A DNA stretch of 45,978 bases from Gammaproteobacteria bacterium (GTDB lineage: Bacteria; Pseudomonadota; Gammaproteobacteria; Steroidobacterales; Rariloculaceae). Under the pieces are notes generated by a model. The model was not told the origin of the DNA and did no database searches. It saw only the letters and a list, made by a program, of their open reading frames with translations. Numbering within the stretch: the first letter of the stretch is position 1; each line of letters begins with the position of its first letter. Below are positions 1 through 45,978 of the stretch, piece after piece. Location: assembly GCA_029243585.1 (NCBI GenBank), contig JAQWRR010000092.1, positions 1 to 45,978 of the forward strand, written 5' to 3'. The position numbers were made by a program, and so were the translations under genes.

Positions 1-1
1 T

Positions 2-3161
<3,160 letters not shown>

Positions 3162-3175
3162 TAAAGGCAGCGACA

Positions 3176-3895
3176 TTAATTGAGCTCACCAAGAGTTTTT
3201 TCTATCCAAGACTGAGCTTCTTCATTCAAGGACCGAGCGGATTTTGCGACACTAGGTATTGGCTTGCCAACTACAACTTGTATAGTTCCAGGGCGTTTTA
3301 GCCACCCTCTTCGAGGCCAGAAATTCCCTGCATTATGAACAACCGGAATGACAGGTTTTTCTGCCGATTTGGCTAGAAGAGCTCCGCCCAAACCATACCG
3401 TTTTGTGACGCCTAATGGCACGCGGGTTCCCTCAGGAAATACAACAACCCAAAGGCCCTCCTTTAACCGAGCACAGCCCTGTTCAATCACCTGTTCTACA
3501 GCGTTTTTTCCGTCCTGACGGTTAATTGCAATTGGTTTAAATACGCTTAGCGCCCAACCAAGAAATGGTGCCCACATCAACTCCCGTTTTAGAACCCACG
3601 TTTGTTCAGGAAAAAGTTTAAATTGAGCGAGAGTTTCCCAAGCGGAAGAGTGCTTCATTAGTATTACAGTATTTTCTCCTTGCAGATGTTGCTCTCCTTC
3701 AACAGAATAATTAAGGTCGCATAGTAGGTCCAACATATAAAAGACCGATTCAACCCAAGCAACAGCAATGCGCATGCTTTTAGAGCGCGTGAAAAAAGGA
3801 GCTGTAATAACCACTAAGAATGCATATGGCGGCAAAGAGAAGAAGAGATATAAGGTAAACAAAACAGAGCCTAACCACTGTTTCAGAACGTTCAT
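3176..3895 (-). CDS. plsC: 1-acyl-sn-glycerol-3-phosphate acyltransferase (lysophospholipid acyltransferase family)
   Basis: 239 aa with an N-terminal TM segment, an HSSAWET (HX4D-like block with E in place of D) and an FPEGTR motif. Its ATG overlaps the gmhB stop as ATGA. The position matches the Pseudomonas gyrB-adjacent acyltransferase. Confidence 0.85.
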   Translation of the reverse strand: MNVLKQWLGSVLFTLYLFFSLPPYAFLVVITAPFFTRSKSMRIAVAWVESVFYMLDLLCDLNYSVEGEQHLQGENTVILMKHSSAWETLAQFKLFPEQTWVLKRELMWAPFLGWALSVFKPIAINRQDGKNAVEQVIEQGCARLKEGLWVVVFPEGTRVPLGVTKRYGLGGALLAKSAEKPVIPVVHNAGNFWPRRGWLKRPGTIQVVVGKPIPSVAKSARSLNEEAQSWIEKTLGELN

Positions 3896-4443
3896 GTTGT
3901 GCCTTCGGCTAACAAAGCTTTAACAGCACAGGCAAGGTTTTCATAGACAGCCACTGACCTGTCTATAGAGCTCAAACTGTTCTCGCCATATCCTGTGCGC
4001 ACCAAAATGGGACGCGCGCCTGCTCGTTTAGCCAGCTCAATATCTGTCGGTTTATCCCCAATTAATGGCATACCCTTAACAAGAATTCCATGTTCATGTT
4101 CAAGGCGCTTAATCATTCCAAGCGCTGGTTTTCGGCAGTCACACGCATCGTTTGGATGGTGAGGGCAGTAATAAATGCCAGCTATGCGTCCCCCTGCTTT
4201 TTCAACCTCGCGAGTCATTTTCATATGGATGCTCTTTAGCATTTCTTCGGATATTAGCCCACGACCTATAGCGGACTGATTTGATACTACAGCCACTTCT
4301 ATCCCAGCCTGTCCAAGTGCTGATATGGCCTCAAGGCTCCCTGCAATTGGACGCCATTCTTCAGGAGACTTGATATAAAGGGCTGAGTCATGATTTATGA
4401 CACCATCCCGATCTAATATGACAAACCTTCGCTGGGCCGACAT
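3892..4443 (-). CDS. gmhB: D-glycero-beta-D-manno-heptose-1,7-bisphosphate 7-phosphatase (HAD family)
   Basis: It has the HAD motif I (FVILDRDGVIN) and the GmhB zinc-loop pattern YYCPHHPNDACDCRKP. I prefer the ATG at 4443 (MSAQRR...) because the longer tracked start at 4500 would overlap the 3' end of the GlyRS gene. Confidence 0.85.
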   Translation of the reverse strand: MSAQRRFVILDRDGVINHDSALYIKSPEEWRPIAGSLEAISALGQAGIEVAVVSNQSAIGRGLISEEMLKSIHMKMTREVEKAGGRIAGIYYCPHHPNDACDCRKPALGMIKRLEHEHGILVKGMPLIGDKPTDIELAKRAGARPILVRTGYGENSLSSIDRSVAVYENLACAVKALLAEGTT

Positions 4444-4480
4444 ATTTAATTCCGTTGGTCTTTTATTAAGTGCTATACAG

Positions 4481-6037
4481 TCATTCATCAAGCCGTTCAT
4501 TTATATATGCTAAAAGCTCGGTTGCTGGTAAGCGGATTTGTTCGCATGTATCACGCTCGCGTAGCGTGACCGTACCATTGGCCATAGTATCGCCATCAAT
4601 AGTTATACAAAATGGTGTGCCAGCTTCGTCTTGGCGTCGGTACCGCCTTCCTATAGCCCCCTTTTCATCATAAGAGCTAGTAAATTGTTTACGTAATTCG
4701 CGATAAATAGTGAGAGCTTTATCAGGCATTCCATCCTTTTTTACAAGAGGAAAGACAGCCGCCTTTATAGGCGCTAATCTGGGGTGAAGTCTTAAGACTG
4801 TTCGAGTCTCACCGCTAATTTTATCTTCTGTATAGGCATCGCATAAAAAGGCAAGTGTTGCACGGTCTGCTCCTGCTGAGGGTTCGATAACATATGGAAG
4901 GAAGCGCCTTTTCTCCTTATCTGGCTCAAGATCATCTAGATATCTAAGATCTTTTCTGCTGTGCTCCATATGTTGACGGAGATCAAAATCAGTTCGGTTT
5001 GCAATGCCCTCAAGTTCGCTTATTCCAAAAGGAAACTCATACTCTACATCAGCACATGATTCAGCGTAGTGAGCTAATTCACTCTTTTCATGTTCTCTCA
5101 AATGAAGTTTAGCCTTATCAATGCCAAGACCGATGTACCAGTTATAACGCCTATCGCGCCAATATTGGTACCAAATGCTGGCTTCTTCCGGCTTACAGAA
5201 GAATTCAATCTCCATTTGTTCAAACTCACGACTTCTAAACGTAAAGTTACGAGGGTTTATTTCATTACGAAAAGCCTTGCCTAGTTGTCCAATTCCAAAA
5301 GGCAGCCTCACTCGTGCTGTATCACATACATTTTTAAAATTCGCAAAAATCCCTTGCGCAGTTTCTGGTCTTAAATAGGCGGTACTAGAGCTATCCTTTA
5401 GAGCTCCGACATGTGTTTCAAACATAAGATTAAACGCACGCGGCTCCGTTAATGTTCCTGGTTCTGATGCTCCAGGAGCTAGCGTTCTAGCTCGTAAAGC
5501 CGCATCAGATAAAGCCCCAGGTATTTGTATCATCTTAAAGCTACCAAGAGCTTTCCTTATTTTAGAAACCTGCTTTTTATGAGAAGCTAATAACTCCTCC
5601 TCAGCTGTTGACCCTAGTTCTCCGGGAGCCGCGAATAATATTGTATTATCGTCAATTGGTTTATTAGTTTGGTCGCTTTCCACTAGACCAAAAACCACCA
5701 TCTGGTCAGCACGATACCGGTTACGGGTCTCGCGGCAGTCCACCATTGGATCGCTGAACCCATCAACATGTCCGCTAGCCTGCCAAACGCGCGGATTCAT
5801 TAAAATAGAGCTATCGATTCCTACCATAGAATATGCCGATGGCCCATCATCAATGAACATCGTTTCATCATGACGGCTAACCATATCCTGCCACCAAGCC
5901 TCTTTGACATTACGTTTTAGCTCAACCCCCAATGGACCATAATCCCAACAGCCACTAAGGCCTCCATAAATTTCACTGGAGGGAAAGATAAACCCTCTAC
6001 GCTTGGCAAGTGAGACTAACTTATCCATTAAATCCAT
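4481..6037 (-). CDS. glyQS: Glycine--tRNA ligase, homodimeric (alpha2, GlyQS) type
   Basis: The N-terminus (LAKRRGFIFPSSEIYGGLSGCWDYGPLGVELKRNVKEAWW) is characteristic of alpha2-type GlyRS (Thermus/archaeal/eukaryotic-like). The C-terminal anticodon-binding region includes GRRYRRQDEAGTPFCITID. I chose the start at ATG 6037 (MDLMDK), which has GGGAGAG upstream. Confidence 0.92.
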   Translation of the reverse strand: MDLMDKLVSLAKRRGFIFPSSEIYGGLSGCWDYGPLGVELKRNVKEAWWQDMVSRHDETMFIDDGPSAYSMVGIDSSILMNPRVWQASGHVDGFSDPMVDCRETRNRYRADQMVVFGLVESDQTNKPIDDNTILFAAPGELGSTAEEELLASHKKQVSKIRKALGSFKMIQIPGALSDAALRARTLAPGASEPGTLTEPRAFNLMFETHVGALKDSSSTAYLRPETAQGIFANFKNVCDTARVRLPFGIGQLGKAFRNEINPRNFTFRSREFEQMEIEFFCKPEEASIWYQYWRDRRYNWYIGLGIDKAKLHLREHEKSELAHYAESCADVEYEFPFGISELEGIANRTDFDLRQHMEHSRKDLRYLDDLEPDKEKRRFLPYVIEPSAGADRATLAFLCDAYTEDKISGETRTVLRLHPRLAPIKAAVFPLVKKDGMPDKALTIYRELRKQFTSSYDEKGAIGRRYRRQDEAGTPFCITIDGDTMANGTVTLRERDTCEQIRLPATELLAYINERLDE

Positions 6038-6143
6038 TGAACTCTCCCGCCACAACAACAGGGCGGCCTAAAAATTGACGCCAGTATATAGTTAGAATGC
6101 TAGCCCCAGTAGTTATTGTTAAATGCTATAAAATTTCCACTTC

Positions 6144-6191
6144 GGCACTCAAATAGGGCATCATATGCATTAATCGCACCATCCTGGGGCA
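6144..6191. promoter_or_regulatory. Two candidate NtrC (TGCACCA-N3-TGGTGCA-like) binding sites, centres 31 bp apart
   Basis: CGCACCATCCTGGGGCA (6175-6191) matches 12/14 specified consensus positions. GGCACTCAAATAGGGCA (6144-6160) matches about 10/14. Both lie roughly 230-270 bp upstream of the GS gene. Confidence 0.35.
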
Positions 6192-6253
6192 GAAGCCTTG
6201 TTGGAAAACCGATTATTTTTAGGAAAAACAAAAGCTTAGGTGATCCTTGAGTA

Positions 6254-6269
6254 TGGCATAAATATTACC
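6254..6269 (+). promoter_or_regulatory. Weak sigma-54-like -24/-12 element (TGGCAT-N5-TTAC)
   Basis: TGGCATAAATATTACC has the GG at -24 and correct spacing, but AC instead of the GC dinucleotide at -12. It lies about 65-70 bp downstream of the better NtrC-like site. Confidence 0.25.
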
Positions 6270-6415
6270 TGTAACTTATATTGTTACAAACTGTGTGATT
6301 TGCTGAAACTTCTAAGATCAAACTAAAAACATGTATTCGACCACCGACGGAATTAAACAGACCAAACGGCTTACTAAGAACTGTCATAACAAATTGAGGA
6401 GGAGCAAAGAAGCTC

Positions 6416-7426
6416 ATGAAAAGTAAATTGGAATATATTTGGCTCGACGGCTATACGCCAACGCAGAGCCTGCGGAGCAAAACACGTATTGCGTCAGACT
6501 TTGGTGGAACACTTGAAGAGTGCCCTATGTGGTCCTTTGACGGAAGTTCTACCCTACAAGCTGACGGGAGCGATTCCGACTGCCTCCTAAAACCAGTGGC
6601 CATTTATCCTGACCCCCTGCGGTTGAATGCTTACTTAGTGATGACCGAAGTTTTAAATGCCGATGGGACACCCCACGTGTCAAATGGTCGAGCTACCATA
6701 GATGACGACGACGAAGATTTCTGGTTCGGGTTCGAACAAGAGTACTTCCTTTGGGATACGATATCGGATCTTCCACCTGGGTTTCCAGAAGGAGGTTACC
6801 CAAGACCGCAAGGCCCATACTACTGTTCAGTAGGTGCCAATAACACATACGGAAGAGATTGCATTGAAGAACACTTTGATGCCTGTCTAGAAGCAGGAAT
6901 AAACATCGAAGGGATTAACGCAGAAGTAGCTGCTGGTCAGTGGGAATTCCAGGTGTTCGCAAAAGGAGCCAAGCGTGCCGGAGACGAAACTTGGATATCT
7001 CGGTATATACTTGAACGAACAGCAGAAAAACATGGATATGCAATAGAATGGCACCCTAAACCACTCGGACCAACAGACTGGAATGGATCGGGAATGCATG
7101 CAAACTTTTCTAATGTCGTAATGCGCGAGTCCGGGGATGAAAAAGTTTTTCATAAAATTTGCGAAGAATTTGGAAAAAACATTGAAAGGCATATAAGTGT
7201 TTACGGGGCAGATAACGACCAACGTCTAACTGGATTGCACGAAACACAGTCAATCAACGAATTTAGCTACGGAGTCTCTGATCGGGGCGCATCTATTCGG
7301 ATCCCTGTAGGAACAGTCGATGATGGTTGGAAAGGACGGTTAGAAGATCGCAGACCTGCATCTAACGCGGATCCTTATAAGGTTGCTGCTGCAATTGTCA
7401 AAACCACCAAGGGATCTGGCGTATAG
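6416..7426 (+). CDS. glnII: Glutamine synthetase type II (eukaryote-like GSII)
   Basis: 336 aa, the size of GSII and much shorter than the ~470 aa GSI. Motifs seen: EYIWLDG, FGFEQEYF, GINAEVAAGQWEFQV, GSGMHANFS, RLTGLHETQ, ASIRIP. It has a strong SD (GAGGAGGAG). Confidence 0.9.
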   Translation: MKSKLEYIWLDGYTPTQSLRSKTRIASDFGGTLEECPMWSFDGSSTLQADGSDSDCLLKPVAIYPDPLRLNAYLVMTEVLNADGTPHVSNGRATIDDDDEDFWFGFEQEYFLWDTISDLPPGFPEGGYPRPQGPYYCSVGANNTYGRDCIEEHFDACLEAGINIEGINAEVAAGQWEFQVFAKGAKRAGDETWISRYILERTAEKHGYAIEWHPKPLGPTDWNGSGMHANFSNVVMRESGDEKVFHKICEEFGKNIERHISVYGADNDQRLTGLHETQSINEFSYGVSDRGASIRIPVGTVDDGWKGRLEDRRPASNADPYKVAAAIVKTTKGSGV

Positions 7427-7668
7427 CATTAGTGCAATGTAGACCAAAGAAGGCAGGTGTTTTCTAATCACTAGAGCTTAAAAAGCTTTTTAGATAACGG
7501 AATCCCGTGGGGTTTTCTATGTACTATAGTCCCTAAACAGACAAGGCATCATTTAGCCTTTTCAAGTCGTAAAGCATATACGGGCCTCATAAAGAGTCCC
7601 GCGAGTCGATCGAACACTCAACCACGGTTGGCACTTATAGTGTTGTACCGAATCTATCGGAGCTATCA

Positions 7669-8757
7669 GTGAAGTCTCAAAGGGTACATTTACGGAATAT
7701 TAATTTGGATTCCGAGACAATACTCCAGGGGCTGACTACCGCGGTGGTAGCCCTAGATTTAGATTTCAATATCATAACCTTAAATTCATCAGCGGAGAGC
7801 TTGCTTGGTGTTAGCCGTACACAGGCATGTGGGAAACCCATTAGCGACTGTTTTGCTCCTTTTGATGATTTCTTGGGGTTGTGTCAACGAGCAGCAGAAA
7901 GCGGGTTGACATGTGGAGCAAGGGAAATCGCTACATGTGTTGGCGAGCGTGAGATGTTACTAGATTGCCGTGTCGCACCCCTTGAAGGATTAGCGGATCA
8001 GTTAGTTTTAGAGCTTTTTGATACAGAGCGTGATCGCCAGATTCGTCGTGAAGCGGAACTAGGAATACAACGTCGTGTAAGCCGACGCATTGTTAAACAA
8101 TTAGCACACGAAGTTAAGAATCCACTTGGAGGTTTACGAGGAGCGGCCCAGCTTTTAGCTCGTCAATTACCTACAGATGACTTGAAAGCCTACACGAAGG
8201 TGATCATTGATGAAGCTGATCGTTTAGCCTCATTAGTTGATAGCATCCTTGATGCTGGAAGGCAGTCAAATGAAGAGGTCTTTAATCTTCATGAGGTCAC
8301 TGAGCATGTGGCTAAATTAATAGATGCAGAGAGACCCGAGGGTGTCCAATTACAAAGAGACTATGATCCAAGTTTGCCGCTCACAAAGGCAGATCGGGAT
8401 CAGTTAATACAAGCATTTTTAAATATCGCAAAGAATGGTTTGCATGCTATAGGCTCAAAAGGCCTGTTAATTTTTAGGACAAGGGCGTTTAACAACTATA
8501 CGCTTAGCGGGGAAAGGCATCGCCTGGTTTTATGTGCCGAAGTTGAAGACAATGGTCCCGGGATACCTGATGAGTTGCAGGAGACCATTTTTTATCCTTT
8601 GGTAACAGGGCGTAGTACAGGTACTGGCATTGGCCTTACCATTGCGCAGGATCTTGTCAGTCGTAATGGGGGCCTAATAGAGTTTCAAAGCAATCCTGGT
8701 TCGACGAAGTTCCAAATGTTTCTGCCAGCAATATCTAATGAGCATGGGCCAAGCTAG
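7669..8757 (+). CDS. ntrB: Nitrogen regulation sensor histidine kinase NtrB
   Basis: It has an N-terminal PAS-like region, an H-box (LAHEVKNPLGGLRGAAQLL), an N-box and G-boxes (DNGPGIP, GTGIGL). The start is GTG with GGAG upstream. It is immediately followed by ntrC. Confidence 0.9.
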   Translation: MKSQRVHLRNINLDSETILQGLTTAVVALDLDFNIITLNSSAESLLGVSRTQACGKPISDCFAPFDDFLGLCQRAAESGLTCGAREIATCVGEREMLLDCRVAPLEGLADQLVLELFDTERDRQIRREAELGIQRRVSRRIVKQLAHEVKNPLGGLRGAAQLLARQLPTDDLKAYTKVIIDEADRLASLVDSILDAGRQSNEEVFNLHEVTEHVAKLIDAERPEGVQLQRDYDPSLPLTKADRDQLIQAFLNIAKNGLHAIGSKGLLIFRTRAFNNYTLSGERHRLVLCAEVEDNGPGIPDELQETIFYPLVTGRSTGTGIGLTIAQDLVSRNGGLIEFQSNPGSTKFQMFLPAISNEHGPS

Positions 8758-8768
8758 TGGCTGCTTCT

Positions 8769-10151
8769 ATGCTTTCAGTATGGGTTGTAGACGATGACGA
8801 ATCAGTTCGTTGGGTTTTAGAGCAAGCGCTTAAGCAGGCACAAATGGAGCCACGTAGTTTTGAGTCAGGAGAAGTTTTTTTTCGGGCGCTAAATAAGGAT
8901 AAACCAGACGTCATTATCACAGATATTCGTATGCCTGATATGACAGGCCTAGAGCTAATGGAAACTCTCCGTGTTCGCAATGAAGACATTCCTGTTATTG
9001 TCATAACAGCACACTCAGACCTTGATAGTGCGGTGTCCTCTTATCAGAGCGGAGCATTTGAGTATTTGCCTAAACCTTTCGATATTGATGACGCAATAGA
9101 TTTAGTTTCAAGAGCTGCAGGCCAGATATCTGGACACCAAAAAGCAGATGGAATAAAGAGCGCCCCAAGAATGATTGGGCAAGCCCCAGCGATGCAAGAA
9201 GTATTTCGAGCTATTGGCCGTTTATCACGCTCAAGCATGACCGTTTTAATTACTGGTGAGTCTGGCACAGGGAAAGAGCTTGTGGCTCGGGCACTACATG
9301 AAAACTCACCCCGTGCGGATGCGCCATTTATCGCTCTAAACACATCAGCTATTACGCCTGACTTATTAGAATCAGAATTGTTTGGTCATGAGAAAGGCGC
9401 ATTCACGGGCGCCTCTGAACGTCGAATAGGTCGGTTTGAGCAAGCTGAGGGAGGGACTCTATTCTTAGATGAGATTGGTGATATGCCAGTCGAGCTTCAG
9501 ACACATTTGTTACGTGTTTTAGCAGAAGGCGAGTTTTTCCGCGTTGGTGGGCAGAAGTCTGTCAGGGTTAATGTAAGAGTCATAGCAGCCACTAACCAAG
9601 ATCTTAGTAATGCTGTAAATATTGGGAAGTTTCGTGAGGATCTTTTCCACCGCCTCAATGTAATGGGAATAGATGTTCCCCCTTTGCGTGATCGCAAAGA
9701 AGATATAACTACACTTGCTGGCGTATACCTTAATCAGGCAGCTAGAGAGCTCGGTGTGGGACCAAAAACACTAAGTTCTGGCGCTTCACAGGCAATGTTG
9801 CATTACGATTGGCCTGGTAATGTTCGTGAGTTAGTTAACATGTGCCGGCGCTTAATGATTACTGCTGCTGGCTCGGAAATAGTCACTGCTGATTTCCCGT
9901 CGGAACTGGGAGGAGAAGGACTGTATTCCAATGATGATTGGACGCAAAGTCTTGCGCAGTGGGCAGAAGAGCAATTGTCATCTTCGCCAACGGCGCCATT
10001 GTTTACTAAGGCCTTGCCAGCTTTTGAACGAACACTGATCGAAGCAGCTTTGCGTAGTGCAGACGGAAAGCGCCTTGAAGCGGCAAGACTGTTAGGCTGT
10101 GGAAGAAATACCTTAACCCGAAAAATCAAGGAGCTAGGTCTTGATAATTAG
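8769..10151 (+). CDS. ntrC: Nitrogen regulation response regulator NtrC (sigma-54-dependent activator)
   Basis: It has a receiver domain ([18 protein letters not shown], phospho-acceptor region [11 protein letters not shown]), an AAA+ domain with GESGTGKE and the GAFTGA loop, and a C-terminal Fis-type HTH. I prefer ATG 8769 ([10 protein letters not shown]) over the tracked GTG at 8757. Confidence 0.93.
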
Positions 10152-10181
10152 GCGCTTGACGTCAAAAGTCTAACGGTTAAA

Positions 10182-11123
10182 TCAAGGCGTACGTTTGGAT
10201 ATGTCCGAGATAATTCTTTCGGCAAGTTTTAGAGCCATGACCCCGTCATAGCCACTGACCTGGCATGGGATACCTTCTTGAATAGCGGTAATAAAAGCTT
10301 GAACTTCAGCCAAAAGAGCATCACCTTTTTCCAAAGACCATCGCTGTTCTTTTAAAGAATTTTGGTTATTGTCATCTGTATCTTCTTTTATAACCAATTG
10401 AAGTTTTCCTTCACCAAAATCGATGGATAGGTATTGCCCTTCATGGAAAACTCGAAATTTTCGTTGAACGCTTGTTGATACTCGAGATGCAGTAACGTTT
10501 GCTATTGCGCCGGTATTAAACTCTATTCGCGCGTTTGCTATATCTACACTATTGGTGATTACTGAAATGCCTATCGCTGACACGCTACGAGGGCTGCCTT
10601 CAACCAAGGAGAGTATTACATCAAGGTCGTGAATCATCAGGTCTAAAATAACATCAACGTCCGCACCTCTTCCTTTAAAGGGCGCAAGTCGATGACATTC
10701 AATGAACTGGACCTTGCCCAGTTTTTTTTGTGCTGAAACCAATGCCGGGTTAAAACGCTCAATATGTCCAACCTGTAGTCTAAGATCGTTATCTTCGGCA
10801 AGCATGGTTAGTTTTTTAGCTTCTTCGCTAGTTGTAGTTATCGGTTTTTCGACTAACACATGGACGCCATTTTTTAAAAAAAAAGATGCAAGCTCAAAAT
10901 GTGTATAAGTGTCTGTAGCAATAGTTACTGCATCTATTTTCCCTAGTAATTCTTTATAGTTGGAAATTAAAGTGACCCCATGTTTTAAGGCGATCTTTTC
11001 GCCAATGCTTTTATTAATATCGCACACAGCAACAAGGTCAACATTGTCGATAAGAGAATATTTTTCTGCATGGTAGGCCCCTAGGTGCCCTACACCGATG
11101 ACGGCTGTTCTAATATTAGTCAT
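10182..11123 (-). CDS. Gfo/Idh/MocA-family NAD-dependent sugar dehydrogenase (possible UDP-GlcNAc 3-dehydrogenase, GnnA-like)
   Basis: It has a Rossmann N-terminus (AVIGVGHLGAYHAEKY), the EKP motif (VLVEKP) and GHIERFNPA. Its ATG overlaps the lpxA stop as ATGA. The specific GnnA-like function is inferred from context only. Confidence 0.75.
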   Translation of the reverse strand: MTNIRTAVIGVGHLGAYHAEKYSLIDNVDLVAVCDINKSIGEKIALKHGVTLISNYKELLGKIDAVTIATDTYTHFELASFFLKNGVHVLVEKPITTTSEEAKKLTMLAEDNDLRLQVGHIERFNPALVSAQKKLGKVQFIECHRLAPFKGRGADVDVILDLMIHDLDVILSLVEGSPRSVSAIGISVITNSVDIANARIEFNTGAIANVTASRVSTSVQRKFRVFHEGQYLSIDFGEGKLQLVIKEDTDDNNQNSLKEQRWSLEKGDALLAEVQAFITAIQEGIPCQVSGYDGVMALKLAERIISDISKRTP

Positions 11124-11905
11124 TTACGTGCAAGGCCCTGTTTTGAACTAGAGAGAAACTGCACTAGGTGCGCAGTATATTCATCATGCTCACAATCTGT
11201 CTCAATCTTCTCTATGACTTCAGAAATAGTTAGAGAAGGTTTCAAAAAAACACGAATTGCACGGTCAATATTGCGGCGTTTTGTTTCCGATAGACCTGCT
11301 CTTTTTAAGCCAATTTTGTTAAATGCTTTAGGAATGGCCCAGTGTCCATCAGCAATGGTATAAGGAGGAATATCTTTATTAGCGTGTGCGCCTATAGCAA
11401 GAAACGAATATTCTCCGACGCGCACAAACTGCGTAACGACACAGCACCCGCCAACAATTGCATTTTTTTCGATAATGGAGTGTCCCGCTAGTTGTGCCAT
11501 ATTTGTTAGTACAACATCATTTCCAACCTGACAGTCATGGGCCACATGCGCGTACGCCATGATGAAAACGCGGTCCCCTACTTTAGTGATGCCAGTGCCT
11601 TTATCGCTTCCTAGATTCAGGGATGCTCCTTCTCCTATTCGAGTGTGATCACCTACTACTAGTTTTGTATAGCTTTTCTTGTACCCCCATTCTTGGGGTG
11701 GAGCTCCCAACATCGCCCCGCTCTGTATATGATTATGCGCACCGATTAACACCTCTCCATATGCGCTGCCAAGCCTTACATGAGATTCCACGACTGTATT
11801 AGGTCCAATTGAGACCTTGCCTTTTATGACTACATAAGGACCTATCGTTACTTCTGATGCGATAGTTGCCTCATTTGAAATGATTGATGTCGGATGAATA
11901 TTCAA
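11120..11905 (-). CDS. lpxA: Acyl-ACP--UDP-N-acetylglucosamine O-acyltransferase (LpxA family)
   Basis: 261 aa. The N-terminus (MNIHPTSIISNEATIASEVTIGPYVVI) has hexapeptide repeats throughout, followed by an LpxA-type C-terminal helical domain (GLKRAGLS...I..A.R). Confidence 0.88.
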   Translation of the reverse strand: MNIHPTSIISNEATIASEVTIGPYVVIKGKVSIGPNTVVESHVRLGSAYGEVLIGAHNHIQSGAMLGAPPQEWGYKKSYTKLVVGDHTRIGEGASLNLGSDKGTGITKVGDRVFIMAYAHVAHDCQVGNDVVLTNMAQLAGHSIIEKNAIVGGCCVVTQFVRVGEYSFLAIGAHANKDIPPYTIADGHWAIPKAFNKIGLKRAGLSETKRRNIDRAIRVFLKPSLTISEVIEKIETDCEHDEYTAHLVQFLSSSKQGLARK

Positions 11906-11957
11906 TAGAGCGTCCAGTAAAAAGGTGGTTACAATCGGATATGCTAATTATTAGGTC

Positions 11958-11981
11958 ATAGGCATGCCTATAGTAATAGGC
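11958..11981. promoter_or_regulatory. Perfect 14-bp palindrome ATAGGCATGCCTAT plus a third ATAGGC half-site
   Basis: Read directly in the 106-bp divergent intergenic region between lpxA and the GTPase gene. It is a candidate operator with no known factor assigned. Confidence 0.2.
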
Positions 11982-12011
11982 TAGAGCATAATGGCTCAAT
12001 AAGAGGACAAC

Positions 12012-13037
12012 ATGCCTACCAATCTAAGTCCAGCGTACAAGAAAGCTGAACAAGAGTTTCGTTCAGCTCGTGATGAGCGAGAACGTTTGGCATGCCTTAA
12101 GGAAATGCTGAGCACAATTCCTAAGCATAAAGGGACAGAAAACCTCCAAGCAGATATTAAAAGCCGTATTAAACAACTGTCCGAGCAACTTGTTGGGCCT
12201 AAGAAAGGCGGTAACCGTTCCGGACCTGTTCATAGCGTGCGCAAAGAGGGCGCTGCCCAAATCGCCTTGTTGGGGCCGCCAAATTCAGGCAAGTCTAGCC
12301 TTCATGCAAAGCTTACTGGGTCTAGGGCAGAGATTGGCACTTATCCTTTTACAACCCATGAGCCAATGCCGGGCATGTTGCCGTTTGAGGACATAAGTTT
12401 TCAGCTAATAGATCTGCCGCCATTATCAGCCGATTACATGGAAAGTTGGTTGATGGAGGCCTTACATCCCGCGGATGCGGCATTATTGGTATTGGATATT
12501 GCTGATCCTGAGTGTACAGAACATGTTGAGGTCATTTTGGATCGCCTAAAAGAGATAAAAGTTGCCTTATTGGAACAGTGGTTATCCTCCAGCCGTGAAC
12601 TTGCTTTAGAGGATAAAGAAGAGCCAGACCCCTTTCGTGTTACTTTGCCAACTCTGCTCATTGCAAACAAATATGACCTGGATCCTGATCCAGCCGTATT
12701 ACAGGCGCTAAAGGATTTGCTAAATATTGAATTTCCATCTCTAGTTACTTCAACGCATAGCGGAGAAGGGCTTCAAAAGGTTGGAGAGTTGCTTTTTGAT
12801 GGCTTAAATATCATCCGTGTTTACACTAAGGCGCCTGGAAAACCACCACAAAAGGATAAGCCTTTTACTCTTCGTAGAGGTTCGAACGTATTGGATGTAG
12901 CACGTCTAGTCCATAAGGATTTAGCTGGATCGCTCAAATATGCCCGCGCCTGGGGAAAGGAAGTCTATGATGGGCAGCAAGTTGGGCCAGAACATCTGTT
13001 GGCTGATGCAGACGTGGTTGAGCTACATATGCGCTAG
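12012..13037 (+). CDS. DRG/Rbg1-like Obg-family GTPase with a C-terminal TGS domain
   Basis: It has an N-terminal helical segment, then G1 (GPPNSGKSS), G2 (YPFTT), G3 (DLPP, atypical) and G4 (NKYD). The TGS-like C-terminus reads IIRVYTKAPGKPP...PFTLRRGSNVLDVARLVHKDL...ARAWG...GQQVG..H.L.D.DVVEL. The architecture matches eukaryotic/archaeal DRG. Confidence 0.8.
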   Translation: MPTNLSPAYKKAEQEFRSARDERERLACLKEMLSTIPKHKGTENLQADIKSRIKQLSEQLVGPKKGGNRSGPVHSVRKEGAAQIALLGPPNSGKSSLHAKLTGSRAEIGTYPFTTHEPMPGMLPFEDISFQLIDLPPLSADYMESWLMEALHPADAALLVLDIADPECTEHVEVILDRLKEIKVALLEQWLSSSRELALEDKEEPDPFRVTLPTLLIANKYDLDPDPAVLQALKDLLNIEFPSLVTSTHSGEGLQKVGELLFDGLNIIRVYTKAPGKPPQKDKPFTLRRGSNVLDVARLVHKDLAGSLKYARAWGKEVYDGQQVGPEHLLADADVVELHMR

Positions 13038-13039
13038 TT

Positions 13040-13981
13040 TTACTTTCTTATCCCACCTAAATCTAGACCGCCAACGATGTCAGAGACAGATTCAAAATCA
13101 TGGGTCCTAAGATAATTCTCAATGCCCGTATTAATCCTTTTTGCCGCTAGCGGATCATAAAAAAGCCCTGTACCTAATCCCACTGTAGTAGCACCTGCCA
13201 ATAAAAACTCGATAGCATCAGACGCAGTTTCCATTCCGCCCTGTCCTATGATGGGTATGCCATGTAGCGCAGCAACATCATAGACTTGGTGAACCTTCAG
13301 CAGGGCAATTGGACGAATTGCAGGCCCAGAGAGGCCTCCTTGTACATTACCGATGATGGGTTTCTGTGTCTCGATGTCAATTGCCATGCCCATTATGGTG
13401 TTGATAACTGAAAAGGCATCAGTGCCAACATTAATGCATGCCTTAGCATTTGCAGCGATATCGGTTTGATTTGGCGATAATTTTGTTATTAGGGGTTTGT
13501 TTGTAAGGTTTCGGCAGGCTTCAACGACACGCGCGGACATATCCGGATTATTGCCAAAAGCTACGCCACCTTCTTTTACATTAGGACATGAAATATTGAT
13601 TTCCATTGCATCAATCGGGGAATCATCAAAATAACGTGTAACTTCTGCATATTCTTCTATGGTGGAGCCACAAACATTTGCAATAAACCGTGTTTCATCA
13701 AAATTTAAGTTTGGGAGAATATCTGTAACGACTTTTTTAACACCTGGGTTTTGTAGGCCAATAGCATTAAGCATGCCAGAAGGTGTTTCCCATACGCGAT
13801 GGGCAGGATTGCCTAAACGCGGCTCCAGTGTTGTGCCCTTTAATACGATAGCGCCAACATCAAGGTTAGAGAAACCTTCTATTCGGGTGTATTCTTCGCC
13901 AAACCCAACACATCCTGATAGAAGTATCACAGGAGAGGACAATTTTAGCCCACAGAATTCCAGTGCAAGGGGGCCACTCAT
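13040..13981 (-). CDS. pyrD: Dihydroorotate dehydrogenase, class 1 (1B-like catalytic subunit)
   Basis: 313 aa with SGCVGFGEEY, GNPAHRVWETPSGMLNAIGLQNPG and a catalytic-Cys loop (EINISCPNVK). Class 2 enzymes have Ser at this position and an N-terminal membrane helix, which is absent here. Confidence 0.85.
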   Translation of the reverse strand: MSGPLALEFCGLKLSSPVILLSGCVGFGEEYTRIEGFSNLDVGAIVLKGTTLEPRLGNPAHRVWETPSGMLNAIGLQNPGVKKVVTDILPNLNFDETRFIANVCGSTIEEYAEVTRYFDDSPIDAMEINISCPNVKEGGVAFGNNPDMSARVVEACRNLTNKPLITKLSPNQTDIAANAKACINVGTDAFSVINTIMGMAIDIETQKPIIGNVQGGLSGPAIRPIALLKVHQVYDVAALHGIPIIGQGGMETASDAIEFLLAGATTVGLGTGLFYDPLAAKRINTGIENYLRTHDFESVSDIVGGLDLGGIRK

Positions 13982-14054
13982 GTTTGATGTGATATGGGCA
14001 TTTTGATGATCTCATTATGTCGGAGCATGACGACTTAGGCCATAGAATACCCAA

Positions 14055-14519
14055 GTGTTTCATTTAATTTTATACCAACCTGAGATTCCCCCAAATACGG
14101 GGAATATTATTCGTCTTTGCGCCAATGCTGGAGCAGCATTACACCTGATACATCCACTCGGGTTTCAAATGGAAGAACGAAGCCTTCGACGGGCAGGGCT
14201 TGATTACCATGAATTAACATGTGTGATGGAGCATGTATCACTCGAAAAATGCCTGGAGACGCTTCAACCGAGACGAGTTTTTGCCCTAAGCACTAAGGGA
14301 GAAAATAGTTTTTTCGACAGAAAGTTTGCGCCTGGTGACGCATTTCTTTTTGGACCAGAAACCCGAGGGTTACCCAAAGAGGTGCTAACTAGTATGCCTC
14401 CTGAAAAGATCCTTAGAATTCCTCTTAAGCATGGAAATCGTAGTCTCAACTTGAGCAATGCTGCAGCTATAGTTCTTTATGAAGCATGGAGGCAGCAAGG
14501 CTTTAATGAGATTGCATAA
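14055..14519 (+). CDS. trmL: tRNA (cytidine/uridine-34 2'-O)-methyltransferase TrmL (SpoU/TrmH family)
   Basis: 154 aa. It has the YQPEIPPNTGNIIRLCANAG N-terminus and the SpoU knot motifs (FGPETRGLP, IPL...RSLNLSNAAAIVLYEAWRQ). Confidence 0.88.
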   Translation: MFHLILYQPEIPPNTGNIIRLCANAGAALHLIHPLGFQMEERSLRRAGLDYHELTCVMEHVSLEKCLETLQPRRVFALSTKGENSFFDRKFAPGDAFLFGPETRGLPKEVLTSMPPEKILRIPLKHGNRSLNLSNAAAIVLYEAWRQQGFNEIA

Positions 14520-14530
14520 GGCAGATAAAT

Positions 14531-15532
14531 TTATTCGGGGGTTAGGGGGCGTCCTAATAGATTAGCCACGGCTTCTTTTGGCTCGAGCTTGTCATAAATG
14601 ACCCGATATATCTGCTCGACAATCGGCATTTCTACTTCTAGTTTTTTTGCTACTTTGTAAACTGCTTTTGCTGCATAGTAGCCTTCAACAACTTGCCCGA
14701 TTTTTCTGCGCAGACCTTCAACACTGGTGCCATCAGCAAGGCCCAGCCCAAAACGGCGATTGCGAGACTGATCATCTGAACAAGTCAAAACAAGGTCACC
14801 CATACCGGATAGTCCGATAAAGGTGTCTTTCTGGGCGCCTAAGGCTAACCCAAGCCGTGTCATTTCGATTAGTCCGCGCGTTATCATGGCTATACGAGTA
14901 TTGGCTCCAAAGCCTAGTCCATCGGATATTCCTGCTCCGATCGCAAGAACATTTTTAGTAGCGCCGCCAACCTCGACACCAACGATATCTTTAGCTGTAT
15001 AGGCGCGGAAAGTATCTGTGCTGATAGCTTGAGCAAGACGATTCGCATTAGCTTCGGTTGTTGAGGCTATGGATACAGCGCTAGGCAATCCTGCTGCTAC
15101 CTCGGATGCAAAGGTTGGGCCAGAGATAACGGCCATTGGTAAGCTTGTGCCCATTACCTGCCTAACCACCTGATGCGGCAGCAGCCCGGTTTCAGTTTCA
15201 AATCCCTTTGTTGCCCAGGCTAAATGCTTAATAGGTTGAGAGGAGTTTTTTAATCTCTCAAGGGTTTCTCGAAGCGCGTGACTAGGAACTACAATTAGAA
15301 CATCTTCGGCCCCAATGAGCGCATCATCAATATTAGTCGTAACTTGCAGAGCGTCAGGAAAGTGTGCGTCTGGCAGATACAGGTCATTGTACCGGCTCCG
15401 ATCCATAGCTTTGATCTCTTCTTCCTCAATTCCCCATAGGATTGTTGGGCGACCTATACGCGCGAAGTGAATGGCTAGTGCCGTACCCCAAGAGCCGGAA
15501 CCTAAGACAGCAATTCGGTTAGGTAAGTTAAT
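14531..15532 (-). CDS. gpsA: NAD(P)H-dependent glycerol-3-phosphate dehydrogenase; 5' end extended beyond the first ATG to a putative ATT start
   Basis: The tracked ORF (ATG 15406) lacks the dinucleotide-binding motif. The same frame upstream reads INLPNRIAVLGSGSWGTALAIHFARIGRPTILWG and is closed by TGA at 15542-15544. The stop at 14531 is firm. The start (ATT 15532 or ATT 15514) is uncertain. Confidence 0.8.
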   Translation of the reverse strand: MNLPNRIAVLGSGSWGTALAIHFARIGRPTILWGIEEEEIKAMDRSRYNDLYLPDAHFPDALQVTTNIDDALIGAEDVLIVVPSHALRETLERLKNSSQPIKHLAWATKGFETETGLLPHQVVRQVMGTSLPMAVISGPTFASEVAAGLPSAVSIASTTEANANRLAQAISTDTFRAYTAKDIVGVEVGGATKNVLAIGAGISDGLGFGANTRIAMITRGLIEMTRLGLALGAQKDTFIGLSGMGDLVLTCSDDQSRNRRFGLGLADGTSVEGLRRKIGQVVEGYYAAKAVYKVAKKLEVEMPIVEQIYRVIYDKLEPKEAVANLLGRPLTPE

Positions 15533-15549
15533 GGAAGTAGCTCAGCTAC

Positions 15550-16041
15550 CTAATGAGTAGCCTTGGAAGGGGCCGAGCTTTGATCGCCATTTTTTTGCGA
15601 CTGTTCTTGCATTGCTTTAGCGTAAAGAGCGTCAAAATTAATGGGCTGCAACAATAATTGTGGAAAACCACCACGTGTGACCACATCGGAAACAGCCTCC
15701 CGAGCAAAGGGGTACAACGCATTAGGGCAGTAGCTTCCAACCAGCATCTGGCGCTCCTCTTCCGTATAGCCTTGCATAATAAATACACCAGCTTGCTCTA
15801 GTTCTACTAGAAACAGTGCTTTATCGTTTTCTTTGGCTTCGACAGTAAGGGTAAGGCTAACCTCTTGAGCATTTTCTCCTACTTCCTTAGAGCTTGATCT
15901 AATATTTAGTTCAGTTTGTGGAGACATATCAGCTTTGAATATCTCAGGTGCCCTAGGTGATTCAAAAGAGAAATCCTTAATATAGATTTTCTGTAACACA
16001 AGCTGTTTGTTTTGATTGTCCGCAGACTTTTTTTCTGTCAT
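15550..16041 (-). CDS. secB: Protein-export chaperone SecB
   Basis: 163 aa with the LQKIYIKDFSFESP motif and an acidic C-terminal tail. It sits in the conserved rhodanese-grx-secB-gpsA order. Confidence 0.93.
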   Translation of the reverse strand: MTEKKSADNQNKQLVLQKIYIKDFSFESPRAPEIFKADMSPQTELNIRSSSKEVGENAQEVSLTLTVEAKENDKALFLVELEQAGVFIMQGYTEEERQMLVGSYCPNALYPFAREAVSDVVTRGGFPQLLLQPINFDALYAKAMQEQSQKNGDQSSAPSKATH

Positions 16042-16101
16042 ATACTTGAGAGTCTCCGTAATATGCTGAGCTAATTAGGTTTTGTAGTGATCGTAATATC
16101 G

Positions 16102-16383
16102 TTAGGACGCTTCTACTAGTAGTGAGCTCAATTTTCCTGTTATTTCTAATTCATTTAGTTCGGTGTAACCGCCGATCGGTTGTCCGCCAATAAAGATTTG
16201 AGGGACAGTTTTACGCCCGCTTAGTTTAACCATCTCTTCTCTGCTCTGTGGGTTTTGTAACACATTTATCTTAAGAAATGCTGCTTCCTTCATTTTTAGA
16301 AGACGCACTGCTGCATCACAATATCCACATAGAGGCGAAGAATAGATAACAACATGGCTAGAGCTTGGGCCGTCTGCGTTCAT
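16102..16383 (-). CDS. grxC: Glutaredoxin (Grx3-like), active site CGYC
   Basis: 93 aa with VIYSSPLCGYCDAAVRLL, TVPQIFIGGQPIGGY. It overlaps the upstream rhodanese gene by 4 nt. Confidence 0.88.
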   Translation of the reverse strand: MNADGPSSSHVVIYSSPLCGYCDAAVRLLKMKEAAFLKINVLQNPQSREEMVKLSGRKTVPQIFIGGQPIGGYTELNELEITGKLSSLLVEAS

Positions 16384-16796
16384 TTGACCAGTGTCATATT
16401 ATCGGTACGCCATTGTCGTAGCCCACCTTTTAGACTAAAAGCGTTTTCAAACCCAGCCTTACGAAGAAGGTTTGCTGCTTTACTAGAGTTGATTCCATTT
16501 TCACAAACGGTTAATAGTAGCTTGCTCTTTTTTTTGTTTACATTTTGGTCAGCCTGAATAGCGCTAAGCGTAATATTCTTGGCATTAACAATGTGTCCTG
16601 TTTCATATGCATCATCAGCCCGGACATCAATAATAGTGGCGCCTTTATTGATAATACGAACCGCATCAGTAGTGGAAACTTGAGAAAGTGTGGTGGCTTT
16701 GAGCTTCATTTCGTAAAACATCACACCTGCCCATGAAGCCAGCAGCGCTAGAACAAGAAGCCTGTTGTTATCTGCAAATTCTACCAGTTGGTCCAT
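16380..16796 (-). CDS. Membrane-anchored rhodanese-domain protein (YibN-like)
   Basis: It has an N-terminal TM helix and a rhodanese fold with the active-site loop CENGINS. The position is equivalent to E. coli yibN upstream of grxC-secB-gpsA. Confidence 0.8.
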   Translation of the reverse strand: MDQLVEFADNNRLLVLALLASWAGVMFYEMKLKATTLSQVSTTDAVRIINKGATIIDVRADDAYETGHIVNAKNITLSAIQADQNVNKKKSKLLLTVCENGINSSKAANLLRKAGFENAFSLKGGLRQWRTDNMTLVK

Positions 16797-16884
16797 TTAT
16801 TTCTCCGAAGGTACCGCAACTCCAGGGCGCGTGAGTATAACAGCCGAGCATTTCTAAAATTCACTCGCTAAACTGTACTACGCC

Positions 16885-18048
16885 ATGAATAAATATAAAC
16901 ATAGTCGCTTGAACGATATTCAAGCTTTCACGGTAATGTGGTGTTGTATGTTTTGTTCTGCTTTAGCGCAATCTCCTGAGGAAGAAAGTTTAGAGGTTGT
17001 ACGTAACCAGATCAGATTTCTAGAAGAGAAGTTAGCCGAGCAAAATGTGGAGCGCGATAGAAACCACCGTGTACTAAGGCAAGTAGAAGTTGAAATCTCA
17101 TCTAGCTCCAAGCAGTTGAGGTTTATTCAGGAAGAGCTTAGGGGCCAGCAAGAACAAACCCAGGCCTTAGGGCTAGAGATAGAGGCAGCGGAGGCGCAAC
17201 TCATCGGAGAGCGTGATGCCTTGTCCAACCAGATTCGGATGAATTATCTATCTGGCAGACAGGAAAAACTAAAGTTGCTCTTGAATCAGGAGAATCCGGC
17301 GCGCTTGGGTAGGATGATGGTCTATTATGATTATCTTAATCGGGCTCGTAGAGATCGAGTCAATATAGTCATCGCTGAGACTGCTAACTTAGTCGAGCTA
17401 GAGAGTAATAGTCGCGATGCTCTTTCACGTCTTCTGGACTTGGAGGTCGCCCAAGAGACAGGGCTATTAGAGCTTGAAGCCGCTCGCCAAGAGCGCCAAA
17501 CAGTGATTAATCTCATTGATACAGACATATTAGGTGCAGGCGGTGATATCGCTCGATTACGCGAAGAGGAGGAAAGACTAAGACAGGTTATTGAGGAGGT
17601 TAGAGCATTGTTGTCTGACTTTCCTATTGACTTAGATGTAGGTTTTGAGCGCATTAAAGGCGCTTTGCTTTGGCCTGTTTCTGGACCTCTTATTAACAGC
17701 TATGGAGATTCACGCGAAGAAAGTCAGTTGACATGGAATGGGGTGCTTGTCGGTGCGCCATCAGGGACGCCTGTCAGGGCTATACATCACGGCCGTGTAG
17801 CATATGCAGACTGGTTGCCTGGGTTAGGGCTATTAGTGATAGTTGATCATGGTGATGGCTACATGAGTCTTTATGGGCACAATGAAACTATCCTGAAAGA
17901 ATCTGGAGACTGGGTGGCGCAGGGCGAAGCAATTGCACAGGTAGGAGATTCTGGGGGACAGATCCGCCAAGCGCTATATTTTGAAATTCGACATGAGGGA
18001 TTGCCTATGGATCCGGAGTTATGGTTGGCTCCAACGAATGAAAGATAG
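16885..18048 (+). CDS. envC: Murein hydrolase activator EnvC-like protein (coiled coil plus M23/LytM domain)
   Basis: It has a signal-like N-terminus, about 230 aa of heptad-rich coiled coil, and a C-terminal M23 domain (GVLVGAPSGTPVRAI..GRVAYADW..GLGLLVIVDHGDGYMSLYGHN). Confidence 0.8.
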   Translation: MNKYKHSRLNDIQAFTVMWCCMFCSALAQSPEEESLEVVRNQIRFLEEKLAEQNVERDRNHRVLRQVEVEISSSSKQLRFIQEELRGQQEQTQALGLEIEAAEAQLIGERDALSNQIRMNYLSGRQEKLKLLLNQENPARLGRMMVYYDYLNRARRDRVNIVIAETANLVELESNSRDALSRLLDLEVAQETGLLELEAARQERQTVINLIDTDILGAGGDIARLREEEERLRQVIEEVRALLSDFPIDLDVGFERIKGALLWPVSGPLINSYGDSREESQLTWNGVLVGAPSGTPVRAIHHGRVAYADWLPGLGLLVIVDHGDGYMSLYGHNETILKESGDWVAQGEAIAQVGDSGGQIRQALYFEIRHEGLPMDPELWLAPTNER

Positions 18049-18077
18049 TACGAGAATATTTAAGGGGATATTTTCGT

Positions 18078-19352
18078 GTGCTAAGGTGCCCAGTCCAGAA
18101 ACAAGGGCATGTTCTATCTATGTTATTGAAAGGTAGAATTATTTTAATGATGGTGCTTGGCGCTGTGGCCGGGTTTGCGGCCTCTGCGGGCGGGTATTTG
18201 CTTAAAGAAGGCAATAGATATGCTGACTTTTCTTCTAGCTCTTTATCCGAAGACCATATTAGCCTTCTAGCCGAAGTATTTGAAAGCCTTCGTGATGAGT
18301 ATGTAGATGAGCTAGATGGTTCTGTGCTGATAGAAAGGGCTATAGGCGGAATGCTGGAAGGCCTTGACAGCCATTCCCGATTTTTGAGTGCTGACGATTA
18401 TGAGGGCATTCGGATAAGTGCAACCGGACAATATACTGGAGTTGGTCTTGATATCAGTCTTGAGGACGGTCAAGTAAAAGTTATTGCGCCGTTAGACGGG
18501 ACGCCAGCACAGCGGGCTGGAATTCTGTCGGGCGATATTGTGATGTCAGTCAATGATGTGCCTGTAGATATAGAAAATGCAGAAGCAACTGTAAACAGAA
18601 TGCGTGGGCAATCTGGAACATCAGTTACTTTAGAGTTAAAGAGAAAGGGGTTGGATGAAATATTACGCTTTGCTTTAACTAGGGCAGATATTCAGGTTAA
18701 AACAGTAAGATCTGAGCGCCTTGGTAGAGGTTATGGCTACATAAGGGTTATGGGTTTTTCAGACAGCACTGGGAAAGAACTTAAAGAAGCCTTTAGTGTT
18801 TTGGACGACGGCAATGAATTAAGCGGGATTGTTCTAGATCTTCGAAATAATCCTGGCGGTGTTTTAGATGCAGCTGTTGAAGTGGCAGACGCTTTTCTTG
18901 AACAAGGATTGATTGTGCGCGTTGGTGGACGCATGAAAGATGCGAGTTTTGAGAAACATGCAACACCAGGCGACACTTTCTCAGGGATAGATGTTGCAGT
19001 GCTGGTAAATAATGGATCTGCGTCTGCTTCGGAGATTGTTGCTGCAGCTTTAAGAGACCATGATCGTGCGCGCCTAGTTGGAGAACAGACTTATGGTAAA
19101 GGCTCCGTTCAGACGGTTATTCCGCTGGCAAATGGCGAAGCCTTAAAATTAACCACCTCGCATTATTTCACGCCTTCCGGAGATTCTATAAATGGCACGG
19201 GAATCATGCCGGATTTCGTTGTGGTAGAGCAGGATCCAAAGCGTCAGTATCGTGGTTTAGACAGCGATATTGAGTTAAGCGATGATAGCCAACTTCAAGA
19301 AGCGCTTCGTATCATCGGGTTCAATCATACTGAGAGTATCAACATGCTTTGA
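18078..19352 (+). CDS. ctpA: Carboxy-terminal processing protease (S41A family, PDZ domain)
   Basis: It has a PDZ region (GVGLDISLEDGQVKVIAPLDGTPAQRAGILSGDIV) and the S41 catalytic region (LDLRNNPGG, NNGSASASEIVAAAL, GEQTYGKGSVQ). The GTG start at 18078 has AAGGGGA upstream; ATG 18120 is an alternative. Confidence 0.88.
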   Translation: MLRCPVQKQGHVLSMLLKGRIILMMVLGAVAGFAASAGGYLLKEGNRYADFSSSSLSEDHISLLAEVFESLRDEYVDELDGSVLIERAIGGMLEGLDSHSRFLSADDYEGIRISATGQYTGVGLDISLEDGQVKVIAPLDGTPAQRAGILSGDIVMSVNDVPVDIENAEATVNRMRGQSGTSVTLELKRKGLDEILRFALTRADIQVKTVRSERLGRGYGYIRVMGFSDSTGKELKEAFSVLDDGNELSGIVLDLRNNPGGVLDAAVEVADAFLEQGLIVRVGGRMKDASFEKHATPGDTFSGIDVAVLVNNGSASASEIVAAALRDHDRARLVGEQTYGKGSVQTVIPLANGEALKLTTSHYFTPSGDSINGTGIMPDFVVVEQDPKRQYRGLDSDIELSDDSQLQEALRIIGFNHTESINML

Positions 19353-19411
19353 TATGGGCACCATCAAATGGGCCGCCAGAAAAAATACTTTGTATTAAGA
19401 CACGATAATAA

Positions 19412-19517
19412 GATGGAAATTCGTTTGGCTAGAACTGATGACTTAGGCTGAATAACAGCTATCTATAACGAAGCCATCAAAACAACAACAGCCACCGCTT
19501 TTATCAGTTTAGAATAG
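19412..19517 (+). pseudogene. Remnant of a GNAT (phosphinothricin-acetyltransferase-like) gene: first ~35 codons only, with a frameshift
   Basis: ATG 19412 gives MEIRLARTDEL, then the reading runs out of frame. The +1 frame from 19452 reads ITAIYNEAIKTTTATAFISLE followed by TAG (19515-19517). Together they resemble the M.IR.A...D...I..IYN..I....ATF N-terminus of GNAT enzymes. The remaining ~140 aa are absent. Confidence 0.5.
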
Positions 19518-19532
19518 TGCTGAGGAAAGCTC

Positions 19533-19895
19533 ATGCTTAAATTTTATAGTGTTCTTGGCCGATATCTTTATGCTAATAGGCTCATAATCTGGAGTCTGGC
19601 ATTAGGAGCTATTTTCGTATTTCTTGGGCTCTTGTTTTTTGGAGAGCCTTATGGAACTCAGGCTTTTTCGCTAATTTCAATTGCAATAATGTTGTGGATG
19701 TTGTGCCTGTTAGTGGTGGGACAGATGTTTTCTGCTCCCATAGATGAGATGAAAGTAGGCATAACGTTTATTGATAGAATGAGATATAAGTTGTCAAAAG
19801 CTGCTAGATGGATTATGGCGCTCATAATGACCGGGTTATTCATTTTTATGGCTTTTCTATCGTTGAAGACTATCGGAATGCTATTAAATGGGTGA
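19533..19895 (+). CDS. Hypothetical small integral membrane protein (3-4 predicted TM helices)
   Basis: 120 aa with a good SD (GAGGAAAG) 5 nt upstream of the ATG and hydrophobic segments throughout. I recognise no family. Confidence 0.55.
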   Translation: MLKFYSVLGRYLYANRLIIWSLALGAIFVFLGLLFFGEPYGTQAFSLISIAIMLWMLCLLVVGQMFSAPIDEMKVGITFIDRMRYKLSKAARWIMALIMTGLFIFMAFLSLKTIGMLLNG

Positions 19896-19903
19896 GGTGG
19901 GTT

Positions 19904-20140
19904 ATGAGTGTCATAATTAAATATTGTGGACGTTGAAATTATCTTTCAGCTGCCACCGGTCTGGAGGCAAAAATAAAGAAAAAATTAGACATCGACGTGA
20001 GGCTTATTGAGGGGAGCAATGGTGTATTCAATATTCTTTTTAATAGCGAATCTATTTTTTCAAAAGACAAGGAAGGGCGTTTTCCAGCTGACGAAGAAAT
20101 AATTAAGCTCCTCAAGATTGCGATGCAATCAAAGAGTTAA
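19904..20140 (+). CDS. SelW-like / Rdx-family selenoprotein; selenocysteine encoded by in-frame TGA at 19934-19936 (CGRU motif)
   Basis: The SD GAGGTGG (19894-19900) precedes ATG 19904. The translation is MSVIIKYCGR-U-NYLSAATGLEAKIKKKLDIDVRLIEGSNGVFNILFNSESIFSKDKEGRFPADEEIIKLLKIAMQSKS, ending at TAA 20138-20140. It has a CxxU motif at the N-terminus, Rdx-like downstream motifs, and a SECIS-like hairpin 15 nt after the UGA. It is absent from the ORF track because the TGA splits it. Confidence 0.72.
19951..19969 (+). promoter_or_regulatory. Candidate bacterial SECIS hairpin
   Basis: The fold is UGCC-A-CC[GGUCU]GG-A-GGCA: 4 bp, an A/A mismatch, 2 bp, and an apical loop containing GU. The GGUCUG string is identical to the apical region of the E. 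coli fdhF SECIS as I recall it, shifted 3 nt further from the UGA. Confidence 0.5.
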
Positions 20141-20153
20141 TGGAGTAAATGCT

Positions 20154-20678
20154 TTGTCAGAGCAAGCGCTAAATGAGAGGCTGATTACTGATAGTGTGTG
20201 TTTTGGGTGTGGTCCATCCAATAGCCAAGGGTTAAAGCTAAAGGTTAATTATGATCCGAATGACCCAGAAAAAATCATAGGGCTTTTTTTGCCGGATGCT
20301 TCTTTAATTGGATTTCCCGGCATTACACATGGCGGCATTGTTTTTACAGCTCTTGATTGCATTGCTTGCTGGTCGGGGATGATGCTAACAAAAGGGCCGA
20401 AGGCGCTTTGGCTCTTGAGATCGGCACAAGTCACATATCATCGTCCTGCGAGAGAAGGCGAACCTCTATATCTTTCAGCAACCATACCGAATCTAGCCGA
20501 AGCAGGAAGGGTTCAAACCGTCCACAATGAGGCAAGAAACGAATCAGGCGATTTATTAGTAAACGGCCAGTACAAGATTGTGCCGTTGAGCCCTAAGAAA
20601 TTCATGACTGTGTTAGGGGTTAAAAAACTGCCAGAAGGTTGGGCTTCCTGGTTGAAATCAACAGAGCGAAAGGTGTGA
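20154..20678 (+). CDS. Hotdog-fold thioesterase (PaaI/4HBT-like family)
   Basis: It has CFGCGPSNSQGLKL near the N-terminus and GITHGGIVFTALD, both typical of PaaI-type hotdog proteins. I prefer TTG 20154 (GGAG 8 nt upstream), because the tracked TTG at 20118 would overlap the selenoprotein gene. Confidence 0.75.
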   Translation: MSEQALNERLITDSVCFGCGPSNSQGLKLKVNYDPNDPEKIIGLFLPDASLIGFPGITHGGIVFTALDCIACWSGMMLTKGPKALWLLRSAQVTYHRPAREGEPLYLSATIPNLAEAGRVQTVHNEARNESGDLLVNGQYKIVPLSPKKFMTVLGVKKLPEGWASWLKSTERKV

Positions 20679-20902
20679 CAGAACAACGAGCGAGGCTAAG
20701 TCGTCAGAAATTTTTTCCAGTTTGGGGCGTTGCTGCTCTCCCTGCTGGGGTAATTATCGGCGTTATATTCGGCATAATATTTGGCGCTTTTTTTGGCGTG
20801 CCTGGTATTGGGGCTTCTGTTGGGGCAGCTATTGGGCTTTCGGTTGGCATAGCGCTTTTAGCTGCTGCAATAGTCACGGCAGCCAACAGAGCTAAGAAGT
20901 AG
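20675..20902 (+). CDS. Small glycine-zipper membrane protein (hypothetical)
   Basis: It has GxxxG-rich hydrophobic segments (GVIIGVIFGIIFGAFFGVPGIGASVGAAIGLSVGIALLAAA). A GTG start at 20675 overlaps the thioesterase stop (GTGTGA). The coding status is unproven. Confidence 0.45.
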   Translation: MTEQRARLSRQKFFPVWGVAALPAGVIIGVIFGIIFGAFFGVPGIGASVGAAIGLSVGIALLAAAIVTAANRAKK

Positions 20903-20943
20903 CTTAAACTAAAAGTTTTGTGGTCATTAGTACAGAGTTTGAT

Positions 20944-21588
20944 ATGAATAGGCCCTATGGCACTAAAAATCCTGCTGGTCTTTGGAGCATGCCAGCTGCC
21001 GAGCGGAATAAAGAAGCGATTCTTGAGGTGCTAAAAGGGTGTGTTCCATCTGCTGGAAAAGTGCTTGAGGTGGCCAGCGGTACAGGACAGCATATTGTCC
21101 ATTTTGCTTCCGTTTTAGACAGTCTAGATTGGATTCCTTCTGATCCAGACCCTGATTTTCGTGTTTCCATACAGGCCAGAATGGACCGGGCGAAGCTTGC
21201 TAATATCAAAAGCCCCCTGGATTTAGATGTAATGACAAGGCCTTGGCCTGTTACGCAAGTAGATATGGTTCTTTGTAGCAATATGGTTCATGTTGCGCCC
21301 TGGGAAGCAGCCCAAGAACTTATCAAGGGTTCAGAAGAAGTGTTGTCGGATGTAGGAATTCTTTTTTTGTATGGGCCTTATCGTCGGCATGGGGCTCATA
21401 CTGCGCCGAGCAATGAGTCTTTTGATAGACAGTTGAGGCAGAAAAATTCTGCTTGGGGCGTAAGAGATTTGGAGAGCTTAGAAAAACTAGGACAAAGCGT
21501 AGGGCTTTTTTTAGACGAGGTTGTCGAGATGCCAACAAATAACTTTGGTTTAATCTTTAGGCGTCACCTTCTAAGAATCATACAATGA
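20944..21588 (+). CDS. DUF938-family class I SAM-dependent methyltransferase-like protein
   Basis: It has AAERNKEAILEVL...VLEVASGTGQHIVHFA...WIPSD and a C-terminal MPTNNFGLIFR, which match my memory of DUF938. The start could be ATG 20944 or GTG 20920. Confidence 0.78.
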   Translation: MNRPYGTKNPAGLWSMPAAERNKEAILEVLKGCVPSAGKVLEVASGTGQHIVHFASVLDSLDWIPSDPDPDFRVSIQARMDRAKLANIKSPLDLDVMTRPWPVTQVDMVLCSNMVHVAPWEAAQELIKGSEEVLSDVGILFLYGPYRRHGAHTAPSNESFDRQLRQKNSAWGVRDLESLEKLGQSVGLFLDEVVEMPTNNFGLIFRRHLLRIIQ

Positions 21589-21714
21589 AGTGGAATTAGT
21601 ATTTGGGTTTGAAATAAAAAGAATTTTTAGAAGATATAAATGGTAAAAATATTCTACAAAGTGTAACTTCACGCGCCCGGTAGGGGTTATAACTTAAATG
21701 CACAGGAGGCAGGG

Positions 21715-21996
21715 ATGGCACAGGCAACGGCTCGACATATACTCGTCGATAGTGAGGAATTCTGCATACAGTTGAAAGATCAGATAGCGGAAGGAGGAGA
21801 CTTTGCGGCACTTGCCCAAGAGCATTCTAGCTGCCCATCTGGACAAAGAGGTGGGGATTTGGGTTCTTTTGGGCCAGGACAAATGGTGCAAGAATTCGAT
21901 ACGGTTGTTTTTAGTGCTGCCATAAATGACGTTCAGGGGCCTGTAAAAACCCAGTTTGGTTATCACTTGATCGAAGTAACTAGTCGCTCTGATTGA
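21715..21996 (+). CDS. ppiC: Peptidyl-prolyl cis-trans isomerase C (parvulin)
   Basis: 93 aa with ARHILV, CPS...GGDLG.F..GQMV..FD..VF and GYHLIEV. It has a strong SD (AGGAGG). Confidence 0.9.
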   Translation: MAQATARHILVDSEEFCIQLKDQIAEGGDFAALAQEHSSCPSGQRGGDLGSFGPGQMVQEFDTVVFSAAINDVQGPVKTQFGYHLIEVTSRSD

Positions 21997-22008
21997 CAGG
22001 AAGCCTAG

Positions 22009-22236
22009 GCGTATTCATTGAGTGAAGATGAGTTGAGGTCTGCATTTGCAGGTTTCGGTGATGTTTCCTCCGTAAAAATTTTATCGGATCGGGAGACTGG
22101 ACGATCTAGGGGGTTTGGTTTCGTTGAGATGCCTAATCAAGAAGAAGGTGAAGCAGCTTTTGCATAATTAAACGGAACAGATGTTGGTGGGCGCGCATTG
22201 CGAGTAAATGAGGCTAAGCTTAGAGAGCAGAGTTAG
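22009..22236 (+). pseudogene. Decayed RRM-type RNA-binding protein gene (RNP2 strand missing, internal TAA)
   Basis: The frame reads AYSLSEDELRSAFAGFGDVSSVKILSDRETGRSRGFGFVEMPNQEEGEAAFA*LNGTDVGGRALRVNEAKLREQS*. RNP1 (RGFGFVEM) is intact. The N-terminal MNIYVGNL-type RNP2 is absent (TAG at 22006-22008, only 9 nt after the ppiC stop codon), and a TAA at 22165-22167 interrupts the domain. Confidence 0.65.
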
Positions 22237-22368
22237 GCTCAAATCTCATCTCCCGCTAAATTTTCCGAAATAACAATGTGGCTCCATATGCATAGTCTTG
22301 GCTAGGACTGTCAGTTATTTTATCAATCTGTTAGTTTCTGAGATGAACAGAAGCATGGGGCTATATCG

Positions 22369-23568
22369 ATGAAAGACGAATCCGAAACCGACATGAAACC
22401 TAAAATGAGGCGCCGGGAATTTCTTTCCTCGGCAGCAATTCCAGTAGCGGCTGCACTAGCAACGCCAAGTCTGTTTGCGCAAGACTCCCGGCCGGTTACG
22501 CGACGAATAGGGGGCAAGATTCGCGTGGGCATCATAGGTGCGGGCACGGTCGTTCGCGAAGTAATGATTCCAGGATTTAAAAAAATACCGGCATGTGAAG
22601 TTGTGGCAGTTGCGAACCGATCTTTACAATCCAGTCGACGGGTAGCCGATGAGTTCAATATTCCACGAGCCTATTCTAACTGGCAAGAGCTACTAGGTGA
22701 TGATGGGATTGATGCGGTCTTAATAGGTACCTGGCCTTACATGCACCATATGATTACATTAGCGTCTCTTGAGAGTGGGAAACACGTTTTGTGTCAGGCG
22801 CGCATGTCGAATACTGCGGCAGAGGCTCATGAAATGCTGGCAGCTTCCAGACAGAATCCAGACCTTGTTTGTCAGCTAGTGCCCACTTCTACCAGTTATG
22901 TGATCGATAGAGCTTTGCAGCGCTTGTTAGAGGAATCTTATGTGGGCGAGGTACTTTCAGTTGAGATTCAGAGGGTGCAGCGCCGATTTGCAGACTTTGG
23001 TGGAGATCTTCATTGGCGTCATGATCGAGAGTTCAGTGGTTATAACGTTCTAAATATCGGATCCACCTATGAATCGATGCTGCGATGGTTTGGTGCTGGA
23101 AAACGAGTAATGGCGATGACAAAGGTACACGTACCGAGCAGACGTAACTCAGATGGAGAATTACAGTCTGTCAGTATTCCGGATCACGTCGATGTTCTGT
23201 ATGAGCTAGATAATGGTGCCCAAGTCCATATGAAGTTCAGTGCGACTAGTGGTTTATCGAATGGAAATCATACTTGGGTTTTCGGCAGCGAAGGAACGAT
23301 CCACATAGCAGGTACACCAGGACGTGTGGATAGCGGCCAGAATATTTTTATTGGTCGACGGGGAGACATCCAGCTTACTGAACTTCCTAATCCTTCAGAT
23401 CAACAGGCCTTCTATCGGGTAGAAGAGGAGTTCATTAACGCAATTCTAGGCGTGGAAGAGGTGACAATGGCAACTTTCGAAACAGGTACACAGTACATGG
23501 AGTGGACTGAGGCGGTTTATAGGAGTTCAGAATCTGGTGCTGCCATTGATCTGCCATTAAGGCTCTAG
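22369..23568 (+). CDS. Tat-exported Gfo/Idh/MocA-family oxidoreductase
   Basis: It has a twin-arginine signal (MRRREFLSSAAIPVAAALATPSLFAQ), a Rossmann region (VGIIGAGTVVRE) and a family-typical core. The start is ATG 22369 or 22393. Confidence 0.85.
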   Translation: MKDESETDMKPKMRRREFLSSAAIPVAAALATPSLFAQDSRPVTRRIGGKIRVGIIGAGTVVREVMIPGFKKIPACEVVAVANRSLQSSRRVADEFNIPRAYSNWQELLGDDGIDAVLIGTWPYMHHMITLASLESGKHVLCQARMSNTAAEAHEMLAASRQNPDLVCQLVPTSTSYVIDRALQRLLEESYVGEVLSVEIQRVQRRFADFGGDLHWRHDREFSGYNVLNIGSTYESMLRWFGAGKRVMAMTKVHVPSRRNSDGELQSVSIPDHVDVLYELDNGAQVHMKFSATSGLSNGNHTWVFGSEGTIHIAGTPGRVDSGQNIFIGRRGDIQLTELPNPSDQQAFYRVEEEFINAILGVEEVTMATFETGTQYMEWTEAVYRSSESGAAIDLPLRL

Positions 23569-23625
23569 GAGCCAAACGTAAGATATCAGTTATAAGTTTC
23601 TCAAAAAAATGATGCGTCTATCGTG

Positions 23626-24534
23626 CTAGTGAATTATAAAAGAATCATTCAGAAGTCCTTCCGCTGCATACTTAATTAGCAATGAGTCATCATGAGAGGG
23701 GATTACCAGTAAATTCTCTTTAAGGAGCCCATTAAGCCAAGTTAGTTGAGTCACTAAGGCCTGTGGGTCTTCGCCAATTCTATTAATAGTTGACTGAGGT
23801 CTTGGTTTTATCTCTATGACATTATCTAGTGACCATCCAATATCACCAATAAAAACATATTCTATGCCGGCTTCTAGCTGAGCATAAACTATCTGATGGC
23901 CTGGCGTATGGCCGGCCGCTCTGACCAGAACTATTCCAGGGGCTATTGGCAGAAACTTATCGTAATCTATGACAATGTATTTAGCGGCCAGGTTTTCCGT
24001 TAAGCCAATTTCAGGCAGTTGAGGCGAATCGATTAAAGTGTTTACTTGGGCTTTTGTTAAAATTGTTTTACTAGCGATTTCATCTCGAATATCGCTACGT
24101 ATAACGCCGGCAATGTGATCACCATGTTCGTGGGTAATTAAGACCATATTCGCCTGCCGCAAAGCGTCTTGTACCATCTGATTACGTTCTGGCCAGTAGG
24201 GTTCAATACGTCCAAATCCATAAAATTGGTGGACTGTTTCATCCATGCCCGCATCGATCATCACAGAGCCATCTTGATAGACAATCTGAAACGCAGTACG
24301 AGCTGAAATAAATGGCTCTTCCCCCCCGTCTTCGATAACTACTGAATATGTTCTATGACTCTCGGCAAACTTAACGAAATTAATAGAGGTTGGAAGCGCT
24401 CCTGGTATAGCACGCGAAGCATCACGGATTTGTGTGAGGAGATCAGCAGAATACGTAAGGTCCTGTGCGAGGGGGCTATTTGTGGTAATGCTGGTAAGTA
24501 CTATAGCAAGTAGACGGTATGGTTTTTTTATCAT
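23626..24534 (-). CDS. Secreted MBL-fold metallo-hydrolase
   Basis: It has a signal peptide ending at ...SPLAQD, the HxHxDH motif (THEHGDHIAG), then AAGHTPGH and a distal SHD. Confidence 0.85.
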   Translation of the reverse strand: MIKKPYRLLAIVLTSITTNSPLAQDLTYSADLLTQIRDASRAIPGALPTSINFVKFAESHRTYSVVIEDGGEEPFISARTAFQIVYQDGSVMIDAGMDETVHQFYGFGRIEPYWPERNQMVQDALRQANMVLITHEHGDHIAGVIRSDIRDEIASKTILTKAQVNTLIDSPQLPEIGLTENLAAKYIVIDYDKFLPIAPGIVLVRAAGHTPGHQIVYAQLEAGIEYVFIGDIGWSLDNVIEIKPRPQSTINRIGEDPQALVTQLTWLNGLLKENLLVIPSHDDSLLIKYAAEGLLNDSFIIH

Positions 24535-24585
24535 TCCCTTGGTGCCAGCTTTTGATGAGCATAATTACTCATAAAAGTATTTTGC

Positions 24586-24801
24586 CTAATATGTTCTGAT
24601 AATAGTGGTATCAAACGAGTTAATAATTCTGCTTTGCTCCGTAAATTCTATTTGTCCGCCCGAATTAATTTTCGAGTTGATTGCACCAATATCGGTTGGT
24701 TGTGCGAGTGCTTTAGTAAAAACTATACCTAAGATAATTCCTGTAAATATACCTGTAACAATCATGAAGCTATCGTAAAAACGTTTATCTCTTTTATCCA
24801 A
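24586..24801 (-). CDS. Hypothetical single-pass membrane protein
   Basis: A 71-aa ORF with one TM segment (FMIVTGIFTGIILGIVF), co-oriented between ubiK and the MBL hydrolase gene. I recognise no family, so the coding status is uncertain. Confidence 0.35.
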   Translation of the reverse strand: MDKRDKRFYDSFMIVTGIFTGIILGIVFTKALAQPTDIGAINSKINSGGQIEFTEQSRIINSFDTTIIRTY

Positions 24802-24839
24802 GCGTTCCTCCTTTTATATGGTCGAAATTAAATCGATTT

Positions 24840-25127
24840 TTAATCGATTTGTTGGGAATCCTCTAGTTCGGCTAACCGGGTTTCCAGTAATTCCAATTTC
24901 TCACGCGTTCTAGCCAAAACAGCGGTTTGAATATCAAATTCTTCGCGAGTCACGAGATCCATTTTTGACAATGTAGATTGAGTAATAGACTTGAAGTTTC
25001 GCTCAACATCTTCGCCGATGGACTTTAAGTTGCCTGGCACTGCATCGGCTAACTGCTTGGCTAGTCTATCCAATGTCGGGCGTTCGGATTGGTTGGTCAT
25101 TTTTAATACCGTTTCATCTATAAACAT
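24840..25127 (-). CDS. ubiK: Ubiquinone biosynthesis accessory factor UbiK (YqiC/BMFP family)
   Basis: It has DLVTREEFDIQTAVLARTREKLELLETRLAELE, the characteristic UbiK coiled-coil motif. ATG 25100 (MTNQ...) is an alternative start. Confidence 0.75.
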   Translation of the reverse strand: MFIDETVLKMTNQSERPTLDRLAKQLADAVPGNLKSIGEDVERNFKSITQSTLSKMDLVTREEFDIQTAVLARTREKLELLETRLAELEDSQQID

Positions 25128-25280
25128 AGTCGATAGCGACAGGGGTTAACCTGAAGTTGTCACATTACACATGATACCCTCAACAAGCATGAAGGTTTGG
25201 AAAAACATATTCAAACCCCTTTCGCTTAAGAGACTATAGGTATGGTAAAACAGATATAGAGTAACCATTGTTTTAAAACT

Positions 25281-26396
25281 ATGAGTGATCAGATCATAAA
25301 AGACCCGCCTGATTTAGAGGACAATGGCCCTGTGCAGGTTCAAAGTACAGCGGATTTTATGGCTAAAAACGAGCTAGTAACCATGAAAAGTAAAGGTCTT
25401 TATGCCACGGTATTTTTAGCTTTATTGCTGGCTTTAATGTCAGTTTTTTCAACCGGGTATCTTTGGTGGCAGCATCAAATTTATTCGACCATGCTAAGAC
25501 AGTCTGAAAGCCAATTTGTAGAGTCAATTCGCGATATACAGGGCATGCTTGACTCATTTAGAGACAGGGTTGATTCACTACAGAATGCAAATGAAGACGC
25601 TCGTAATATTGCGCGTGATCTAGATAGGCGTTTGGAGGAATTTCCTGAGCGTTTTCAGACTTTGGAGCGAAGTCTTAACTCATTACAAGGGGGTTCAGAT
25701 TCTGCAAGGCGCGAGTGGATACGAGCAGAAGCTGAGTATTATCTAGTGACTGCTAATACAGCATTAGGCCTAAGCAATAATTGGGAAGGTGCTATTACCG
25801 CTTTGGAATTGGCTGACGCCAAGCTTAGGGAGTTGGGAAACCCGTCATTTCGTGTTGTTAATGAGCAGATTTTAGAAGAGCTGGAATCATTGGTAGCAGT
25901 TCAGCTACCAGATAAAGAGGGCTTAAGTTATAGCCTTGCAAGGCTTTTAGAAAGCGTGGAATCATTACCTATCGCTTCGGTGGCGCCTGTGGACTTAGGC
26001 GGCGACCAAGACTCAATTGAAAATATTACGTCAAATTTAGAGCGTATCTGGTACAGCTTTAAACAAACAATGAATGAGATGATTAGCGTTGAACGTGCAG
26101 AGGGTGATTCAAAAAGAATGTTCAGTAATGAAGAGCAAGCATTAGTCAGAAGGCAGCTAGAACTCGAGTTGGAGCTTGCCAGGCTTGCGTTGTTTAGGGC
26201 TCAGGGGGGTGTATTTGAAGTTAGCCTGAGTGCTGCCAGCGCTTTACTTGACCGAGAATTTGATGCTTCAGATCAAAGAGTAGAAAGTGCTCTCCTGCTT
26301 TTACAGGAGATGGCAAACCTAAATATTGAGCCGGAGCTACCTGATATTAGCGGATCCCTCGAATTGTTGCGCAGGCTTTCGGATAGAGAAGGCTAA
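25281..26396 (+). CDS. hemX: HemX-like protein (putative uroporphyrinogen-III C-methyltransferase family, membrane-anchored coiled coil)
   Basis: It has one TM helix, then long coiled-coil segments and the REWIRAEAEYYLVTAN motif typical of HemX. It is directly followed by hemY, with an ATGA-type overlap. Confidence 0.75.
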   Translation: MSDQIIKDPPDLEDNGPVQVQSTADFMAKNELVTMKSKGLYATVFLALLLALMSVFSTGYLWWQHQIYSTMLRQSESQFVESIRDIQGMLDSFRDRVDSLQNANEDARNIARDLDRRLEEFPERFQTLERSLNSLQGGSDSARREWIRAEAEYYLVTANTALGLSNNWEGAITALELADAKLRELGNPSFRVVNEQILEELESLVAVQLPDKEGLSYSLARLLESVESLPIASVAPVDLGGDQDSIENITSNLERIWYSFKQTMNEMISVERAEGDSKRMFSNEEQALVRRQLELELELARLALFRAQGGVFEVSLSAASALLDREFDASDQRVESALLLLQEMANLNIEPELPDISGSLELLRRLSDREG

Positions 26397-27682
26397 TGAG
26401 GACGGGGTTTTGGATTCTGATGGCTTTATTTTTTGGAGTATTCATCTCAAATTTTTTGTTACAGGATCGTGGCTATGTGCTCATAAATTTTATGGGATAC
26501 GTTGTTGAGATGTCTGTCCCAGGCTTAGCATTAACATTAGTGGCTGCCTATGCTGTTATTAGAGTATTAGTTGCGGTTTGGAATGCACCACGTCGTTTAG
26601 GTGCAGCTTTAGTAGAAAGACGTGTAAGGCGTGCAGGAGAAAAGCTAACACTTGGTCTGATGCATATTTCTGAAGGTGACTGGTCCAAGGGGGAGCGATT
26701 GTTGGCACAGAGCCTAAGGGGTACAGATGCTCCGCTTATTAGTTACCTTCTTGCAGCACGAGCAGCCCAGTCACAAGGCTCAGATAGTCGCCGAGATAAT
26801 TGGTTGAAGTTGGCGTATGAGGAGCTGCCAAAAGCGAAAACAACTATTTTGCTAACCCAGGCCGAACTCCAGCTTGAACATAAGGAGTTTGAGCAAACAC
26901 TAGCAACATTAAGTAATATTCAAAAAAAAGAACCTAATCATCCCGTCTTGCTTGCATTGCTTGCGAAGCTTTACCATGCATCCGAGCAATGGGAAGAGCT
27001 TGTCGAACTGTTGCCTCAATTGGGTTCTGCACGGTTGGAAACGGCGGAGTTGGAAGGCCTTTGCACATCAGCGCTGCAGTCATATTGGGCACGCCCTAAA
27101 ATTACCTATGAAAAAATAGATTCCGTATGGCAAAAACTGCCTATACGGCTTCGTAGAATTCCAAAAATAATAGCGGTCCATTCAATGGCAATTAGTTTAT
27201 GTGGATATGGCAAGGAAGCTGAAAAAGAGCTAAGAACAGCGTTAAAAGCTGAATGGAATGATAATTTAGTGCTTGCGTATGGAAAAATTTCTGATGGAGA
27301 TGCTGAAAAACAATTGCGCTATGTTGAAGAATGGCTTGAGAGGCACACAGAGGATGATGGTTTGCTGCTTACAGCGGCAAGGCTTTGTATGACATTAGAA
27401 TTTTGGGGAAAAGCCCGGAGCTACCTTGAGTCTAGCTTAGCTATGTCACCTAGGACAGATGCTTTTGTCTTATATGGACGTCTTCTTAAGCAGTTTGGAG
27501 AAGAGGACAATGCTGCCCTCGCATTTAGATCTGGCTTAAGTTTAGTTACTAGTGCCGTTGAAGAGATGCCTCTACTTGATGGTCCTGAAAGTACTCTAAA
27601 AGGCGATTCGGATATATTGAAAAAGGACTCTTCATTAGAGCTTATCGAGGCTGAGAGCGTCTCGAATCCAGCCATTCGATAA
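26396..27682 (+). CDS. hemY: HemY-like TPR membrane protein
   Basis: It has two N-terminal TM helices, a HemY_N-like region and TPR-like repeats. It is paired with hemX. Confidence 0.8.
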   Translation: MRTGFWILMALFFGVFISNFLLQDRGYVLINFMGYVVEMSVPGLALTLVAAYAVIRVLVAVWNAPRRLGAALVERRVRRAGEKLTLGLMHISEGDWSKGERLLAQSLRGTDAPLISYLLAARAAQSQGSDSRRDNWLKLAYEELPKAKTTILLTQAELQLEHKEFEQTLATLSNIQKKEPNHPVLLALLAKLYHASEQWEELVELLPQLGSARLETAELEGLCTSALQSYWARPKITYEKIDSVWQKLPIRLRRIPKIIAVHSMAISLCGYGKEAEKELRTALKAEWNDNLVLAYGKISDGDAEKQLRYVEEWLERHTEDDGLLLTAARLCMTLEFWGKARSYLESSLAMSPRTDAFVLYGRLLKQFGEEDNAALAFRSGLSLVTSAVEEMPLLDGPESTLKGDSDILKKDSSLELIEAESVSNPAIR

Positions 27683-28283
27683 GTTCATCCCATTGTTCCC
27701 AGTCTTGCCAGGCTTGATAGTAAGGCAGTTCATGGATGCCTAGTCCTCGCTGATAGGCTCGAATATAATTTTGAGCCTCTCTAAGCTTTGCTATATAAGG
27801 GATTTTCAGCTTCTCAAGATACCCCTCAAGCTCTTGAAATATAATGGTATTTTCTTTGATTCTATTAGCTATCACAGCCACCCTAGCCTTTTTATTAGCG
27901 ATTTTTCCCTTATTCAGCAACTCATTAACAAAAGCAGTTCCAGCTTTAATGTCAATTGGTGAGGGCATGATAGGAACGATGATTGTTTCGGCATGTTTAA
28001 CAAGGGCTGTAAGTTCCGGACCTTTGGATCCGGCAGGAGCATCAATAATCAAATAGTCAGTATTTCTCGGCAGATAACGAAGTCCGTCATCAAAAGCCGC
28101 TAGTCCGACAATAGAAGCGCACTCTTCTGGTCGTTCATCTAGCCAATTGAGCGTAGTTGCTTGCTGATCATAGTCGGCCAGGGTTGTGGTATAACCTTCA
28201 GAGGCGTAATAGGCTGCAAGATTCGTTGCGATAGTGCTTTTACCGCATCCGCCTTTTGCGTTTGTCACTAGTATATGTCGCAT
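27642..28283 (-). CDS. Orphan ParA/MinD-family P-loop ATPase
   Basis: It has the deviant Walker A (NAKGGCGKST) and a Walker B-like LIIDAP. 213 aa. There is no adjacent ParB-like or adaptor gene. Its 3' end overlaps the hemY 3' end by 41 nt (convergent). Confidence 0.85.
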   Translation of the reverse strand: MRHILVTNAKGGCGKSTIATNLAAYYASEGYTTTLADYDQQATTLNWLDERPEECASIVGLAAFDDGLRYLPRNTDYLIIDAPAGSKGPELTALVKHAETIIVPIMPSPIDIKAGTAFVNELLNKGKIANKKARVAVIANRIKENTIIFQELEGYLEKLKIPYIAKLREAQNYIRAYQRGLGIHELPYYQAWQDWEQWDELIEWLDSRRSQPR

Positions 28284-28347
28284 TTAATCTCCGTAGAAAT
28301 GGATTTAAGTGTTGGTGATTTTGATGACTACAAAATAGCTAGCATTA

Positions 28348-28374
28348 CTATAAAAGTCCATTCTGCTTTTATAG
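28348..28374 (-). terminator. Perfect 9-bp inverted repeat (CTATAAAAG-N9-CTTTTATAG) 3 nt downstream of the ubiD stop
   Basis: Read directly. The stem is AU-rich and has no clean U-tract, so terminator function is doubtful. Confidence 0.2.
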
Positions 28375-28377
28375 TTA

Positions 28378-29883
28378 TTAATCAATACCGAGTTCACTCC
28401 AAAGCTTATCGATTCGCGTAACAATTTTTTCGCTCATATTAATTGGCTTTCCCCAGCTTCGATTAGTTTCGCCAGGCCACTTATTGGTAGCATCGAATCC
28501 TATTTTTGATCCTAGGCCCGCAACAGGAGAGGCAAAATCTAGATAATCGATTGGCGTGGACTCGGCAAGCTGTGTATCTCGCGCTGGGTCCATTCGTGTG
28601 CTCATAGCCCATATCACGTCAGCCCAGTTTCTGGCGTCTATATCCTCGTCTACAACGATAATCATTTTTGTGTAAAGGAATTGACGTAAATATGACCAAA
28701 TACCAAACATGATTCTTCTGGCATGACCAGGGTATTGTTTTCGGATGCTTACGACGGCAACCCGGTAAGAACAGGCTTCACTTGGGAGGAAAAAATCAAT
28801 TATTTCTGGAAACTGCGTTTTAAGAATAGGGACAAACATATCGTTCATTGCAAGCCCAAGTATTGCGGGTTCATCAGGTGGTCGGCCAGTATAAGTGCTG
28901 TGATATATCGGATCACGTCGATGGGTTATTCGCTCTACCGTCATGACAGGAAATCGCTCAACCTCATTGTAATAGCCTGTATGGTCACCGAATGGACCTT
29001 CTTCAGCGGTATCTCCTGGAACGATTACCCCTTCGAGGGTTATCTCAGCATTGGATGGTACATTTAAGCTTGAACCAAGGCAGCGTGTCAGTTGAGTGCG
29101 CGCACCCCGTAAAAGTCCAGCGAATGAGTACTCTGAAAGAGAGTCTGGTATTGGAGTTACAGCGGCTAATATAGTAGCTGGATCCGCACCTATGCTTACG
29201 GCTACTGGGAATGGTTCTCCTGGATTTTCTTTGGACCAAGCCAAGAAATCGGTGGCTCCGCCACGATGTGCAAGCCAACGCATAATAATCCGATTCCGAC
29301 CTATGACTTGTTGTCTATATATGCCAAGGTTTTGTCGGGAAGCGGTTAGTCCCTCGGCTGGGCCACGCGTAGTAGTAAGACCCCAGGTAATTAATGGGCC
29401 AGCATCATCTGGCCAGCAGGTTTGTATTGGCCATTTACTGAGGTCAACATCGTCAGCTTCAACGACGACTTCTTGGCAAGAGGCGCGTTTGGTAATACGA
29501 GGAGACATATTGAGAATTTTTTTGACCAGCGGCAGCTTTTGCCAGGCTTCGCCAAGACCTCTTGGAGGCTCTGGTGCCTTTAGAGAAGCAAGTAACTGGC
29601 CAAGCTCCTTAAAAACTCCTGTTGATGTAGCTCCAAGCGCTGCAGCAATACGTTCCTGTGTCCCAAAGAGGTTTGTTAGCACGGGTATATCTGAATCTTT
29701 TGTATTGGTAAATAATAGTGCTGGACCACCATTTTCAAGTGTTCGCTGAGATACTTCCGTCATTTCAAGATGGGGTGACACATGTTTTGATATGCGAAGC
29801 AGTGCCCCATGAGTCTCTAGCTCCAAAAGGAAGGATCTAAGATCTTCATGCTTAGTTTTAGGTTTGGTAACGATTGAATCCAC
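28378..29883 (-). CDS. ubiD: 4-hydroxy-3-polyprenylbenzoate decarboxylase UbiD
   Basis: It has [27 protein letters not shown] and the UbiD core through to the C-terminus. I prefer GTG 29883 (GAGGA 5 nt upstream), which gives 501 aa, over the tracked TTG at 29913. Confidence 0.92.
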
Positions 29884-29933
29884 TATAATCCTCAAAAGCA
29901 AGTTAAACGGCAAAGCAGGTTATTACTAGTACT

Positions 29934-30758
29934 ATGAAACTTGAATTTACAAAAATGCACGGTCTCGGCAATGATTTTATGATAATTCGTTGGCCAGATG
30001 GTATGGCTTTGCCAAGCAAGGATATTGTGCGCCGTTTGGCGGATAGACGTATCGGCATAGGTTTTGACCAGTTATTAGTTCTGCTAACACCTATTCAATC
30101 AGGAGTTGCTGTTTATTATCGAATATTCAATTCAGATGGATCAGAAGTTGAACAGTGCGGTAATGGTGCGCGATGCATAGCCTGGCATCTTGCCGCCAAA
30201 TCAGGAAGCAGCGAATTAGTTCTGGAAAGCATGGCTGGGATAGTAGAGGCTAAAATACAGTCTGATGATACGGTGGCGATTAATCTTGGCAAACCAAATT
30301 TTATGCCGAGGGCGCTGCCATTTCTTACGGATACTGAATCTGATCGGTATTTACTGGAACTAGAAAATGAATCTATCGAGATAGGCGCAGTTTCTATGGG
30401 TAATCCACATGCCATAATTCAGGTTGATTCGGTTGATAAGGCTCCCGTCGGTATACTGGGGCCTGAATTACAAGCCCATGCGTTTTTTCCACAGAGCATC
30501 AATATTGGCTTTGTAGAATTTTTAGACTCGCATAATTTGAAGTTACGAGTCTTTGAGCGTGGTGTTGGTGAGACCAGAGCCTGTGGAACAGGTGCGGCGG
30601 CCGCGGTAGCAGTTGGCAGACGATGGGGTCGCTTAGATGCAGATGTTCAAGTCGAACTTATGGGGGGCACACTAAAGGTTCAATGGTTAGGGCCAGGGCA
30701 TTCGCTATGGTTGTCGGGTCCTGTAACTAAGGTATATGAGGGGCATATAGAATTATGA
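29934..30758 (+). CDS. dapF: Diaminopimelate epimerase
   Basis: It has FTKMHGLGNDF, the two catalytic Cys motifs (NSDGSEVEQCGNGARC and ETRACGTGAAA), and is 274 aa. Confidence 0.93.
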   Translation: MKLEFTKMHGLGNDFMIIRWPDGMALPSKDIVRRLADRRIGIGFDQLLVLLTPIQSGVAVYYRIFNSDGSEVEQCGNGARCIAWHLAAKSGSSELVLESMAGIVEAKIQSDDTVAINLGKPNFMPRALPFLTDTESDRYLLELENESIEIGAVSMGNPHAIIQVDSVDKAPVGILGPELQAHAFFPQSINIGFVEFLDSHNLKLRVFERGVGETRACGTGAAAAVAVGRRWGRLDADVQVELMGGTLKVQWLGPGHSLWLSGPVTKVYEGHIEL

Positions 30759-31501
30759 GCCAACAAGAAAATCAGGATATCGCCACAAATGCTTTGTCAA
30801 AAGAAGATGTAGCAATATATCTCAGTAGTAACCCACATTTTTTTGAAGAAAATCCAGATTTACTGATTGATCTTAAATTTTCACACCATGCTGGTAGTAA
30901 TGCCGTGTCGCTTGTAGAGCGTCAAATCGATGTGCTACGTCAGAGTAATAGCAAGCTCACACGACAACTTAATGAGCTTGTTGCAGTTGCTAAAGAGAAT
31001 CATGTTGTATTAGAAAAAATTCACCAGCTTGCATTGACGCTAATGAAGCCAAAGACCAGCATTGAGCGAATAAAACTACTTGAAGCTACTTTAAAGACAA
31101 GTTTTTTAGCAGATAAAACTGTTTTAATCCTTTTTTCATCAGTAGCCAACGATGAGCTATCAAATAATAATTTCACTAGAATAGTCGATGATAATGATGA
31201 GAATTTGAATTCCTTCGCAAGCTTTTTGCGCTCTAATCAGCCTAGATGTGGGCAGCTTAAGGATGATCAGAAAACATTTGTTTTTGAGCATGGCGCATCT
31301 GAAATTAATTCATCAGCCCTAATCCCTTTGGGGGAGCCTGAAACACTTGGGTTTATCGTCATAGGCAGTAAAGACCCCGATCATTTTAATCCTGGAAAAG
31401 GCATGGATTTTCTAAGCCGATTAGGAGAGGTAGTGACAGCCGCTTTATTGTTTGATGCAGCTGTTGGTGCAAAGAACGGACCAAATGTCGCAGGATCTTG
31501 A
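30755..31501 (+). CDS. DUF484-family protein (YigA-like)
   Basis: Its position between dapF and xerC matches E. coli yigA. It has the V..YL..NP.FF N-terminus, a coiled coil and a GAF-like C-terminus. It overlaps dapF as ATGA. Confidence 0.8.
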   Translation: MSQQENQDIATNALSKEDVAIYLSSNPHFFEENPDLLIDLKFSHHAGSNAVSLVERQIDVLRQSNSKLTRQLNELVAVAKENHVVLEKIHQLALTLMKPKTSIERIKLLEATLKTSFLADKTVLILFSSVANDELSNNNFTRIVDDNDENLNSFASFLRSNQPRCGQLKDDQKTFVFEHGASEINSSALIPLGEPETLGFIVIGSKDPDHFNPGKGMDFLSRLGEVVTAALLFDAAVGAKNGPNVAGS

Positions 31502-32381
31502 AACCAGAATCGATACTTTCGTTCGGTACCTTGAGAAAGAACGAAGACTTTCGCCACATACAGTGAGCGCTTATCGGCGAGATCTAAATGCATTAATTGA
31601 TTTTTGTAAGAATCAATCGGTAAGTATTGAGTCAGTAGATTCTTATTTTATTCGCAGTTTTGCATCCGAATCGCACCGTAAGGGTGCTAGTCCGAGGAGT
31701 GTGGCACGTCGGTTATCCGCGGTTCGAGGCTTCTTTGGTTATTTAATGCGTACCGGAGTAGTTTCAGCAAATCCTGCTATAAACATTCAAGCGCCTAAAC
31801 CTTCTAGGCGTTTGCCTGCAACGCTAGATGCTGATGAGGTAGCAAGCCTTCTAACACTAAGTACTGAAGATACATTAGGCATGAGAGATAGAGCAATTCT
31901 AGAGTTATTTTATTCCTCTGGCTTGAGGCTTGCAGAGCTCGTCAGCTCAAATCTAGCAGATCTTGATTTTCAGGATGGCACTATCCGTGTGATTGGGAAA
32001 GGCAATAAAACACGAGTGGTTCCTGTGGGTAGGCATGCTCTAGAAGCTCTAAAGGTTTGGATGTTAATTAGGGAATCGATGGCAAAGAAAGAAGAAGAGG
32101 CCATATTTGTAACTCAGCGTGGGACCCGAATAGCCTGTAGGACTGTTCAGGCTCGATTAAAGCGTTGGGGTATACAGCAGGGAGCCTCAACCTCTATTCA
32201 TCCGCATATGCTAAGGCACTCATTTGCTACCCATATGTTGGAGTCAAGCAGTGACTTGAGAGCGGTACAGGAGCTATTAGGGCATGCAAGTATCTCTACC
32301 ACCCAAGTATATACGCACCTTGACTTCCAGCATCTAGCCCAAATATATGATAAGGCTCATCCGCGGGCCCGGCGTTCCTAA
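31485..32381 (+). CDS. xerC: Tyrosine recombinase XerC
   Basis: It has an N-terminal SAM-like domain (FVRYLEKERRLSPHTVSAYRRDL) and the catalytic residues R...HMLRHSFATHML...LGHASISTTQVYTH. I prefer the start at ATG 31485. Confidence 0.9.
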   Translation: MSQDLETRIDTFVRYLEKERRLSPHTVSAYRRDLNALIDFCKNQSVSIESVDSYFIRSFASESHRKGASPRSVARRLSAVRGFFGYLMRTGVVSANPAINIQAPKPSRRLPATLDADEVASLLTLSTEDTLGMRDRAILELFYSSGLRLAELVSSNLADLDFQDGTIRVIGKGNKTRVVPVGRHALEALKVWMLIRESMAKKEEEAIFVTQRGTRIACRTVQARLKRWGIQQGASTSIHPHMLRHSFATHMLESSSDLRAVQELLGHASISTTQVYTHLDFQHLAQIYDKAHPRARRS

Positions 32382-32452
32382 GATGAGCTTTATTAACTAA
32401 ATTTGGGAACTACTATTTTATTAGGACTGTTTGTATTTGCCTGGGTAATAAT

Positions 32453-32983
32453 ATGGAAAATTTTCATGGTACAACCATTATTTGTGTCCGACGTGGAGAT
32501 GGCATTGCCATGGGTGGAGATGGCCAGGTAACCATGGGCGATAAGGTTATGAAGGGTAATGCACGAAAGGTTCGTCGTCTTCATAATGGAAATGTATTAG
32601 CAGGTTTTGCGGGAGGAACTGCTGATGCGTTCACCTTATTCGAATATTTTGAGAAGAAGTTGGAGCAATACGGAAACCTAACACGTGCTGCAATTGAGCT
32701 TGCGAAAGACTGGAGAACAGATCGTATGCTTCGTCGCCTTGAGGCTCTGCTTGTAGTTGCAGACGAAAAGCAATCGTTACTTATTTCTGGTACTGGTGAC
32801 GTAATTGAACCAGAGAGCGAACTTTTGGCGATAGGTTCTGGAGGTGCGTACTGCCAAGCAGCAGCACGCGCTCTTCTGGATACCACGGAGCTTGATGCTC
32901 GCAGTATTGTAGAAAAATCACTGGCTATTGCTGCAGATATCTGTGTATACACCAATCATAAAATCACTATAGAAGAGCTTTAG
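32453..32983 (+). CDS. hslV: ATP-dependent protease subunit HslV
   Basis: It has the TTIICVRR N-terminal Thr nucleophile context, [10 protein letters not shown] and GSGG. 176 aa. Confidence 0.95.
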
Positions 32984-33056
32984 AGAATTTGGTTAGTTGA
33001 AGGCCGAGTTTCAGCTCAGTTTTATAGCACACCACTACTTTTGAGAGTGTACTGAA

Positions 33057-34361
33057 ATGTCTATGACACCCAGAGAAATAGTCCAAGAACTGGACAAACA
33101 TATTATTGGTCAAAATGATGCTAAGCGGGCTGTTGCGATTGCATTGAGAAACAGATGGCGTAGATCAAAGGTTTCAGAGCCGCTTGGAAGCGAAATTACG
33201 CCAAAAAATATTTTGATGATTGGCCCAACTGGTGTTGGAAAAACAGAAATTGCACGGCGACTTGCTCGACTTGCAAGCGCGCCTTTTATAAAAGTGGAGG
33301 CAACTAAGTTTACGGAAGTTGGTTATGTGGGGCGTGAAGTTGACACGATAGTCCGTGATCTTGCAGACATGGCAGTAAAGATGGTTAGAGAGGATGAGGT
33401 AGCAAAGGTTAGACACCGTGCCCAAGACTCAGCGGAGGATCGAGTGCTCGATGCACTATTGCCAGGATCTAGTGCTGAGCAAGATAACGAAACTCGACAG
33501 CGTTTTAGAAAGAAATTACGGGAGGGTGAATTAGATGATCGAGAGGTTGAAATAGAGGTCCAGGCAGCGGGTGTAGGCGTAGAGATTATGGCGCCACCAG
33601 GTATGGAAGAGATGACTAACCAATTACAGGGCTTATTTCAAAACATGTCTAGTGGACGTGTTAATCCGAGAAAACTCCGAGTACGAGATGCATTGAAATT
33701 GTTAACTGATGAAGAAGCAGTAAAGATGGTTAATGAAGAAGATATTAAGCTGCAGGCACTGACAGCCGTGGAGCAGAATGGAATAGTTTTTATTGATGAA
33801 ATAGACAAGGTGGCGCGCCACTCTGACACTCTTGGCGCAGATGTTTCCAGAGAGGGAGTGCAGCGTGACCTATTGCCACTTGTTGAGGGATGTACGGTTA
33901 GCACCCGTTATGGAATGGTCCGTACAGATCACATACTGTTTATTGCATCTGGTGCATTCAATGTTGCAAAACCAGCAGATCTTATCCCAGAACTTCAGGG
34001 CCGATTCCCAATACGAGTTGAGTTATCAGCTCTTGTGGCAGACGATTTTGTTCGAATACTAACAGAGCCTGATGCATCATTGACGGAACAATACACGGCG
34101 CTAATGGCAACCGAAAGTGTGGATCTTCATTTTGATTCAACAGGGATAAAACAAATTGCTGAAGTAGCATTTCGTGTTAATGAAAGCACAGAAGATATTG
34201 GAGCAAGACGACTACACACAGTCATGGAAAGACTGTTGGAATCAATTTCATTTGAAGCTGCGGATAAAGAGGGTCATGCAACTAATGTTGATGCCGCTTA
34301 TGTGAGTCAGCATCTTGGTGATCTTGCACAAGATGAGGATCTAACTCGGTACATTTTATGA
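33057..34361 (+). CDS. hslU: ATP-dependent protease ATPase subunit HslU
   Basis: It has [16 protein letters not shown], Walker A ([15 protein letters not shown]), Walker B (IVFIDEIDK) and the C-terminal DLTRYIL. Confidence 0.95.
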
Positions 34362-34765
34362 GCATTCAGGAATTAAAAACAGGCATATATCCCACGGATA
34401 TAAAGTTGCAAAAACGTTCTCGTCAATTATTAGTCCAGTTTTCTGATGGATTGCAATTTAGTCTTTCTGCCGAATACTTAAGGGTCCACTCTCCCTCAGC
34501 CGAGGTTAAGGGACATGGCGCAGATGAGCCAATTTTGGTTATCAACAAGGAGGGGGTAAATATTGAAAAAATTGAAGCGATTGGCCGCTATGCGGTTCGA
34601 CTAATTTTTGATGATGGACATGATACAGGTCTTTATTCATGGCCAATACTTTACGAACTGGGGTCACGCTATGAAGATAATTGGAGGAAGTATGTCGAAC
34701 GCCTTGATAAGGCGGGTCATCAAAGAATGGTGGATATGAATGGCAGAGAACCAGAAAAAAACTGA
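34358..34765 (+). CDS. DUF971-domain protein (gamma-butyrobetaine hydroxylase-like N-terminal domain)
   Basis: It has [28 protein letters not shown]. It sits between hslU and ubiE, as in many gammaproteobacteria. Confidence 0.72.
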
Positions 34766-35504
34766 ACAATTTGCTGATTTTGGCTTTGAGCGCATTTCTT
34801 TAGATGATAAGAATCATCGTGTTGGAGCTGTATTTGATTCAGTAGCCGATAGATACGATTTGATGAATGACATTATGTCGTTTGGTATGCATCGGGTATG
34901 GAAAAAATTTACGCTTTCAAAGACTGCCCTTAGGCCTGGTGATTTTGCGCTAGATGTTGCGGCAGGTAGCGGTGATCTTAGTAAAGGCATGGCTCGTCAG
35001 GTTGGATCTAATGGACTTGTCGTAGTAACGGACATTAATTCAAGCATGCTACACAAGGGCCGTGATTCGCTTACTGATGCAGGTTTTGCCAAAAACGTGG
35101 CCTATGCGCAAGCTGATGCCGAAAAACTTCCTTTTGAAAGCAACAAGTTTAACTGTGTCACCATAGGTTTTGGGTTACGCAATGTAACAAATAAGTTAGC
35201 AGCTCTTGCTGACATGTATCGTGTGTTAAAGCCAGGCGGAAGATTATTAATTCTTGAATTCTCTAAGCCTAAAATAAGTTTTCTTAATTCGATTTATGAT
35301 ATTTATAGTTTTCAGGTTTTGCCTAGGCTTGGCGGGCTAATTACAAATGATTCTGATAGCTATCGTTATTTGGCTGAGTCTATAAGGATGCATCCTGATC
35401 AAAATGCATTAAAAGAACTAATGATTAGTGAAGGTTTTGAGCGTTGTGAATATCACAATCTATCTGCCGGAATCGTTGCCTTACATCTAGGTTTTAAATT
35501 GTAG
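34740..35504 (+). CDS. ubiE: Demethylmenaquinone / 2-methoxy-6-polyprenyl-1,4-benzoquinol methyltransferase UbiE
   Basis: It has VFDSVADRYDLMNDIMSFGMHRVWK, the SAM motif LDVAAGSGDL, FGLRNVT, and LKPGGRLLILEFS. Confidence 0.93.
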   Translation: MAENQKKTEQFADFGFERISLDDKNHRVGAVFDSVADRYDLMNDIMSFGMHRVWKKFTLSKTALRPGDFALDVAAGSGDLSKGMARQVGSNGLVVVTDINSSMLHKGRDSLTDAGFAKNVAYAQADAEKLPFESNKFNCVTIGFGLRNVTNKLAALADMYRVLKPGGRLLILEFSKPKISFLNSIYDIYSFQVLPRLGGLITNDSDSYRYLAESIRMHPDQNALKELMISEGFERCEYHNLSAGIVALHLGFKL

Positions 35505-35509
35505 GGCCA

Positions 35510-36154
35510 ATGATTACTAACAGAGCCACGGCAGTTATGGAAAGCTTGTTGAACCATCATATTAATGGGTCTTCGACTGCCCAAAGCCAACTGCGTGCAT
35601 TAGAAGATCGCACATTATTGGTGAACGTTAAGGATGTGAATTTTAAATTCTGCTTAAAAGCAGAAGATGCTTATCTCAGGATAAATGAGATTAGTGAACA
35701 TGACGCTGAAAAAGACATGACGGCTTCAATCTCTGGAACACCAATAACCTTTCTAAAGCTTATTCGCGCATCGACAGCAAATGAACTAAGAGCATCTAAA
35801 GCTACTATTTGTGGTGATACGGAAACTATTGAGGGTTTTTCAGAGTTGTTACGTCTCGCACGCCCAGAGATTGAGGAAGAGCTTTCATACTTGGTTGGGG
35901 ATGTTTTTGCCTATGAGATATCAGATATGGCCCGCCGATTGACCAAATGGCGTAATCGAGCCATCAAATCTGTGGCGATGAATACATCGGAATATATGCA
36001 GGAAGAGTCTAGTCATCTTCCCCCGAGAATTGAAATTGAGAGATTTAATCGTGAGGTTGAGGTCTTAAGAGAAGATATGGATAGGGCAGCACAAAGAATA
36101 GATAGGCTTTTAGCACGGAAGAATGGTGGGACAGCATGGGGCAACTCAGACTAA
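35510..36154 (+). CDS. ubiJ: Ubiquinone biosynthesis accessory factor UbiJ (SCP2 domain)
   Basis: It sits between ubiE and ubiB. It has an SCP2-like N-terminal half and a C-terminal amphipathic helix region. Confidence 0.72.
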   Translation: MITNRATAVMESLLNHHINGSSTAQSQLRALEDRTLLVNVKDVNFKFCLKAEDAYLRINEISEHDAEKDMTASISGTPITFLKLIRASTANELRASKATICGDTETIEGFSELLRLARPEIEEELSYLVGDVFAYEISDMARRLTKWRNRAIKSVAMNTSEYMQEESSHLPPRIEIERFNREVEVLREDMDRAAQRIDRLLARKNGGTAWGNSD

Positions 36155-37770
36155 TTCTACGGTTACTGGTAATTCAGAAAACGCTGTTTCGCTATGGCCT
36201 TGAAGATGTTGTTAGGGAAACACATCTATTTCGTTCTGTTGGTTGGGTATACCGTTTTATCCCACGCGGACCATATACAGAGTCCCTTGGAGTCAGGATA
36301 AGATTAGCGCTTGAAGAGCTAGGCCCTATTTTTGTAAAGTTTGGTCAAGCAGTTTCAACGCGACGTGATCTGCTTCCAGTTGATATAGCAGATGAGCTTG
36401 CAAAACTGCAGGATCAGGTGCCTCCATTTGATTCTATAGAGGCACTAAATATCTTATCTTCTGAATTCGGAAAAAAAGCAGAAGAAATATTTGCTGATTT
36501 CGAACAAATACCATTGGCTGCGGCATCTGTTGCTCAAGTGCACAGTGCCACTCTCCATACAGGTGAGGCAGTTGTAGTAAAAATTTTAAGGCCTGATGCT
36601 CGACTATCTATCGAACGTGACCTTAAAGTGCTTTATGCCATTGCCAAGCTGGCGGAACGTTATTGGTCGGATGGACATCGACTTCGGCCTGTAGAAGTCA
36701 TTAAAGAGTTTGAAAAAACTATTCTTAAGGAACTTGATTTACTTAGAGAGGCTGCTAACGCGACTCAACTCAAGAAAAACTTTAAAGATTCTGAAAAGCT
36801 TTATGTACCTGAAATATACTGGGACTATTGCCGAAAAAATATTCTCACTATGGAGCACGTCAAAGGCGTGCCGATTAGTGATGTTAAAGCCTTACGAGAG
36901 GCTGGCACAAATATAAAACGTCTTGCCGAGAATGGTGTGGAAATTTTTTTCACTCAGGTTTTCCAGCATAATTTTTTTCATGCGGATATGCATCCTGGAA
37001 ATATTTTTGTAGATATATCCAATCCAGAAAACCCACGTTACATAGCTATTGATTTTGGTATTGTGGGTAGTCTCAGCCCAAGTAATCAGCATTACTTAGC
37101 AGGTAATTTTCTAGCTTTTTTTAAGCAAGATTATAATCGAGTTGCTCAGTTACACGTAGATTCTGGCTGGGTACCCTCGAGTACTCATATAGCAGAGTTA
37201 GAGGCATCAATTCGTGCTGTATGTGAACCTATTTTTAATAAACCATTAAAAGATATTTCCTTTGGTCTCGTGCTACTAAGACTATTTGATACGGCGCGAA
37301 AGTTTGATATGGAGATTCAACCGCAACTAGTTTTACTCCAAAAAACTCTTTTAAATGTTGAAGGGCTTGGTCGTGAGCTTTATCCGGATCTTGACATTTG
37401 GTCGACTGCTCAACCCGTTCTTCAAGAATGGATGAAGCAACGTACGGATCCTCGTGCTCATGTAAAGCGGTTTATTCAAAATTGGCCTCAGATCAGCGAA
37501 GATCTTGTGCAGTTGCCAGATGCTATTCATCAGATAATTAAAAATATTCTAGAAGAAGCCCGAGAAGAAAAACCACATAAAAATAGTAGCAAGAAAAAAT
37601 CTCAGCAAAACATTTTTATTGAACGTATTAGCATACTCCCTGGTATGTTTTTAATAGTAGTTGGTACTTTATGGATGGGTACCGAGATTATTCCAGCTTG
37701 GCCAGCGTGGTATATAACTGGTTTGGGTATAGTCTTGGCTTTTCTTGCTGATCATTCAAAGAACAGCTAG
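36136..37770 (+). CDS. ubiB: Ubiquinone biosynthesis regulatory protein kinase UbiB (ABC1/ADCK family)
   Basis: It has LGPIFVKFGQ..STRRDLLP, AAASVAQVH, FHADMHPGNIF and two C-terminal TM helices. 544 aa. Confidence 0.92.
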   Translation: MGQLRLILRLLVIQKTLFRYGLEDVVRETHLFRSVGWVYRFIPRGPYTESLGVRIRLALEELGPIFVKFGQAVSTRRDLLPVDIADELAKLQDQVPPFDSIEALNILSSEFGKKAEEIFADFEQIPLAAASVAQVHSATLHTGEAVVVKILRPDARLSIERDLKVLYAIAKLAERYWSDGHRLRPVEVIKEFEKTILKELDLLREAANATQLKKNFKDSEKLYVPEIYWDYCRKNILTMEHVKGVPISDVKALREAGTNIKRLAENGVEIFFTQVFQHNFFHADMHPGNIFVDISNPENPRYIAIDFGIVGSLSPSNQHYLAGNFLAFFKQDYNRVAQLHVDSGWVPSSTHIAELEASIRAVCEPIFNKPLKDISFGLVLLRLFDTARKFDMEIQPQLVLLQKTLLNVEGLGRELYPDLDIWSTAQPVLQEWMKQRTDPRAHVKRFIQNWPQISEDLVQLPDAIHQIIKNILEEAREEKPHKNSSKKKSQQNIFIERISILPGMFLIVVGTLWMGTEIIPAWPAWYITGLGIVLAFLADHSKNS

Positions 37771-37795
37771 TGCTTCACTTTAGATTATTGATTGT

Positions 37796-38539
37796 TTAGC
37801 TATCCTCTAAGAGCTGCATAGCAGATTCTATTTCTTCGAGCACCTTATCGACGGTGGATGAACTCATAGCTCGTACAACTAAATTGGCTCCATAGCGTCC
37901 ATCCCTAGAGAAAGGGTAACTTCCAATTTCAACTGTTGGGTATCTCTTCGCAATATCTCCTAGTGGTGCTGCGAGATCTCCCTCAGGAATATAGACATCT
38001 AAACTTTTAGAAATTATTGTTTCACCCGTCTCTAGGCTATCCGCAAATGTAGCAAACATACCTCGTGCTACTGATGGAATACCTGCCAGTACGAATACAT
38101 TGTCTAGCCGAAAACCTGGGGCGTTGCTAACTGGATTATCAATTAGTTCGGCACCTTTCGGGATATGAGCCATCTTGAGCCGTGCTTCATTAAGTTCCCG
38201 GCTTCTCTGCGTCAGACAAGCTACCGCCTCATCGTTCAGTACTAGTTCTCGGCCAAAGGCAGCTGCAACACACTCGGACGTAATATCATCATGAGTAGGG
38301 CCAATGCCACCAGTTGTGATTACATAGTCATATCTAGCTCGACATTCGTTTAATGTTTTTACAATATCGTTTTTTTCGTCGACTAATACGCGTGCCTCTT
38401 TAAGGCTAACACCTCTTTTAGCGAGCTCACTGCCTAGAAATTGCAGGTTAGTGTCTTGTGTTTTTCCAGATAGTATTTCATTGCCAATAATTAAGACGCA
38501 GGCGGTAGTAATAGGAGTAGTCATAATATTTTTATCCAA
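37796..38539 (-). CDS. CinA-like molybdopterin-binding (MoCF_biosynth) domain protein
   Basis: It has IIGNEILSGKTQDTN, TTGGIGPTHDDIT; 247 aa. It lacks the CinA C-terminal deamidase domain. Confidence 0.8.
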   Translation of the reverse strand: MDKNIMTTPITTACVLIIGNEILSGKTQDTNLQFLGSELAKRGVSLKEARVLVDEKNDIVKTLNECRARYDYVITTGGIGPTHDDITSECVAAAFGRELVLNDEAVACLTQRSRELNEARLKMAHIPKGAELIDNPVSNAPGFRLDNVFVLAGIPSVARGMFATFADSLETGETIISKSLDVYIPEGDLAAPLGDIAKRYPTVEIGSYPFSRDGRYGANLVVRAMSSSTVDKVLEEIESAMQLLEDS

Positions 38540-38557
38540 GCATTAGAGAGGGGATTA

Positions 38558-38890
38558 TTAGGTATTTAGAGAATCAGGTGAGCTACACTGCCAACAGACA
38601 GCAAAATGACTCTCGTTGTTTTCTCCGCAATCAATACAGCGCCAACTTTTTTCACTTTCATGAAAGTTAAGAGTGGCTTTTAGAAGAGATTCGGCACGCA
38701 AAAAATCCTGATCTCGAATAATCCAAAGTTCTGGTAAGCAGTCTAAGAATGGGATCTCTCCTAAGCCTCCAGAGAGCTGTTCATTCTTGATTAAGCAATC
38801 AATTCCAGATTGCTCAAGAATATTTTTCAGGTGGCCGACCTGAGCAAGAGATTCAAAACTCATCAATCTTTTCATTATTAGAGCCCCCAT
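38558..38890 (-). CDS. DUF2007-like small protein with a C-terminal CxxC...CxxC zinc ribbon
   Basis: The DUF2007-type N-terminus reads L.NILEQSGI.C.IKNE. The C-terminus is WRCIDCGENNESHFAVCWQCSSP. ATG 38890 lies 1 nt after the trpA stop; ATG 38875 is an alternative start. Confidence 0.6.
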   Translation of the reverse strand: MGALIMKRLMSFESLAQVGHLKNILEQSGIDCLIKNEQLSGGLGEIPFLDCLPELWIIRDQDFLRAESLLKATLNFHESEKSWRCIDCGENNESHFAVCWQCSSPDSLNT

Positions 38891-38891
38891 T

Positions 38892-39653
38892 TCATGGGCG
38901 CAGATTCCGAAGAAACTCTCCAGGATTCTCACCTCTCTCAAGAGCCTCGACCAGAGCGGAACCAACAATTACTCCATCAGCATGCCTTGAAATCATTCGC
39001 ACCTGCTCACTTTTTCGAACCCCGAAACCAGCGCATACAGGCACCTTTGCGGCTTCTTTTACGGCAGCAAGATAGTCGGCCAGGTCCGCAGGAAATTGTG
39101 TTGCACTACCTGTAATGCCTGTCCTCGTGACGGCATAGACAAAACCTTGGCTGGCCTGACAAATTTCATTAAGGCGAATAGATGGGGTAGCTGGTGTAAC
39201 CAGTTGAATTAAAGCAATGCCCACCTTATCCAGTGATGTCTTAAACGGCATGCTTTCTTCGTATGGAAGATCTGGAATGATAAAGCCGCTTACGCCAACT
39301 TGTAGAGCTCGCGATGCAAGCTCGTCGAAACCAAAAGCAAGTAATGGGTTGAGATAGCTCATTAAAAGTAGTGGTGTATTACTTTTTATTGTTCTACTGC
39401 CTAGTTGATCCAGTATCCAGCTAAGGCTTACGCCATGTTCAATTGCTGCTTGACTAGACCGTTGAATAGTTACCCCGTCAGCCATTGGATCAGAGAAAGG
39501 GACACCTATTTCAACTGCATCAGCTGCCTCTGATACATCATAAAGAACATTAAGGAAATTTTTAGGCTCAGGATAGCCAGCCGTTAGGAAGGCAACAAGT
39601 GCAGATTCTTCAGATTTTTCTAGGGCATTCTTAAGGGCCTCATGCGGCAGCAT
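38892..39653 (-). CDS. trpA: Tryptophan synthase alpha chain
   Basis: It has ALVAFLTAGYPE, VEIGVPFSDPMADG, and GFGV. I chose the start at ATG 39653, which overlaps the trpB 3' end by 14 nt. The longer tracked ORF is a read-through of trpB antisense-free sequence. Confidence 0.9.
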   Translation of the reverse strand: MLPHEALKNALEKSEESALVAFLTAGYPEPKNFLNVLYDVSEAADAVEIGVPFSDPMADGVTIQRSSQAAIEHGVSLSWILDQLGSRTIKSNTPLLLMSYLNPLLAFGFDELASRALQVGVSGFIIPDLPYEESMPFKTSLDKVGIALIQLVTPATPSIRLNEICQASQGFVYAVTRTGITGSATQFPADLADYLAAVKEAAKVPVCAGFGVRKSEQVRMISRHADGVIVGSALVEALERGENPGEFLRNLRP

Positions 39654-40911
39654 TTTCAGCCCCTTCCGTATCATTTGTTTTGATGGGGTACTGGCTGAGT
39701 ATCGGCATATCCTTGTCTCCTCGTCCAGAAAGCCCGATAAGAATCCGTGCTCCTTGATTTGTTGAAGCCCAATGCCGAGCACCTGCGATAGCATGAGCCG
39801 TTTCTAGAGCAGGTAAAATTCCTTCTAACTCACAGCACTCCTGTAATGCATCTAAAGCCTCAGAATCTTTTGCGGTGACATACTTAACTCTGCCTACGAG
39901 CTTTAATAAGGCATGTTCAGGGCCAACTCCAGGATAATCTAGCCCTGCTGAAACAGAATGTGTTTCTTGGATTTGTCCATGATCGTCATACAATAAAAGG
40001 CTGTATGCACCATGTAGTACACCTGGACGTCCCGAACCTAGAGTAGCAGAGTGATCACCGAGATCATCGCCACGGCCCCCTGCTTCTACACCGATTAGAC
40101 TTATATTTTCCTCTCCTAGGAAACCATGAAAAAGACCAATCGCATTGGATCCTCCTCCAACACATGCAAAAACCGCATCAGGAAGACCTCCATGTGTTTC
40201 CAATTGTGATCTAGCCTCTCGGCCAATAACAGCTTGTAGTTCCCTAACCAAGAAAGGGTATGGATGCGGTCCTACAGCTGAGCCTAGAAGATAATAGGTA
40301 TCAACTGGATCGGAAACCCAGTCTCTGATAGCTTCATCGATGGCAGCACGTAGAGTGCGGTCACCAGAGTTAACTGAGACTACATTAGCGCCTAGACGTT
40401 TCATGCGATCAACATTTGGTGATTGCCTTTGTATATCAAGTTCGCCCATATAGACCACACATGGTAGCCCTACTCGTGCACAAGCTGCTGCTGAGGCAAC
40501 CCCATGTTGTCCCGCACCTGTTTCTGCAACGATTCTTGTTGCACCAAGTTCTTTGGCAAGCAAGGCTTGTCCAATTGCATTATTAATTTTATGTGCACCA
40601 GTTTGAGCGAGATCTTCGCGTTTAAACCAAACATCTGCACCCCAAGCTTTTGAAAGCCTAGCCGCGTGAGTTAATGCGGTGGGTCTTCCTACCCACTCTT
40701 TTAATTGTGAGGTTAGTTTGTGATTGAATGATTCGTCCGGAAGCAATCGGTGAACACCTTCAGTAAGCCGCTCAATTGCAGGCATTAAGGTTTCAGGGAC
40801 ATAGCGTCCTCCAAAAGGTCCAAAACGCCCAGAAGCATCGGGCAACTTTCCATCAACAAGCGCTCTCAATAGTTTCTTCTCATTTATTTCTTCGTTTGGT
40901 CGTATCATCAT
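39640..40911 (-). CDS. trpB: Tryptophan synthase beta chain
   Basis: It has GRFGPFGGRYVPETL, the PLP-lysine region LAQTGAHKINN, and GGGSNAIG. 423 aa. Confidence 0.95.
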   Translation of the reverse strand: MMIRPNEEINEKKLLRALVDGKLPDASGRFGPFGGRYVPETLMPAIERLTEGVHRLLPDESFNHKLTSQLKEWVGRPTALTHAARLSKAWGADVWFKREDLAQTGAHKINNAIGQALLAKELGATRIVAETGAGQHGVASAAACARVGLPCVVYMGELDIQRQSPNVDRMKRLGANVVSVNSGDRTLRAAIDEAIRDWVSDPVDTYYLLGSAVGPHPYPFLVRELQAVIGREARSQLETHGGLPDAVFACVGGGSNAIGLFHGFLGEENISLIGVEAGGRGDDLGDHSATLGSGRPGVLHGAYSLLLYDDHGQIQETHSVSAGLDYPGVGPEHALLKLVGRVKYVTAKDSEALDALQECCELEGILPALETAHAIAGARHWASTNQGARILIGLSGRGDKDMPILSQYPIKTNDTEGAENAAA

Positions 40912-41492
40912 TGCTCCGTCGCCCGCACCTGGGCGATAAACTCTCGAATTTTAGATGGATCTTTAGTTCCATGGGCAACTTCAACGCCGCTGGATACGTC
41001 AACTCCCCATGGAGATACTGATTTGATTGCTATCTCAACATTTTTAGCGGTAAGACCACCCGCGAGAATCAACTGTGTACTAGTTGCTGCAAGTGCAGCT
41101 TCTTCCCAGTTGGCTTTTTCACCAGCTCCGCTGTTCATCCCTTCAAAAAGCATAGGTCGCGGTAATTTTTTTTGCTCAGATACATGCCCTGTCCGAAATA
41201 CTGGCAGCGACTTACAGCCTCCAAGGTTGAGTGATTTGAAATCTTCATGTTCTGTTTGAAGCCAGTCCGGGGCAAATACAGATTTCACTTCGTCCCACTC
41301 ATTTGGCGTAGGGTGACGCATTACCGCTACTCGAATTATATGATCTCCAATATTTTTACATAAGGAAAGCGCACGATCAGGGCTTATCTTTCTTGGCGAG
41401 CTGGCAAAGACAAAACCCAATGCATCTGCACCAGCAGATATCGCTGCCTTTACATCTTTTTCTGTGCTTAGGCCACAGATTTTTATGAACAT
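40908..41492 (-). CDS. trpF: Phosphoribosylanthranilate isomerase (monofunctional)
   Basis: It has the MFIKICGL N-terminus, GADALGFVF, LAGGL and GVDVSSGVE. 194 aa, separate from trpC. Confidence 0.9.
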   Translation of the reverse strand: MFIKICGLSTEKDVKAAISAGADALGFVFASSPRKISPDRALSLCKNIGDHIIRVAVMRHPTPNEWDEVKSVFAPDWLQTEHEDFKSLNLGGCKSLPVFRTGHVSEQKKLPRPMLFEGMNSGAGEKANWEEAALAATSTQLILAGGLTAKNVEIAIKSVSPWGVDVSSGVEVAHGTKDPSKIREFIAQVRATEQ

Positions 41493-42346
41493 GTAGCGCC
41501 ACCAAGCTCGTTAAACCCCGCTTGTTTTAGCGATGCCAATCTATCAGCAGTATTTTCAGCACGCATAAGTGCTGATCCAATTAGAGCAGTTTTATACCCT
41601 AGCCTTACAATCGCTTTTATTTCTTCTGAAGTGCTAATACCGCTTTCAGCTACTGAATGCAGTGTCGGTGGTATATGAGCTGCTAGTTGCCTAAAACGAT
41701 CAAAATCAACCTCTAGAGTTTTGAGGTTTCGGCAATTAATGCCACACAGTACCGGGACTGTGTAATGGTCGCTTATATTCATAGCTGACGTACGTTCCAG
41801 GTCATCTTGATCAAAACATTCCAAAAGGACAAAAAGCCCTAGTTCATTGGCACAACTTAATAACGAGTTCACTTCTGAGTCACTTAATGGAGCAACAATA
41901 GCAAGGATGCCGCTAGCGCCGGCTGCACGAGACTCTAGCACCTGATAAGGGTCGGTAAGAAAGTCTTTTCGCATAGTTGGAATGCCTCTATTAAACAGTG
42001 AGGCTGATGCATCATAAAGGTCTTTTAAGGAGCCTTTGAATTCATCGGGCTCTGTCAAAATGGAGATAGCAGCAGCACCACCTTTGGCATAAGCCTCAAG
42101 CTGTGCGTCATGTGAAAAACCACTATCCACAAGATTACCCATGGCTGGTGATCGCCGCTTTAATTCAGCTATGACGCTAAAACCACTTAACTTTAGTGGG
42201 GGTGGGCTAGGCATTGCAGCGGCACGATTAAGGAGAGCCCCCTCTGCTTCTTTGGTTTTAGCTTCTTTTGCACGAAGTCGACTAGCGTGGGCCATTTTTT
42301 CCAAGAACGATCCTTTGCTAGCTTTGTGAGAAGTATTGTTTTTCAT
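41483..42346 (-). CDS. trpC: Indole-3-glycerol phosphate synthase (monofunctional)
   Basis: It has VIAELKRRSPAMG, AISILTEPDEFKGS, RKDF, GINCRNL and ESGI. Confidence 0.9.
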   Translation of the reverse strand: MKNNTSHKASKGSFLEKMAHASRLRAKEAKTKEAEGALLNRAAAMPSPPPLKLSGFSVIAELKRRSPAMGNLVDSGFSHDAQLEAYAKGGAAAISILTEPDEFKGSLKDLYDASASLFNRGIPTMRKDFLTDPYQVLESRAAGASGILAIVAPLSDSEVNSLLSCANELGLFVLLECFDQDDLERTSAMNISDHYTVPVLCGINCRNLKTLEVDFDRFRQLAAHIPPTLHSVAESGISTSEEIKAIVRLGYKTALIGSALMRAENTADRLASLKQAGFNELGGATCS

Positions 42347-42351
42347 TGGTT

Positions 42352-43383
42352 TTATCTTTGACCAAAAGATTCCATTTGTTCAATGAAGTTTTTACCATGC
42401 CCATCATTAAGCGCATTGCGCGCTTCATGAACACCACTTTCTGGGTTTGAGACGGCACCGGTTACTTCTAAAGCCAAAGCTGCACCAAGAATTAATGCTT
42501 CTCGATGAGCGTTACTATCACCATTGCACAATGCGCTGCGCAAACGTTTTGCATTTTCTTCTGGTGTGCCCCCTTTTAGATCAGTCGCTGTGCAACGGGC
42601 TAGGCCATAATCTGCAGGGTCTCGAACAGTTTTTGTTACTAATCCAGGACGAACATCGAAGCATAGGAAAGGACCTACCGGCGTAGGCTCATCCCACCCA
42701 GGCGCGCCGTGTACAACAAAACTGCGCTTTGCATCTAATCCGGATAACGTATTTGCCATTAACTCTGCCATCGACTCACTGTAAGCGCCAATCACATGAA
42801 AAGGAGGGCATGCTGGGTTTGCTAAGGGCCCTAGAATATTGAAAATTGTTCTTACCCCAAGTGCTTGACGTACAGGTGCAATAGCTTTCATAGCAGGATG
42901 ATAACTAGGCGCAAATAGAAAAGTGAATCCTAGTTCATCCAAACAATCTATGATTTGTTGTCCATCCATAGGAACTGGTAGTCCAAGTGCTTTTAAGACG
43001 TCAGCACTACCTGATAGACTGGAGACTGACCGGTTCCCATGTTTCAAAACTTTTGCGCCACACACAGCAGCAAGCAGTGCGCTACCTGTGGAAAGATTCA
43101 AACTGCCAGAACCATCTCCTCCTGTGCCGACTATGTCTACGTATGGTTCCCCGTCTGGCAGAGATGGTTTGATAGCAAGCTCACGCATTGCATTTGCAAA
43201 TCCACGAATTTCAGATGTAGCTTCACCTTTTGCTCGGAGTGCAACGAGCAACCCGCCAGCGAGGGCAAGCGGCAAATCACCTGAGGCCATTCCATTTAAT
43301 ATAGAAGCTGATTCTTCCTCGGTGAGATCAGTTTTTGCAATAACCTTCTCAAGTAAGCTTGTAGCCTGTGAGCTCATTGCCAT
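42352..43383 (-). CDS. trpD: Anthranilate phosphoribosyltransferase
   Basis: It has DIVGTGGDG, LKHGNRS.SS.SGSADVLKALG, and NILGPLANP. Confidence 0.93.
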   Translation of the reverse strand: MAMSSQATSLLEKVIAKTDLTEEESASILNGMASGDLPLALAGGLLVALRAKGEATSEIRGFANAMRELAIKPSLPDGEPYVDIVGTGGDGSGSLNLSTGSALLAAVCGAKVLKHGNRSVSSLSGSADVLKALGLPVPMDGQQIIDCLDELGFTFLFAPSYHPAMKAIAPVRQALGVRTIFNILGPLANPACPPFHVIGAYSESMAELMANTLSGLDAKRSFVVHGAPGWDEPTPVGPFLCFDVRPGLVTKTVRDPADYGLARCTATDLKGGTPEENAKRLRSALCNGDSNAHREALILGAALALEVTGAVSNPESGVHEARNALNDGHGKNFIEQMESFGQR

Positions 43384-43397
43384 CCTCCAGATGCTAA

Positions 43398-43982
43398 CTA
43401 GATGTTCCGTTCAGGGTAGAGAAAGTTTTCAAGTACTTTTGGGCCATTAGGTGTCAGCACGCTCTCGGGGTGAAACTGCACACCTTCAATCGGTAACGTT
43501 TTGTGGCGCACTCCCATAATCTCTCCCTCTTTTGTTTTTGCCGTTATGGTTAGGTTCTGTGGAACCTCGTCTCGCTTTGCGGCAAGAGAGTGATAACGCC
43601 CTACCTCAAAGGGATTAGGGAGAGATCTATAGACTGCTTTGCCATCATGCTCAATCTGGGATGTTTTTCCATGCATTAAGTTTTGTGCCGCAACTATCAA
43701 ACCACCGAAATGCTCAACAATGCATTGGTGCCCTAAGCAAACACCAAGCACAGGAGTTTTATCAGAAAAATACTCAATCATTTCAAGTGATACTCCCGCA
43801 TCAGATGGACGACCAGGGCCTGGAGAAATAACCAAATGTGTCGGAGAGATGCGAGCCGCAGATGCCACATCGATGGCATCATTACGATGGACAATCACAT
43901 TTGCATCTAGCATTAAAAAAGCTTGTACGAGGTTGTAGGTGAAGGAGTCATAATTGTCAATTAAGAGGAGTCGCACTTTCAT
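43398..43982 (-). CDS. trpG: Anthranilate synthase component II (glutamine amidotransferase)
   Basis: It has LLIDNYDSFTYNL, the catalytic GVCLGHQ, and FHPES. It overlaps trpE as ATGA. Confidence 0.9.
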   Translation of the reverse strand: MKVRLLLIDNYDSFTYNLVQAFLMLDANVIVHRNDAIDVASAARISPTHLVISPGPGRPSDAGVSLEMIEYFSDKTPVLGVCLGHQCIVEHFGGLIVAAQNLMHGKTSQIEHDGKAVYRSLPNPFEVGRYHSLAAKRDEVPQNLTITAKTKEGEIMGVRHKTLPIEGVQFHPESVLTPNGPKVLENFLYPERNI

Positions 43983-45382
43983 ATGCCTTCCTCCGCGATC
44001 TCGAGCGCGCGTCTTAGGATAGCGCTCTTGGCAAGTACCTCTTGATATTCGTGTTCAGGGTTACTATCAGCAACTATTCCTGCGCCCGCCTGAAAGCTAT
44101 ATTCATTTTTATTGAACACCATCGTTCTTATAGTTATAGCTTGGTCCATATTGCCGTTCTTAGCTATATAGCCCATTGTGCCTCCGTATAGACCCCGGCT
44201 AATTGGTTCCATCTCGGCAATCAATTCCATAGCTCTAACTTTTGGAGCACCTACTAGAGTTCCTGCAGGAAAGGCTGCAGCGAAAAGGTCTAAAGCATCA
44301 TGTTGTTCTTCCAGGGTCCCGCGTACTCCACTAACAATGTGCATGACATGACTATATCTCTCAATTTTTAGATAAGGATCTACTTTGACAGTTCCAGATT
44401 GCGCAACTCTACCAAGATCGTTTCTAGCCAAATCAACGAGCATGACGTGTTCCGCATTTTCTTTTGGATCTTCGAGTAATTCGACCTCTAATGCCTTATC
44501 TAGTTTTGTGGTTTCTCCTCTTGGTCGTGTTCCAGCAATTGGCCTTAGCGAGGCTTCACGGTTTTCTAACCGGACTAATGCCTCAGGAGATGAGCCAGAA
44601 ATCTTTAGGTCACCAAGCTCAAAGAAAAACATATAGGGCGATGGATTGAGTAGTCTCATTGCCCGATAGCATTGAAATGGTTGCAAGTCTGTTTTTCCTG
44701 AAAATCGTACTGATAAGACAATTTGTAATATGTCTCCCGCTGTAATATGAGTTTTGCAACGTTTAACCTTTGAAATGAATTCTTGTTTTTTCAGACTAGC
44801 TTCTGCTTCTGAAAAAATTGCCTTTTTTTCCAGAGGTGAGATGACTGAGGCTTCATTAATATTTTCGCGCAAAGCATCAACTATTTTTTTACGTAGTTCT
44901 TTGCGCTCGTGTTCGGTACCAGAGTGCAGTAAGGCGACACGCCGAGTTAGGTGATCAAAAACGAGTAATGATTCGGGCGCTAATAATGATGCCTGTGGCA
45001 ATCCCTTTAGTTCTGTTTGAGTGGCGGGTACTCTTTCAAAATAGCGAACAATGTCATACCCATATGCTCCAACTAGTCCTCCAGAAAATGGTAGGCCCTC
45101 AATTTTGGGGTAAAGATCTGGACTAGCGGCAAGTGTTTCACGCAAGACTTTTAACCACTCAACACGATTTTTTGGACGTTTCTGAGTTTCTCCATTGAGA
45201 ACCAGACGGTCCGAATAAAGTTCCAGTGTTGGTCCAATACCGAACCCTAAAAATGAGTATCGTGCCAACCGTTCTCCACCCTCCACACTTTCAAGCAGAA
45301 AGCGTGGATTAAACTTTCGCAGCTTTATATATGCTGATACTGGTGTATCTAGGTCTGCTACGATATCAAATGGTGCCTGCAC
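43979..45382 (-). CDS. trpE: Anthranilate synthase component I
   Basis: It has the Trp-feedback site LLESVEGGERLARYSF, and GTRPRG, GAGIVADS. I prefer GTG 45382 (GGAG 8 nt upstream), because the tracked TTG at 45403 is the last three nt of the upstream terminator U-tract. Confidence 0.92.
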   Translation of the reverse strand: MQAPFDIVADLDTPVSAYIKLRKFNPRFLLESVEGGERLARYSFLGFGIGPTLELYSDRLVLNGETQKRPKNRVEWLKVLRETLAASPDLYPKIEGLPFSGGLVGAYGYDIVRYFERVPATQTELKGLPQASLLAPESLLVFDHLTRRVALLHSGTEHERKELRKKIVDALRENINEASVISPLEKKAIFSEAEASLKKQEFISKVKRCKTHITAGDILQIVLSVRFSGKTDLQPFQCYRAMRLLNPSPYMFFFELGDLKISGSSPEALVRLENREASLRPIAGTRPRGETTKLDKALEVELLEDPKENAEHVMLVDLARNDLGRVAQSGTVKVDPYLKIERYSHVMHIVSGVRGTLEEQHDALDLFAAAFPAGTLVGAPKVRAMELIAEMEPISRGLYGGTMGYIAKNGNMDQAITIRTMVFNKNEYSFQAGAGIVADSNPEHEYQEVLAKSAILRRALEIAEEGI

Positions 45383-45401
45383 AATTTTTTCTCCAGCCGC
45401 C

Positions 45402-45441
45402 AAAAAACAAAAAACCCATATCCGTAGGTGCGGAGATGGGT
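45402..45441 (-). terminator. Intrinsic terminator of a trp attenuator, immediately 5' of trpE
   Basis: On the minus-strand RNA: AAACCCAUCUCCG-CACCUA-CGGAUAUGGGUUU (12 of 13 positions paired, GC-rich core), followed by UUUGUUUUUU, so that the 3' arm and tail read UUUUUUGUUUUUU. Confidence 0.72.
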
Positions 45442-45473
45442 TTGCATGTTCGAATTAGACTCTTTTGGTCAGA

Positions 45474-45554
45474 TTACGCGCGCCGTACCCTCTCCGCTGA
45501 TAAGCTTAGCCAACAGCGTCTTACGAAGGAATGGGTGTTCACACGAAATTTCAT
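45474..45554 (-). CDS. trpL: Candidate trp leader peptide (26 codons, single Trp codon at position 15)
   Basis: ATG 45554 gives MKFRVNTHSFVRRCWLSLSAERVRRA, ending at TAA 45474-45476. The UGG is at 45510-45512. The antiterminator arm lies in codons 20-23, just before the stop. There is no obvious SD and only one Trp codon, so translation is unproven. Confidence 0.4.
   Translation of the reverse strand: MKFRVNTHSFVRRCWLSLSAERVRRA
45487..45497 (-). promoter_or_regulatory. Antiterminator arm complementary to the 5' arm of the trp terminator
   Basis: RNA GCGGAGAGGGU pairs with ACCC-A-UCUCCGC (45428-45439) as 11 bp with one bulged A. This is mutually exclusive with the terminator stem. Confidence 0.5.
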
Positions 45555-45561
45555 AGTGGGA

Positions 45562-45591
45562 AGTATGTCCCTAGGGGCTCTTGAGGGTCAA
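45562..45591 (-). promoter_or_regulatory. Possible sigma-70 promoter for the trp leader (TTGACC-N18-CATACT)
   Basis: Read on the minus strand. The spacer contains the palindrome CCCTAGGG. It would place the transcription start only a few nt before the leader ATG. Confidence 0.25.
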
Positions 45592-45614
45592 GACCGAAAA
45601 ACCAGTATTAAGGC

Positions 45615-45902
45615 TTAAAGGTCGTATAGAAAGGGCAGGATTATGGAAAAACCTACCCAAATTATCAGTATCAGAGGAATACCTGCTCTTACAAAATCAG
45701 TGGCTTTATACCCTCCAGCAGATAGCAATAATAAATTTGTCTTGTAGCCAAAAGCAGTTGCAAAACTCATATTAGCCCCAAAAATAACCGCAAGAATAAA
45801 AGGTTCTAGTGAGGTTCCAAGCTGTTCAGCAATTTGAATAGCGACTGGCGCACCGATAACTCCGATTGCATTATTTGAAACCATATTAGTAAGAATTGTC
45901 AT
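45615..45902 (-). pseudogene. C-terminal fragment of an SLC13/DASS (citrate-transporter-like) permease
   Basis: The 95 aa (LTNMVSNNAIGVIGAPVAIQIAEQLG..PFILAVIFGANMSFATAFGYKTNLLLLSAGGYKATDFVRAGIPL) match the last ~3 TM helices of this family. The frame is closed by TAG at 45924-45926, just upstream of the first ATG. A different frame is open to the window edge. It is either a frameshifted or truncated gene, or a sequence error. Confidence 0.45.
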
Positions 45903-45978
45903 GGCTATTGGGCAAATCGGGCACTAATATCTCATTTTGTATTTGCTCTATACCCCCTAAATAACATGGTGTTTCAAC

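What the first reader, a model, noticed from the sequence alone, without database searches (positions are those of the whole stretch)
19904..20140. Uncalled selenoprotein gene: SelW-like/Rdx family with in-frame UGA at a CxxU motif and a SECIS-like hairpin
The ORF track shows nothing between the 120-aa membrane ORF (stop 19893-19895) and the hotdog thioesterase.

Reading from ATG 19904, which is preceded by GAGGTGG at 19894-19900:
- The first ten codons give MSVIIKYCGR.
- TGA follows at 19934-19936.
- Another 67 sense codons continue in the same frame: NYLSAATGLEAKIKKKLDIDVRLIEGSNGVFNILFNSESIFSKDKEGRFPADEEIIKLLKIAMQSKS, ending at TAA 20138-20140.

The TGA falls exactly at the second redox position of an N-terminal C-G-R-U (CxxU) motif. 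The remainder has the features I associate with the Rdx (SelW/SelT/SelH) thioredoxin-like family:
- length of about 80 aa;
- a beta-strand immediately before CxxC/U;
- a G.NGVF.I strand;
- a C-terminal SK...GRFP...E motif.

Fifteen nt after the UGA the mRNA can fold as UGCC-A-CC[GGUCU]GG-A-GGCA (19951-19969). The apical GGUCUG is the same string as in the E. coli fdhF SECIS loop, one codon further from the UGA.

SelW-like proteins are known to be common selenoproteins in marine metagenomes, so the family is not new. This gene is nonetheless invisible to standard gene calling and implies Sec-decoding machinery in this organism.
Basis: partly seen in the sequence, partly recalled or inferred. 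Interest (0 to 1): 0.85.

Follow-up and report, generated by a model that had tools for sequence, protein, structure and literature searches.

The report
Uncalled SelW-like selenoprotein gene, confirmed
This is a real but ordinary gene for a small selenium-containing redox protein (SelW-like, Rdx family) in a marine gammaproteobacterium; gene callers miss or truncate it because its selenocysteine codon looks like a stop, and the family has been known as the commonest marine bacterial selenoprotein since 2005.

Summary
In detail: ATG 19904, in-frame TGA 19934-19936, TAA 20138-20140, and a hairpin at 19951-19969. With U replaced by C, the 78-aa product matches Pfam Rdx (59 bits; cutoff 22.6) and TIGR02174 CXXU_selWTH across the TGA. 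All syntenic relatives (Ca. Rariloculaceae and allied marine MAGs) keep the TGA, frame and hairpin. So do 116 distant homologues retrieved with a pattern that left the hairpin unspecified. Cys homologues carry Cys in the TGA column.

Alone, the hairpin is thermodynamically unremarkable (z = -0.67). Family-wide it covaries strongly: 85% of cells pair against 68% when shuffled (0/500), and one pair shows five pair types. G25/U26 in the loop are nearly invariant. A covariance model built without the window's clade has its best window-wide hit exactly there. Cys-form homologues lack the helix (3 of 7 pairs against 6 of 7), so it is a SECIS.

TGA ends 14 of 38 long open frames in the window, so the code is not reassigned.

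Untested: selA, selB, selC and selD are not in the window, and the rest of the genome could not be reached.

The family is well known, so interest is low. The practical value is correcting an annotation.

The parts
19894..19900 (+). Shine-Dalgarno-like GAGGTGG. It overlaps the TGA stop (19893-19895) of the upstream 120-aa membrane ORF and lies 3 nt before the start codon.
   Evidence: Read directly from the sequence. The core is kept in all syntenic relatives, with one G-to-A change at 19900 in L002.
19904..20140 (+). Coding sequence of a SelW-like (Rdx family) selenoprotein: 78 residues including Sec11, with stop TAA at 20138-20140.
   Evidence: Translation. Pfam PF10262 at 59.1 bits over residues 3-70. 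TIGR02174 at 46.7 bits against a cutoff of 34.2. The frame is conserved in relatives. Clade dN/dS is 0.12-0.5.
19925..19936 (+). Redox motif C8-G-R-U11: TGT at 19925-19927 and the Sec codon TGA at 19934-19936.
   Evidence: TGA occupies the same column in 116 distant homologues and in Sulfurospirillum. Cys occupies that column in Cys-form homologues and in solved Rdx structures.
19951..19969 (+). SECIS hairpin. The 5' arm is 19951-19957 (UGCCACC), the apical loop is 19958-19962 (GGUCU), and the 3' arm is 19963-19969 (GGAGGCA). There are six base pairs and one A.A mismatch (19955/19965). The helix starts 14 nt after the UGA.
   Evidence: It is in the MFE fold. It shows family-wide covariation. 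Loop positions G25 and U26 are nearly invariant. It is the best hit in the window for model R1 (19946-19974, 15.7 bits). The helix is absent from Cys-form homologues.
19533..19895 (+). Context only: a 120-aa predicted membrane ORF with no Pfam match, immediately upstream. It is conserved in the window's own clade and not beyond it.
20154..20678 (+). Context only: a 4HBT (hotdog) thioesterase gene, probable TTG start at 20154. It is absent from the L003-L005 relatives (L006 ends before this slot), so it is not an obligatory partner.

Best explanation
The region 19904-20140 encodes a 78-residue thioredoxin-fold oxidoreductase of the Rdx (SelW/SelT/SelH) family. The UGA at 19934-19936 is decoded as selenocysteine, giving a C8-x-x-U11 active site.

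Inferred mechanism: while the ribosome reads the UGA, the hairpin at 19951-19969, which starts 14 nt downstream and presents G and U in its apical loop, binds the elongation factor SelB carrying Sec-tRNA(Sec). Sec is then inserted instead of translation stopping. The mature protein would cycle between a selenolate/thiol state and a Cys8-Sec11 selenenylsulfide, reducing a thiol-based substrate that is still unknown.

Shown here: family membership, a conserved in-frame UGA, Cys in the same column of homologues, a covarying hairpin found only in Sec forms, and TGA still used as a normal stop in the window.

Inferred, not shown: that this genome has the Sec machinery, that selenium is actually incorporated, and what the redox substrate is.
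For: 1. Family: PF10262 Rdx E = 5e-16, 59.1 bits (cutoff 22.6), residues 3-70, so the match runs across the TGA. TIGR02174 CXXU_selWTH scores 46.7 against a cutoff of 34.2. PDB relatives are Rdx-fold proteins (2LJK, 2FA8, 2OJL, 2OKA); in the two alignments printed (2LJK, 2FA8) the second Cys of CxxC aligns with the TGA position.

2. Conserved recoding: all syntenic relatives keep the start codon, ten codons, TGA, 67 codons and the hairpin. These are L001-L008 and L132-L137, at 80-97% amino-acid identity and from many marine assemblies. Two Sulfurospirillum homologues (36-43% identity) have C-N-Q-TGA in the same column. Of 120 hits to a pattern anchored on U-N-Y and the C-terminal FSK...RFP motif, 116 are in-frame CxxU genes.

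3. Cys at the same column in 7 library homologues. Fifteen others show W there; the one checked (P0022) has TGA in its DNA.

4. SECIS: seven helix positions at offsets 17-23 and 29-35. Cells paired are 85.0% against 68.2% when shuffled (0/500), and the covariation score is 0.459 against 0.146 (0/500). Sliding the 3' partner gives 28-51% pairing. Pair (20,32) reads CG 61, UA 16, GC 14, UG 8, AU 8. Loop G25 is present in 115/116 and U26 in 101/116, matching the G23/U24 requirement of the E. coli element (PMC8659212). Model R1, built without the window's clade, has its best window hit at 19946-19974 in exact register, 15.7 bits against 10.4 for the next hit. In the negative control, 22 Cys-form genes form a median of 3/7 pairs against 6/7, with MFE -5.6 against -10.3 kcal/mol.

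5. No code change: TGA ends 14 of 38 open frames of at least 200 codons in the window.

6. Purifying selection in the clade: dN/dS 0.12-0.5.
Against: - No selA, selB or selD gene and no tRNA-Sec lies in the 46-kb window or in 1.55 Mb of fetched loci. The rest of this genome could not be examined, so Sec-decoding capacity is inferred, not shown.
- The window's hairpin alone is not statistically unusual (z = -0.67).
- It carries an A.A mismatch at pair (21,31) that no other of the 116 unique family sequences shows. Even so, its stability of -7.5 kcal/mol is only the 33rd weakest of 117.
- The R1 E-value over the whole window is only 0.12.
- Within-clade substitution counts for the ten codons before the TGA are too small to prove translation of that part separately.
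- No conserved gene neighbour points to a substrate.
Confidence: 0.93

Rival explanations
1. Pseudogene: a Cys-type Rdx gene that acquired a TGC/TGT-to-TGA nonsense mutation and is no longer expressed as a full protein.
For: Gene callers find nothing, or only a stump, at this position. Sec machinery was not demonstrated for this genome.
Against: The TGA is fixed in every relative examined, across divergent marine populations and in 116 distant homologues. The frame stays open on both sides and dN/dS is 0.12-0.5. A covarying hairpin specific to Sec forms sits at the family-typical offset.
Confidence: 0.02
2. The real product is a truncated Rdx fragment translated from an internal start, as in public annotations: 59 aa beginning MEAKIKK, or 47 aa from GTG 19997. 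The ten upstream codons would be a separate leader peptide or untranslated.
For: NCBI and other sources annotate exactly such 47-59 aa proteins. The mechanical ORF list shows a 47-aa ORF at 19997-20140.
Against: The Rdx profile aligns from residue 3, so it includes the first strand and the CxxU motif that define the active site. A fragment would lack both. Of 103 library relatives, 78 are similarly truncated. In the loci whose DNA was examined, an in-frame TGA lies upstream of the truncated call, which points to a systematic calling artefact. The Shine-Dalgarno sequence, start codon and ten codons are conserved.
Confidence: 0.02
3. The UGA is read through as something other than selenocysteine. 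Candidates are Trp by a reassigned code (table 4 or 25), or Cys/Trp by near-cognate suppression in a lineage without canonical Sec machinery.
For: Fifteen database homologues are deposited with W at this column. The Sec machinery could not be checked.
Against: The W in the one example checked (P0022) is a gene-caller artefact on a TGA codon. TGA terminates 14 of 38 long open frames in this window, including both neighbouring genes. CxxW is not a redox motif, whereas true Cys homologues have CxxC. The hairpin carries the G/U loop determinants used by SelB.
Confidence: 0.03

Closest known systems
Bacterial SelW-like selenoproteins (Rdx family; Pfam PF10262, formerly PF05169; NCBIfam TIGR02174 CXXU_selWTH)
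   Same: About 75-80 residues. The N-terminal strand is followed by CxxU, with the conserved G-G-V-F and FSK...GRFP motifs. The Sec codon is followed by an in-frame SECIS hairpin. The habitat is marine. This was the most abundant prokaryotic selenoprotein family in the Sargasso Sea (48 genes; PMC1088965) and in GOS (427 Sec forms against 56 Cys forms; PMC2398784).
   Different: Nothing essential. Minor differences: the peptide after Sec is NYLSAATGLE where most members have NYxPxAxxLA, and the SECIS helix has an A.A mismatch at a position that is paired in 78% of members.
Escherichia coli fdhF SECIS, the reference bacterial element
   Same: A stem-loop inside the coding sequence just downstream of the UGA. 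The apical loop has the string GGUCUG, with G and U at the positions that bind SelB (PMC8659212).
   Different: The helix starts 14 nt after the UGA, not 11 nt. There is no bulged U; the window has a symmetric A.A internal mismatch and most family members have a continuous 7-bp helix. The loop has five nucleotides (or a triloop if G24.U28 pairs), not four.
NF041051 SelTWH_Campy, the Campylobacterota SelT/W/H (seleno)protein equivalog
   Same: The best-scoring NCBIfam model (72.5 bits). Sulfurospirillum members share the TGA column and a hairpin about 20 nt downstream.
   Different: The score is below the equivalog cutoff of 88, and identity is only 36-43%, so the window's gene is not a member of that equivalog group.
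Eukaryotic selenoprotein W and MIEN1 (PDB 2LJK)
   Same: The same Rdx fold family, with a CxxU/CxxC motif at the same place.
   Different: Eukaryotic SelW uses a 3'-UTR SECIS of a different architecture (PMC1088965, Figure 7 legend). MIEN1 has Cys in place of Sec and a C-terminal extension.

Membership tests
Rdx family (PF10262 / TIGR02174 CXXU_selWTH) | Profile-HMM score above the curated cutoff over the full domain | tested here: met
   PF10262: 59.1 bits against 22.6, residues 3-70 on profile positions 2-72 of 74. TIGR02174: 46.7 bits against 34.2.
Rdx family (PF10262 / TIGR02174 CXXU_selWTH) | CxxC or CxxU motif directly after the N-terminal strand, in the same alignment column as in family members | tested here: met
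   C8-G-R-U11. The column holds Cys in 7 homologues and TGA in 116. It aligns with the CxxC of 2LJK and 2FA8.
Rdx family (PF10262 / TIGR02174 CXXU_selWTH) | Thioredoxin-like fold | not tested
   Structure prediction accepts only exact window sequences, so the U-to-C protein could not be submitted. Only sequence similarity to solved Rdx folds is available.
Bacterial selenoprotein gene | In-frame UGA conserved in orthologues, with an open frame on both sides | tested here: met
Bacterial selenoprotein gene | Cys-containing homologues with Cys aligned to the UGA | tested here: met
Bacterial selenoprotein gene | SECIS stem-loop shortly downstream of the UGA, with a small apical loop containing G | tested here: met
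   Helix at 19951-19969 with loop GGUCU. Covariation is 0.459 against 0.146 (0/500 shuffles). It is the best hit of model R1 in the window. The helix is absent in Cys forms.
Bacterial selenoprotein gene | selA, selB, selC (tRNA-Sec) and selD present in the same genome | not testable with these tools
   None is in the window. Exact-match look-ups of proteins near the window's ends found nothing. Collection scans cannot be aimed at a single genome.
Bacterial selenoprotein gene | Selenium actually incorporated at the UGA | not testable with these tools
   This needs 75Se labelling or mass spectrometry.
NF041051 SelTWH_Campy equivalog | Score at or above the equivalog cutoff of 88 bits | tested here: not met
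   72.5 bits.
E. coli fdhF-type minimal SECIS | G and U in the apical loop | tested here: met
   G at 19959 and U at 19960. Family-wide, G is present in 115/116 and U in 101/116. The rule is taken from PMC8659212.
E. coli fdhF-type minimal SECIS | Upper stem-loop 11 nt from the UGA, with a bulged U in the 5' arm | tested here: not met
   The spacing is 14 nt and there is no bulged U. The window has an A.A mismatch instead.

The most novel reading that the evidence does not exclude
The Sec machinery of this lineage could not be inspected. The evidence therefore does not exclude that Ca. Rariloculaceae reads this conserved, SECIS-flanked UGA without a canonical SelA/SelB/SelD/tRNA-Sec set, for example by inserting Cys or another residue. 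The unusual A.A-weakened hairpin in this clade would then reflect a modified or selenium-tunable recoding mechanism.
Probability: 0.03. Interest if true: 0.75.

Novelty: new member of a known kind. Interest (0 to 1): 0.2.

Why it matters
Mainly as an annotation correction. The gene is real, but in public data it is either absent or recorded as a 47-59 aa stump. It also implies that this widespread marine gammaproteobacterial lineage uses selenium.

More generally, 78 of 103 representative library entries for this subfamily are truncated, and 15 carry a spurious Trp at the Sec position. The family shares one fixed-register SECIS: a 7-bp helix starting 14 nt after the UGA, with loop consensus R-G-U-Y-U. 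A single small covariance model combined with the Rdx profile could therefore recover these genes automatically.

None of this changes what is known about selenoproteins.

Tried and rejected
- Rfam, at gathering thresholds on the whole window and at permissive thresholds on 19800-20200, found nothing relevant. No bacterial SECIS family matched.
- Single-sequence folding does not distinguish the hairpin from shuffled sequence.
- The word-indexed protein search found only four close, truncated relatives.
- Alignment-driven locus searches failed because no block was conserved enough. A hand-written DNA pattern replaced them.
- A scan of the window for other in-frame TGA genes found no further candidate lying between long ORFs.
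- Neighbourhood clustering over 116 loci found no conserved partner gene. The largest clusters were spurious antisense ORFs.
- Attempts to reach more of this genome failed. Exact-match look-ups of the membrane ORF, TrpG and a HAD hydrolase returned nothing.
- A remembered E. coli SelD sequence used as a tblastn probe, and ARAGORN, found no selD or tRNA-Sec in 1.55 Mb of fetched loci.
- The glnA ORF looked short at 336 aa, but that length fits a type II glutamine synthetase (my knowledge of the family, not tested here), so it is not an anomaly.
- Stop-codon reassignment was considered and rejected, because TGA is used as a stop in the window.

Full report
**1. What is in the sequence**

- The upstream 120-aa ORF stops at TGA 19893-19895.
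- GAGGTGG lies at 19894-19900 and ATG at 19904.
- The reading frame gives MSVIIKYCGR, then TGA at 19934-19936, then 67 sense codons to TAA 20138-20140.
- The hairpin UGCC-A-CC[GGUCU]GG-A-GGCA occupies 19951-19969. It appears in the minimum-free-energy fold of both a 62-nt and a 141-nt context.
- Fourteen nucleotides separate the UGA from the first paired base.

By itself the hairpin is not remarkable: -9.2 kcal/mol, z = -0.67, and 46 of 200 shuffles fold as well. Nothing can be concluded from thermodynamics alone.

**2. Family assignment**

With U replaced by C, the 78-residue product matches Pfam Rdx (PF10262) at E = 5e-16 and 59.1 bits, against a cutoff of 22.6. The match covers residues 3-70, so it runs straight across the TGA.

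NCBIfam TIGR02174 (CXXU_selWTH) scores 46.7 against a cutoff of 34.2. The Campylobacterota equivalog NF041051 scores 72.5, below its cutoff of 88.

The only solved structures with sequence similarity are Rdx-fold proteins: MIEN1 2LJK, Atu0228 2FA8, 2OJL and 2OKA. In the two alignments printed (2LJK and 2FA8), the second Cys of CxxC aligns with the TGA position.

**3. Orthologues**

The organism is a marine gammaproteobacterium of, or near, Candidatus Rariloculaceae.

Syntenic loci were recovered from several sources:
- two NCBI MAGs;
- the GTDB representatives UBA6522 and FRAM MAG_33;
- several ENA and Logan metagenome assemblies.

All of them keep the Shine-Dalgarno core, a start codon (ATG or GTG), the ten codons, the TGA, the 67 codons and the hairpin. 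Amino-acid identity ranges from 80 to 97%.

In five of six assemblies inspected, no gene is called in this slot. NCBI calls a 59-aa stump.

Within the clade, dN/dS for the ORF is 0.12-0.5. Third-codon positions change at 0-1 of 15 sites between the UGA and the end of the hairpin, against 10-12 of 53 further downstream. That trend fits an RNA constraint, but the counts are too small to be significant on their own.

**4. Distant homologues and the Sec/Cys column**

An exhaustive HMMER search with the 67 post-TGA residues returned 100 representatives. In the retrieved set of 103 proteins:
- 78 are truncated calls (median 57 aa);
- 15 carry W at the Sec column;
- 7 carry Cys;
- 3 carry another residue.

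The W is an artefact in the one case I checked. P0022 reads C-V-Q-W-N-Y as deposited, but its DNA has TGA there, and the gene does not translate to the deposited product under table 11.

Two Sulfurospirillum genomes, one of them the cultured strain DSM 9755, have C-N-Q-TGA in the same column at 36-43% identity.

**5. The SECIS test**

I scanned 185,579 species-representative genomes with a DNA pattern anchored only on U-N-Y and the distant C-terminal F-S-K-x4-R-F-P motif. The whole hairpin region was left unspecified. Of those 120 hits, 116 are in-frame CxxU Rdx genes from many phyla.

Positions below are counted from the T of TGA as offset 0. The window's helix occupies offsets 17-23 and 29-35.

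| Pair (offsets) | Fraction paired, 116 unique sequences |
|---|---|
| (17,35) | 0.59 |
| (18,34) | 0.70 |
| (19,33) | 0.97 |
| (20,32) | 0.94 |
| (21,31) | 0.78 |
| (22,30) | 0.98 |
| (23,29) | 0.99 |
| (16,36), just outside the helix | 0.15 |
| (15,37), just outside the helix | 0.05 |

Further results:
- Pair (20,32) shows CG 61, UA 16, GC 14, UG 8 and AU 8.
- All five variable pairs exceed 2000 of 2000 shuffles.
- The formal count used 110 sequences that exclude the window's clade. It gives 85.0% of cells paired against 68.2% shuffled (0/500). The covariation score is 0.459 against 0.146 (0/500). Pairing falls to 28-51% when the 3' partner is slid by 1-3 columns.
- In the loop, G25 is present in 115/116, U26 in 101/116 and U28 in 106/116.
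- Synonymous positions 23, 26 and 29 are far more constrained than coding requires.
- G25 and U26 correspond to G23 and U24 of the E. coli fdhF element, described as the conserved apical-loop positions (PMC8659212). That review names U17 and G23 as the SelB contact sites.

A covariance model of the hairpin alone (29 positions, 7 pairs) was built without the window's clade. Run with filters off over both strands of the whole window, its best hit is 19946-19974, in exact register with the UGA. That hit scores 15.7 bits and the next best 10.4. The window-wide E-value is 0.12, which is modest. The relevant question is whether the motif lies at one pre-specified position, and it does.

**6. Negative control**

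The same pattern with TGC in place of TGA gave only 71 matches in the whole collection, and 23 of them are genuine CxxC genes.

| Measure | Cys forms | Sec forms |
|---|---|---|
| Helix pairs formed (median, of 7) | 3 | 6 |
| Local MFE (median, kcal/mol) | -5.6 | -10.3 |
| GC content of the 60 nt | 0.60 | 0.57 |

The third-position constraints at offsets 23 and 26 are also absent in the Cys forms. The helix is therefore tied to the UGA and is not a by-product of the peptide it encodes.

One caveat: the Cys forms belong to somewhat different subclades, with a partly different peptide in this stretch.

**7. The window's hairpin within the family**

Its energy is -7.5 kcal/mol against a family median of -9.5, making it the 33rd weakest of 117.

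Its one peculiarity is A.A at pair (21,31), seen in no other sequence of the set. The sister sub-clade has G.A there. More distant gammaproteobacterial orthologues share the upstream S41 protease gene; L058 and L084 have a perfect 7-bp helix, CGCCUCC[GGUCU]GGAGGCG.

About 22% of family members also lack a standard pair at this position, so the mismatch is probably tolerated.

**8. Alternatives**

- *Stop-codon reassignment* is excluded. TGA ends 14 of 38 open frames of at least 200 codons in the window, including both neighbouring genes.
- *A pseudogene* is contradicted by fixation of the TGA across populations and phyla, and by the hairpin specific to Sec forms.
- *An internally initiated fragment* would lack the first strand and the active-site motif that the profile aligns.

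**9. What could not be shown**

The window contains no tRNA and no selA, selB or selD. Its genes are housekeeping: gyrB, glnA, ntrBC, secB, grx, hemXY, ubiD/E/B, hslVU and the trp operon.

I could not reach other parts of this genome. Exact-match look-ups failed. No selD or tRNA-Sec lies in the 1.55 Mb of fetched DNA.

Sec-decoding capacity is therefore inferred from the gene, not demonstrated. The redox substrate is also unknown, and no neighbour is conserved across the family.

**10. Comparison with what is known, and verdict**

SelW-like proteins with a CxxU motif were the most abundant prokaryotic selenoprotein family in the Sargasso Sea (48 genes; PMC1088965). The same held in the Global Ocean Sampling data, with 427 Sec forms against 56 Cys forms, enriched in marine samples (PMC2398784). 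A dedicated NCBIfam model exists for the family.

The window's gene passes every family test that could be run. It differs from the E. coli fdhF SECIS only in spacing (14 nt against 11 nt) and in lacking the bulged U.

This is a new, mis-annotated member of a well-known kind.

Noticed in passing
L011:1066-1308 (protein P0022), plus 14 other library proteins listed: Public protein libraries hold SelW-like proteins with Trp at the Sec position (C-x-x-W-N-Y). In the one checked, the codon is TGA, so the W comes from a gene call made under a TGA=Trp code. A further 78 of 103 relatives are truncated calls that begin after the TGA.
   Followed up: partly
window 19533-19895 (+): A 120-aa predicted membrane protein with no Pfam match. 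Its TGA stop overlaps the ribosome-binding site of the selenoprotein gene. It is conserved only in the window's own clade. In the more distant orthologous locus L058, the S41 protease gene directly precedes the SelW-like gene instead.
   Followed up: partly
window 19352-19533 and 20154-20678, compared with L002, L003 and L001: Small-gene content around the selenoprotein gene varies between close relatives. A 163-aa GNAT acetyltransferase gene sits between the S41 protease and the membrane ORF in L002 and L003 but not in the window or L001. The 4HBT thioesterase gene is missing from L003-L005 (L006 ends before this slot).
   Followed up: no
window 20639-20902 (+): An 87-aa glycine-rich, strongly hydrophobic ORF (GVIIGVIFGIIFGAFFGVPGIGASVGAAIGLSVG...) with no Pfam match. 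It overlaps the end of the thioesterase gene and is called as a 75-78 aa gene in all relatives.
   Followed up: no
window 22018-22167 (+): A 49-aa ORF with an RRM-like sequence (RGFGFVEM). It lies where relatives L001 and L003 carry a 149-150 aa gene (DUF6174; RRM_1 as well in L003) and where L002 has nothing. It may be a remnant or a variable small gene.
   Followed up: no
window 19955/19965, compared with 116 family sequences: The window's clade is the only one in the sample with a purine-purine mismatch (A.A; G.A in the sister sub-clade) at SECIS pair (21,31). Synonymous sites around it are almost frozen within the clade.
   Followed up: partly
TGT-Cys forms were not scanned.
   Followed up: partly
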